Source of the DNA: a virus
Lineage: Duplodnaviria; Caudoviricetes
DNA length: 38,287 nt
IMG/VR virus record: IMGVR_UViG_3300025779_000009
Span: 1-38,287 of that record
Strand: one strand, 5' to 3'
In this document: piece by piece, positions 1 to 38,287 of the stretch
Position numbering within the stretch: the stretch's first letter is position 1
Layout of the letters: every line of letters begins with the position of its first letter
The notes under the pieces: generated by a model
What the model was told of the DNA's origin: nothing
What the model saw: only the letters and a program-made list of their open reading frames with translations
The model's database searches: none
Translations under genes and position numbers: made by a program

Positions 1-30
1 CCCCCACCGCCCGACCCGCTCCGCCCCATC

Positions 31-1374
31 GTGGCCAAGGAGAAGGGGTTTAGGTTCACCGCCAAGCAGCTTGAGGCCCAGGCGGTCGTGGCCGGTAACG
101 CCACCCACGTCATGCTGTTCGGTGGGTCCCGGTCGGGCAAGACGTTCCTGTTCGTGCGGAACGTCGTCATGCGGGCCCTCAAGGCCCCTGCCAGCCGCCA
201 CGCCATCCTCCGATTTCGCTTCAACGCTGTCAAGGCATCGGTCATCATGGACACGTTTCCCAAGGTCATGCGGCTCTGCTTCCCCGGGGTCAAGCACCGG
301 GTGGACAAGTCCGACTGGTTTGCGGAGTTCGAGAACGGCAGCCAGATCTGGTTCGGTGGTCTCGACGACAAGGAACGGACCGAGAAGATCCTAGGCATGG
401 AGTTCGTGACCATCTACCTCAATGAAGCCAGCCAGATCACCAAGTCCAGTCGTGACCTCGCCGTCACCCGTCTCGCCCAGCAGGTGGATCAAATCATCCA
501 GGGCCGCGAGCCCACCAGGATGAGGACCCGGATGTACTACGACTGCAACCCTTCATCGAAGGCCCATTGGTCCTACAACCTCTTCGTGGAGAAGCGTGAT
601 CACGAGACCAAGTTGCCGGTCAAGAACCCCGACGACTACGCCTTCTTCCAGATCAACCCAGGTGACAACACCGAGAATATCAGCAAGGATTACCTTGAGA
701 CGCTGATGAGCCTCTCGGCCCGCCACCAGAAACGGTTCCTCAAGGGGGAGTTCGCGGACGCCACCCCCAACGCCCTGTTCCACGACGAGGACTTTGACAA
801 GTGGCGGACCCAGCCTGACCAACTGCCTGACTTCATCCGGGTCGTGGTGGGGGTGGACCCCAGCGGGGCTGATGGGGATTCGCCCGACAACGACGCCATC
901 GGCATCTGTGTGGGTGGCCTTGGGCTCGACGGCAATGCGTACCTGCTTGAGGACTGCACCGTAAAGGCAGGTCCTGGGGTCTGGGGCCGTGTGGCTGTCA
1001 ACGCCTTCGACCGCCATCAAGCGAACCTCATCGTGGGGGAGCAGAACTACGGGGGTGCCATGGTGAAGCAGGTCATCATGACGGCCCGGCCAGGGACCCC
1101 ATACAAGTCGGTCAATGCGGCACGGGGCAAGGCGATCCGGGCGGAGCCGTTCAGCGCCCTCTACGAGCAGGGGCGGGTCCGGCACGTCGGTGACTACAAC
1201 GCCCTCGAGGACGAGCTGGCTGCTTTCTCGACCTCCGGGTACCTTGGTGATCGGTCCCCCAACCGGGCAGATGCATGGATCTGGGTCCTGGCTGAGCTTT
1301 TTGGGGGTATTGTGCTGCCGAAGCCCAAAAAAGAATCTTTTGTGCCTTTACCCACGGCCCATCGGTGGCGGTAG
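31..1374 (+). CDS. terL: Terminase large subunit; true start probably at 38139 across the circular junction
   Basis: Walker A GGSRSGKT, Walker B-like IYLNEASQ, motif DCNP and RNase H-like nuclease VGVDPSG...DRADA-like C-terminus. Lies between terS and portal. The frame is open from base 1. Confidence 0.92.
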   Translation: MAKEKGFRFTAKQLEAQAVVAGNATHVMLFGGSRSGKTFLFVRNVVMRALKAPASRHAILRFRFNAVKASVIMDTFPKVMRLCFPGVKHRVDKSDWFAEFENGSQIWFGGLDDKERTEKILGMEFVTIYLNEASQITKSSRDLAVTRLAQQVDQIIQGREPTRMRTRMYYDCNPSSKAHWSYNLFVEKRDHETKLPVKNPDDYAFFQINPGDNTENISKDYLETLMSLSARHQKRFLKGEFADATPNALFHDEDFDKWRTQPDQLPDFIRVVVGVDPSGADGDSPDNDAIGICVGGLGLDGNAYLLEDCTVKAGPGVWGRVAVNAFDRHQANLIVGEQNYGGAMVKQVIMTARPGTPYKSVNAARGKAIRAEPFSALYEQGRVRHVGDYNALEDELAAFSTSGYLGDRSPNRADAWIWVLAELFGGIVLPKPKKESFVPLPTAHRWR

Positions 1375-1404
1375 GCACTATAATCTACCCGGAGGTCCGA
1401 TCGT

Positions 1405-3525
1405 ATGGCACGACCGACCAATGAGTCCCGCCTGCAGGCAGTCCATGAGACGGCCCTCCGCCAATTCAACGAGATCCAGGCCACGGTCCGTGAGGAGCGT
1501 CAGCAGTGCCTGGAGGATCGCCGATTCTATTCCATCGCCGGGGCGCAGTGGGAGGGGAGCCTAGGGGAGCAGTTCGAGAACAAGCCGAAGTTCGAGGTCA
1601 ACAAGGTCCATCTGGCCGTGATCCGGATCTTCAACGAGTATCGCAACAACCGGATCGATGTGGTGTTTGTGCCGAAGGACGGGGCTGAGGATGCTGGGCT
1701 CGCCGACGTGGCTGCGGGCCTTTACCGCTCGGACGAGCAGGACAGCGCCGCCGAGGAGGCCTACGACAACGCCTTCGAGGAGGGTGTGGGCGGCGGCATC
1801 GGGGCCTGGCGGCTCAGGGCCACCTACGAGAACGAGGAGGACCCTGAGGACGAACGTCAGCGGATCCGATTCGAGCCCATCTACGACGCTGACTCCTGCG
1901 TGTTCTTCGACCTGGACGCCAAAAGGCAGGACAAGGCTGACGCGAAGCACTGCTTTGTGCTGTCATCCATGACGGTGCCCGCCTACAAGGAGGCCTACAA
2001 CGATGACCCCGCGGGGTGGCCCAAGGTCAACCTGACCGGGGGGCAGTTTGATTGGGCCACCCCCAATGTGGTCTACCTCGCTGAGTACTACAAGGTCGAG
2101 GAGGCCAAGGACATGGCGGTCACCTTCACCAGCTTGACGGGTGAGGACGAGGTCTACCTGCAGAGTGAGCTCGACGGTGACGAGGACATTGCCAAGCAGC
2201 TCCTGGCTACCGGGTGGAAGGTCACAGCGTCCAAGAAGCTCAAGACTCGGAAGATCCACAAGTACCTGATGAGTGGCGGTAAGGTCCTCGAGGACTGCGG
2301 ACGCATTGCGGGGAAGTGCATCCCGGTGGTTCCCATGTTCGGCAAGCGCTGGTTCGTGGACGGCATCGAAAGGTGCATGGGCCATGTCCGGTTGGCCAAG
2401 GACCCGCAGCGGCTGAAGAACATGCAGCTGTCCAAGTTGGGTGAGATCTCGGCCCTGTCCAGCGTCTCCAAGCCGATCCTGACGCCACAGCAGATCAGCG
2501 GTCACCAGCTGATGTGGCAGGACGACAACCTGAAGAACTACCCCTATCTGCTGCTGAACCCCATCACGGACCCCAACGGGAACGAGCTGCCGTCTGGCCC
2601 GCTGGCGTACACCAAGCCGCCGGAGATCCCACCCGCCATGTCGGCCCTGCTGCAGCTTACTGAGCAGGACATGCAGGAGATCCTTGGGAACCCCCAGGGA
2701 GCTGATAAGATGATCTCGAACATCAGCGGCAAAGCCATCGAGCTGGTGCAGACCCGCCTGGACATGCAGGCTTTCATCTACATCAGCAACATGGCCAAGG
2801 CGGTCCGCCGGTCGGGCGAGATCTGGCTTAGCATGGCCAAGGACATCTACCCCGGCGGCGAAGAGGGCCGGAAGATGAAGACCATCGGGGACCGCGGGGA
2901 GGCCGGGTCCGTGGAGATGGCCAAGCCGATCCTGGACCCAGAGACTGGCCTGGTCAAGGTCGTCAACGACATGTCCGACGCCTCGATGGACGTGGCGGTT
3001 GAGGTTGGTCCTTCCTCGATGAGCAAGCGGGAAGCCATTATCCGGAACCTGACGAACGTGATGGCTATCACCCAGGACCCTGAGACCCAGCAGGTCCTGC
3101 AGGCCATGATCATGATGAACATGGAGGGTGAAGGGATCAGTGACGTCCGTGATTACTTCCGCATGAAGCTCGTGAAGATGGGGGTCGTCAAACCCACCGA
3201 TGATGAGCAGAAGGCGATGGACGCCCTGGAGGCCCAGCAGCAGCCTGACCCTCAGGCCCAGCTTATGCAGAGCATGGCAGCCAACGAGGAGGCCAAGGCG
3301 GTCCGGGCCAAGGCCGACACCATCAAGATCGTCGCTGACACCGAGAAGGTGAAGGCTGATACGGAAAAGGTCATGTCGGCCCTGTCGATCGATGCTCAGA
3401 ACCACGCGCTCGACGTGGCTCGCCAGCTCGGTGAGGCCGTCTCAAACATAAACCAGCAAGAACCAGCACCAAGCGGGGACCAGGGGGCCGCTGCCTCCCC
3501 TGAGCAGCCAGGAATGAACCAATGA
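1405..3525 (+). CDS. P22-like portal protein
   Basis: 706 aa directly after terL with GGAGG RBS. P22-portal-like segments (GAQWEG, FEVNKV, DKADAKHCFV, SNISGKAI, DVAVEVGPS) and a Q-rich helical C-terminus. Confidence 0.88.
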   Translation: MARPTNESRLQAVHETALRQFNEIQATVREERQQCLEDRRFYSIAGAQWEGSLGEQFENKPKFEVNKVHLAVIRIFNEYRNNRIDVVFVPKDGAEDAGLADVAAGLYRSDEQDSAAEEAYDNAFEEGVGGGIGAWRLRATYENEEDPEDERQRIRFEPIYDADSCVFFDLDAKRQDKADAKHCFVLSSMTVPAYKEAYNDDPAGWPKVNLTGGQFDWATPNVVYLAEYYKVEEAKDMAVTFTSLTGEDEVYLQSELDGDEDIAKQLLATGWKVTASKKLKTRKIHKYLMSGGKVLEDCGRIAGKCIPVVPMFGKRWFVDGIERCMGHVRLAKDPQRLKNMQLSKLGEISALSSVSKPILTPQQISGHQLMWQDDNLKNYPYLLLNPITDPNGNELPSGPLAYTKPPEIPPAMSALLQLTEQDMQEILGNPQGADKMISNISGKAIELVQTRLDMQAFIYISNMAKAVRRSGEIWLSMAKDIYPGGEEGRKMKTIGDRGEAGSVEMAKPILDPETGLVKVVNDMSDASMDVAVEVGPSSMSKREAIIRNLTNVMAITQDPETQQVLQAMIMMNMEGEGISDVRDYFRMKLVKMGVVKPTDDEQKAMDALEAQQQPDPQAQLMQSMAANEEAKAVRAKADTIKIVADTEKVKADTEKVMSALSIDAQNHALDVARQLGEAVSNINQQEPAPSGDQGAAASPEQPGMNQ

Positions 3526-4373
3526 CAACCGAGTTGAAGCAAGACCAAGCCGACGACAAGGTCCTTGAGGGCACGGCCACCGACGAGAGTCCCGAAGGTG
3601 GAGCTGCTGATGAAGGTACTGAGGACGGTGAGCTGGTAGTTACAATCGGTGACTCAACGCCAGTCGACACCGAGGAAGAGGAGAAGAAGGCACCTGAGTG
3701 GGTCCGTGAGCTCCGCAAGAAAAATCGCGAGGACACTCGCAGGATCAAAGAGCTAGAAGAGAAGTTGAAGGCCACCACCGCTGAGCCCAAACCAGTCGAG
3801 CTGGCCGTGAAACCAACCCTTGCCAGCTGCGACTACGACGAGGAGGAGTTTGCAAAGGCCCTCGACGAGTGGCACGACAAGAAGCGCCAGCACGACGAGC
3901 ACGTCAAGGGGCTCCAGGATGCCGAGGCCAAGGCCACGGCTGAGTGGCAGGCCAAGCTTGACGGCTACCAGAAGGCTAAGCAGGACCTACGGCTTAAGGA
4001 CTTCGACGAGGCCGAGGCCGAGGCGAAGACCATCTTCAGCGTCACCCAGCAGGGCATCATCGTCCAGGGGGCCGAGAACCCAGCCCTCGTGGTCTATGCC
4101 CTCGGCAAGAACCCTGAAAAGGCCCAGGAGCTGGCAGCCATTAAGGATGCCGTCAAGTTCACGTTCGCCGTCGCCAAGTTGGAGGCCCAGTTGAAAGTCA
4201 GTAAGAAGTCGTCCGCCCCACCGCCTGAGGAACGCATCGCCGCTGCGCGTGGCGTTTCTGGCGCTGTGGACTCAACCCTTGACCGGCTTCGTGAAGAGGC
4301 TGCTAAGACTGGGGACTTTACTAAGGTCCACCAGTACAAGCAGAAGCTCCGCGACGCCAAAATCACCCGATAA
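3522..4373 (+). CDS. Capsid scaffolding protein
   Basis: Acidic N-terminus, coiled coil, CDYDEEEF motif and basic C-terminal helix. Located between portal and coat, with an ATGA overlap. Confidence 0.8.
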   Translation: MTTELKQDQADDKVLEGTATDESPEGGAADEGTEDGELVVTIGDSTPVDTEEEEKKAPEWVRELRKKNREDTRRIKELEEKLKATTAEPKPVELAVKPTLASCDYDEEEFAKALDEWHDKKRQHDEHVKGLQDAEAKATAEWQAKLDGYQKAKQDLRLKDFDEAEAEAKTIFSVTQQGIIVQGAENPALVVYALGKNPEKAQELAAIKDAVKFTFAVAKLEAQLKVSKKSSAPPPEERIAAARGVSGAVDSTLDRLREEAAKTGDFTKVHQYKQKLRDAKITR

Positions 4374-4382
4374 GGAACCAAC

Positions 4383-5657
4383 ATGTCCAATGCATTTTCC
4401 AAGGAAGAGCGGGTCGCCTTTGAGCAGATGCTCGAGGGCTTCCAGGACGCTCTCGTTCTCAGCCGCAACGTCAGCATCTATAACACTGACTCCAGCGAGA
4501 TGGAACGGTCCGCCAACATCATCTGGCGCCCGCAGCCCTTCGTGGCTCAGTCCTTCAGTGGCACTGACCAGACCACGAACTTCAACGACAGCATGCAGCT
4601 GGCCGTGCCTGCTACCATCGGCTTCAATCGGTCCAGCCCCTGGATCCTGTCGGCCACCGAACTCCGCGACAGCCTGAAGGAAGGCCGTCTCGGCGACGCC
4701 GCCAAGCAGAAGCTCGCCTCGGACATCAACGTGGCCCTGATGAACGTGGCCGCTGCCCAGGGTAGCCTGGTCGTTAAGCGCACCACGGCTGCCGGTGGCT
4801 TTGACGATGTGGCCCAGTGCGAAGCAATCATGAACGAGCAGGGTGTCCAGCAGTTCGACCGGTACCTCGCTCTTGGCACCCGTGACTACAACGGCGTGGC
4901 GTCTGACCTGTCCAAGGCCAGCCGCAGCTTCGATGGTCCCAAGTCGGTGAAGGCCTATGAGCGGGCCTACGTCGGCATGGTCGCCAGCTTCGAGACCTAC
5001 AAGCTGGATTACGCGAACCGCCTCCAGGCGGCCGCTGGTGGTGGTGGCATCACGATGTCCACCCTGGACGCCGCAGCCAACTACTACACCCCGAAGAGCG
5101 TCTCCGTGGCGGCCACGGGTGAGACGGCCAACGTTGACAACCGCTTCCAGACCATCACGGTCAGCAGCACCACGAACGTCGTGGCTGGTGACGCCTTCAC
5201 GGTTGCCACCCTCAACGCTGTCCACCACATCACCAAGGGCGACACGGGTCAGCTCAAGACCTTCCGTGTCATCAGTGTGCCCTCCAGCACCACGCTGGTC
5301 ATCACCCCGCCCATGATCACGGGCCAGGGCCTGACTGACCAGGAGTTGTCTTACCAGAACTGCGTCATCAACACCAAGGCCTCGAACAGTGCCCTCGTCT
5401 GGTTGAACACCGTGGCGGCCCCTGTCAACGTGTTCTGGCAGAAGGATGCTCTCGAGATTCTGCCCGGCCGGTACGCCGTGCCCACCGACGCCGGCGCCGC
5501 TGTCATGAAGGCCAGCACCGACCAGGGCATCGAACTGGTGCTGCAGAAGCAGTACGACATCAACACGATGAAGACCAAGTACCGCTTGGACACCATGTTC
5601 GGCGTGGTCAATAAGCAGCCTGAGATGAGCGGCATCATGCTCTTCTCTCAGACCTAG
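4383..5657 (+). CDS. Major capsid protein, P22 coat (gp5) family
   Basis: 424 aa. MSNAFSKEERVAFE start and RLDTMFGVVNKQPEMSG end resemble P22-type coats. Follows the scaffold gene. Confidence 0.88.
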   Translation: MSNAFSKEERVAFEQMLEGFQDALVLSRNVSIYNTDSSEMERSANIIWRPQPFVAQSFSGTDQTTNFNDSMQLAVPATIGFNRSSPWILSATELRDSLKEGRLGDAAKQKLASDINVALMNVAAAQGSLVVKRTTAAGGFDDVAQCEAIMNEQGVQQFDRYLALGTRDYNGVASDLSKASRSFDGPKSVKAYERAYVGMVASFETYKLDYANRLQAAAGGGGITMSTLDAAANYYTPKSVSVAATGETANVDNRFQTITVSSTTNVVAGDAFTVATLNAVHHITKGDTGQLKTFRVISVPSSTTLVITPPMITGQGLTDQELSYQNCVINTKASNSALVWLNTVAAPVNVFWQKDALEILPGRYAVPTDAGAAVMKASTDQGIELVLQKQYDINTMKTKYRLDTMFGVVNKQPEMSGIMLFSQT

Positions 5658-5713
5658 TCAGTTTGGAACCCGCCACCGAAACTTCCTCCTGAACTTCAAC
5701 GAAAGGATCACCC

Positions 5714-6319
5714 ATGTCCGGAATCGTTTACCCCAACGGCAGCGTCGAGATCGTCGTCGCCGCTGCTGGCTCCCTGGCCGTCTCCACGGCTCAGGACGCC
5801 AAGGTCTACCAGAAGAACCTCACCCCCAACAGCCCGAACTTCCCCACCGGCGCTGCCCTTCTTGGCACCGTCATCGCAGGCCAGACGGTCTTTGGCCCCT
5901 ACGCCAACGGCGCCACGATCATCGTGGAAGCTGGTGCGGGCCTCGTCTATTGGGCTAAGGGCGTCGCCCCCAAAGCCAAGGACTTCCTGCAGGTCAAGAA
6001 CCAACCTACGCCCGGCACCCTGAACGCCACGGGCGCACTGACCTCCGCCCTCATCGGCGGTGGGATCGTTACCTCCACGACGGCCGCAGCCGTCGTGGCC
6101 ACCCTCGACACCGGCACTGTTTCTGATGCCGCTTTCGATCTGGCCGTTGGTGATGCCTTTGACTGGTACGCCATTGCCACGGGCGCGAACAGCTTCACCG
6201 TGACCGCATCTGCTGGTCATACCATCGTCGGCTCTGGCGCGGTGGCCACCCTGACCTCCGGCCACTTCCGGACCACCAAAACCGCCGCGAATACCTTTAT
6301 CACCTACCGCGTCAGCTAG
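5714..6319 (+). CDS. Putative virion structural or capsid decoration protein
   Basis: Ala/Gly/Thr-rich beta-type 201 aa protein directly after the coat gene, with AAAGGA RBS. Confidence 0.55.
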   Translation: MSGIVYPNGSVEIVVAAAGSLAVSTAQDAKVYQKNLTPNSPNFPTGAALLGTVIAGQTVFGPYANGATIIVEAGAGLVYWAKGVAPKAKDFLQVKNQPTPGTLNATGALTSALIGGGIVTSTTAAAVVATLDTGTVSDAAFDLAVGDAFDWYAIATGANSFTVTASAGHTIVGSGAVATLTSGHFRTTKTAANTFITYRVS

Positions 6320-6331
6320 TCATGAACACCT

Positions 6332-6355
6332 GGGGAGGGTCCTCGGGCCCTCCCC
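6332..6355 (+). terminator. GC-rich hairpin; weak terminator or mRNA stabiliser after the capsid/decoration genes
   Basis: GGGGAGGGTC-CTCG-GGCCCTCCCC, a 10 bp stem with one G-U pair and only a poor U tract (GCCTTCT). Confidence 0.5.
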
Positions 6356-6389
6356 GCCTTCTAACTGATCGATCCACAAGGAGACATTC

Positions 6390-6473
6390 ATGGCCAAGAA
6401 GAGCAAGGCCCCCAAGAAGAGCCCGAAGGCTACCCCTAAGAAGGGTGGGATGAAGGGCGGCAAGAAGTGCTGA
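6390..6473 (+). CDS. 27 aa lysine-rich peptide MAKKSKAPKKSPKATPKKGGMKGGKKC (not in the ORF track)
   Basis: AAGGAG RBS at 6378-6383, ATG at 6390, TGA at 6471-6473. Fills the gap and overlaps the next start. Confidence 0.6.
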   Translation: MAKKSKAPKKSPKATPKKGGMKGGKKC

Positions 6474-6778
6474 CCGAGAATGACTTCCCACGCTGGGTCC
6501 ACGGACCTGGCAAGCAGACCAAGCTGGTCGGGTCCTTGGAGGAGCATGCCAAGGCCCTGAAGACCGACTGGTATGACACCGTCGGTGAGGTCCCTGCTGA
6601 AGCCCCCAAGGCCGAGGCGACCCTCCCCGACTACGCCGACCACGACGTACCTGACGATGAGTCGCTACCCACACGGGCAGAGCTTGAGGCCAAGGCTGCC
6701 GAGCTCGGACTTAAGTACCACCCGAACCTGAGTGACGCTCGCTTAGCCGCCCTGATTCAAGAGAACCTGGAGGCCTGA
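6467..6778 (+). CDS. Hypothetical protein with C-terminal helix-extension-helix (HeH/Rho-N-like) motif
   Basis: RAELEAKAAELGLKYHPNLSDARLAALI resembles the small HeH motifs common after phage capsid genes. Confidence 0.6.
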   Translation: MLTENDFPRWVHGPGKQTKLVGSLEEHAKALKTDWYDTVGEVPAEAPKAEATLPDYADHDVPDDESLPTRAELEAKAAELGLKYHPNLSDARLAALIQENLEA

Positions 6779-6779
6779 C

Positions 6780-7259
6780 ATGGGTTACACCAAGCGCAAC
6801 TTCGTGGAAGGGGCCTACGAGGAGCTGGGGATCGCCAGCTACAACTTTGACCTCCAACCGGAGGACCTCGAATCCGCGATGAGGCGCTTGGACGCCATGA
6901 TGGCCGAGTGGAACGCCAAGGGGATACGCCTGTCCTACCCCATCCCTGGTAACCCCAAGGATGGGGACCTGGATGAACCCACCAACGTCCCCGACAGTGC
7001 CTACGAGACGATCATCACGAACCTCGGCATCCGCATCGCCCCGCAGCTGGGCAAGACGGTCGCTATCGAGACCAAGACGACCGCCAAAGCTGGCTATAAC
7101 ACCTTGCTGGCACGGGCCTGCTTCCCGCCCGAGATGCAGTTCCCCCGGACGACCCCATCAGGGGCGGGCAACAAGCCACGCCGAACGAGTGGAACGTTTC
7201 TGCCTAAGCCTACTGACGACCTCGACGCTGGTTCTGACAGCGCCATCACCTTTGAATAG
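6780..7259 (+). CDS. Head-tail connector, P22 gp4-like packaged DNA stabilisation protein
   Basis: LQPEDLESAMRRLDAMMAEW...GIRLSY and PSGAGNK motifs, about 160 aa, and synteny. Confidence 0.8.
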   Translation: MGYTKRNFVEGAYEELGIASYNFDLQPEDLESAMRRLDAMMAEWNAKGIRLSYPIPGNPKDGDLDEPTNVPDSAYETIITNLGIRIAPQLGKTVAIETKTTAKAGYNTLLARACFPPEMQFPRTTPSGAGNKPRRTSGTFLPKPTDDLDAGSDSAITFE

Positions 7260-7268
7260 GATGGATCT

Positions 7269-8318
7269 ATGACCACTATTAACCAGCTCTCACAGGTTCA
7301 GAGCCTGTCTGCGGCCGATCAGCTGGTGGTGTGGTCCGCCGCCAACGGTGACAGCCGCAAGGCATCTATGTCAGTGCTCATGGACTTCATCCAAGCCACC
7401 TTCGCGGATCCAGTTTACACGACGGTCATCACAGCGCCTACCGTGAGTGGGTTCAACCTGCTGATGTCTGGGTACGCTACCAACGTTTGGGAGATCCTCA
7501 ACCCAACCGGAACCTTTGCGGCCGGTACGGTCACGCTGCCCCCACCTGCAAGTTGCTTTGATGGTCAGCAGGTTGCGGTCTGCACCAGCCAAACGATCAC
7601 CACTTTCACGCTGGCTGGGAACGGATCAACCTTGGTCGGTGCTCCGACCTCATTAGGCGCCGGTGGCTTCTTCGTGATGCGGTTTAACGCGCTCCAGAAG
7701 TGCTGGTACTGCGTGAGTCAGACTGTCGGTCCTAACCCAGCGTTCGCCACGGTGGTGCTCACTGGCAGCATCAACGACTCCAACGGCAACGAGCTGCTTA
7801 AGGTGGTTTCAACTGTGTCAGCCGTGAATGAACTCACGGCCACGAACGCTGCAGCAGGTGGTGCCCCTAGCCTGAGTGCCACTGGCAACGACACAGACAT
7901 CTCCATCAACCTAATTCCGAAGGGTGCTGGGGTCCTTAAGGCCAATGGGGTCCCGGTGCTGGCTAGCAACGTGGCAGCGTGGTCAGCGTTCTTGACGACC
8001 CCGAGCAGCGCCAACCTCCTGGCACTTCTGACAGACGAGACTGGCACTGGTGCTAATGTATTCGCAATTTCGCCGACCCTCGTCACCCCGATCTTAGGAG
8101 TAGCTTCTGCCACCTCGGTCACGGCATCTAGTTTCGTCAAGATCACGGGGTGCGCGGTGGCCGCGCTTCCACTGGCCGCCACGGCTGGTGCGGGGGCCAG
8201 GGCCACGGTGACCGACGCCAACGCGACCCTCACAGCGGGCATTGGTGCGATCGTGGCGCCTGGTGGCGCCAACATTGTACCGGTCTTCTCTGACGGTACC
8301 AACTGGCGTATTGGGTAG
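7269..8318 (+). CDS. Putative fibre or accessory virion protein
   Basis: Gly/Ala/Thr-rich and ends VPVFSDGTNWRIG. Lies between the gp4- and gp10-like genes. Confidence 0.55.
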   Translation: MTTINQLSQVQSLSAADQLVVWSAANGDSRKASMSVLMDFIQATFADPVYTTVITAPTVSGFNLLMSGYATNVWEILNPTGTFAAGTVTLPPPASCFDGQQVAVCTSQTITTFTLAGNGSTLVGAPTSLGAGGFFVMRFNALQKCWYCVSQTVGPNPAFATVVLTGSINDSNGNELLKVVSTVSAVNELTATNAAAGGAPSLSATGNDTDISINLIPKGAGVLKANGVPVLASNVAAWSAFLTTPSSANLLALLTDETGTGANVFAISPTLVTPILGVASATSVTASSFVKITGCAVAALPLAATAGAGARATVTDANATLTAGIGAIVAPGGANIVPVFSDGTNWRIG

Positions 8319-8322
8319 TCCA

Positions 8323-9732
8323 ATGAGCCAAATCCCCATCCTTAGTGGGATCTACACCGATGAGCACTCAGAGCTTCGGTCGTCATACCCCATCAACCTG
8401 GTCCCAGTTCCTAAGGACAACGGCATCAGCCAGGGCTACCTGCGCCCGGCTGATGGCATCGTCCAGAACGGAACTGGACCGGGGGTCGGGCGTGGTGGGA
8501 TCAACTGGAACGGCCGCTGCCACCGGGTCATGGGCACCAAGTTGGTTGGGGTAGGACCTTCGGGAAACACCCAGGTGCTGGGGTTCGGTGACCTCTCAGG
8601 GGTTGAGCAAGTTTCGATGACCTACAGCTTTGACCGTCTTGCGATCGCAGCAGGTGGCAAGCTCTATTACTGGGACGGGGCTACCTTGTCACAGGTGACC
8701 GACCCGGACCTAGGCGTGGTGAAAGACGTCATCTTCATCGGTGGTTACTTCATGACCACGGACGGCACGAGCATTATCGTCACTGAGCTCACGGACCCCT
8801 TCAGTGTGAACCCACTGAAGTACGGGTCCTCTGAGGCGGATCCTGACCCCATCATGGCATTGAAAAAGCTCCGCAACGAGGTCTACGCGGTCAACCGCTA
8901 CACCATCGAGGTCTTTGACAACGTGGGCGGGTCACTGTTCCCGTTCCAAGTTGTCCCAGGCGCCCAGATCACCAAGGGCTGTGTGGGCACGCACGCCTGC
9001 TGCGTCTACCTAGATGCCATCGCGTTTGTGGGTGGCGGCCGAAATGAACCGCCGGGGATTTATGTTGGGGTCAATGCTACGGCCACCAAGATCAGCACCC
9101 AGGAGGTCGACACCATTCTGGCGACGTTTACTGAGGACCAACTCTCAAAGGTCGTGCTTGAGGCTCGTATCGATCGAAACAATCACTACCTGCTGGTCCA
9201 TCTGCCTGACCGCACCCTGATCTTCGATGGTGTTGCCGGTGAGGCGGCCGGGGGCCCCATCTGGTTCGTGCATGTGACCGCGGTATCTGGGTTCAGCCAG
9301 TACCGGGCGCGTAATTTTGTATGGTGCTATAACCAATGGTTAGTTTCCGACCCTCAGTCGACCGCGGTGGGTTATATGACCCAAAACGTAGGTTCACACT
9401 GGGGCCAGAAGGTCTACTGGGAGTTTGGAACAATCATTGTCTACAACAACGGCAACGGGGTCATCTTCACAGAACTTGAGTTGGTATGTCTGCCTGGACG
9501 AATGATCTTGGGTGACAAGCCCAAAGTAAGCACATCCTACACCCTCGATGGTGAGACCTGGAGTCAAGAGCGGTACATCGGGGTCAGTAGCCGTGGAGAT
9601 CGGAATGCGCGTCTGGTGTGGCGTAAGCAGGGCTTGACCCAGAACTGGCGGGTCCAGCGGTTCCGTGGGGACAGCTCAGCGCGGTTGTCGTTCATTCGTC
9701 TTGAGGTTCAGCTCGAACCTCTGGCGGTGTAA
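8323..9732 (+). CDS. Tail hub, P22 gp10-like packaged DNA stabilisation protein
   Basis: Start MSQIPILSG at 8323, YPINLVPVPK..SQGYLRPADGI, GSSEADPDPI, about 470 aa beta-propeller-like. Confidence 0.82.
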   Translation: MSQIPILSGIYTDEHSELRSSYPINLVPVPKDNGISQGYLRPADGIVQNGTGPGVGRGGINWNGRCHRVMGTKLVGVGPSGNTQVLGFGDLSGVEQVSMTYSFDRLAIAAGGKLYYWDGATLSQVTDPDLGVVKDVIFIGGYFMTTDGTSIIVTELTDPFSVNPLKYGSSEADPDPIMALKKLRNEVYAVNRYTIEVFDNVGGSLFPFQVVPGAQITKGCVGTHACCVYLDAIAFVGGGRNEPPGIYVGVNATATKISTQEVDTILATFTEDQLSKVVLEARIDRNNHYLLVHLPDRTLIFDGVAGEAAGGPIWFVHVTAVSGFSQYRARNFVWCYNQWLVSDPQSTAVGYMTQNVGSHWGQKVYWEFGTIIVYNNGNGVIFTELELVCLPGRMILGDKPKVSTSYTLDGETWSQERYIGVSSRGDRNARLVWRKQGLTQNWRVQRFRGDSSARLSFIRLEVQLEPLAV

Positions 9733-9733
9733 G

Positions 9734-10555
9734 GTGGCGCAAGCACGGTTGAAACTCACAAGGCGCCAACTGGGGACCTTCCTAGAGGACTTCGAGTCAA
9801 TCAAGCAGTTCGAGAATTTGTTTTCTACGGTAGATGAGTCCACGGTCACCGGTGGTGGAAACACCTACGACGACTTGCCGCAGGCTTCGACCTCGACAAT
9901 CGTCGCCGTGCTTAACAAGATCACCGCCCAACTTGAGGCCATCGCGACAGCCTACCCAGGAACCGACAAGGCCTGGTCTAAGAATGAACTCAACAATGTC
10001 CTAACACGGTTGGAAGCGTTGGAAACCGAGTACCCAGGAAACACGAAGGCTTGGGTCAAGGGCCAGAAGTTCCTGTCAGGGTCCAAGGTAGATTCGTTCA
10101 ACACGCGCTTTGGGGCCGTGACCTTGACCAGCGGTGACGTGACTGGGGCCCTCACCTTCACGCCGATCAGCAAGGCTGGTGACACTGGCATTGGGGCACT
10201 GACCATCAACGGTGTTAACAGCACGGCAGGGTTTCAGACCAACGGCTACAAAGCCATATCCAACATTGGGACCAACACCTACTTCTGGGCCGGGACCGGG
10301 AACCTTTACATTGTTGACCAGACCGGGAGCTTTGTCTTCTTTTCGATCAATGGGGCCACGGGTGCGGCTTCATTCGGTATCTACCCCGTATCCCAGACAC
10401 CTGTCGCGTTTGCATCCCTGCCCGCTGGTTCTGCGGGCATGCGGGCGTTCATCAATAACAACTCCGCTGGAGCTGCTTTCGGTTCAGCCGCCAACGGCGC
10501 CGGCGCGGCCACCTACCCCGTCTATCATGACGGTGCAAGCTGGAAGATCGGTTAA
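9734..10555 (+). CDS. Tail needle or fibre-like protein (P22 gp26 position)
   Basis: GTG directly after the gp10-like stop. Helical repeat region, VDSFNTRFGAVTL fibre motif and C-terminal YHDGASWKIG. Confidence 0.5.
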   Translation: MAQARLKLTRRQLGTFLEDFESIKQFENLFSTVDESTVTGGGNTYDDLPQASTSTIVAVLNKITAQLEAIATAYPGTDKAWSKNELNNVLTRLEALETEYPGNTKAWVKGQKFLSGSKVDSFNTRFGAVTLTSGDVTGALTFTPISKAGDTGIGALTINGVNSTAGFQTNGYKAISNIGTNTYFWAGTGNLYIVDQTGSFVFFSINGATGAASFGIYPVSQTPVAFASLPAGSAGMRAFINNNSAGAAFGSAANGAGAATYPVYHDGASWKIG

Positions 10556-10578
10556 TACCTAACCCATAGGGAGCCTTC

Positions 10579-10917
10579 ATGTCAGTTGTCACCACAAAAA
10601 CCATCACCTCGGCCCAGCTCACTACCGCGTCGGTGGCCTACCTCACGGTACCGACGAACAGCGCGGCGGTGATCAAAAAGCTGACCTTTACCAACACTAC
10701 TGGGGTCGCCCAGACGGTGACCGTCAACCTGGTGCCAGCTGCTGGTAGTCCTACCGCGGCGAACACCCTTATCAGCGGTCGGACCGTGGCGGCTGGTGAT
10801 ACCTATGACTGCTTTGAGGCCCAGGGCCAGACCTTGCAGACAGGGGGCACCTTACAGGTCAAGTCGGACGCAAATTCAGCAATTACTGTCAACGGGGCTT
10901 ACGCCCAGGTCGAATAG
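10579..10917 (+). CDS. Hypothetical beta-sandwich virion protein
   Basis: AGGAG RBS, 112 aa, Thr-rich, inside the structural operon. Confidence 0.6.
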   Translation: MSVVTTKTITSAQLTTASVAYLTVPTNSAAVIKKLTFTNTTGVAQTVTVNLVPAAGSPTAANTLISGRTVAAGDTYDCFEAQGQTLQTGGTLQVKSDANSAITVNGAYAQVE

Positions 10918-10925
10918 GGGCTATA

Positions 10926-11441
10926 ATGGATACGGCCGAGACCTTCGAGCAGCCGGCCGCTCACCCACGCAGTGGAGGCGGCATGATCACCCATCGGGTC
11001 GAGGAGTCAGGGTTTGGTGCTACGGAGCACGACCCCGATAAGGTCCGGAGGGCCATCTACCAGGCCGAGAGCCTCATGGCACAGCTCGGACCCATCGACC
11101 TAATCCCGGCCGAGCACATGTTTGTGCCGAACCTCTACTTTCGTAAGTTCGAGATGGAGGCCGAGACCTTCTTGACTGGGAAAATACATGCCCAGGACGA
11201 CGGGCTCATCGTAGCCTCAGGAACCGTGTCCTTCCTCACCGAGGATGGCTTCAGGACCATCACAGGACCGTGCATGACCGTCGTCAGGGGAGGCGTAAAA
11301 CCTCTCCTCTACGCATCAACCCACGTGGTGTTCTTCTCAGCTCACCTGAATCTTGATAACACCCAGGATCTGGCCCTTATTGAGAGCCGTGTGGTAACAC
11401 CAAATGTGCTGGGATGTGAGCCCAAAAAGGAGTTGTTATGA
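10926..11441 (+). CDS. Hypothetical protein, possibly cupin-like fold
   Basis: EHMF..LYFRKF...LTGKIH...IVASGTVSF...TITGP pattern. Precedes the ejection genes. Confidence 0.55.
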   Translation: MDTAETFEQPAAHPRSGGGMITHRVEESGFGATEHDPDKVRRAIYQAESLMAQLGPIDLIPAEHMFVPNLYFRKFEMEAETFLTGKIHAQDDGLIVASGTVSFLTEDGFRTITGPCMTVVRGGVKPLLYASTHVVFFSAHLNLDNTQDLALIESRVVTPNVLGCEPKKELL

Positions 11442-12088
11442 CCTGGGGGTTCGTAGGGGCCGCGGCGATCACGGTGGTGGGTGGGGCCATCGCCTCAAAC
11501 CAGGCCAAACAGGCGGCGAAGGGGGCTGCTAACGCGCAGGTTGGCGCGGCGCAAGCTGGTATCGACGAGCAGGGACGGCAGTTCGACGCAGTCAAGGAGC
11601 TCTTAAAGCCCTACGTGGATTCTGGTGCTAACGCCCTATCAGCACAAAATGATCTCAATGGGCTTAACGGCCCCGAGGCCCAGCAGAAGGCCATCGCGAA
11701 TCTTCAGAACTCGCCGCAGATGGCCTCGATGACCCAGCAGGGTGAAAATGCCATTTTGCAGAACGCCTCGGCGACTGGCGGGCTCCGGGGTGGTAATACC
11801 CAGGGGGCCCTCGCTCAGTTCCGGCCGCAGCTCCTGACCCAGCTCATCAATGATCAGTACGCCAAGCTTGGGTCGCAGGTGCAGATTGGGCAGGCCTCAG
11901 CCGCGGGCCAAGCGGCAGCCGGGATGCAGACCGGCACCAACGTAGCGAACCTGCTCGGGAACCAAGGTACCGCGCAGGCGGGAGGCATTCTTGCAATTGG
12001 CCAAGCAAACGCGAATTTCACGAATAGCGCCTTCGGTGGACTGTCCAAGGCCTACGGCGGCTATGGCAAAGCAAATGGGTGGTTCTGA
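11438..12088 (+). CDS. DNA ejection/transfer protein (P22 gp7-like)
   Basis: Hydrophobic Gly/Ala N-terminus, LKPYVDSG and NASATGGLRGGN motifs, Q/A-rich. Confidence 0.8.
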   Translation: MTWGFVGAAAITVVGGAIASNQAKQAAKGAANAQVGAAQAGIDEQGRQFDAVKELLKPYVDSGANALSAQNDLNGLNGPEAQQKAIANLQNSPQMASMTQQGENAILQNASATGGLRGGNTQGALAQFRPQLLTQLINDQYAKLGSQVQIGQASAAGQAAAGMQTGTNVANLLGNQGTAQAGGILAIGQANANFTNSAFGGLSKAYGGYGKANGWF

Positions 12089-13647
12089 TGCCTAATTACG
12101 GGATTTTCGGTGGGAACGAAACGCCGCACAACTATGCTGTGCAACCGACGCCGCAGGGTGACATGTCCAGCACCGTCTTCGGCGGCGTCAAGGAGGGCAT
12201 GGCTATTTCCGACGATGTCCTCAAGAGCAAGATTGAGGCGCTTCAGCGCCAGCAGCAAGCTGCCATGCAGCTCGAGCTCGGTCAGGCCGCTGAGAACCCC
12301 GACCCAGCCACCCTTCTCAAACTATCCATCAAGTACCCCTCCCTGGCCAAGGACTTCAAGGTCAGCCAAGATCAACTCACCACCCAGCAGCAGCAGGCAC
12401 GGTTGGCGCAGTTGCTTCCGGTCCACGCAGCCTTGAACGCCGGTGACACCGATGCGGCCATCAAGCAGCTCCAGACCCAGGCTGACGCCCAGAAGAACTC
12501 TGGGAAGCCACAGGACGCGGTGGCCACTGAGAACATGATCAAGGTCATTCAGTCCGGAGGTGCTAGTGCCTTCAACACCTCAGCTGGGATCCTGCTGGCG
12601 TCAGTGCTTGGTCCTGAAAAGTATGCTGAGAATTTTGTGAAGATCGAGAAGGCCCCGACCGACATCGCCAAGACTGAGGCCGAGACTGACAAACTCAATG
12701 CTGAAAAACCTACCCCGGGCCCGAAGGGTTGGCATGAGGGAATCGACCCTAAGACCGGGAAGCCTGCGGTCTTCGCGCAGGACGCCAATGGCCAGCCGGT
12801 GAAGCTGGAAGGGGCTCTTCCGGCCCCTAAGCAGCCTCTCGTGCAGATCGGTAGCCTGCCTGCGGGCGTGGACAAAGAAACCGCCATCCAGAATGCCAAG
12901 ATCGCCCTCTTGCAGGGTCGTGGCAAGTGGCCCACTCGGTCGGAGCTCAAGGACCCGATCCTAGGAGCTGCCATCAACGCCGCCAGGGCTGAGGACCCTA
13001 CCCTGAACGAAGCGACCTTCGCTTTACGCCAGAACGCCCAGAAGGAAATGGACACTGGCAAGATCGGACAGTCCAATAACTCCATCATGACCGTCATTGG
13101 GCATCTCGGCCACCTCAAGGACGCCTTCCAGAAGCTGCCTGACTCTGGGGTCAAGGGCCTCAACAAGGCTGGGCAGTGGTTGACGGAGCAGGGACCTGGT
13201 GGTAACCCCATCGTCCAAGAGGTCCGTGACCTCGTGGAAGGCATTGGTCCTGAGATGTCGAAAGCCTACGTGCCTGGTCAGGGATCCATGGCCGAGCGTG
13301 AGGGTTGGAAGGAGCGTATTGATCCGTCCCGCCCGATGCCTGAGCGTAAGGCGAACCTCAAGGCCTTTAGCAGCATGCTCATCACCAAGCTGAACCAGAA
13401 CGAGGCACAATACACCAAGGCCTTCCGTGGACTCTCGGCCAATGCCCAGCCACCTCCACCTCAGCTGACCCCCGACGCCTACGAGGCACTTAAGTCTATT
13501 CAGAAGTGGACGGGCAAGGACATCCCAGGAGCGAAGAAGTGGCTAGATCGATACGAAGCCACGAACGGGGTCACTGGGACCCCTGAGTACACCCTGCCTG
13601 GAGCCTCGCCCACCGCAAAGCCACGCACCGTCACCGTGGACTACTGA
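12088..13647 (+). CDS. DNA ejection/transfer protein (gp20-like position)
   Basis: TGATG coupling to the gp7-like gene. Q-rich helical protein of about 519 aa; synteny. Confidence 0.6.
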   Translation: MPNYGIFGGNETPHNYAVQPTPQGDMSSTVFGGVKEGMAISDDVLKSKIEALQRQQQAAMQLELGQAAENPDPATLLKLSIKYPSLAKDFKVSQDQLTTQQQQARLAQLLPVHAALNAGDTDAAIKQLQTQADAQKNSGKPQDAVATENMIKVIQSGGASAFNTSAGILLASVLGPEKYAENFVKIEKAPTDIAKTEAETDKLNAEKPTPGPKGWHEGIDPKTGKPAVFAQDANGQPVKLEGALPAPKQPLVQIGSLPAGVDKETAIQNAKIALLQGRGKWPTRSELKDPILGAAINAARAEDPTLNEATFALRQNAQKEMDTGKIGQSNNSIMTVIGHLGHLKDAFQKLPDSGVKGLNKAGQWLTEQGPGGNPIVQEVRDLVEGIGPEMSKAYVPGQGSMAEREGWKERIDPSRPMPERKANLKAFSSMLITKLNQNEAQYTKAFRGLSANAQPPPPQLTPDAYEALKSIQKWTGKDIPGAKKWLDRYEATNGVTGTPEYTLPGASPTAKPRTVTVDY

Positions 13648-13648
13648 G

Positions 13649-15709
13649 ATGCCCTACGACCTGACCACCAAGGACGGGATCACCATCCGGAACATCCCGG
13701 ACCACGTGGACCCCAACTCGCAGGAGCTCAAGGACCGGGTCGCTGCGGCTCGAGCTAGTGGCCAGCCTACCGCGTCGGCCCAACCCATGCAGGACGGCAT
13801 GATGGTGTCGCACGCCCAGACGCCCCCGCCACAACCTCCTCAGATGGTGCCGTCGCACGTCGTGGGTGGACCGTTGCCTGACTCAGTTACCAACCCAGCA
13901 CCGCCTGAGACCACGGCGGCTGGTCTGGCTGGTGCCGCTACCCGTGGGGCTGGCCCCTACGCTGCGTCGCTCGCCGTCGGCCCTGAGGGCCCTGCCGTGG
14001 TAGCTGGGTTCAAGTTGATCGGGGACCCACTCACTGACGGGCTCAACAGCATCCTCGACCACCTGGGGGTGGACCCGAAGTACCACCAGATCTCGCCGTC
14101 AGGGGCCCTCAACCTCCTCATGGACAAGCTCGGGGTCAGCAAACCACGGACCACCGCCGAACGGGTCACGCAGGCTGCGGCTGAAACTGGTGCCAACGCG
14201 CTTGGCACCGTGGGTCTCGGGCAGCAGTTGGTGAAGCAGGCCGCCCCTGGCACCCTCAAGGCAGCGGCTGGTAACCTCCTCGCGCAAAACCCCACCCAGC
14301 AAGTAGTTGGTGCCGCTACCGCGGGCGCCTCTTCTGAAACCGCCAAGGAGATGGGGTTCGGACCCACAGGCCAGACGATCGCCGGGGTCGCTGGAGGTCT
14401 GCTCGGTGGTTCCCTGGCTCAACCGAGGACCCTGAAAAACGCGTACCAGCTAGATACCGCAGTCCAGAACGCGGAGGGTCTGGGGATCAAGCCCATGACC
14501 TCCGACGTGCTGCCTCCTGACACCTTCGCCAGCAAGTGGCTCCAGACCGCTGGCGAGAAGATCCCGTTCGTTGGGACTGGTGCCACACGCCGCGCGCAGC
14601 AAGCCACCCGGGTCCAGGCGGTCAAAGATTTGCTGACGGAGTACGGCGCTGGTGACGTCGCCCAGGCCTCTGACAACGTCATGGCCGATCTGCTGGCTAA
14701 GCGTGGGTCTGATCTTACCAAATACACGGTGATGAAGTCTGATGTGGTAGGTAAGTTGGCTAACGCTGGTCCGGTCGATGTGACCCGCACGGTGGGCGAG
14801 ATCGACAACCAGATCGCCAAGCTCACGGCGCTGAAGACTGATGCTGTGAAGCCCGTCATTGACCGACTCACGGATTGGAAGACCGCCATCCAAGGTCAGG
14901 ACCTAGGTAACATCGAGACCCTACGCAAACAGATTGGCCAGGCGTTTCAGGCCCCAGAGCTGACGTCCGTTCGTGACATCGGTGAGAAGGCCCTGACCGC
15001 CATCTACAACCCGCTCAAGGAGGACATTGGTTCCTACATCAAGACGGCCGGTGGCACACCGGACTATAACAAGTGGATGGTGGCGAATCAGCGGCTCTCA
15101 CAGATGTCGGGTGAGCTCAAGAACGACACCCTGCGTGGGGTCCTTCAGCGAGGTGAGCAAACCCCTGAGGTCGTCCAGAAAATGCTCTTCAGCCAAAAGC
15201 CCAGTGACGTAGCGGCCCTCAGCCGTAATCTCACCCCGCAGGGTCAGGCTAACGCCCGCATGGCGGTTCTCAGTAAGGCCTTAGAAAAGGCGGGTGGGGC
15301 GGACAATCTCAGCGTGGACAAGTTCACCAATGAGGTCAAACGGTTGGGTGCCCCCGTAGGTGTCCTCTTCAAGGGGGCCGACGAGCAACGGCTTCAGGGT
15401 CTAGTGCGGGCGCTCGACCTGACCCGGCGCGCCTCCGTGGCGGCCAATGTACCCCAGAACGGCATGCAGGCAGTTCCCATCCTCGCAGTTGACCTCCTAA
15501 GCAAGACGCTGGGCGGCCCAATGGGGGCTACTGCCGGGGCTGCTACGGTAGGTGGCCTTGCGCGTCTCTATGAGTCGGCGCCTGTGAGGAACCTACTCAT
15601 GAAACTGCCCATCGTGAAGCCAGGCAGCGCGGAGGAAGGTGCGATATTCAAGCGCCTGCTTGCGTTGCAGACCACACCGAACAGCCCGACCCCCGCTGAG
15701 GAGCAGTAA
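13649..15709 (+). CDS. DNA ejection/transfer protein (gp16-like)
   Basis: MPYDLTTKDGITIRNIPD start, Gly/Ala hydrophobic segments, MTSDVLPP and ARLYESAPVRNLLMKL; synteny. Confidence 0.7.
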   Translation: MPYDLTTKDGITIRNIPDHVDPNSQELKDRVAAARASGQPTASAQPMQDGMMVSHAQTPPPQPPQMVPSHVVGGPLPDSVTNPAPPETTAAGLAGAATRGAGPYAASLAVGPEGPAVVAGFKLIGDPLTDGLNSILDHLGVDPKYHQISPSGALNLLMDKLGVSKPRTTAERVTQAAAETGANALGTVGLGQQLVKQAAPGTLKAAAGNLLAQNPTQQVVGAATAGASSETAKEMGFGPTGQTIAGVAGGLLGGSLAQPRTLKNAYQLDTAVQNAEGLGIKPMTSDVLPPDTFASKWLQTAGEKIPFVGTGATRRAQQATRVQAVKDLLTEYGAGDVAQASDNVMADLLAKRGSDLTKYTVMKSDVVGKLANAGPVDVTRTVGEIDNQIAKLTALKTDAVKPVIDRLTDWKTAIQGQDLGNIETLRKQIGQAFQAPELTSVRDIGEKALTAIYNPLKEDIGSYIKTAGGTPDYNKWMVANQRLSQMSGELKNDTLRGVLQRGEQTPEVVQKMLFSQKPSDVAALSRNLTPQGQANARMAVLSKALEKAGGADNLSVDKFTNEVKRLGAPVGVLFKGADEQRLQGLVRALDLTRRASVAANVPQNGMQAVPILAVDLLSKTLGGPMGATAGAATVGGLARLYESAPVRNLLMKLPIVKPGSAEEGAIFKRLLALQTTPNSPTPAEEQ

Positions 15710-15710
15710 C

Positions 15711-18050
15711 ATGTCCACAACTGACGGCATTAAGCCGCCCTACCCGCTCTTCGTGAACACCGATGGGTCCCCGTTGGACGCAGGCTTCATCTTCATTGGC
15801 GTTGAAAATCTGGAGCCCACGCAGAACCCAGTGCCAGTTTATTGGGACGCCGCACTGACCATCCCGGCTGCCCAGCCGCTCCGGACACTTAATGGGCACA
15901 TCTCACGGGGTGGGTCTCCGTCGATGGCGTACATGACTGGGTCGTTGTCCTACTCCATTCTGATTCAGGACAAGAAAGGCCAGTTGGTGTACTCGGCCCC
16001 GTCGGTCAGTGGCGGCATTACCCAGGACGCCTCACTCATCACGTACACGGCCCCACACCCCGGGGCGGTTGCCACTAATCAGAGCATCAAGAATGCCGCC
16101 ACCATTAGTGTGTGGGAATATTTCACACCTGCCAGGTGGGCCGCCTGGCAGGCTGACATGACCATCGATGTGTCGGCGGAAATCAACGCCGCTACGGCTG
16201 ACCTGTTCCCGCTCTATGACGTCAGCAAGACCTTACAGGACTCCTCGCAGGTCCCGAACCAGGGCCATATCAAGACCCTGTACTTCCCAGCTGGCATTTA
16301 TTGCATGTACAGCGCGTGGGACATTTCGTTCCGCAATTACATGACCATCACCGGCGAGAACGAATATAATACCATCATCCGGTACTTGGGGCCTGGTGGC
16401 ATCGGCACTAACACCACCTTCGTCAACGCGGCTTGTTCTAGCTACTTGAAGATGAGCCACCTGACCCTGGATGGCGCGTTCCGCGCCTCTTGCTTGGTCT
16501 ACTCCGCAGGCAACGGCACCCACGCACCGGGGATCAAAGGAAACTCCACCGGTAACTACTTCGGTCACATGTTCTTCTGGAACCAGCCAGGTGACCTGGC
16601 GGTGATCTCCACCGATTACCCCGATCAGTACAACGTCCGGTCTGCCATGCTGTGCATGACCACGGACTACACCAACTTCACGTCCTACTACTCCTGCGAC
16701 GACAGCATCATCGAGAACTGCCGCTTCGCTACCAACTCGGTGAACAACAACTACGCCCTGGCAGTCAGCTCCAGCAACATCATGATCAGCGACACCATCA
16801 TGTTCTGCGCGAACGCGATCCTGATGGGGGACGGCGCGATTCCCACCTTCACCAACTGCTGCTTCGAGGTCGCGGGTTACCAGGCCATCGACGCCACCCA
16901 CAACCATGCCGTTGTCAAGTATGACCCCACCCCTGGGCGCACCTTTGGGACGGGTCTGGCGACCCTGATCGGCTGCTACAGCGAGTCTGGGTGGTGGGGC
17001 ACCGTCAACAGCACAGCTGTGCTGGCGTACATGGTCGCCTACCCCAACGGTGGGAGCATTCCGTTCGACTCACTGCCCCAACCTGGGTTGTTGGTGATCG
17101 GTGGCCTTTACTCGTGCACGGTTGACGGGTGTAAGTACATCAACATTGGCCAGTATAATCACGGGAACATCGTCCTGAGGGACGTCAAGTTCCAGAACAG
17201 CGGGAATATGTATGTCTACGCCCCGAATTGCTTCGTAGAATGTGAAGACGTCACCGACATGTCCGCTGTGACTGATGAAAGTTCTAACGGTGGATTCCGC
17301 ACCCTGTCGCTGAACTCGGTCGCAGACGTAGCCACCTGGAGCCGGAAAATTTCCTCACATTACGGCATCTTGACCGGTGAGATCTCACCCACCATCAACA
17401 TAATCGTCGGGAATGTGAACCTACCATCTAAGTTCAAGTTCATCTCACTGGACGAGGCATTGGCGTGGTGTTCCACCACCAAGACCCCGGTGGTCATCAC
17501 CGCGCAGAAGAACGTAGCGATGTCCTCGCCTATCAATCTGCATGGCGCCGACATTACCATTCGTCTGGCGACCTTCAACTTAGACATCACAGCGATTGTC
17601 ACTAACTACGGCAAGCTCACCATCGACGGGCAGACCAGTGGGAATATCACCTCCGTCAGTCGGAAACTCTATAATTATGGCACCCTTAAGATCATGAACC
17701 TCACCAGCATGACCGCCGTGGTCACAATGCTGGGTGGTATCGCCCACTTCACCAACGTGGTGTTCGCTGGGTCAGACGACAATATCGGCTTCAGTGACAA
17801 CGCCCAGGCGGTCATCTACCATGACACCTGCAGCTATACCAACACGGCCTACGTGGCTAATCGATCCAGCGGGTTCGGTGAGTTCATTCTGCGGTCAACC
17901 GGCGGGGCCACACCCACCACCGGGAAATGGTATCAGGGGACGATCTTCCAGCGGACTAGCCCTGCCTCCGGTGCCCCTGCGGTCTTCTATGCCACCGCTT
18001 CCGGTGTCGGTGTCGCTGCGGCTTGGAAGTCCAACGGGAACTTGGCCTAA
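15711..18050 (+). CDS. Tailspike / receptor-binding protein (head-binding domain plus beta-helix)
   Basis: The N-terminal PYPLFVNTDGSPLDAGFIFIG...PVYWD...AQPLRT resembles the P22 head-binding domain. TLYFPAGIY marks a pectate-lyase-like beta-helix start. Confidence 0.8.
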   Translation: MSTTDGIKPPYPLFVNTDGSPLDAGFIFIGVENLEPTQNPVPVYWDAALTIPAAQPLRTLNGHISRGGSPSMAYMTGSLSYSILIQDKKGQLVYSAPSVSGGITQDASLITYTAPHPGAVATNQSIKNAATISVWEYFTPARWAAWQADMTIDVSAEINAATADLFPLYDVSKTLQDSSQVPNQGHIKTLYFPAGIYCMYSAWDISFRNYMTITGENEYNTIIRYLGPGGIGTNTTFVNAACSSYLKMSHLTLDGAFRASCLVYSAGNGTHAPGIKGNSTGNYFGHMFFWNQPGDLAVISTDYPDQYNVRSAMLCMTTDYTNFTSYYSCDDSIIENCRFATNSVNNNYALAVSSSNIMISDTIMFCANAILMGDGAIPTFTNCCFEVAGYQAIDATHNHAVVKYDPTPGRTFGTGLATLIGCYSESGWWGTVNSTAVLAYMVAYPNGGSIPFDSLPQPGLLVIGGLYSCTVDGCKYINIGQYNHGNIVLRDVKFQNSGNMYVYAPNCFVECEDVTDMSAVTDESSNGGFRTLSLNSVADVATWSRKISSHYGILTGEISPTINIIVGNVNLPSKFKFISLDEALAWCSTTKTPVVITAQKNVAMSSPINLHGADITIRLATFNLDITAIVTNYGKLTIDGQTSGNITSVSRKLYNYGTLKIMNLTSMTAVVTMLGGIAHFTNVVFAGSDDNIGFSDNAQAVIYHDTCSYTNTAYVANRSSGFGEFILRSTGGATPTTGKWYQGTIFQRTSPASGAPAVFYATASGVGVAAAWKSNGNLA

Positions 18051-18568
18051 TGGCCTCCTTCGTGGAAGCCCTCCCATGGGTCCTCAAGCATGAGGGCGGG
18101 TGGAGCGATGACCCGGCGGACCCGGGCGGCGCCACCAACTTCGGCATCACCCTGGCCGTGGCCCAGCAGCACGGGATTCCCGATAAGGAAGCCCTGCGCA
18201 CCATCACCCAGGACCAGGTAGCCGCGATCTATCACAAGGACTATTGGCGCTTCGACGGGGTGGATGACCAGCAGGTTGCCACGAAGCTCTTTGACCTGGG
18301 GGTCAATATGGGTGTTCGCTCGGTGGTGCGCTTGCTTCAGGACGGGCTCAACACGCTTGGGGCGTCTTTGGAGATCGACGGCCGACTGGGCCCCCAGACC
18401 CTAATGGCGGTCAACTCTGTGGCTCCAGCCAAGATGCTCCAGGTCCTCGTCGATGAGGCCACCAAGTACTACCAGACCATTGTTGCTAACCGTCCCGCCT
18501 CACAAAAGTTCCTGACCGGGTGGCTCAAGCGAGCCGCTGCCCTCCCACCTATTCCAGCCGCGGGTTGA
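18050..18568 (+). CDS. Endolysin, glycoside hydrolase family 108 with peptidoglycan-binding domain
   Basis: HEGGWSDDPADPGGATNFGIT catalytic motif, DGRLGPQTL and KFLTGWLKR. TAATG coupling to the tailspike gene. Confidence 0.9.
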   Translation: MASFVEALPWVLKHEGGWSDDPADPGGATNFGITLAVAQQHGIPDKEALRTITQDQVAAIYHKDYWRFDGVDDQQVATKLFDLGVNMGVRSVVRLLQDGLNTLGASLEIDGRLGPQTLMAVNSVAPAKMLQVLVDEATKYYQTIVANRPASQKFLTGWLKRAAALPPIPAAG

Positions 18569-18570
18569 CC

Positions 18571-18927
18571 ATGCCTGACCACCGCCAACACCCACCACAG
18601 AAGCCATGTCCTGTTGAGGACGGGGAGGACTGCTGTATGCCAGAGCGCCGGAAATGGTCAGCTGAGTTCACCATCAACGTCCCGTCGGTCCTGGCCATTA
18701 TTGGCCTGACGGTAACCCTCACAGGGGCCCTCATCCTGAATGACCGTCGCCAGACAGTCACGGAGGGTCAGGTAGAGGTTCTAAAGGCCGTAGACAAGGG
18801 CATCATCGACCACGCCCAGGCTGTGGAGCAGGTAGCCGTGCGGGACCGTTCCGAGATGCGGGACGACATCAAGGAAATCAAGGCAACCGTCAACAAGATC
18901 GCTGATATTCAGCGCCAACGGAGGTAG
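18571..18927 (+). CDS. Single-TM membrane protein with coiled coil; lysis accessory or holin-like
   Basis: Hydrophobic VPSVLAIIGLTVTLTGALIL followed by a coiled coil. Directly after the endolysin. Confidence 0.5.
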   Translation: MPDHRQHPPQKPCPVEDGEDCCMPERRKWSAEFTINVPSVLAIIGLTVTLTGALILNDRRQTVTEGQVEVLKAVDKGIIDHAQAVEQVAVRDRSEMRDDIKEIKATVNKIADIQRQRR

Positions 18928-18929
18928 TC

Positions 18930-19241
18930 ATGTCAGTCCTTTACGTTACCGAATTTTCGCAGCGCGGTCAGGATGGTCGTAACTTCACAATCGACAGCAT
19001 GACCCTTGAGCCACCTCTGGCGGAGCAGACGGTGGCCATCGGAGCTGGGTCTGTCCAGTCCAACGCGCTCAACGCAGCCACCACCTACGTGCGGGTACAC
19101 GCCGATGCCATCTGTAGCATCGCCTTCGGTACCAACCCCACGGCCACCGCTACCACCAGGCGGATGGCGGCCAACACCACCGAGTACTTCGGAGTCCCCA
19201 AGAACCAAGCATTCAAGGTCGCCGTTATCACTAACACCTAA
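18930..19241 (+). CDS. Hypothetical protein
   Basis: GGAGG RBS, 103 aa, beta-rich, fits operon spacing. Confidence 0.65.
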   Translation: MSVLYVTEFSQRGQDGRNFTIDSMTLEPPLAEQTVAIGAGSVQSNALNAATTYVRVHADAICSIAFGTNPTATATTRRMAANTTEYFGVPKNQAFKVAVITNT

Positions 19242-19254
19242 AAGGAGGTTCTCC

Positions 19255-19437
19255 ATGCCTACCGTCAAGAAGTCTGGGTCCTTCAAGGGTAAGAGCAACA
19301 AGCTCGGGTACGGCGGACGGTCCGCTCAGCTCAAGGCGGCAGGGGTCCCCGGTGGGGTCATCGGGAACCTCGCCCGTAAGGCCCAAGCAGCCCCCGGCCA
19401 GAAGAACTACCACGGCAAGAAGAAGGGCGGTAAGTGA
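19255..19437 (+). CDS. 60 aa Lys/Gly-rich basic protein
   Basis: AAGGAGG RBS before ATG at 19255. MPTVKKSGSFKGKSNK...GKKKGGK; TGATG coupling to the next gene. Confidence 0.7.
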   Translation: MPTVKKSGSFKGKSNKLGYGGRSAQLKAAGVPGGVIGNLARKAQAAPGQKNYHGKKKGGK

Positions 19438-19976
19438 TGGCCGCCTTCGATTGGAAAGGCACCATTGGAAAGGTGGCACCGTGGATCGCGACAGCACTTG
19501 GAGGACCAGCGGCCGGGCTTGCGATCGATGCCGTGTGCAAAGCTGCAGGCCTCGCTCCATCGCTGGAAAATGCGCAGAAGGCGGCGGAGCTGGCAGCAGC
19601 TGGGTCCCTTACTGGCGAGCAGTTCCTTGCGCTGCGCCAATCGGAGGATACCTTCAAGCTCAAGATGATGGAAATGGGCTACAAGCAGATCGCGGACCTG
19701 GAGGAGATAGCTTACAAGGACCGTGACTCAGCCAGGAACCGTGAGATCCAGACCAAGGACATGACCCCACGGATCTTGGCCTATGGGGTAACGATCGGAT
19801 TCTTTGGGCTGATGATTTTCATGATGAAATGGAATGTACCTGCGGCAAACAAAGACATGTTGAACATCATGTTGGGCGCCCTTGGTGGTGCCTGGGTCAG
19901 CATTGTCAGTTATTACTTTGGAAGCAGCGCTGGTTCCGCCAAGAAAGACGACACCATCAACGCCGCTGTAAAGTAA
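19437..19976 (+). CDS. Holin-like membrane protein (3TM holin type)
   Basis: VAPWIATALGGPAAGLA, DRDSARNRE and two C-terminal TM helices ending YYFGSSAGS. Confidence 0.7.
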   Translation: MAAFDWKGTIGKVAPWIATALGGPAAGLAIDAVCKAAGLAPSLENAQKAAELAAAGSLTGEQFLALRQSEDTFKLKMMEMGYKQIADLEEIAYKDRDSARNREIQTKDMTPRILAYGVTIGFFGLMIFMMKWNVPAANKDMLNIMLGALGGAWVSIVSYYFGSSAGSAKKDDTINAAVK

Positions 19977-19979
19977 TTA

Positions 19980-20762
19980 CTACCACCACCTGAGCTGCTC
20001 GTTGCCCTTCTCCCTGAGGTCTCGGAGGAGGGCCATGAGCTTCACTGGCTCCATATTGGCCGGGCCTTGATTCATGCAGCCTGACGGATAGTGGCCACCG
20101 TGCCAGATCTCATTAGCCAGCGGCAGGTGCTCGTCGTAAATGTGTGCTGATACTGCCGTGTGATAAAGGGCCCCGGCCTCGGCCTCCACTGAATATTCTC
20201 GCAGAAGACCTGCCACGAGGTGCCCCACCATGCTGAAGTTGAAGACATCGTAGGGGAACCCCAGCCAGAAATCGTTGGACCTCATGAAGGCGTGGACATC
20301 CAGGACCCCACCACGCAGCTGGAACCACAAGGCCACCGTGCAAGGGATATCCTTGCTCGGCTGCGGGTTGGGGGTCCAGATGGTGAGCCCCGCCTGGCGG
20401 CTCATCGGATCCTTGACGAGGGTCTCTACCACGTAGTCGAGCTGGGCGGCAATGCGTGGCCCGTAGGCCCCGGCGAAGCTCTCACCGTCGTCGCTGAATT
20501 TTAGTAGTTGACTGTTGTAGGGCACAACGCCTTCCACCGAGTCATCCCCCGACAGGATCCAGTAGGCCTCAGCGGCCATGAACCGATAGTTGAGCTTCCG
20601 CTCCTGAATGGTCAGGACTGGACGGTGCATGTCCACGATCGACGTCAGGTGGGGCAACTCCGTGGTGCCCATACCCCGCGGGGCCACCCGTTGGCCGCGG
20701 TAGAGAAGCATGCCCAGGGCCCGAAGCCAAGCATCATTGGCCGATTGTGCAGTGAGATTCAC
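19980..20762 (-). CDS. Thymidylate synthase-family enzyme, predicted dCMP (hydroxy)methyltransferase
   Basis: AEAYWILSG, YGPR, catalytic DIPCT, MRSNDFWLGFPYD and HIY motifs. Asp replaces the dUMP-selecting Asn177 of E. coli ThyA. Confidence 0.82.
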   Translation of the reverse strand: MNLTAQSANDAWLRALGMLLYRGQRVAPRGMGTTELPHLTSIVDMHRPVLTIQERKLNYRFMAAEAYWILSGDDSVEGVVPYNSQLLKFSDDGESFAGAYGPRIAAQLDYVVETLVKDPMSRQAGLTIWTPNPQPSKDIPCTVALWFQLRGGVLDVHAFMRSNDFWLGFPYDVFNFSMVGHLVAGLLREYSVEAEAGALYHTAVSAHIYDEHLPLANEIWHGGHYPSGCMNQGPANMEPVKLMALLRDLREKGNEQLRWW

Positions 20763-21673
20763 AGGAGCTCCTTGATGACTTCAGTGAGGCGGTAGGGCTC
20801 ATTGGCGTGGAAGCGTTTCCAGAATTGAGGATGCTCGACCATGACATCGTCGAGACCCAACTGCTGGAGGGTCTGGTGGGCCTTCTGCCCCAGCGCAATG
20901 ACCCGCTGATGCGGCTGGAAGGTAGAATGCTTATTGAGTTGGTCGGCGTTGACCCACATCAGCTCCTGCTCGCTGATGTCGGCCTCCAAAAGCTGCTGCG
21001 TAACCCACTGGCTGCATCCGCCGTTGCTGAAGCTAGCGAAAGGCCACTGATAGTAGGCATCATTTGGTTTGTGCTGGGCGAATGATTCACCCACCAACAC
21101 GACCTTGGCCTCGAGGTTACCAGCGGACCTCACCAGGGCGGGGTGAAGTGGGGTCCTGAGCTGTGGCAGAAGGGTGGAGTGCTCCAATCGGACGTCCTGG
21201 TAGGTGTAGTTGTGGAGATAGACCGGCAGGTCCGTTAGCCCGTGCGCCGCGTAGCGTCGGTAGACAGCTCGTAGTTGGGCCTCGTCAGTGAGCATCTCAG
21301 CCGCCCGCCGCTTGTTGAAGTTAGCCACAGCCACCTCTTCACCAGGCAGACACATCACAACCACGGCCCCGCAGCGCATGGCGAGACGGTCTAGCATCCG
21401 GGCCGTGGGTCTCCCGAACCTGAGACTGCCCCCACGGAAGACCTCACCGTACGGTTGCTCAGACAGCCAGCAGCGGTCAAGAACAACGTCCTGGTAACCC
21501 AGGAGCGCGGGTAGCAGGGCCTCCACGTAGCAGCGGGCAAGACCTGGCCCGATGGCTGGCAAATTGCTGAAGTGGATGTAGGCCGCCCTTGTGTGGTGGG
21601 CAAACTCTCGAGCAGCAGTTGTTTTACCCCCGCCGTCCGGGCCCTCAAAGATTGTGACTGTCCTAGACGTCAT
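20759..21673 (-). CDS. dNMP (thymidylate-kinase-like) kinase fused to a C-terminal uracil-DNA glycosylase-superfamily-like domain
   Basis: P-loop IFEGPDGGGKTT and VVLDR..LSE..YG. The C-terminus has GNLEAKVVLVGE, VIALGQKA and EHP motifs. Start ATG at 21673 with GAGGGG RBS. Confidence 0.72.
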   Translation of the reverse strand: MTSRTVTIFEGPDGGGKTTAAREFAHHTRAAYIHFSNLPAIGPGLARCYVEALLPALLGYQDVVLDRCWLSEQPYGEVFRGGSLRFGRPTARMLDRLAMRCGAVVVMCLPGEEVAVANFNKRRAAEMLTDEAQLRAVYRRYAAHGLTDLPVYLHNYTYQDVRLEHSTLLPQLRTPLHPALVRSAGNLEAKVVLVGESFAQHKPNDAYYQWPFASFSNGGCSQWVTQQLLEADISEQELMWVNADQLNKHSTFQPHQRVIALGQKAHQTLQQLGLDDVMVEHPQFWKRFHANEPYRLTEVIKELL

Positions 21674-22169
21674 CACGGCACAGCCCCTCAAGTACTTGGT
21701 CGTGGGCATTGGTAAACAGGAGGCGGTTATACTGGTGCTCATACAAAATCATGAGGGTCATAGGTGGCACCCACCCCATGGGCTTGATCAGGTCGACCCT
21801 GTGTCCGCGCTTGCCGACCCCGGGGATCTTGTCCATGTTGGCTCCATGGACGTCGGACCAGAGCTCCTCCCAGGGCAGGCCCAGCATGATGGCGGTCCCC
21901 TTGGCAAAGTAGACGAGGTCAATCAGGGCATCGGCCTGGGCAGCGAGGTCTTGGAGCTCAACCCCCTCCCTGAACTCATCGAGCTCTTCCTGCATGCACT
22001 CCAACCGCTCGAATAGCTTCCGACGGGTGAGGTGGGCGGGAAAGGGTGGTCGAGTGAGGTGACCAAATCGCGCCAAGAACTGCTCGACGTCGAGGGTCTC
22101 CTGGTCGACGTAGGTGGGGCCACCTGGGTCCCTGAAGAACACGCTCTTAAACCACGACTTGAGACTCAT
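21663..22169 (-). CDS. All-alpha (MazG/PRA-PH-like) nucleoside triphosphate pyrophosphohydrolase
   Basis: EELDEF...ADALIDLVYF...VHGANMDK...KPMGW signature. ATGA overlap with the upstream gene. Confidence 0.8.
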   Translation of the reverse strand: MSLKSWFKSVFFRDPGGPTYVDQETLDVEQFLARFGHLTRPPFPAHLTRRKLFERLECMQEELDEFREGVELQDLAAQADALIDLVYFAKGTAIMLGLPWEELWSDVHGANMDKIPGVGKRGHRVDLIKPMGWVPPMTLMILYEHQYNRLLFTNAHDQVLEGLCRDDV

Positions 22170-22909
22170 TTGACCCTCCGGCAAACCCACAGGTTGTTGC
22201 GGGCCTGGTCAGGGAATAGTGGGCCGAAGATGTTCGAGATGGCGTCACTGTCGAAATACTCCTCGAGCATTGCCGCCACCTGGCCCACCGCCTTGTCCGG
22301 GTGCTTCTTGATGTGCTTGATGTCCATGAAGGTGCCGAACCGCCGCTCCACCACGAAGCCAGCCTTTTCAGCCGCCTTCTGAAGCTCGGGGACGGTGTAC
22401 TCGTGGATGTGGTTGGCAGCGTGGCGCTTCCCGTCGTAGCAGGGGGTCGACATCAGCATGACACCGCCGACCTTCAGGCTGTCGAAACAGGCCTTGAGCA
22501 GCTTGGCTCCGAGCTCCACACGCATGTGCTCGATGACCTCGTAGTGGACCACGACGTCGAACCTTTCAGGCTTGGCCTTGAGCAGCTCCTTGTAGCGCTC
22601 CACGAAGTTGAACTCGCCATGGAAGGTGAGTCGCTGGGACGCCGAGGGCTTCAGCTTGTTCAGGTCCACACCCACGTAGGTGTTGACGTGGGCCGCAGCC
22701 CCACCAGTCAGGATCTTGCTGAGGGGCCGGTCCTCACCGCAACCAATCTCGAGCACGTCGTGGTTGGGCTTGACGAAGCGACGGGCGAAGGACCAGCGAA
22801 AAAAGTGGGCGGAGTAGTCCCTGGCAAGGGTTCTACCATGTCCAGCCTCCCTGAGCTGTGTCTGATCATAGTCACGGTCATCACGGTGTTTCTCTTTACG
22901 CTGGACCAT
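22166..22909 (-). CDS. Class I SAM-dependent methyltransferase (UbiG-like, not a canonical DNA MTase)
   Basis: Motif I VLEIGCGE, YVGVDLN, FDVVVHYEVIEH and LKVGGVMLMSTP. No DPPY/NPPY or C5 motif-IV PC after motif I. AGGAGG RBS. Confidence 0.85.
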   Translation of the reverse strand: MVQRKEKHRDDRDYDQTQLREAGHGRTLARDYSAHFFRWSFARRFVKPNHDVLEIGCGEDRPLSKILTGGAAAHVNTYVGVDLNKLKPSASQRLTFHGEFNFVERYKELLKAKPERFDVVVHYEVIEHMRVELGAKLLKACFDSLKVGGVMLMSTPCYDGKRHAANHIHEYTVPELQKAAEKAGFVVERRFGTFMDIKHIKKHPDKAVGQVAAMLEEYFDSDAISNIFGPLFPDQARNNLWVCRRVK

Positions 22910-23371
22910 CTAGTCCTCCTGGGTGGGGTGTGTTCTGAGCGGTGTGAACAGAGCCCGGTCGATGGGCCAGTCACATTTGATTCGTTGTTGGAACTGATTG
23001 CTAGGCACTACGCACCTGGGATCTGCACCCCATTCTGCAGAGCACTTAGTCTCATCTTGAAAAGTCAGAAGAAGATTGTTGGATTTGTTCCAGCAGTTTA
23101 CCTGTCGCGAAACAAACCGACAATTCGTCGGGCTGTAACCCTTGGTGTTGTCGATGCGATCGATGTCAAGGCCATACTTATAGCCATTGATAATTGCCCA
23201 CTTCACAAAGTTAACACTACCGGAGCGCCCTGACCACTCTGAGCAGAGTGTGATGCCCTTCGCCCCGTAGTCCTTCCAAGATCTGTGCTTGGGCGAATTA
23301 CAACGGCCGTGGATCCCAGCCCAAACTGCTTGGAGCTTGAAGATGAGGTCCACGACCGCGTCGGAGGTCAT
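22910..23371 (-). CDS. HNH-type homing endonuclease-like protein
   Basis: RCNSP....KDYGAKGITLCSEW...LDIDRIDNTKGYSPTNCRF...NCWN. Visibly more AT-rich than its neighbours. Confidence 0.75.
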   Translation of the reverse strand: MTSDAVVDLIFKLQAVWAGIHGRCNSPKHRSWKDYGAKGITLCSEWSGRSGSVNFVKWAIINGYKYGLDIDRIDNTKGYSPTNCRFVSRQVNCWNKSNNLLLTFQDETKCSAEWGADPRCVVPSNQFQQRIKCDWPIDRALFTPLRTHPTQED

Positions 23372-23372
23372 G

Positions 23373-24110
23373 TTACTTTGCCTCCGGGGGATTCATCCCC
23401 TTCTTCTGAAGATCCTTCCTGTACCAGCGCACGTAGCCACGCTTCGACTCGTCGAGGCCGAACTTGGCCTGGACCTTCTCGAAGATCTTGTCGTCGGAGA
23501 GCTTCCCCTCCATGATGAGGTCACAGAACATCTTGCTGGCCGTGAGCTTCTTCTCGCCCGACGGCTTGTGGGTCTCGGTCACCTTGGTGGGGGTAGCTGT
23601 CGGCTTCCCACCCTTGAAGGGGGCCTTCTCAGCCTTGGGCTCAGGCTGCTTCTTGGCGGTGGCCTTAGCCACGACCTTCTTCGTGGTGGCCGCATCTTCG
23701 TTGGCCTTCTTGCGGTTCGTCGCCATGGCGACCTCCTGTGAAGTGATCTTGGTGAAGTTGCCTAGGAAGGTCATCACCTCGGTGGTAGCCCCTATCTCAA
23801 CTGCGTACCGGGCATAAACCGCGGCTCCCCGAGAGAGGCTGTGGTTGGGGACGGTCCTGAAGCGTTCAGTGAACTGAGCGGTGCTGGTGGAGCAAATACA
23901 GAGCCCAGACTCAGTCTCAAGTGGGATGAACTTGGTGATGCTTTCATCCTGGCTCACCACAAGACACGTGCGCTGCTCGTGGTCGAAGCAGAAGCGGGTC
24001 TGATGCTTGACGTCGTCGGCCAGGATCTCCTTGGGCTTCCCAGGTGGGACCCCCGCAGGCAGCTTCTTGGCCACCACGGTGGTGGGTTTCTTTGAGGCAG
24101 GTTTCGCCAT
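23373..24110 (-). CDS. Hypothetical protein with Lys-rich linker and C-terminal putative DNA-binding domain
   Basis: GAGGAG RBS downstream of a consensus promoter. The C-terminal domain is paralogous to 35354-35779. Confidence 0.7.
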   Translation of the reverse strand: MAKPASKKPTTVVAKKLPAGVPPGKPKEILADDVKHQTRFCFDHEQRTCLVVSQDESITKFIPLETESGLCICSTSTAQFTERFRTVPNHSLSRGAAVYARYAVEIGATTEVMTFLGNFTKITSQEVAMATNRKKANEDAATTKKVVAKATAKKQPEPKAEKAPFKGGKPTATPTKVTETHKPSGEKKLTASKMFCDLIMEGKLSDDKIFEKVQAKFGLDESKRGYVRWYRKDLQKKGMNPPEAK

Positions 24111-24132
24111 GGTTGCTCCTCGGTATATCTAA

Positions 24133-24170
24133 ATTATAGGCCCACAGCTGACTCTGTAAACTGTTATTTT
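24133..24170 (-). promoter_or_regulatory. Sigma70-like phage promoter, copy 1 (upstream of the modification module)
   Basis: Minus strand AAAATAACAG-TTTACA-N16-TATAAT. Confidence 0.75.
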
Positions 24171-25657
24171 TGGACCTTTTTTCGTGACGAGGCCAGATCA
24201 ATAAGTGCTTTGAACAACGACTGCTGCCCCGTGCTCTTCTGCTCGATGGCCATGTAGATGACCTCCTCGATGCTGTCCGAGACAATAAGACGATGGTTAA
24301 AGACCCGCTTGTGCTTGTTTCCCTGGCGGTAGACCCGACGAATGAATTGGTCGTAGAGATCGTAGTCCCAGGTGGGTGAGTGCCACGCGACGTGGTGCCC
24401 GGCCCCCTGCAGGTTCAGGCCGTGGCCGATGGAGGCTGGGTGCCCAAACAGCAGCGGGATCTTGCCGGCATTCCACTTGTCCTCGATCTGGCTGAACTTC
24501 TTGGCAGGGAAGTCACTGGCAAAGACCCCCTTGGGGAACGCCTTCCGCAATCGGTCCTGGTCGTGCTGGAAGTCGTAGGCCACAAGCAAAGGCTCGCCCT
24601 GCAGCTCATCCACGAGGTCCAGCAGGGCATCGGTCTTCGCCTCATGGAGGTTCACCCACTCCCGCTCAGACTTGGGGGCTTGAAGGCCGTTGTCCAGGGT
24701 CTTGGGGTCGAGGTAGATGCCCCCGCAGCAGACCTGTCGACATTTCATGCTGACGATCCCAGCGTTGGCAGCCGTCACCAGCCGGTCGTCAAGTGCCACG
24801 ATGAGCTCCTTCTCCAGCTCGTCGTAAATCTTTCGCACCTTGTCAGGCAGCTGGACCATGATGTCGTGGGGCACCAGGTCGGGCATGTCGATGAGGTCGT
24901 CCCCCATCCGAATGACGATGGGCTCAATCTTCTCGTAGATCCGCTCCTCCCCACCGGGCTGTAGCTCGTAGGCGAAGCCGTTCCGGTCTGGTACGAAGAA
25001 CTGGCTGCGGAAGTGGGTGATGAACCGCCCCAGGCTGTTCCCCAGGTCCAGCATGTAGATCTGCCCGAACAGGTCCATGAGGCCATTGGCGGCTGGTGAC
25101 CCCGTCAGGCCCCACCGGCGGCCGAAGGTGTGGAGCACCAACTTGAATCCCTTGAACCTGTTGCTGTTGTAATGCTTGAACTTATTGAGCTCGTCGATCA
25201 CCAGGACGTCGTAGCCCAGCTTCTTGAACCTTGCCACGTCGACGTCGACCTTGACCTTGTTGGTCCTGACGGAGCGGGTCTTCTCGAACCCCAGGAGCCA
25301 GTCCAGACCCTCAGGGTTGATGAGGTGGATGTCGGTGTCCTGCTTCAGCAGTTGTTCCTTGTGGGGCCCGTGGAGGACGGTACAGGTGAGGTGCTTAAAG
25401 TCCGACCACCTGAGGATCTCCTTGGGCCATACATTGTGGCAGACCCGGACGGGGGCCACGATGAGCACCTTCCCGATCAGCTTTCGCTTCTTCAGGAAGG
25501 TGATGGCCGCCAGGGTAATGCTAGTCTTGCCGAGGCCCGGGTCCGCAAAGATCCCGGCGCAGGCGTGCTCCAGGAGGAACTTAACCCCGGTTTTTTGGTA
25601 CTTGTGCGGCTTCCAGGGCTCGCTGCACCGCGCGAAAAGCTGACTCAACGTCATCAT
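24164..25657 (-). CDS. SNF2-family (SF2) helicase
   Basis: DPGLGKT, LVIDE, LTGSP and GHGLNLQ...QFIRRVYRQG motifs. Confidence 0.9.
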   Translation of the reverse strand: MMTLSQLFARCSEPWKPHKYQKTGVKFLLEHACAGIFADPGLGKTSITLAAITFLKKRKLIGKVLIVAPVRVCHNVWPKEILRWSDFKHLTCTVLHGPHKEQLLKQDTDIHLINPEGLDWLLGFEKTRSVRTNKVKVDVDVARFKKLGYDVLVIDELNKFKHYNSNRFKGFKLVLHTFGRRWGLTGSPAANGLMDLFGQIYMLDLGNSLGRFITHFRSQFFVPDRNGFAYELQPGGEERIYEKIEPIVIRMGDDLIDMPDLVPHDIMVQLPDKVRKIYDELEKELIVALDDRLVTAANAGIVSMKCRQVCCGGIYLDPKTLDNGLQAPKSEREWVNLHEAKTDALLDLVDELQGEPLLVAYDFQHDQDRLRKAFPKGVFASDFPAKKFSQIEDKWNAGKIPLLFGHPASIGHGLNLQGAGHHVAWHSPTWDYDLYDQFIRRVYRQGNKHKRVFNHRLIVSDSIEEVIYMAIEQKSTGQQSLFKALIDLASSRKKVQK

Positions 25658-25889
25658 GCACCTCAATCTGATACCCGAGCTTCTTCAACTTCTTATGGAT
25701 GTGAGTCTGGATCTTCCGTGGCTCTTCACCCACCCGCTTGAACTCGATGAGAAAAGGGCGACCTCCTGGAAGCCAGAAGAGACGATCGGGGAAACCAATC
25801 TTACCCTTCACGTTAAGTTTCAGGTTCTCAACCCCCAGCTCATCAAGGATCCGCTGACAGGCGTCAGTCTCGATAATGCTCTCTAACAC
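25581..25889 (-). CDS. VRR-NUC domain nuclease
   Basis: ESIIE...GFPDRLF...LIEFKR....RKIQ PD-(D/E)XK pattern. GGAGG RBS before GTG at 25889. Confidence 0.85.
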   Translation of the reverse strand: MLESIIETDACQRILDELGVENLKLNVKGKIGFPDRLFWLPGGRPFLIEFKRVGEEPRKIQTHIHKKLKKLGYQIEVHDDVESAFRAVQRALEAAQVPKNRG

Positions 25890-26061
25890 GGTCGCCTCCG
25901 GGCGGCGGGCATTGGTCACACAAAAACTGTGTCGGTGCCGAACCGCCAAGAAAGGTCACCATAAAAAACAAGTCACCAGGGGTTATGGCTGTTCGGCACG
26001 TCCTACAAATTCTAGTCACGTGCTTTGATCTTAGATACCTAACCATTCGATATGGCGACAT
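25864..26061 (-). CDS. Small zinc-finger protein
   Basis: CRTC...I.PGD...CDQC, 65 aa, filling the gap between the two nuclease genes. Confidence 0.5.
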   Translation of the reverse strand: MSPYRMVRYLRSKHVTRICRTCRTAITPGDLFFMVTFLGGSAPTQFLCDQCPPPGGDRVREHYRD

Positions 26062-26062
26062 C

Positions 26063-26776
26063 TTAGAACTTGCACCTTCCGCCCTTGCTCTTAGCGTGCG
26101 GGCACCAGCGACAGTAATCTCCAGGCCGTGGAGCAAAGAAGCGGTCCCCCATCATGGGCATCACCTTGGCGGCCCACTCCTTCTTCAGGGCCTCCACATC
26201 CTTGCGGAAGTAGACGAGCTTGACGAGTTCACCCTGGTCAAGGTACCAGAACTCCGCCTCGACCTCGTCGATTAGGGGGTACTTGCTGAAGGCCGCCAGG
26301 GCGTAGAGGCTCAACTGCTCCCTGGACTCCTCGCGCACCTTCCCGGTCTTGTAGTCCACGATCTTCAGCATGCTGCAGGACCCCGGCCCGATGTCCTTCC
26401 GCGTCTTGGTGTGAGGCGCCTTGTCAGTGATGTAATAGGCGTCGACGACGACCCGGACCCAGCAGTCCTTGCTGAACCATTCCACGGGTCTCCACTGACT
26501 ATCAAAGGCCCACTGTGCCTCGGTTTTCACCTCCTGCTTGAGCAGATGGGTGAACTCCTTTTTGAAGAGCTTCAGCCGGTCAGGCAGCACCTTCAACTTC
26601 TTGGTGACAAACTCCTCAGCCTGGGTGTGAGCCTCATGGCCACCCACTAGAGCAGGACCTTCCGGCTCAGCCACCTTGTCGAGGTAGACGAGCTTGGCAC
26701 GGAAGGGGCACTTACGGTAGTTGTTGAGGCGGGAGAAGCTCCAGGCCACAAACTTCTTGATGGGCTTAGTCGGCAC
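26063..26776 (-). CDS. Cas4/RecB-like PD-(D/E)XK exonuclease
   Basis: WSFSRL...KCP, VVD...IVDYKTGK, QLSLYA and CRWC......C (split 4-Cys cluster). Confidence 0.85.
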   Translation of the reverse strand: MPTKPIKKFVAWSFSRLNNYRKCPFRAKLVYLDKVAEPEGPALVGGHEAHTQAEEFVTKKLKVLPDRLKLFKKEFTHLLKQEVKTEAQWAFDSQWRPVEWFSKDCWVRVVVDAYYITDKAPHTKTRKDIGPGSCSMLKIVDYKTGKVREESREQLSLYALAAFSKYPLIDEVEAEFWYLDQGELVKLVYFRKDVEALKKEWAAKVMPMMGDRFFAPRPGDYCRWCPHAKSKGGRCKF

Positions 26777-28715
26777 GCCGACCTCCTTTGTCGTAGGTCT
26801 TCAGGGTCGACCAGTTGGTCGGGGTGGTCTTGCCCTCAGAGAGCATAGGGACACCAAACTTGATGCCGTCCATCGCCTCCTGGAGGAGCCGCATGCCGAA
26901 GTCAACCTCGTCCTTGGGGCACATGACCAGGAGCTCATCATGGACCGTGAGGAGCAGCTGGTGGCTGGCAGGCTTAGCGGCCCAGTAGCGGATGACGGCC
27001 TCCTTGGTGCAGTCAGCGGCTGACCCCTGGATGAGGACGTTCAGCATCTTGTAGTCGAAGTGGCGGAGCTGGCCGTCGATGACCTTGGGTGGCTCGCAGT
27101 AATAGACCCGTCCACCCCACGTCCGGATGGGCTCGTCGGCCTTGGCCCGCCGTTTCATCTCGCCGTACATGTCCCGAAGCCCGGGGAAGATGGCCAAATA
27201 GGCGTCCTTTACCCGCTTCGCCTCATCCACCGTGATGTCGGACTTCAGGGCGAGTTTCCCAATCCCCATGCCGTAGATCAGACCGAAACCTGTGTTCTTG
27301 ACCGGCTTTCTGGCCTCGTCGTGGGTCTGGCCGGGGAAGAGGCCATAGTCGGCCTGCAGCATGGTGGTGGCGAAATCATGCACGTCCAACCAGGGATTCT
27401 CCTCGTAGGCTTCCCTGAGAACCCCATCCTCAAAGTGGCCGAGGATCCGTAGCTCCTGCTGGCTGTAGTCGCGGTCAAGCAGCACCATACCTGGGCGTGC
27501 GGCCACGTAGGACCTGACCTGAGGGAGCGGCTGGAGGTCGAGGGGTGCCACCGGGAGCAGCTTGGCCTTCGTTGGGTTGAGCTCCTCGTGACGGAAGATC
27601 GGCTTGAACTCCTTGGGGATGTTCTGGAAGTTGGGGGTCGACGACAGCCGACCTGTCCGGGTCCCCACCGAGCCACCAGAGTCAGTGGCACGGGTCTGGT
27701 TCCACTGGGTGTAGATGACCCCGCCGGATTGCTGAGCGGTCTTCAACCAGGGCATCATGAAGGTCTTGAGGCAGGTGCCGAGTTGGGTCCGGTGCTTCAG
27801 CATGCCCAACAACACCCGGTCGGTGACGGCGATGTCCAAGCTATCCTTGTCCGTTTTCCACTGGCCCTTGGGGGTCTTGCCCAGCATGACTGGGTCGACC
27901 TTCTTGCTGTTGACCAGGGCCTCCACGAGCTGGTCCCCGCTGTCCAGGTTGAACCCAGGGTCCTTGATCTTGAGCCGCCTGAGGATCCACTCAGTCAGAA
28001 CGTCGCGTTGGCGGTTGTAATTCTCCACGTCCTGCGCCAGGCGCTCAAGGTCGACCGGTACCCCGTCCCGTTCCATCTGCAGGAGGATGGGGAGCATCTG
28101 ACGCTCGCGATCATAGGCCTCTGCCATACCAGCGTCGAGCACCCGCTTGTGGAGCAGCTTGAAGAGCTTCTCGGTCCGCTCGGTGTCGCCATTCGCATAG
28201 GTGCCGACGAGATCACCTGGGGCGTAGGCGATGTAGGCGCCTGATGGGTGCTCGGATTTGTAGGATCTGCTGATCTTGATACCAGTCACCGGTTGATTCG
28301 CTACGAGCCAGTCGGCCACGGCGTCCTGCTCGTCAGGCGGGAGGTTGAGGAGCCGCTCGGCCGCTGGTTTCAGGGCCTGGGCCTCGTGAGGCTCATTCAA
28401 AAACAGCAGGAAGAGGGTGTCATGAATCCGGTCCCACGGCAGCATGGGCAGGCCCAGGTGGGTCTCAGCAACATCGAGGTCGAACTTGGCGTTGTGGAAC
28501 AGGACCCCATCGGGGTGTTCCCACACCTCACGTAGGGCGGCGATGGCGTCGTCGACCCCGCAGTTGTTCTTGGTGGGATGGCCCCAGGCGTAGTAGCGGG
28601 CCTTCTGGCCGAAGGTCTTGATGCTCACCCCGACCGGCACTGGCGGGTAGACCGGGCGACCCTCGATCTTGAACGACTCGAAGTCCACCGTGGGTGGCTT
28701 GGGCACCTTAGCCAT
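26766..28715 (-). CDS. DNA polymerase family A with 3'-5' exonuclease
   Basis: Exonuclease motifs VDFES, FHNAKFD and YANGD. TGRLSS, motif A DYSQQELR, motif B RKPVKNTGFGLIYG and motif C VHDEL. Confidence 0.95.
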   Translation of the reverse strand: MAKVPKPPTVDFESFKIEGRPVYPPVPVGVSIKTFGQKARYYAWGHPTKNNCGVDDAIAALREVWEHPDGVLFHNAKFDLDVAETHLGLPMLPWDRIHDTLFLLFLNEPHEAQALKPAAERLLNLPPDEQDAVADWLVANQPVTGIKISRSYKSEHPSGAYIAYAPGDLVGTYANGDTERTEKLFKLLHKRVLDAGMAEAYDRERQMLPILLQMERDGVPVDLERLAQDVENYNRQRDVLTEWILRRLKIKDPGFNLDSGDQLVEALVNSKKVDPVMLGKTPKGQWKTDKDSLDIAVTDRVLLGMLKHRTQLGTCLKTFMMPWLKTAQQSGGVIYTQWNQTRATDSGGSVGTRTGRLSSTPNFQNIPKEFKPIFRHEELNPTKAKLLPVAPLDLQPLPQVRSYVAARPGMVLLDRDYSQQELRILGHFEDGVLREAYEENPWLDVHDFATTMLQADYGLFPGQTHDEARKPVKNTGFGLIYGMGIGKLALKSDITVDEAKRVKDAYLAIFPGLRDMYGEMKRRAKADEPIRTWGGRVYYCEPPKVIDGQLRHFDYKMLNVLIQGSAADCTKEAVIRYWAAKPASHQLLLTVHDELLVMCPKDEVDFGMRLLQEAMDGIKFGVPMLSEGKTTPTNWSTLKTYDKGGRRAD

Positions 28716-28905
28716 TGAGGGCCCCACGCTCACGATCCGCCCGGAGCTTGTTGATACGGCTGTAGATCCGGTTGAGGAATGTCACCCGCTTCTCACCGGC
28801 TTGCTCCATGGCGAGCAGCAGCCGGGCGAGCTTCTCGTCCCCATTCATCAGGGCGTCATTCAAACTGGCCCAGTTCCTCAGCATGTTTTGGGTTGCTACT
28901 TTCAT
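28708..28905 (-). CDS. Hypothetical protein
   Basis: AAGGAGG RBS, 65 aa helical ORF overlapping the polymerase start. Confidence 0.7.
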   Translation of the reverse strand: MKVATQNMLRNWASLNDALMNGDEKLARLLLAMEQAGEKRVTFLNRIYSRINKLRADRERGALNG

Positions 28906-28929
28906 CCTACCTCCTTGGTTCACTCAATC

Positions 28930-28951
28930 GAGGGGACCCGAAGGTCCCCTC
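28930..28951 (-). other. Perfect 9 bp hairpin with cUUCGg tetraloop in the minus-strand transcript
   Basis: Minus strand GAGGGGACC-TTCG-GGTCCCCTC with no U tract. Confidence 0.75.
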
Positions 28952-28963
28952 TGTTCAATGAAC

Positions 28964-29770
28964 TTAGAACCGGCTCTTGCCAGCAGGCTTCTTGGGCAGC
29001 GGCTTCTTGCCCTTGGCTTGGGGCTTGGGCTCCGCCGACGCCTCGAATGGCACGTAGGGGAACATGATGCTGTCAGCCGCTTCCTTGTGGCGGGCGATGA
29101 TGGTGGCCCCCAGCTTGTCCGGGATCTTGCTTAGGACCTCGAAGCTGACGGTGAACTGGTTGTCATCGTCGGGGTTGAGCTTGATCTTGGTGAAGATGCC
29201 GTAGGGGGGACGACACAGGGCGGACGCCACCTGCTTGACGAAGGCTGCATACGCCTTAGTCGACGTGACGGGGATCTTCAGGTAGGCGATCTGGTTCTTC
29301 TCGAACTGCTCGGGGTCATGCATCTCGAACCGGCCGTCCTTGTCCAAGGTGCCAGCGCTGATGACGGCGAGCCGACGGATGTTACGGCAGGCCTTCCCAC
29401 GGCCACGCTCAGCGGAGCCCCACTCGTTCTGGGGGCAGCCGTGGCAGGTGGCACACTGCTTGTCGACAACGATGTCGTGAGGCGCCAGCTCCTTCTCATC
29501 TCGGCCGAAGGCGAAGCACGTGGGCCCCTGCGGGTTGTCGGCGTCAAAGGCGGACTCGAAGAAGATGTTCTCGAGCACGTGATCGAGAATGACGACGGCC
29601 ATCTCGTCGTTGGGGAGGCGGTTGTCGTTGAAGGACAGGCGCCCACCCTTGGTGCTGAAGAAGTTGCCACTGGCCGTGGACTCCTCCATCTTGGCGGCAA
29701 CTTGGGCATCCTTGGCGAGCTGCTCGTCCCAGGTGTTGAGTTGTGTGGTTTCAGCGGGCTTGCGGGCCAT
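28964..29770 (-). CDS. Cys-containing replication-region protein, possibly ssDNA-binding
   Basis: PTCF...CATCHGCPQNEWGS...KACRN. Occupies the SSB-like position upstream of the polymerase; AAGGAG RBS. Confidence 0.55.
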   Translation of the reverse strand: MARKPAETTQLNTWDEQLAKDAQVAAKMEESTASGNFFSTKGGRLSFNDNRLPNDEMAVVILDHVLENIFFESAFDADNPQGPTCFAFGRDEKELAPHDIVVDKQCATCHGCPQNEWGSAERGRGKACRNIRRLAVISAGTLDKDGRFEMHDPEQFEKNQIAYLKIPVTSTKAYAAFVKQVASALCRPPYGIFTKIKLNPDDDNQFTVSFEVLSKIPDKLGATIIARHKEAADSIMFPYVPFEASAEPKPQAKGKKPLPKKPAGKSRF

Positions 29771-29881
29771 AAGGGCTCCTTGGTGTGAGGTGTCAGACGT
29801 CCTAGAAACCGCTAGGCCGGTGGTGCCACCGACCCAGGCGGGCGCGGTGGGTGAGGAAGCAGGGGACGAAGGTGAACATGG

Positions 29882-30280
29882 TCACACCTTGTTCAGGCTG
29901 ATGGACTTGTACTTGAACTCCTCGATGCCAGGGACGACCTTGCCGGCCTCCCACAGCTCGTAGATGCCCTCGGGGCTGCATGATTTGGTAAGTAGGTCGA
30001 GGCGCTTGTTCTTGATGCAGTATTTCACGAAGGCCTCGAAGTCCTTGACCTCCGGTCGGCTTTTCTGCACGATGGTGACCCGGGCGAGCTTGCCAGTGGC
30101 CCCAGTGGCCTCGGACTTGGGTAGGGTGTCGATGATGTAGGTCTTGAGGGCCGTCTCCTCCGCCTTGATCTCGAGAACAGTCTTGTTCTCGACCAGGCGC
30201 TTAGCCTTGAGGGTGTAGAGGAGGTCGGCGCAGAGACCGATCTGCTTGGGAAACTTGTAGGTCTTCTTGACGGTGGCCAT
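29882..30280 (-). CDS. Hypothetical protein
   Basis: AAGGAG RBS, 132 aa, helical N-terminus and GKVVPGI C-terminal motif. Confidence 0.7.
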   Translation of the reverse strand: MATVKKTYKFPKQIGLCADLLYTLKAKRLVENKTVLEIKAEETALKTYIIDTLPKSEATGATGKLARVTIVQKSRPEVKDFEAFVKYCIKNKRLDLLTKSCSPEGIYELWEAGKVVPGIEEFKYKSISLNKV

Positions 30281-30282
30281 GG

Positions 30283-30489
30283 TCAGCTCCTTCCTTCATC
30301 TTCGAGGGCACACTCGAGGTAGTAAGTCATGTCCTCGGTGCGGAGCATGCCGCTGTCACCGTGGCACACCGTGCAATCGGCTGAGTACGAGTCGACGAAC
30401 TCACCGCAGTCACGGCAGAAGTTGGGGTGTTCCATCGTGTCGATGGCTTCTTGGATCTCAGCGGATGGCCGCTTGGTGAGGTTGGACAT
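30283..30489 (-). CDS. Small zinc-ribbon protein
   Basis: CRDC...CTVC; AGGAG RBS; first gene after promoter copy 2. Confidence 0.65.
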   Translation of the reverse strand: MSNLTKRPSAEIQEAIDTMEHPNFCRDCGEFVDSYSADCTVCHGDSGMLRTEDMTYYLECALEDEGRS

Positions 30490-30532
30490 ATAGGCTCCTG
30501 TGAGGTGAAAGGTGTGAGTGGCTACAAGATCA

Positions 30533-30570
30533 ATTATAGGCCTGGCTGGTCAATTGTAAACCCCTATTTT
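30533..30570 (-). promoter_or_regulatory. Sigma70-like phage promoter, copy 2
   Basis: Minus strand AAAATAGGGG-TTTACA-N16-TATAAT. Confidence 0.8.
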
Positions 30571-30574
30571 CGAT

Positions 30575-30844
30575 CTATTTTTTCTTGCAACCTCGCGGGC
30601 AGAGCACCTTGAGGGCAAAGAATCCATGGACATGGTCCACGTAGCCCTTGCCGCCACAGACTGGGCAAGCCTTGGTCGAGACGTAGTCGAGGGCCCTCAG
30701 GTAGGCCTCATGGGTCTGCTGGAAGACCACAGGATCCCCACCCAGGTCGGGGTGGAGCTCCTGCGCCCTTCCCCGCCACCAAGCCTTGACCTCGTACTCG
30801 GAGGCTGTGTTAGGGAGCCCAACGGCATCAAGTGGGGTCGGCAT
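30575..30844 (-). CDS. Minimal J-domain (DnaJ-like) protein with zinc finger
   Basis: LHPDLGGD...F....EAY J-domain followed by CPVCGGKG...CPRGC. Confidence 0.78.
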   Translation of the reverse strand: MPTPLDAVGLPNTASEYEVKAWWRGRAQELHPDLGGDPVVFQQTHEAYLRALDYVSTKACPVCGGKGYVDHVHGFFALKVLCPRGCKKK

Positions 30845-31052
30845 GTTCGCAGAACTGCGTCTGGTCCTTGGGCTCACCCAGGACCTCACCATTGGGGTCC
30901 ACCCACGCCATGAACTTCGCGACGCAGATGGTGCAGAGCTGCTGGCTGCTGTACTCGGTGGGGAGCCCCTTGATGTCGAACCAGCCGATGGGGAGGCTCA
31001 GCTTGCTGATGGGTTGGGTGGAGCCGCAGCGGTCACACTTAGCGATGAGCAT
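30828..31052 (-). CDS. Small zinc-finger protein
   Basis: MLIAKCDRCG...LCTIC; ATG at 31052 directly after the upstream stop. Confidence 0.6.
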   Translation of the reverse strand: MLIAKCDRCGSTQPISKLSLPIGWFDIKGLPTEYSSQQLCTICVAKFMAWVDPNGEVLGEPKDQTQFCEHADPT

Positions 31053-31053
31053 G

Positions 31054-31278
31054 TCAAACCGCCACGTCCTGCTTGACCAGCAGTTGGTTGACGAACTCGA
31101 GTAGGTCGGCCTTGGCGGTGGGGATCTCGGTGGCATCGATGGAGACGTCCTTCTTCTTGAGGCCGAAGGTAGCCATGAGGACCTCCCTCGTCTCACGGGC
31201 GTCAGCGTTGGTTCCGGCGAAGCGGTGACCCTTGCTACGGCCGTCCTTGCCAATGGCCTTCACGATGTAGCACTTCAT
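31054..31278 (-). CDS. Hypothetical protein
   Basis: AGGAG RBS before ATG at 31278 (MKCYIVKA). Confidence 0.65.
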   Translation of the reverse strand: MKCYIVKAIGKDGRSKGHRFAGTNADARETREVLMATFGLKKKDVSIDATEIPTAKADLLEFVNQLLVKQDVAV

Positions 31279-31296
31279 GTCTGCTCCTGAATGAAA

Positions 31297-31349
31297 CCAC
31301 TGGGGTGCTGAGCCGAGAAGGATGCCCAGGTCGATTAGCACCCCAGTGG
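31297..31349 (-). repeat. 13 bp perfect inverted repeat forming an intergenic stem-loop
   Basis: CCACTGGGGTGCT (31297-31309) and AGCACCCCAGTGG (31337-31349). Confidence 0.75.
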
Positions 31350-31377
31350 GTGGCAGCCGTTGCCGCCTGGTGAAGGG

Positions 31378-31551
31378 CTACTCGACGGCCTTGACAGGGG
31401 TCGCAGCGGTGAGCTTAGCGGTCAGCTTCTCGAGCTTCACGCGGAGTTTGTCAGCGGCCTTGAGGTGGGTGCTGGCGAGCTTGTCAGCGGCCTTCAGCTC
31501 AGCGGCCAAGGCCTTCACTTCGGTTTTGAGGGCTTTCACATCGACGGCCAT
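31378..31551 (-). CDS. 57 aa Lys/Ala-rich coiled-coil protein
   Basis: AGGAGG RBS and heptad pattern; LKAADKL occurs twice. TATAAT lies upstream at about 31597-31602. Confidence 0.7.
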   Translation of the reverse strand: MAVDVKALKTEVKALAAELKAADKLASTHLKAADKLRVKLEKLTAKLTAATPVKAVE

Positions 31552-31618
31552 GAGGCCTCCTTGTTGACTACGGGCACGGCCCGCGGGGTTAAGAGAATTA
31601 TAGACCAATTGAAACTGA

Positions 31619-33727
31619 TTATTTATGAATTGTCTTCAAGTATTTTTGGGCTCGGTCCTGACGGGCCGCTGCCCAGATCTCCTGATTGGCGATGGCGAAG
31701 TAACGTGACCTCGACCCGCTGGAATCCGCAATCACCATGTCCCTGCAGGCCTTCACAGCCCCCACCTCCTTGAGGGTGTTGTTGATGGCCGCCAGGGAAG
31801 GGGCCTTACCGCTCAGGTTGTTGTAGGCGAGGTAATGGGCCAGCACCTGCTTGGTCGTCATGAGGTCACACTGGGTCCAGCCCCGCATGCAGGCCGCCGT
31901 AGGGTCCTCGAGCAACAGGCGGCACCAGGCACCCAGGTCGGACTCGGTGGCGGTGATCATGTGCACCTTGGCCTGGGTCCTTGGTGGGTCTGCGTAGGGG
32001 TTGAAGCCACGGACATCGACCTCGAGCAGGTGGTGGAAGAGGGCCGGCCCTGACTGCTCGTCAGCGAGCCAGTCCGCTAGGGTGTCGTAGAACTCCCGGC
32101 TGGCGGGGGTCCTAGGTCCTTCCACCACGAAGAACCGGCGGTCGTCCGCGTCTAGCTTGAAGGCGTCTGCCTCGTTCGAGGCAAACATGAGGTTCGCCTT
32201 GGCGGGGATTTCGTACTCTGGCACATACTTCTCATTGACGGTCGTCACATTCCGGGTCACGATGTCCTTGAGGGCCGCCGCGTACTGCCGTTGGTCAGCG
32301 TGGTCGGTCCCCGTGGCCTCGTCCCCGAAGATGAACTGCTTACGCACCTCCCAGCCGTTGAAGTTGCTCTTGAGCTGCTGCTGGGTGATCTTGCCGTAGT
32401 TCTTCCCGTAGATGAGGCTCATGGCCTTCGCCAACTGGCCCTTGCCGATGCCCTGCCGGCCGTGGAGGATGACCGCTGAGTTCATCTTGGTCCCTGGCAC
32501 CTGGACGGGGTAGGCGAGCCACTGCATGAACCACTTGGCCTCGTCGGGCTCGATGTGTTGGGTCATGAACTTGAAAAGCTCCAGGAACGGCTTGACGTCC
32601 CCTGCCACCGGGTGGCATCCCCAGCCGGGCCAGACGTTCCACTCGCCGTAGTCGTCCCCGACCCGCTGGATGAGCTTGCCCTCGCCTGGCTCATAGGTCA
32701 GGCGGCTCACCTCGTGCCTGAGCGGCCAGTTCAGCCAGTGCTTGGCAGCCTTGATCTGCTTCCTGACCAGCTCCCCATTCTTATCGAGCTCGACGGCATA
32801 GCAGTAGCGATTCGACTCAAGGGCACCGGTGAACTTATCCCGGTCCACGAGCTTCACCACGTCAGGCGAATGCAGCACCAGGACGGTCGAGGTGTCACGC
32901 ACGAAGGCATAGCGCTGGTTCAGCTCCCATAGGGACGTGGTGTAGCCGAAGAAGTTGGCTGTGACCAGCAGGTCCTCGAGGGTCTGCTTCCCATCAGGCA
33001 GGAGGAGCAGGTCATCGAGCCCCACCTTGGCGCCGTCTGAGGGGATGAAGGCGGTCTTCACGATGGCCCCACGCTGGGCAAGGAGGTCGGCCAGGTCGTT
33101 GACAGCGGCCGCCACCGAGGTGTTGGTTTTCAGGTCAGAGTCGAAGATGATCGTCACGACCCGCCGGGCCCACTCGACCAGCTGGAGGCTGGGGAGGAAC
33201 GGGCACCCGAACCGCTGGCTCTTGGTCGACCACACGCCACCGAGGCCGATCGTGAGGAACCCCTCCTTGCAGGCCTTCGCCGCCTTAAGTTCCCCTTCAG
33301 TGATAATGAGCGGCACCGTGTGGTCGTGGAGGATCGTGGCCCAATCGACGTTGGCGGGGAAGTAAGCGGCGGGCGGTAGGTCGGTAGGACCCAGGTAGCT
33401 GCACGGGTCCTTGCCGGGGCTGCCGTCGAAGCCCTTGGGTGGTGGCCCGAGGTGGCGGACGCGGCTGGCTGGTGGAAGCCCAGGGGCGTGGCGGAGGGGT
33501 TCACCGGTGGCCGGGTGCAGGTAGTTGAAGAGCAGGACGGGGCGGGGGTCCTTGTGGGCGCCGTACTCCTCAGGCAGACGATTGTGCTCACGGACCTCGA
33601 CAGCGAGGCTGGCTGCGTCCCCCAGGGTGAGGCCCGACGACCTGAGCTTGGCCTCCGCCAGGTCGACGAGCTTGGGGCGGGCATTAGCAAAAGGCTTGGA
33701 TGAAGCGGGCTTGTTACTCACCGCCAT
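31619..33727 (-). CDS. Primase-helicase (TOPRIM DUF3854-like plus SF3/D5-like helicase)
   Basis: IITEGELKAAKA, IIFDSD and KVGLDD TOPRIM motifs. Walker A GRQGIGKG, FGDE, FASN and DDRRF. Confidence 0.88.
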   Translation of the reverse strand: MAVSNKPASSKPFANARPKLVDLAEAKLRSSGLTLGDAASLAVEVREHNRLPEEYGAHKDPRPVLLFNYLHPATGEPLRHAPGLPPASRVRHLGPPPKGFDGSPGKDPCSYLGPTDLPPAAYFPANVDWATILHDHTVPLIITEGELKAAKACKEGFLTIGLGGVWSTKSQRFGCPFLPSLQLVEWARRVVTIIFDSDLKTNTSVAAAVNDLADLLAQRGAIVKTAFIPSDGAKVGLDDLLLLPDGKQTLEDLLVTANFFGYTTSLWELNQRYAFVRDTSTVLVLHSPDVVKLVDRDKFTGALESNRYCYAVELDKNGELVRKQIKAAKHWLNWPLRHEVSRLTYEPGEGKLIQRVGDDYGEWNVWPGWGCHPVAGDVKPFLELFKFMTQHIEPDEAKWFMQWLAYPVQVPGTKMNSAVILHGRQGIGKGQLAKAMSLIYGKNYGKITQQQLKSNFNGWEVRKQFIFGDEATGTDHADQRQYAAALKDIVTRNVTTVNEKYVPEYEIPAKANLMFASNEADAFKLDADDRRFFVVEGPRTPASREFYDTLADWLADEQSGPALFHHLLEVDVRGFNPYADPPRTQAKVHMITATESDLGAWCRLLLEDPTAACMRGWTQCDLMTTKQVLAHYLAYNNLSGKAPSLAAINNTLKEVGAVKACRDMVIADSSGSRSRYFAIANQEIWAAARQDRAQKYLKTIHK

Positions 33728-34073
33728 GGACCACCCGCCCGCGGGTCACCTCAACCTGGACCCCGTCGACAACGTGCTTGAACTTGCCACCACCCATGGC
33801 GAAGTACTGCCGGACCGTCGAGAGGCTGAGGCCCAGGGCCCTTGCCAGCTGCTCGTAGGTCTCGATGAACTGAGGCTCCCCGGTAGGGTCCCCGAAGCCA
33901 TCGAGCCTGAAGACCCGGAAGATCTGACCACGTCGATAGTGGTCCCACCGGGCCTTGACGGCGGGGTTGTCCTTCCCCCGCTTGGGGTGGGGAGTGCTGA
34001 TCCGCGCGCGGGGCGGGTCCTCGGTGAAGTCCTCAGCGGTGATGATTACCACCTGGGTCGGTTCGTCGGGCAT
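33714..34073 (-). CDS. Putative HTH DNA-binding protein
   Basis: TYEQLARALGLSLSTVRQYF helix-turn-helix; GAGG RBS. Confidence 0.65.
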   Translation of the reverse strand: MPDEPTQVVIITAEDFTEDPPRARISTPHPKRGKDNPAVKARWDHYRRGQIFRVFRLDGFGDPTGEPQFIETYEQLARALGLSLSTVRQYFAMGGGKFKHVVDGVQVEVTRGRVVHGGE

Positions 34074-34123
34074 AGGTTACCTCGGGGTCTTGATCGTACT
34101 GTAGAAGGGTTGGCACCGGCAAA

Positions 34124-34303
34124 TCATTTTTTAGGAAGGAGGCCACAGTCGCAGATCCACCCGGTGTGGGGCCTTACCCAGGACTTATGAAGGTTGCAAT
34201 CGGGCTTGTGGACCCGACCTGCTCGGGCACACTCGTAGCACGTGGCGAGGTAGTTGTTGTCTCCGGGCTTGACGACCTGGCAGTAGCGGCAGAAGGTGGT
34301 CAT
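34124..34303 (-). CDS. Small Cys-rich protein (start uncertain)
   Basis: CRYC...CYEC...H..DC...CDCG. Confidence 0.5.
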   Translation of the reverse strand: MTTFCRYCQVVKPGDNNYLATCYECARAGRVHKPDCNLHKSWVRPHTGWICDCGLLPKK

Positions 34304-34457
34304 GGTGATCTTACCACGACGGTCTGGGTTCATGAAAGTCATCAATGACCTTAGGTAAGGTGGCTGATTATGGACATTGGTGGTTTGAGTGGCTGGGCGG
34401 CGGCTTCCCGTCATCGTGCCCACTTGCGCCGGTTGGTCGGACCACTCTTGGACAGCC

Positions 34458-34634
34458 TCACTCGGCTGCTTTGACTTCGACGGTGTGAGAAAAATCGTAG
34501 ATGTTGGTCCAGGTCGCCCCGCAGTTCTCGCACTCGGCTTCCTGGTAGACGTTCCGGTCCTCATCCAAAGCAGGACGATGGAGGTCCAGGTCAGTCCCGC
34601 CACAGAGGGGGCATTGTTTGATGCCTTGGGTCAT
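34458..34634 (-). CDS. Small zinc-ribbon protein
   Basis: GGAGG RBS; CPLCGG...CENCGATW. Confidence 0.65.
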   Translation of the reverse strand: MTQGIKQCPLCGGTDLDLHRPALDEDRNVYQEAECENCGATWTNIYDFSHTVEVKAAE

Positions 34635-34655
34635 GGTTCCTCCAGTGGACAAAAG

Positions 34656-34769
34656 CTAGGTGCGGGACTTCCGTTCAACCACGCGACCTAGCAGGAAAAT
34701 ATTGAGGACGAGGGATGCAATCGTGATGCAGGCCCAGACGAGTCGATCTTCGGCGCTGATCGGTGGCAA
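34656..34769 (-). CDS. 37 aa single-TM peptide with TTG start (not in the ORF track)
   Basis: AGGAG RBS; MPPISAEDRLVWACITIASLVLNIFLLGRVVERKSRT fills an intergenic gap. Confidence 0.5.
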   Translation of the reverse strand: MPPISAEDRLVWACITIASLVLNIFLLGRVVERKSRT

Positions 34770-34790
34770 GGTATCTCCTGGACAAGAGAT

Positions 34791-35081
34791 TCAGGATTTG
34801 ATTCGGCGGAGGAAATCCCCGTCGAATCGAAAGCGGTCCTCATCGCCAAGGGTCACGCAAGCCCTGTTCACTTCCTCTGCAAGCCCTTCCATCCATTCCG
34901 GCGTATTGACCCTGCGGACGGTGATGAGATATTGCGCGAGGTTGATTAGGGCAGCGCGAAGGTGCTCCGAGCAGGAATGGCTCCCATCGTGCCCGTGCTT
35001 CCAGGTGTATCCACAGGTGCAGCATGAATGGGTTTCGGGATTGGGCATTGGATCACCTAGTAAGATTCGGGAATTGGACAT
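34791..35081 (-). CDS. Hypothetical protein with Cys/His cluster
   Basis: HSCCTCGYTWKHGHDGSHSC; fits the operon; start uncertain. Confidence 0.55.
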   Translation of the reverse strand: MSNSRILLGDPMPNPETHSCCTCGYTWKHGHDGSHSCSEHLRAALINLAQYLITVRRVNTPEWMEGLAEEVNRACVTLGDEDRFRFDGDFLRRIKS

Positions 35082-35148
35082 AATCGGTGGCCTTGCGAGT
35101 CAACCAGGCGCCCACCGAATGCGTCGGTTGCTTGACGTTATCGGACGC

Positions 35149-35271
35149 TTACCACGCGTGGGTCTCAACTGCAGGTTGGTGCCGACTGAGCCGCCTGGCG
35201 ATGAGCCTAACGACCAGCGGATGAAGCCAGCGTCTGAAGAGGCGGCGTGGAGTGAAGCGCCAGAGGTTCAT
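35149..35271 (-). CDS. Possible 40 aa Arg-rich peptide
   Basis: MNLWRFTPRRLFRRWLHP... fills a gap, but the RBS is weak. Confidence 0.3.
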   Translation of the reverse strand: MNLWRFTPRRLFRRWLHPLVVRLIARRLSRHQPAVETHAW

Positions 35272-35302
35272 GAGGTCACCAAGTCGTGAAGGTGGTAGGC
35301 AA

Positions 35303-35330
35303 GCAGGGCCAGGAGGCTCCCCAGCCCTGC
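35303..35330 (-). terminator. Hairpin after the first early genes; possible weak terminator
   Basis: Minus strand GCAGGGCTGGGG-AGCC-TCCTGGCCCTGC followed by TTGCC. Confidence 0.4.
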
Positions 35331-35353
35331 GGTGAGAATCAGACGGGTCCTGG

Positions 35354-35779
35354 TCACTTGGCCGCCGCAGCCTTCCGGGCCAGCTGGCCGCGGTACCAAC
35401 CGGGGTAGGTCTTCTTGTCGGCATCGAGGTTGAGGTGGCGGAAGATCTCATCGTTGGTCATCTTGGTGGTGAGGATCAGCTCCCGGATCTGGGCGGCGAG
35501 ACCTGAGCCGTAGGTCTTGACGGGGTGGACCTTGGGCTTGGCGACCGGGTCAGCGGTGGGTGTTAGGCTGCGGAGGCTCTTCTCGGCAACCGGCTTGAGG
35601 CGCGTGGGCTCCTCGACGGCCGGGGCCTTAGGGTTGAGGTGCAGGTCGAGCTTGAGGAGGTCGATGGTCAACTGGCCACGGACGTTGCTGATGAAGTTGT
35701 TGTAGAGGCTCTTGTCGATGCCCTGCTTCCGGAGGAAGGCAGTGGCGGCGTCGCGGGTGTTGAAGGTTTTGGTGGCCAT
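35354..35779 (-). CDS. Early hypothetical protein with putative DNA-binding C-terminal domain
   Basis: AGGAG RBS; the C-terminus is paralogous to 23373-24110. Confidence 0.7.
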   Translation of the reverse strand: MATKTFNTRDAATAFLRKQGIDKSLYNNFISNVRGQLTIDLLKLDLHLNPKAPAVEEPTRLKPVAEKSLRSLTPTADPVAKPKVHPVKTYGSGLAAQIRELILTTKMTNDEIFRHLNLDADKKTYPGWYRGQLARKAAAAK

Positions 35780-35824
35780 GGGAGGCTCCTGGGTGAGAGG
35801 TGTGGGATGGAAGGTGCCTGGGGC

Positions 35825-35971
35825 TCAGGCGTAGATGGGGCGGACGACATGGATGATTGAACCGTGCTGGAGGTCCAGTCGGTCACGGAGGTTCCGGGCA
35901 GGCTGGGCGGCGGTGAACTGCCGGACAACCTGCTTGGTGCGAATGTTGATGACCTGATAGCTGACGGGCAT
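35825..35971 (-). CDS. 48 aa first early protein (not in the ORF track)
   Basis: AGGAG RBS directly after promoter copy 3; MPVSYQVINIRTKQVVRQFTAAQPARNLRDRLDLQHGSIIHVVRPIYA. Confidence 0.7.
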   Translation of the reverse strand: MPVSYQVINIRTKQVVRQFTAAQPARNLRDRLDLQHGSIIHVVRPIYA

Positions 35972-36030
35972 GGGGGCTCCTGCAAGGTGTGAGGTGGAAG
36001 GTGTGAGTGGTGTTGCTTGCTACATCTACT

Positions 36031-36068
36031 ATTATAGGTCTGTCGTGGTCCTTGTAAACCTTTATTTT
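36031..36068 (-). promoter_or_regulatory. Sigma70-like phage promoter, copy 3 (leftward)
   Basis: Minus strand AAAATAAAGG-TTTACA-N16-TATAAT. Confidence 0.8.
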
Positions 36069-36183
36069 CAATCTTTTTTAAAGAATTTGAGTGATTAGAA
36101 AGTGGGCACATTGATACTTGGCCGGGTGACAATGTGGTCTATATCTCTTCCTCGGGGTCCTTCAAACTTTTTGAATTATTTTG

Positions 36184-36221
36184 AAAATAGGGGTTTACAA
36201 ATGGTGTTGGAGGTCTATAAT
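36184..36221 (+). promoter_or_regulatory. Sigma70-like phage promoter, copy 4 (rightward)
   Basis: AAAATAGGGG-TTTACA-N16-TATAAT. Confidence 0.8.
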
Positions 36222-36265
36222 AGAAGATGTAGCAAGTCACTCACACCTCACATCAAGGAGCAAAC

Positions 36266-36559
36266 ATGACCCGCACAAACCTCAACCCCATGGGACCTTG
36301 GGAAGTTGCTGAAGACTTCCACGTACCCGAAGGTTTCTCTGATGGTTCTTGGGAAAATGATTCTTGCCCGTCAGTCTACCACCTCACGACGGAACACTCC
36401 ATCTACTGGGACACTGAGACCCACGCGAACGCGATTCGTGAGGGTTATTATGACGGTTTCTTGTGTGGTCGATTCTGTGTGGTCTCCAATGACACTTACG
36501 AGACCATCTACAATGGCAACGACCTTCAAGAGGCGATTCGAGTCGCGTCAGTGAAGTAA
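36266..36559 (+). CDS. Acidic hypothetical early protein
   Basis: AAGGAG RBS after promoter copy 4; 97 aa with DGSWENDSCPS motif. Confidence 0.75.
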   Translation: MTRTNLNPMGPWEVAEDFHVPEGFSDGSWENDSCPSVYHLTTEHSIYWDTETHANAIREGYYDGFLCGRFCVVSNDTYETIYNGNDLQEAIRVASVK

Positions 36560-37243
36560 ACCAATGTGTGGTTGCTGAGGACCGAGGTCGTTTGATCTTG
36601 GTCCTTTGCTTTATGGTGAGATGGTTCGCTGATGGAAGGAAGTTCTATTTAGAACTGAGTTCTGTTTATGGGATGAATGAGGTTCATTGATCTTTGAACT
36701 GGGAACTATGAACTTTGCACCACGCAAAAAGCCAGCAGTTGAGGCAGATAGAACTCAGTTCTAAAAGGCAAGGTTACGTAATGTAACATTCCTGTGAAGT
36801 CATAACTCAGCACAAAACCTCGTCCCATTGACCCTCGCCATTGCTTCAATGCAGCACATAGATCCTAGTGCCAAGATTAATGTGATGCATTTGTGATGAT
36901 TATCGCTTCTACTTTATACACAACGCACAGTATTCCTGTGCAAGAATAACCTATACGGCGAAAGGCATTTGATTACAATTTACAATTTTGCACAGCCGTT
37001 TTGCTATTCTTACCCCTTTTTCTATCTCTATCTCTCTTTTTCTTTTTTTACTAGAACTTTTTAAAAGAGATGTGTAAAAGGTAATACCTTCAGTTAAGCC
37101 TATATATTTAATCAATATGATCCGCACAGACCTTGCACAGCGCATAGAAATCCGCCAGCGTTTCGCCCCGCAAAGTCACACGGAACGTGGCCACCATTGC
37201 ATCTCACCCCATCCTTGGTGCTGTGTGCAATGTAAGAGTAACA

Positions 37244-37295
37244 GGCAGCACTGCCCCAGAGGGTCAGCTCACTGCCCTAATGGGGCAGTGCTGCC
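37244..37295. repeat. 15 bp perfect inverted repeat extending into a long hairpin
   Basis: GGCAGCACTGCCCCA / TGGGGCAGTGCTGCC enclosing AGGG(T)CAG-CTCA-CTGCCCT. Confidence 0.8.
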
Positions 37296-37543
37296 GTGGG
37301 TCAAGGTGCTGGGTGCCTCGGGCCGCGTGGCCTATAATGAGGGGCGGAGGTCCATGTGCCACGAGCAACGATCATTGATCCTAGTGCTGAGATCAATAAT
37401 GCTGTGGCATGGATGGATGAAGCTGAGACTCAGCACCAAGATCATCGTGATAGAACCTCGAGCGAGGCACAATGGTCCTGGGCCCAGCGCGCATTATTGA
37501 CGTCTCCGCGTCGTCGAGCCTTTGCCACCGAAAAATGCTGGAG

Positions 37544-37552
37544 TGCTAAAAT
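37544..37552 (+). promoter_or_regulatory. Candidate extended -10 promoter for the late operon
   Basis: TGcTAAAAT about 110 bp before terS, with TTGCCA upstream at 37522-37527. Confidence 0.35.
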
Positions 37553-37659
37553 CATACCATTGACCCTACCGCCAAGGTCAATGAGCAAGGTGCCAAGAGC
37601 AAAGTTCCACGCGCTCTCCACCAACCCACACCCACCGGCGAGTAAGGAGTAGCCCACTT

Positions 37660-38139
37660 ATGGCCAAGCAACTTCCACCCAAGCCCGAGGTCCTCACCGC
37701 TGAGGTCGTTGAGGTCAACCGTCGGGACCCAGTGACCAACCTCACCGGCCCTGAGGAGGTCTACTGCCTGCAGGTCGTCCGCACCGGCAACTGCTCAGCA
37801 GCTTTCCGCCTGGCCTTTCCCGACCACGTGTGCCTCGAGACCCGCGAGAAGGAAAAGGCAAAGCTCGGCGCCTACCTGCAGCGCCTGAACAAGGACCCCC
37901 GGATCAAGGCCCGGCTGGAGCAGCTCCGTGAGGTCGTGAGGACCTACACCGGCATCAGCCTCTTCGACCACGTCGCCACCCTGCAGGAGCTGCGTGAGGG
38001 TGCCGTCGGGGCCCAGCAGTTCGGGCCCGCCGTGGCGGCTGAGGTGAGCCGGGGGAAGGTGTCCGGGCTGTACGTCGAGAAGGTCGAGCACTCCGGGGTG
38101 GTCAACATCGTCGCCTCCACCTTCGATGAGGGGCTGTGA
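37660..38139 (+). CDS. terS: Terminase small subunit
   Basis: TAAGGAG RBS, N-terminal GNCSAAFRLAF helix motif, PRIKARLEQLR and GKVSGLYVEKVEHSG. Precedes terL on the circle. Confidence 0.8.
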   Translation: MAKQLPPKPEVLTAEVVEVNRRDPVTNLTGPEEVYCLQVVRTGNCSAAFRLAFPDHVCLETREKEKAKLGAYLQRLNKDPRIKARLEQLREVVRTYTGISLFDHVATLQELREGAVGAQQFGPAVAAEVSRGKVSGLYVEKVEHSGVVNIVASTFDEGL

Positions 38140-38287
38140 TGGGGGCCCAACGGTCCGCACCGCCCAAGCAGCCAGGCCCGATCCTCAAGGTCGTCAGGGC
38201 CAAGAAGCCCAAGAAGGAGCCGTCGCTCGAGGAGCGGATCGCTGAGCTCAAGCGCCAGGCCCTGCTGAACGCACCACCGCCTCCCCC
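38139..38287 (+). CDS. ORF running off the end; probable Pro/Lys-rich N-terminus of TerL
   Basis: TGATG coupling with terS and no stop before the window end. Joins the terL frame if the terminal C runs overlap by 2 or 5 nt. Confidence 0.55.
   Translation, partial: MGAQRSAPPKQPGPILKVVRAKKPKKEPSLEERIAELKRQALLNAPPPP

Follow-up and report, generated by a model that had tools for sequence, protein, structure and literature searches.

Four overlapping genes in a small freshwater phage genome place a thymidylate-synthase homolog bearing the signature of dCMP hydroxymethylases beside a class I SAM methyltransferase. This locus raises the question of what base the phage makes from cytosine, and what the methyltransferase then modifies. 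The window, by which we mean the whole 38,287-nucleotide stretch that was analyzed, appears to be a complete, circular genome.

Organization of the four-gene module

An ORF check of the window identified four minus-strand ORFs that encode the methyltransferase, a MazG-like protein, a kinase/UDG fusion, and the synthase. The initial annotation described these genes as overlapping and translationally coupled, and the overlaps are real: the MazG-like ORF overlaps the methyltransferase ORF via ATGA, the start of the kinase/UDG ORF overlaps the end of the MazG-like ORF by 11 nt, and the synthase ORF overlaps the kinase/UDG ORF via GTGA. They belong to a coupled unit of six genes headed by a promoter at 24160-24133:

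24133..24160, minus strand: sigma70-type promoter, TTTACA-16-TATAAT, 11/12 match, directly after the SNF2 helicase stop
23373..24110, minus strand: conserved 245-aa basic protein, no Pfam or PHROG match
22910..23371, minus strand: HNH endonuclease, phrog_3377 E 4e-37
22166..22909, minus strand: class I SAM methyltransferase, 247 aa, pI 9.2, Methyltransf_23 E 5e-13
21663..22169, minus strand: MazG-like (PRA-PH/DR2231-type) dNTP pyrophosphohydrolase, ATG start, PF01503 E 2e-11
20759..21673, minus strand: kinase/UDG fusion, ATG start, phrog_761 thymidylate kinase E 1e-13
19980..20762, minus strand: thymidylate-synthase homolog with dCMP-hydroxymethylase signature, GTG start, Thymidylat_synt E 1e-20

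The four genes had been assigned a promoter of their own; the site is conserved, but two coupled genes (those for the 245-aa protein and the HNH endonuclease) intervene. The promoter is supported because the site recurs across related loci: 17 of 28 related loci have a match of at least 10/12 in the stretch from the helicase gene to the methyltransferase gene, versus 58 of 560 shuffles, whereas a single scan match is at chance level (1 site found at a 9/12 threshold versus 1.6 expected by chance). The C-terminal 65 amino acids of the 245-aa protein are conserved upstream of the module, with 33 of 58 related loci containing them; this part also occurs in some relatives that lack the methyltransferase, and atlas matches to the protein are unnamed viral clusters only. 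The HNH endonuclease is missing from the equivalent position in the non-self loci examined and is likely a homing-type insertion outside the pathway.

The same four genes occur in the same order in Stenotrophomonas phage AXL3 and Pseudoxanthomonas phage PW916 (gp31-gp28), whose methyltransferases are 72% and synthases 45-46% identical to those of the window. Both phages additionally have a dCMP deaminase and matches to ThyX, neither of which is present in the window. A first profile match to deaminase in the window arose spuriously from an HNH-deaminase fusion among the training sequences, and neither the cleaned profile nor Pfam detected one; profile searches of the genome likewise found no ThyX, GT1, GT2, or DHFR. 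Among relatives, dCMP deaminase neighbors the module in 53 of 58 loci, DHFR is absent from 48 of 49, and ThyX occurs in 8 of 49, including AXL3, so that the synthase is not needed there for dTMP. The window genome represents a minimal form of the system without deaminase or ThyX.

The synthase has the signature of a dCMP hydroxymethylase

In ThyA numbering, the synthase contains Asp143, Thr147, Asp169, and Asp177, which is the pattern of the T4 and MilA hydroxymethylases. The corresponding set in its own numbering is E65, D138, C141, T142, S162, D164, D172, H207, and Y209; C141 and E65 align with C146 and E58, the catalytic Cys and Glu of ThyA, and D138 is the Asp lying three positions upstream of this catalytic Cys (ThyA 143). 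The motifs PCT and MRSNDFWLGFPYD reported by the initial annotation are present, as is the Asp claimed at the position of ThyA Asn177: the final D of the second motif, D172, aligns with ThyA N177 and T4 D179. The available portions of earlier studies give Asp at ThyA 177 as the rule for cytosine specificity (PMC8670742; PMC13326640), Asp or Glu at ThyA 143, which precedes the catalytic Cys by three residues, as the mark of a hydroxymethylase (PMC6400193; PMC13326640), and Asn at ThyA 169 as the rule for 5hodCMP synthases (PMC13326640), and report that D145N in the T4 enzyme eliminates hydroxymethylation (PMC6400193). All 120 synthase homologs among the matches listed share D143/T147/D169/D177 (118 scored by pattern and 2 with insertions read by eye). 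Three other assignments do not fit. A 5hodCMP synthase of the RB69 gp48 type should have Asn at ThyA 169, where the synthase keeps Asp (D164); ThyA and the dUMP hydroxymethylases need Asn177 rather than Asp, and all NCBIfam ThyA models scored far below cut-off; and a dCMP methylase of the Xp12 type would combine a non-acidic residue at ThyA 143 with a DHFR partner, neither of which is found here.

The best PDB match of the synthase is the CMP hydroxymethylase MilA of the mildiomycin pathway (E 1e-21), with which it has Asp at 143 and 177 in common. MilA prefers CMP through Ala176/Lys133 (PMC5175136), whereas the synthase retains Ser167 and Arg126, the deoxy pattern. T4 gp42 shares D143/C146/T147/S167/D169/D177 with the synthase, but identity is only 27% over 128 aa. 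The Ser/Thr found two residues before a conserved Tyr in the T4 enzyme (S94-x-Y96) is Gly in the synthase and in all 120 homologs listed, and we therefore call the synthase T4-like in function rather than a gp42 ortholog; the SP8 and M6 dUMP hydroxymethylases likewise do not have Ser/Thr at this position. A phylogenetic check was proposed earlier; in a quick tree, with T4, RB69, Xp12, and ThyA on long branches, Xp12 joins ThyA and the nearest characterized enzymes are dUMP hydroxymethylases. Judged by its residues, the synthase very probably makes 5hm-dCMP from dCMP and methylene-THF.

The pyrophosphatase and the kinase/UDG fusion

The MazG-like protein matches PF01503 above cut-off. DR2231, which we take to be a dUTPase, is among its closest solved relatives (E 2e-6), and the Xp12 protein adjoining the Xp12 synthase is 34% identical to it over 119 aa. 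The earlier label of dCTPase holds for the family, a MazG-like pyrophosphohydrolase, while dCTP as the substrate is suggested by context; the enzyme may act as a dCTPase and/or dUTPase.

A structure model of the kinase/UDG protein (AF2 pLDDT 91.7) bore out both folds of the proposed fusion. In this predicted structure, amino acids 1-175 adopt a thymidylate-kinase fold (Z 13.5 to 5x7j) and amino acids 175-304 a family-4 UDG fold (Z 10.2, rmsd 2.8, 123 aligned to 1l9g). Family-4 uracil-DNA glycosylases bind an Fe-S cluster through four cysteines; the UDG-like domain has a single Cys and not this four-cysteine set. Pfam UDG did not match the domain of the window protein and matched 6 of 27 aligned homologs, with E up to 0.1. 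Across these 27 rows, G195, F212, N242, and H281-P282 are retained in 24-26, and Glu196 in only 15. Motifs A (GE) and B (HP) are present as VLVGE and EHP, which resemble LLVGE/LNHP in the UDG domain of phiLo (PMC13697223). Because many relatives lack the UDG-like domain or have a degenerate copy, it looks accessory. The earlier suggestion that the two extra activities may set this pathway apart from textbook ones is supported for the methyltransferase and less so for the UDG domain.

The methyltransferase and its apparent exchange with glycosyltransferases

Invariant residues of the methyltransferase are R30-D31-Y32, H35, R38-W39, E124, E127, H128, S154-T-P, H167, and E170. Its best PDB profile matches are the O-methyltransferases Hen1 and UbiG, which share the class I fold and show weak similarity (E 4e-7 and 2e-9, respectively); the methyltransferase lacks their RNA-repair or quinone context. 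The E-x-x-E-H and S-T-P segments align with bacterial Hen1: E124/E127/H128 are aligned to EVIEH of 3jwi and correspond to Hen1 E796/E799/H800, and the alignment stops at profile position 166. H167 is invariant, and the fourth ligand in Hen1 is H860. The residues of the Hen1 motif have a metal role. A search with the methyltransferase fold recovered a generic class I fold and no match that stood out (the highest was 4htf, Z 18.9, rmsd 5.4, 208 aligned; Hen1, Z 15.8), and N- and C-methyltransferases scored alike. The ExxEH motif is common among small-molecule methyltransferases rather than specific to Hen1 (PMC1397878). DNA base methyltransferases (N4/N6/C5) are marked by (D/N/S)PP(Y/F), as defined in the same paper, or by an invariant PC motif; neither is among the invariant columns, and C157 is often Val. 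Homologs are basic (median pI 9.2), and conservation in 31 close loci is 70% for the methyltransferase versus 50% for the synthase and 54% for PolA.

The methyltransferase matches 5 of 50,697 phage records, and the same 5 records lead the synthase list. Of 27 methyltransferase loci, which include two identical to the window, 26 have a D143/T147/D177 synthase and the remaining one stops at a contig end. (L096 resembled a methyltransferase locus lacking a synthase, but its gene is unreadable in its record and it was counted neither way.) Among loci or genomes with distant homologs and a synthase, Asp177 is found in 17 of 17 and Asp143 in 16 of 17. One distant genome (L116/L129; 81% complete) pairs a methyltransferase homolog with an Xp12-like Asn143 synthase, which counts against O-methylation of 5hmC.

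That the genome has no glycosyltransferase, as first noted, was confirmed for the families searched; the BGT model found no match in the window or in any control genome but did match three related records. The methyltransferase is present in 38 of 49 related genomes, and none of these 38 matches BGT, AGT, HtrL/YibB, GT1, or GT2. Nine of the 11 relatives without it do match glycosyltransferase or glycosyltransferase-like families (3 T4 beta-glucosyltransferase, 5 HtrL/YibB, and the alpha-glucosyltransferases of phage G), although these nine cases represent only three lineages. In Bacillus phage G (gp313-gp319), a synthase with the same signature is accompanied by a deaminase and a kinase-UDG fusion (gp315) that is barely alignable to that of the window, and alpha-glucosyltransferase replaces the methyltransferase. 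This exchange points to a hydroxyl as the target. In some distant homologs (P0283), the methyltransferase is joined to a phage glycosyltransferase; across the wider family the exclusion thus has exceptions, and in those cases the target could be a sugar.

Fusions provide a second indication. A C5 cytosine DNA-methylase domain is fused to 24 of 43 long distant homologs scanned, with PPC and ESV motifs in 24 of 24, and one such fusion (L110) adjoins an Asp143/Asp177 synthase. These fusions point to DNA as the substrate; in this subset, base flipping or base activation may be the role of the fused domain. The methyltransferase is a candidate 5hmC O-methyltransferase.

Alternative explanations

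A rather unlikely alternative is that DNA contains 5hmC while the methyltransferase targets another position (e.g., N4, or 5hmU) or a free nucleotide. Its fold fits N- and C-methyltransferases equally, its gene is coupled to those of nucleotide-pool enzymes, a homolog is fused to a MazG domain (P0281), and there is the Asn143 synthase in one genome; against this stand the missing (D/N/S)PP(Y/F) motif, the glycosyltransferase exchange, which indicates a hydroxyl, and the C5-methylase fusion, which indicates DNA.

It is unlikely that 5hmC remains plain and the methyltransferase, acting on protein, RNA, or a small molecule in counter-defense or regulation, merely travels with the module. Such a role would suit its small-molecule-type fold, and a conserved host target could account for its very high conservation in phages unrelated to one another. 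Phage HTVC200P carries the synthase with neither the methyltransferase nor the glycosyltransferase families searched. The near-strict linkage to Asp177 synthases and the fusions to DNA-modifying domains argue instead for a role in DNA modification.

The initial annotation left open whether cytosine is replaced by 5mC or 5hmC. We consider it improbable that the synthase acts as a dCMP methylase, giving DNA with 5mC as in Xp12. Xp12 shares the Asp177 synthase and a PRA-PH neighbor with the window and has a DNA glycosylase (HhH-GPD) nearby; moreover, Yan et al. obtained 5mdC with 5 of the 7 deaminase-linked synthases that they tested, according to the portion of that report available (bioRxiv 2024.12.05.627091). 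However, the Xp12 synthase has Asn143/Pro147 rather than Asp143/Thr147, DHFR and deaminase are present in Xp12, and no Xp12 protein matches the methyltransferase of the window. In addition, same-signature synthases adjoin T4-type glucosyltransferases, enzymes that require a hydroxyl, and the quick tree, subject to its long branches, groups Xp12 with ThyA. Cytosine replacement by way of a dCMP-specific synthase is supported, and Asp143, set against Asn143 and the DHFR neighbor in Xp12, favors 5hmC over 5mC.

The AXL3 paper interprets the module genes as dTMP synthesis (PMC7504290), as does the PW916 annotation. In the same paper, 2 of 37 restriction enzymes cut AXL3 DNA, both at A/T-only sites, and 35 were resisted, a result that does not discriminate between 5hmC, 5mC, or a derivative. 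FolE and QueC had no match in AXL3. Restriction-site avoidance was uninformative as a genomic signature (CTAG, GTAC, and CCGG are under-represented; A/T-only palindromes are not). That the module makes dTMP or 5hm-dUMP and leaves cytosine unmodified is highly improbable: the published annotations, the frequent deaminase neighbor, and the proximity of dUMP hydroxymethylases in the quick tree fit this view, but the synthase has Asp rather than Asn at 177 and Thr rather than Asn/His at 147, the window has no deaminase as a source of dUMP, and AXL3 DNA was cut at A/T-only, not G/C, sites. Even on a conservative reading, AXL3 and PW916 are probably misannotated as regards dTMP synthesis.

Proposed pathway

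We tentatively propose, with slightly less than even confidence, that the phage swaps cytosine for 5hmC, which the methyltransferase then O-methylates to 5-methoxymethylcytosine. The MazG-like enzyme would cleave dCTP (and dUTP), leaving the monophosphate and depleting normal dCTP, and the synthase would supply 5hm-dCMP. The kinase domain would convert this to the diphosphate and a host kinase to the triphosphate, for insertion by the phage PolA. Capping of the free hydroxyl, most likely on replicated DNA, would fall to the methyltransferase in place of the T4 glucosyltransferases, and the UDG-like domain may, as an accessory, excise U or 5hmU arising from deamination. Since the window encodes no deaminase, ThyX, or second synthase, the host would have to provide dTTP. 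The modification would probably help the phage evade restriction enzymes and 5hmC-reading nucleases.

This scheme shares its pre-replicative logic with the T4 5hmC pathway (gp56 dCTPase, gp42, gp1 kinase, and alpha/beta-glucosyltransferases). It differs in that the pyrophosphatase is of the PRA-PH/DR2231 type, the kinase carries a fused UDG domain, the SAM methyltransferase is extra, and glucosyltransferase, deaminase, and dTMP synthase are missing; the phage itself has a 38-kb genome, a P22-like virion, and PolA. Neither 5-methoxymethylcytosine nor methoxymethyl cytosine in phage was found in the literature searched, most subscription journals lying outside the search; the available portions of PMC7824862 and bioRxiv 2023.12.21.572611 contain no description of the four-gene module, and one study notes O-methyltransferases in the vicinity of 5mYOX genes but reports no tests of them.

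It is possible, if somewhat doubtful, that a widespread phage family has 5-methoxymethylcytosine in place of cytosine through a dedicated, DNA-acting 5hmC O-methyltransferase. A 5hmC-specific O-methyltransferase could label or protect 5hmC in sequencing, like T4 beta-glucosyltransferase. If the proposal is true, natural DNA would gain a new base, 5-methoxymethylcytosine, and 5hmC a further cap beside glycosylation and carbamoylation, and the restriction resistance of AXL3 would be explained. Only four genes would then suffice for an undescribed base in hundreds of small phages from the environment and the gut.

Organization of the module and its genome

The window comprises the genome of a P22-like podovirus. 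Its plus strand encodes terminase, portal, coat and ejection proteins and a GH108 lysin, while primase, PolA, a PD-(D/E)XK nuclease and an SNF2 helicase are encoded on the minus strand. All 24 runs listed as containing the stretch are freshwater metagenomes. The record is entered as linear and 97% complete, but it probably represents a complete circular genome of 38,282 bases. The ends fuse in frame within the terminase gene, with an overlap of 2 or 5 bases, and a public contig carrying the module has 38,312 bases (38,282 + 30), a length that would fit a circular assembly built with 31-base words. Because the ends join in frame and this contig fits a circle, we take gene absences in the window as real, with some caution. 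The gene for the large terminase subunit is divided over the window ends (38139-38287 and 1-1374), inside a proline-rich stretch.

Re-reading the ORFs reproduced the four genes and the overlaps described in the initial annotation: a methyltransferase, a MazG-like pyrophosphatase, a kinase-UDG fusion and a thymidylate synthase homologue. These are the last four genes of a six-gene coupled unit that begins with a conserved 245-aa gene followed by an HNH endonuclease. The promoter previously assigned to the four genes is present, but these two genes intervene before the module.

24160-24133, minus strand: promoter at the start of the six-gene coupled unit
22910-23371: HNH endonuclease gene, an insertion within the operon

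In 17 of 28 related loci, the stretch between the helicase and methyltransferase genes contains a promoter of this kind, as against 58 of 560 shuffles. In one related locus (L034, 7798-8880), an HNH domain related to that of the window is fused to a dCMP deaminase.

Predicted specificity of the synthase

The best solved relative of the synthase is the CMP hydroxymethylase MilA (E 1e-21); ThyAs score 5e-14 or weaker. We aligned the synthase with the recorded sequences of six phage and bacterial enzymes, numbered as in E. coli ThyA.

Residues at ThyA positions 143/147/169/177
Window synthase: D/T/D/D
T4 gp42: D/T/D/D, same as window
Xp12 (Xanthomonas phage making 5mC): N/P/D/D
RB69 gp48: E/T/N/D
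SP8 and M6 enzymes: D/N/D/N
E. coli ThyA: L/H/D/N

The Asp noted earlier at the position of ThyA Asn177 is indeed present. According to the respective papers, Asp177 selects dCMP (PMC8670742), an acidic residue at 143 leads to a non-methyl product and Asn169 marks 5hoC synthases (both PMC13326640), and D145N abolishes T4 activity (PMC6400193). By a rule stated in PMC5175136, Ser167 and Arg126 of the window synthase fit a deoxy substrate. The signature is common to all 120 homologues listed, of 1,230 found. The equivalent of T4 Ser94 is Gly, which counts against filing the enzyme as strictly T4-type.

By established thymidylate synthase chemistry, a methylase would need DHFR for folate recycling. 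Whole-record searches found no DHFR in the window or in 48 of 49 relatives; Xp12 and jumbo phage G both have the enzyme. ThyX, which had no match in the window, occurs in 8 of 49 whole records. Yan et al. report that five of seven Asp177 synthases produced 5mdC (bioRxiv 2024.12.05.627091).

The module in related genomes and cultured phages

The synthase retrieved 58 non-self loci, in which BLASTP detected the MazG-like gene in 54, the methyltransferase in 44, the kinase in 43 and a UDG domain in 27. A deaminase is found in 53 of the 58; the window has none, nor does any part of four of the five records whose loci lack one. Some loci carry a histone-deacetylase-family gene after the deaminase (L031, 8297-9172; L035, 8323-9225). 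Two cultured phages, AXL3 (Stenotrophomonas) and PW916 (Pseudoxanthomonas), share the gene order of the window, and neither has a match to FolE or QueC, which would hint at deazaguanine. The AXL3 paper reports that only 2 of 37 enzymes cut the phage DNA, both at A/T-only sites, and assigns the module genes to thymidylate synthesis (PMC7504290), as does the PW916 paper.

Probable association of the methyltransferase with modified cytosine

The methyltransferase is modelled as a class I Rossmann fold (pLDDT 89.1), and no structural relative stood out in a fold search. Profile matches include UbiG and Hen1, with E124/E127/H128 aligned on EVIEH of Hen1; this motif is frequent in small-molecule enzymes, according to PMC1397878. 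The methyltransferase is a basic protein whose conservation exceeds that of both the synthase and PolA. Its nearest atlas clusters are mostly viral, and 185,579 prokaryotic genomes yielded ten good matches, on MAG contigs of 4-54 kb; from these searches it looks phage-specific. The module occurs there on phage-sized contigs binned into unrelated MAGs (L095-L104; Nitrospira, Flavobacterium, Saccharibacteria and others), which are probably mis-binned phages.

Three lines of comparative evidence tie the methyltransferase to modified cytosine: linkage, exchange with decorators, and fusions. A D143/D177 synthase accompanies it in 5/5 GenBank phage matches and 26/27 viral loci. Among 19 loci of distant members (including two duplicate pairs and one repeat), 14 have such a synthase within 6 kb, three have a synthase elsewhere (two D143/D177, one N143/D177) and two are short fragments without one.

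Removal of 8 near-duplicates from the 58 loci left 50, for which 49 whole records were searched. The methyltransferase is present in 38, none of which has a match to BGT, AGT, GT1, GT2 or HtrL/YibB, the last of which we take to be glycosyltransferase-like. The other 11 comprise three with BGT directly after the synthase, five with HtrL/YibB and an HMUDK helical domain, phage G with AGT, one truncated at that position, and HTVC200P, which has none of the searched decorator families. The decorator-bearing records amount to three lineages, and a quick tree places the YibB group among genomes that carry the methyltransferase.

L037, 323-1240 and 9171-9920: HMUDK helical-domain protein and HtrL/YibB protein, in relatives without methyltransferase; possibly a different 5hmC decoration
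L006, 1293-7029 (Bacillus phage G): same hydroxymethylase signature, kinase-UDG fusion, deaminase and two alpha-glucosyltransferase matches, suggesting glucosyl-5hmC
L005, 6502-7780 (Pelagibacter phage HTVC200P, T7-like, marine): kinase and D143/D177 synthase only, with no decorator, deaminase or MazG match

The methyltransferase profile retrieved 326 clusters at E < 1e-30, and 38 of the best 150 are at least 400 aa long. In the 43 long homologues scanned, a C5 cytosine DNA-methylase domain occurs 24 times and a PRA-PH domain once; the extra domain of P0283, a distant homologue, matches phage glycosyltransferases. The same C5-methylase-like gene, with intact-looking motifs, occurs in modules predicted to make 5hmC; the window has no such gene.

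L014, 4197-5543; L022, 4518-5627; L118, 6759-8294; L121, 2462-3673: C5-methylase-like gene inside the module
L110, 5980-7899: fused C5-methylase-like domain

The kinase-UDG fusion and the pyrophosphatase

The predicted structure of the kinase-UDG protein (pLDDT 91.7) bears out the fusion proposed in the initial annotation: residues 1-175 adopt a thymidylate-kinase fold (Z 13.5) and residues 175-304 a family-4 UDG fold (Z 10.2, 9.7 and 9.6 against three UDGs). Phe212, Asn242 and His281-Pro282 are well conserved among aligned homologues, Glu196 less so, and the Fe-S cysteines of family-4 UDGs are absent from the window domain. We regard the fusion as accessory because in several relatives an unrelated ~130-aa gene substitutes for it or the UDG part has decayed. 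That gene, presumably Nmad1/DUF1599-like, carries a KxxDYN motif in a group of 12 loci and replaces the kinase-UDG gene in the loci read.

L012, 6588-6983; L031, 6582-7001: KxxDYN gene of ~130 aa, no Pfam match

In Xp12 (L063, 7974-8456), an unannotated HhH-GPD glycosylase adjoins the 5mC synthase. It is possibly a T:G repair enzyme, and may parallel the window UDG domain in repairing a deaminated base. The window pyrophosphatase resembles DR2231, and we infer that its substrate is dCTP.

Proposed pathway

Pre-replicative 5hmC as such is already known. A literature search that covered few subscription journals returned no description of the role of the methyltransferase or of a 5-methoxymethylcytosine base. 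The main doubts about O-methylation are the generic methyltransferase fold, the Asn143 synthase case and the glycosyltransferase fusions. In our model, 5hmC would be made before replication, which we regard as highly probable for the window phage. The methyltransferase would add a methyl group to the 5hmC oxygen; overall, we consider it nearly an even call, leaning slightly against, that the phage would thereby produce 5-methoxymethylcytosine.

Follow-up and report, generated by a model that had tools for sequence, protein, structure and literature searches.

A predicted nucleotide kinase fused to a predicted uracil-DNA glycosylase fold in a putative cytosine-modification cassette of a phage

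Phages replacing all of their cytosine with 5hmC or 5mC face 5hmU:G or T:G lesions, the latter of which, to our knowledge, are not removed by family-1 Ung. Family-1 Ung does not remove 5hmU either, which is excluded from the E. coli enzyme by Tyr66 (PMC5449639). For homologues of thymidylate synthase, Asp at ThyA position 177 marks the use of dCMP (PMC8670742), position 143 correlates with a hydroxymethyl or a methyl product, Asp143 standing for hydroxymethylation, and D169N marks hydroxylases, i.e. 5-hydroxy-dCMP synthases (PMC13326640).

Among the uracil-DNA glycosylases (UDGs), the family-4 enzyme Tth UDGa has a pocket formed by E41, G42, E47, F54, N80 and H155, in which N80 pairs with N3-H/O4 of uracil and E47 blocks thymine (PMC5387724). 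According to the same source, the exchange H155S costs more than three orders of magnitude, the histidine supplying most of the catalytic power, substitution of Gly42 lowers the activity 100-fold or more, and N89A leads to a loss of only about 6-fold. The motif GE(A/G)PG is characteristic of family 4, GLAPA and HPSPLN are characteristic of family 5 (PMC5449639), and in UdgX, R184 contacts the DNA backbone (PMC10359453). Phage UDG domains fused to PolA (SPO1-like, SP15-like; phiLo, YerA41) lie N-terminal to the polymerase in T-modified genomes and excise dU (PMC13697223).

In this study, we analyzed a virus record of 38,287 bases (97% complete according to CheckV), which as a whole is referred to as the window. 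A preliminary description made from its sequence had assigned a UDG-like domain to the C-terminal part of a predicted nucleotide kinase. Here, we compare this domain with the described UDGs, its gene neighborhood with those of its relatives, and the explanations for its presence with each other.

The cassette and its predicted chemistry

According to Pfam and PHROG, the P22-like head genes of the window are encoded on the plus strand and the replication operon on the minus strand. The operon comprises genes for a primase, PolA, an exonuclease, an SNF2 helicase, an HNH protein, a SAM methyltransferase, a MazG-like enzyme, the fusion protein and a thymidylate-synthase homologue. The fusion gene corresponds to the longest ORF at 20759..21742 (minus strand) with the probable start codon ATG at 21673, resulting in a protein of 304 aa to which all residue numbers refer. 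This start is likely because an identical database protein (P0001) also has 304 aa and the other 57 matches have 297–325 aa. The N-terminal part (residues 1–170; 21164..21673, minus strand) is a YorR/thymidylate-kinase-like P-loop nucleoside monophosphate (NMP) kinase domain with the P-loop GPDGGGKT and a DR motif. It matched phrog_761 (E 1e-13) and YorR (2axp, E 4e-9), has an NMP-kinase fold (structural Z 13.3 to YorR), and its residues G11, D13, G16, K17, D66 and R67 are invariant in 56 of 56 sequences; it is predicted to be a 5hm-dCMP kinase.

The stop codon of the fusion gene overlaps by 4 nt with the GTG start codon of the synthase gene (19980..20762, minus strand), whose product carries KDIPC (Asp143), Asp169 and Asp177. 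On the other side, a MazG/PRA-PH-like pyrophosphatase, a predicted dCTPase, is encoded at 21663..22190 (minus strand; PF01503, E 2e-11), and a class I SAM-dependent methyltransferase at 22166..22909 (minus strand; PF13489, E 5e-13). The latter occupies a variable modifier slot of the cassette, being present in 36 of the 76 related loci listed, and its best leads are weak matches to small-molecule O/N-methyltransferases only. The family A DNA polymerase of the same operon (26766..28733, minus strand; Pfam; 655 aa) consists of exonuclease and polymerase domains only, and Pfam detected no UDG domain in it. A dCMP deaminase was looked for in the window and none was found.

The combination Asp143/Asp169/Asp177 is present in the window synthase and in 73 of the 76 loci listed, while two loci have Leu143 and one sequence is cut off. 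Also, a profile of 27 synthase sequences led by the window protein had the CMP hydroxymethylase MilA as best PDB match (E 4e-32; next match 1e-22). From this signature, the synthase is predicted to be a dCMP hydroxymethylase. A 5-hydroxy-dCMP synthase was considered as well and rejected, as Asp169 is kept. Of 37 enzymes applied to DNA of the related Stenotrophomonas phage AXL3, all 35 with G/C in their sites failed to cut, and only the two with A/T-only sites did so (PMC7504290); by analogy, the DNA of the window phage is predicted to carry modified cytosine. Excision of T:G or 5hmU:G had been suggested for the domain beforehand. Because of the hydroxymethylase signature, 5hmU:G is the likely lesion in the window phage, and T:G was dropped for this phage based on Asp143 and the match to MilA. 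The domain also adjoins the two synthases with Leu143 (methylase-type), where the lesion would be T:G.

Fold and pocket of the C-terminal domain

Three motifs had been noticed in the C-terminal part, i.e. GNLEAKVVLVGESF (G185 at 21121), VIALGQKA (from 20902) and VEHPQFW (H281 at 20833), and all of them were found in the minus-strand ORF 20759..21742. The assignment of a domain to this region held, while its proposed span 20759..21128, which implies fractional codons, had to be revised: the domain comprises residues 173–304 (132 residues; approximately 20762..21157, minus strand) and thus extends about ten residues further at the N-terminal end.

Scans of residues 173–304 with Pfam and PHROG gave no match, and of 56 close relatives, only 5 matched Pfam UDG, with E 0.003 at best. 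The fold was approached by structure prediction, the check proposed in the preliminary description. The AlphaFold2 model of the whole protein reached a pLDDT of 96, that of the isolated domain 88. A comparison of the domain model with 48,161 solved chains placed UDG-superfamily proteins on all of the first 16 ranks. The best was 1l9g, the family-4 UDG of T. maritima (Z 10.1, rmsd 3.3 Å, 124 residues aligned), further matches were 2d3y (Z 9.5), UdgX (6ail, Z 9.4) and phiLo PolA (9qhs, Z 8.4), and the first non-UDG chain followed at Z 5.3. Foldseek returned 1vk2 (E 3.4e-4), and a profile of 42 domain sequences gave 28 matches in the PDB, 27 of them to family-4/UdgX proteins, each being weak (best E 0.034). 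In the ESM Atlas, viral clusters of 119–127-aa proteins were found, the top three having 19–36% members with Pfam UDG (scores 0.89–0.90), which we regard as a lead only. A UDG-superfamily fold of the C-terminal domain is thus supported by the models. In these, loop 203–222 has a pLDDT of 67–68 in the isolated domain and of 93–94 in the whole protein, the two values being based on different alignments, which is a hint that the loop may lean on the kinase.

The search for relatives resulted in 1,542 representatives of clusters at 50% identity, 777 of them with E up to 1e-10, and conservation was counted in the 150 best of these representatives. The register of Phe and Asn was taken from the domain profile, that of His from the HP motif. 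Thereby, F212 (147 of 150), N242 (149 of 150) and H281 (148 of 150) were identified as equivalents of the family-4 pocket residues Phe54, Asn80 and His155. E196 corresponds to E41 of family 4 (E/D in 144 of 150), and R287 in HPQFWKR corresponds to the motif-B residue R184 of UdgX (145 of 150), making it a putative DNA-binding residue.

The domain shares the fold, the pocket equivalents of E41, F54, N80 and H155 and the motif-B Arg with the family-4 enzymes Tth UDGa (1ui0) and TM0511 (1l9g/1vk2), but it is about 60 residues shorter, fused to a kinase and remodeled in the Glu47 region. Motif A reads GESFA instead of GE(A/G)PG, with a variable position after the Glu (R/S/K/A/E/G at the Gly42 equivalent among the relatives) and Phe in place of Pro in 97 of 150. 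A single Cys (C220) is present instead of the 4Fe-4S cysteines, the VKC segment after the Asn being deleted; the altered motif A and the missing Fe-S set had been noted before and are borne out here. The water-positioning Asn89 of motif 3 is deleted together with its DNA-contact loop, so that the segment from WVNAD to VIALG has about 13 residues compared with about 40 in gp315 of Bacillus phage G. After an insertion of three residues, the register of Glu47 is ambiguous (K202 or D205, with Asp205 in 111 of 150 relatives), and residues 196–220 are predicted as coil with no helix.

With UDGb (2d3y) and UdgX (6ail), the domain shares the common fold, both being tied with family 4 within one Z unit. 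However, it has GESFA and HPQFWK where family 5 has GLAPA and HPSPLN, the region of the UdgX R-loop KRRIH is deleted, and there is no Fe-S cluster. The PolA-fused UDGs have in common with it the fold (Z 8.4), the conserved catalytic Glu and His and the occurrence in modified-pyrimidine phages, whereas the window domain lies C-terminal to a nucleotide kinase in a C-modifying cassette and not N-terminal to the window's PolA. By its anatomy, the domain resembles family-4/5 UDGs, yet it is outside family 4, family 5 and UdgX; membership in family 4 does not apply because motif A, the Fe-S cysteines and the motif-3 loop are all absent. Its relatives range in steps from family-4-like to minimal domains, that of gp315 retaining the motif-3 segment and scoring above the Pfam UDG cut-off (E 1.5e-12).

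Distribution of the domain and base composition

Scanning of viral contigs with 304 relatives led to at least 76 distinct loci. Of those listed, 37 belong to the window clade and 27 to a second clade, two more are identical to the window, 4 have a degenerate domain and 6 have the kinase only. A synthase gene is located downstream in 76 of 76 and directly abuts the fusion gene in 74 of 76. The co-occurrence with Asp-type synthases proposed in the preliminary description was found throughout, with Asp177 in all 75 readable neighbors and in the genome of a stand-alone copy (see below). This link is not specific to the domain, since kinase-only and kinase-less cassettes have Asp synthases as well. 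His is kept in 35 and Arg in 36 of the 37 loci of the window clade, and the second clade has Pro for His and Gln for Arg, retaining Phe and Asn. In 42 of the 76 loci listed, a deaminase gene follows the synthase gene, but none is present in the window or the 27 cassettes of the second clade.

Among the 150 best relatives, 109 full-length and 23 partial proteins have the fusion to a nucleotide kinase. In seven representatives, the domain is intact and preceded by an N-terminal part that has no P-loop and does not match the kinase profile. In Ralstonia phage RsoM2USA, the domain is a stand-alone gene of 152 aa, and a distant KDVPC/Asp177 synthase is encoded in the same genome. The persistence of the domain in these seven kinase-decayed proteins and as a separate gene in RsoM2USA indicates selection on the domain independent of the kinase. 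When shorter, stand-alone proteins were sought among the close homologues, one match was obtained, probably a fragment. No contigs were returned when stand-alone or kinase-decayed proteins were used to search for loci, so that the gene context of such copies comes from RsoM2USA only.

Cultured carriers are AXL3, PW916, phage G and RsoM2USA. AXL3 gp29, annotated as 'thymidylate kinase', has the kinase-UDG architecture beside an Asp177 synthase and shares 45% identity with the fusion protein along its entire length; the AXL3 cassette equals that of the window plus a deaminase. Phage G gp315, also annotated as 'thymidylate kinase', shares this architecture, but its UDG domain is fuller and includes the motif-3 segment absent from the window domain; its gene lies near genes for an alpha-glucosyltransferase, a deaminase and an Asp177 synthase. 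Both phage genomes thus encode a dCMP deaminase, unlike the window. In the parts of PMC13216743 and PMC6024577 that were searched, no statement on the chemistry of phage G DNA was found.

For a survey in the reverse direction, the best 80 of 597 synthase relatives were used, many of whose contigs are common to the scan of the 76 loci. All 80 synthases have Asp177. Kinase and domain are both present in 41 of the cassettes, 15 have the kinase with no or a degenerate domain, 5 have a DUF6378 protein in place of the kinase, and 1 is truncated. Altogether, the domain is absent or degenerate in 38 of these 80. According to these counts, the dependence is one-sided, the domain requiring an Asp177 synthase and such a synthase being able to do without the domain. 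On the synthase tree, the cassette states alternate among close relatives.

As a separate observation, a DUF1599-like protein fills the kinase slot in 18 of these best 80 cassettes and likewise in Xanthomonas phage Xp12. No cassette of the 80 contained both the kinase and a DUF1599-like or DUF6378 protein. Neither the domain nor the phrog_761 kinase was found elsewhere in 23 small-protein records, 12 of which are at least 90% complete, and positive controls were detected.

The cytosine of Xp12 is fully 5mC (bioRxiv 2024.12.05.627091). We found its cassette (gp58–gp61) to be ordered gp61, gp60 (MazG and DUF1599-like), synthase, deaminase and DHFR, and gp61 matched the MBD4 glycosylase domain (E 5e-14). 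MBD4 acts on T:G and 5hmU:G. Like the window, Xp12 thus has MazG, an Asp177 synthase and a candidate base-excision glycosylase together, but the glycosylase is MBD4-like (HhH fold), no P-loop NMP kinase was matched, and the synthase makes 5-methyl-dCMP. By analogy from one genome, a known modified-cytosine cassette appears to carry a candidate deamination-repair glycosylase of another fold. The idea that an HhH-GPD glycosylase substitutes in relatives lacking the UDG domain was rejected, as 0 of 34 records other than Xp12 had a match.

If the domain repairs deaminated cytosine, lineages without it should drift to A/T. On this rationale, GC3 was compared in 17 branch-disjoint pairs from 33 loci with an intact and 39 loci lacking the domain, leaving out 8 intermediate ones. 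In 15 of the 17 pairs, the locus with the intact domain had the higher GC3 in its cassette genes (sign test p 0.002), as it had in 10 of 12 hand-picked pairs. In flanking DNA, 11 of 17 pairs had the same direction (p 0.33; Wilcoxon p 0.02). The bias among transitions (1367:595) was matched by that among transversions (421:149). Polarised whole-genome comparisons yielded an excess in 3 of 6 cases, these three involving two related non-carriers and therefore not being independent, and the mean genome GC was 0.580 in 6 carriers and 0.579 in 7 non-carriers. Most pairs lose the kinase, too; of the pairs keeping it, 5 of 6 had the same direction, with a difference of at most 0.02 in two of these five. 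The GC3 difference could be due to pool effects or host GC, with kinase loss and host differences as confounding factors. The outcome of the composition test is thus mixed and supports a repair function weakly.

Possible functions and significance

The analysis provided a predicted fold, a conserved pocket, the fusion and the invariant link to Asp177, from which we infer substrate and catalysis. With a probability somewhat short of even, we propose that the domain is a small, monofunctional DNA glycosylase for deaminated modified cytosine, i.e. 5hmU or a derivative opposite G, and probably also for U. The MazG-like enzyme would convert dCTP to dCMP, the synthase dCMP to 5hm-dCMP, and the kinase domain would phosphorylate the latter, so that PolA could incorporate the product and the methyltransferase may decorate the modified cytosine further. 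After deamination, Arg287 would hold the DNA, Phe212 would stack on the flipped base, Asn242 would read its N3/O4 edge, His281 would stabilise the leaving base, and host enzymes would complete base-excision repair. The remodeled loop 197–210, located at the site of the thymine-blocking Glu47 helix of family 4, would admit the 5-substituent. The fusion probably reflects co-inheritance and co-expression with the modification cassette rather than a common active site. As the window has no dCMP deaminase, lesions in DNA and not an enzymatic dUTP flux would be the main source of substrate.

In favor of such a glycosylase are the UDG fold with the equivalents of F54, N80, H155 and R184 in 147, 149, 148 and 145 of 150 relatives, the kinase-decayed and stand-alone copies, the architecture of gp315, the MBD4-like domain of Xp12 and the GC3 difference in 15 of 17 pairs. 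Also, loss of N89 costs Tth UDGa only about 6-fold, His being dominant (PMC5387724). Against it stand the variable Gly42 position, the deletion of the motif-3 Asn and the DNA-contact loop, the exchanges His to Pro and Arg to Gln in the 27 loci of the second clade, the 38 of 80 synthase-selected loci with no recognisable domain, the lower order of loop 203–222 without the kinase, and the two Leu143 synthases as neighbors.

A rather unlikely alternative is a module acting on nucleotides, whose pocket would bind deaminated 5hm-dUMP or dUMP and which would hydrolyse the N-glycosidic bond, as human DNPH1 does with its nucleotide substrate, or regulate the kinase, thereby keeping such nucleotides from DNA. 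It would account for the frequent kinase fusion (109 full-length and 23 partial of the 150 best relatives), for the deletion of motif 3 as part of the DNA-contact surface and for the better order of the pocket loop in the presence of the kinase. The deaminase following the synthase in 42 of the 76 loci listed fits as well, since deaminases of this type lead to 5hmdU in DNA in vivo (bioRxiv 2024.12.05.627091). However, 145 of 150 relatives retain the Arg assigned to the DNA backbone, the domain persists in the absence of a working kinase and stands alone, and the window and the 27 second-clade loci have no cassette deaminase.

We consider it unlikely that the domain is a glycosylase for uracil only, like family 4 and the PolA-fused UDGs, which would clear dU arising from raised dUTP and be linked to modified cytosine indirectly. 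The excision of dU by the PolA-fused domains of phiLo and YerA41 (PMC13697223) is in line with this function. The closest structures and sequences also are uracil-specific family-4 enzymes, and Asp205 could replace the thymine-blocking Glu47, but the Glu47 helix is not predicted and residues 196–220 are coil. Moreover, most hosts have Ung, and a phage copy tied to Asp177 is better explained by a lesion that the host cannot handle.

N4-like PolA-fused UDG domains have been described as having lost catalytic residues (PMC13697223), and the preliminary description had already considered a non-catalytic domain in view of its short length. A non-catalytic lesion reader or scaffold, binding flipped pyrimidines or docking the kinase on the synthase or polymerase, is distinctly unlikely for the domain as a whole. 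It is plausible for the second clade, whose 27 loci keep Phe and Asn and not His or Arg, and the abutting synthase gene in 74 of the 76 loci listed suits a docking role; in the window clade it is disfavored, as a pure scaffold would not need both His (35 of 37) and Arg (36 of 37). Of the earlier proposals, discrimination of modified from unmodified DNA is the weakest. A discriminator attacking unmodified-cytosine (host) DNA or reading modified cytosine itself is very improbable despite the strict tie to cytosine-modifying cassettes and the remodeled pocket loop on the C5 side, because Asn242, the equivalent of the N80 pairing with uracil N3-H/O4, is present in 149 of 150 relatives and a cytosine edge would call for Asp, as in the Asn-to-Asp cytosine glycosylase mutant of UNG.

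In the literature searched, including the accessible part of PMC7824862, no description of a kinase-UDG fusion was found, and we provisionally regard it as undescribed. The analysis also brought to light the clade lacking His, the copies with a decayed kinase or none, the exchange of the kinase for a DUF1599-like protein and the MBD4-like gene of Xp12. Returning to the proposed glycosylase for deaminated modified cytosine, we suggest more tentatively that the domain may represent a new minimal Fe-S-free UDG family dedicated to 5hmU or 5-alkoxymethyluracil, and that cytosine-replacing phages may carry their own repair, with a mini-UDG in the case of 5hmC and an MBD4-like enzyme in Xp12. If this is true, a widespread UDG variant of 130 residues would explain the stability of such genomes and, being compact, would also be a candidate for a reagent with which 5hmU or deaminated 5hmC can be mapped.

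Small proteins in the kinase slot

The slot between MazG, a predicted dCTPase, and the Asp177 synthase is filled in 18 loci by a DUF1599/Nmad1-like protein of about 125 residues (locus L090, 4588-4983, and 17 others), and in five loci by a DUF6378 protein (locus L138, 4712-5011, and four others). The DUF1599/Nmad1 assignment is based on a Pfam E-value of only 0.04 and an ESM Atlas value of 0.92. Gp60 of Xanthomonas phage Xp12 (locus L216, 6542-7315), which joins MazG to a DUF1599-like part, is a further case. Among the best 80 of 597 synthase relatives, the kinase and the DUF1599-like or DUF6378 protein were mutually exclusive (both together in 0 of 80), and no match to the kinase family phrog_761 was found in genomes with either slot protein or in Xp12. 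Since 5-methyl-dCMP kinase activity is induced upon Xp12 infection, the small, all-helical DUF1599-like protein is a candidate for a non-P-loop route to modified dCTP. The plain alternative is that kinase-less cassettes rely on a host kinase.

Related cassettes also contain a MazG-kinase fusion (L157, 3965-5014) and a kinase-synthase fusion adjoining a T4 beta-glucosyltransferase homologue (L171, 6992-9378). In two kinase-less cassettes, the deaminase is immediately followed by a histone-deacetylase-family gene (L121, 6825-7757, and L127, 6297-7172; Pfam E-values 1e-21 and 7e-26).

A glycosylase candidate in Xp12

Xp12 gp61 (L216, 6067-6549), annotated as hypothetical, matches the MBD4 glycosylase domain (E-value 5e-14), and its Pfam HhH-GPD match passes the cut-off. 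By sequence, it is a candidate phage T:G mismatch glycosylase within a fully 5mC genome.

Variable genes and predicted modifications

A clade of 27 loci (L040-L043, L045, L047, L054, L056, L057 and L059-L076) keeps the kinase-UDG fusion with His replaced by Pro and Arg by Gln. Its cassettes contain neither deaminase nor methyltransferase and have a conserved upstream gene for a 298-aa protein, which gave no match in a Pfam scan and looks glycosyltransferase-like by eye.

In the window, the variable slot holds a SAM methyltransferase (22166-22909, minus strand), often 60-80% identical across relatives; neighboring genes are less conserved. Elsewhere among the relatives, this slot is occupied by a PLP enzyme pair, by a protein resembling C5-methylases, or by a 298-aa protein that has no Pfam match. 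The HNH endonuclease gene (22910-23371, minus strand), located between a conserved 245-aa gene and the methyltransferase, is an insertion missing in most relatives. No paper on phage methoxymethyl-cytosine turned up in a literature search. Because the methyltransferase accompanies a predicted 5hmC cassette, an undescribed methylated 5hmC derivative is suggested. For Bacillus phage G, the co-location of alpha-glucosyltransferase, kinase-UDG, deaminase, and KDVPC/Asp177 synthase genes (gp313-gp319; L080, 2293-8029) leads us to predict that its DNA carries glucosylated 5hmC.
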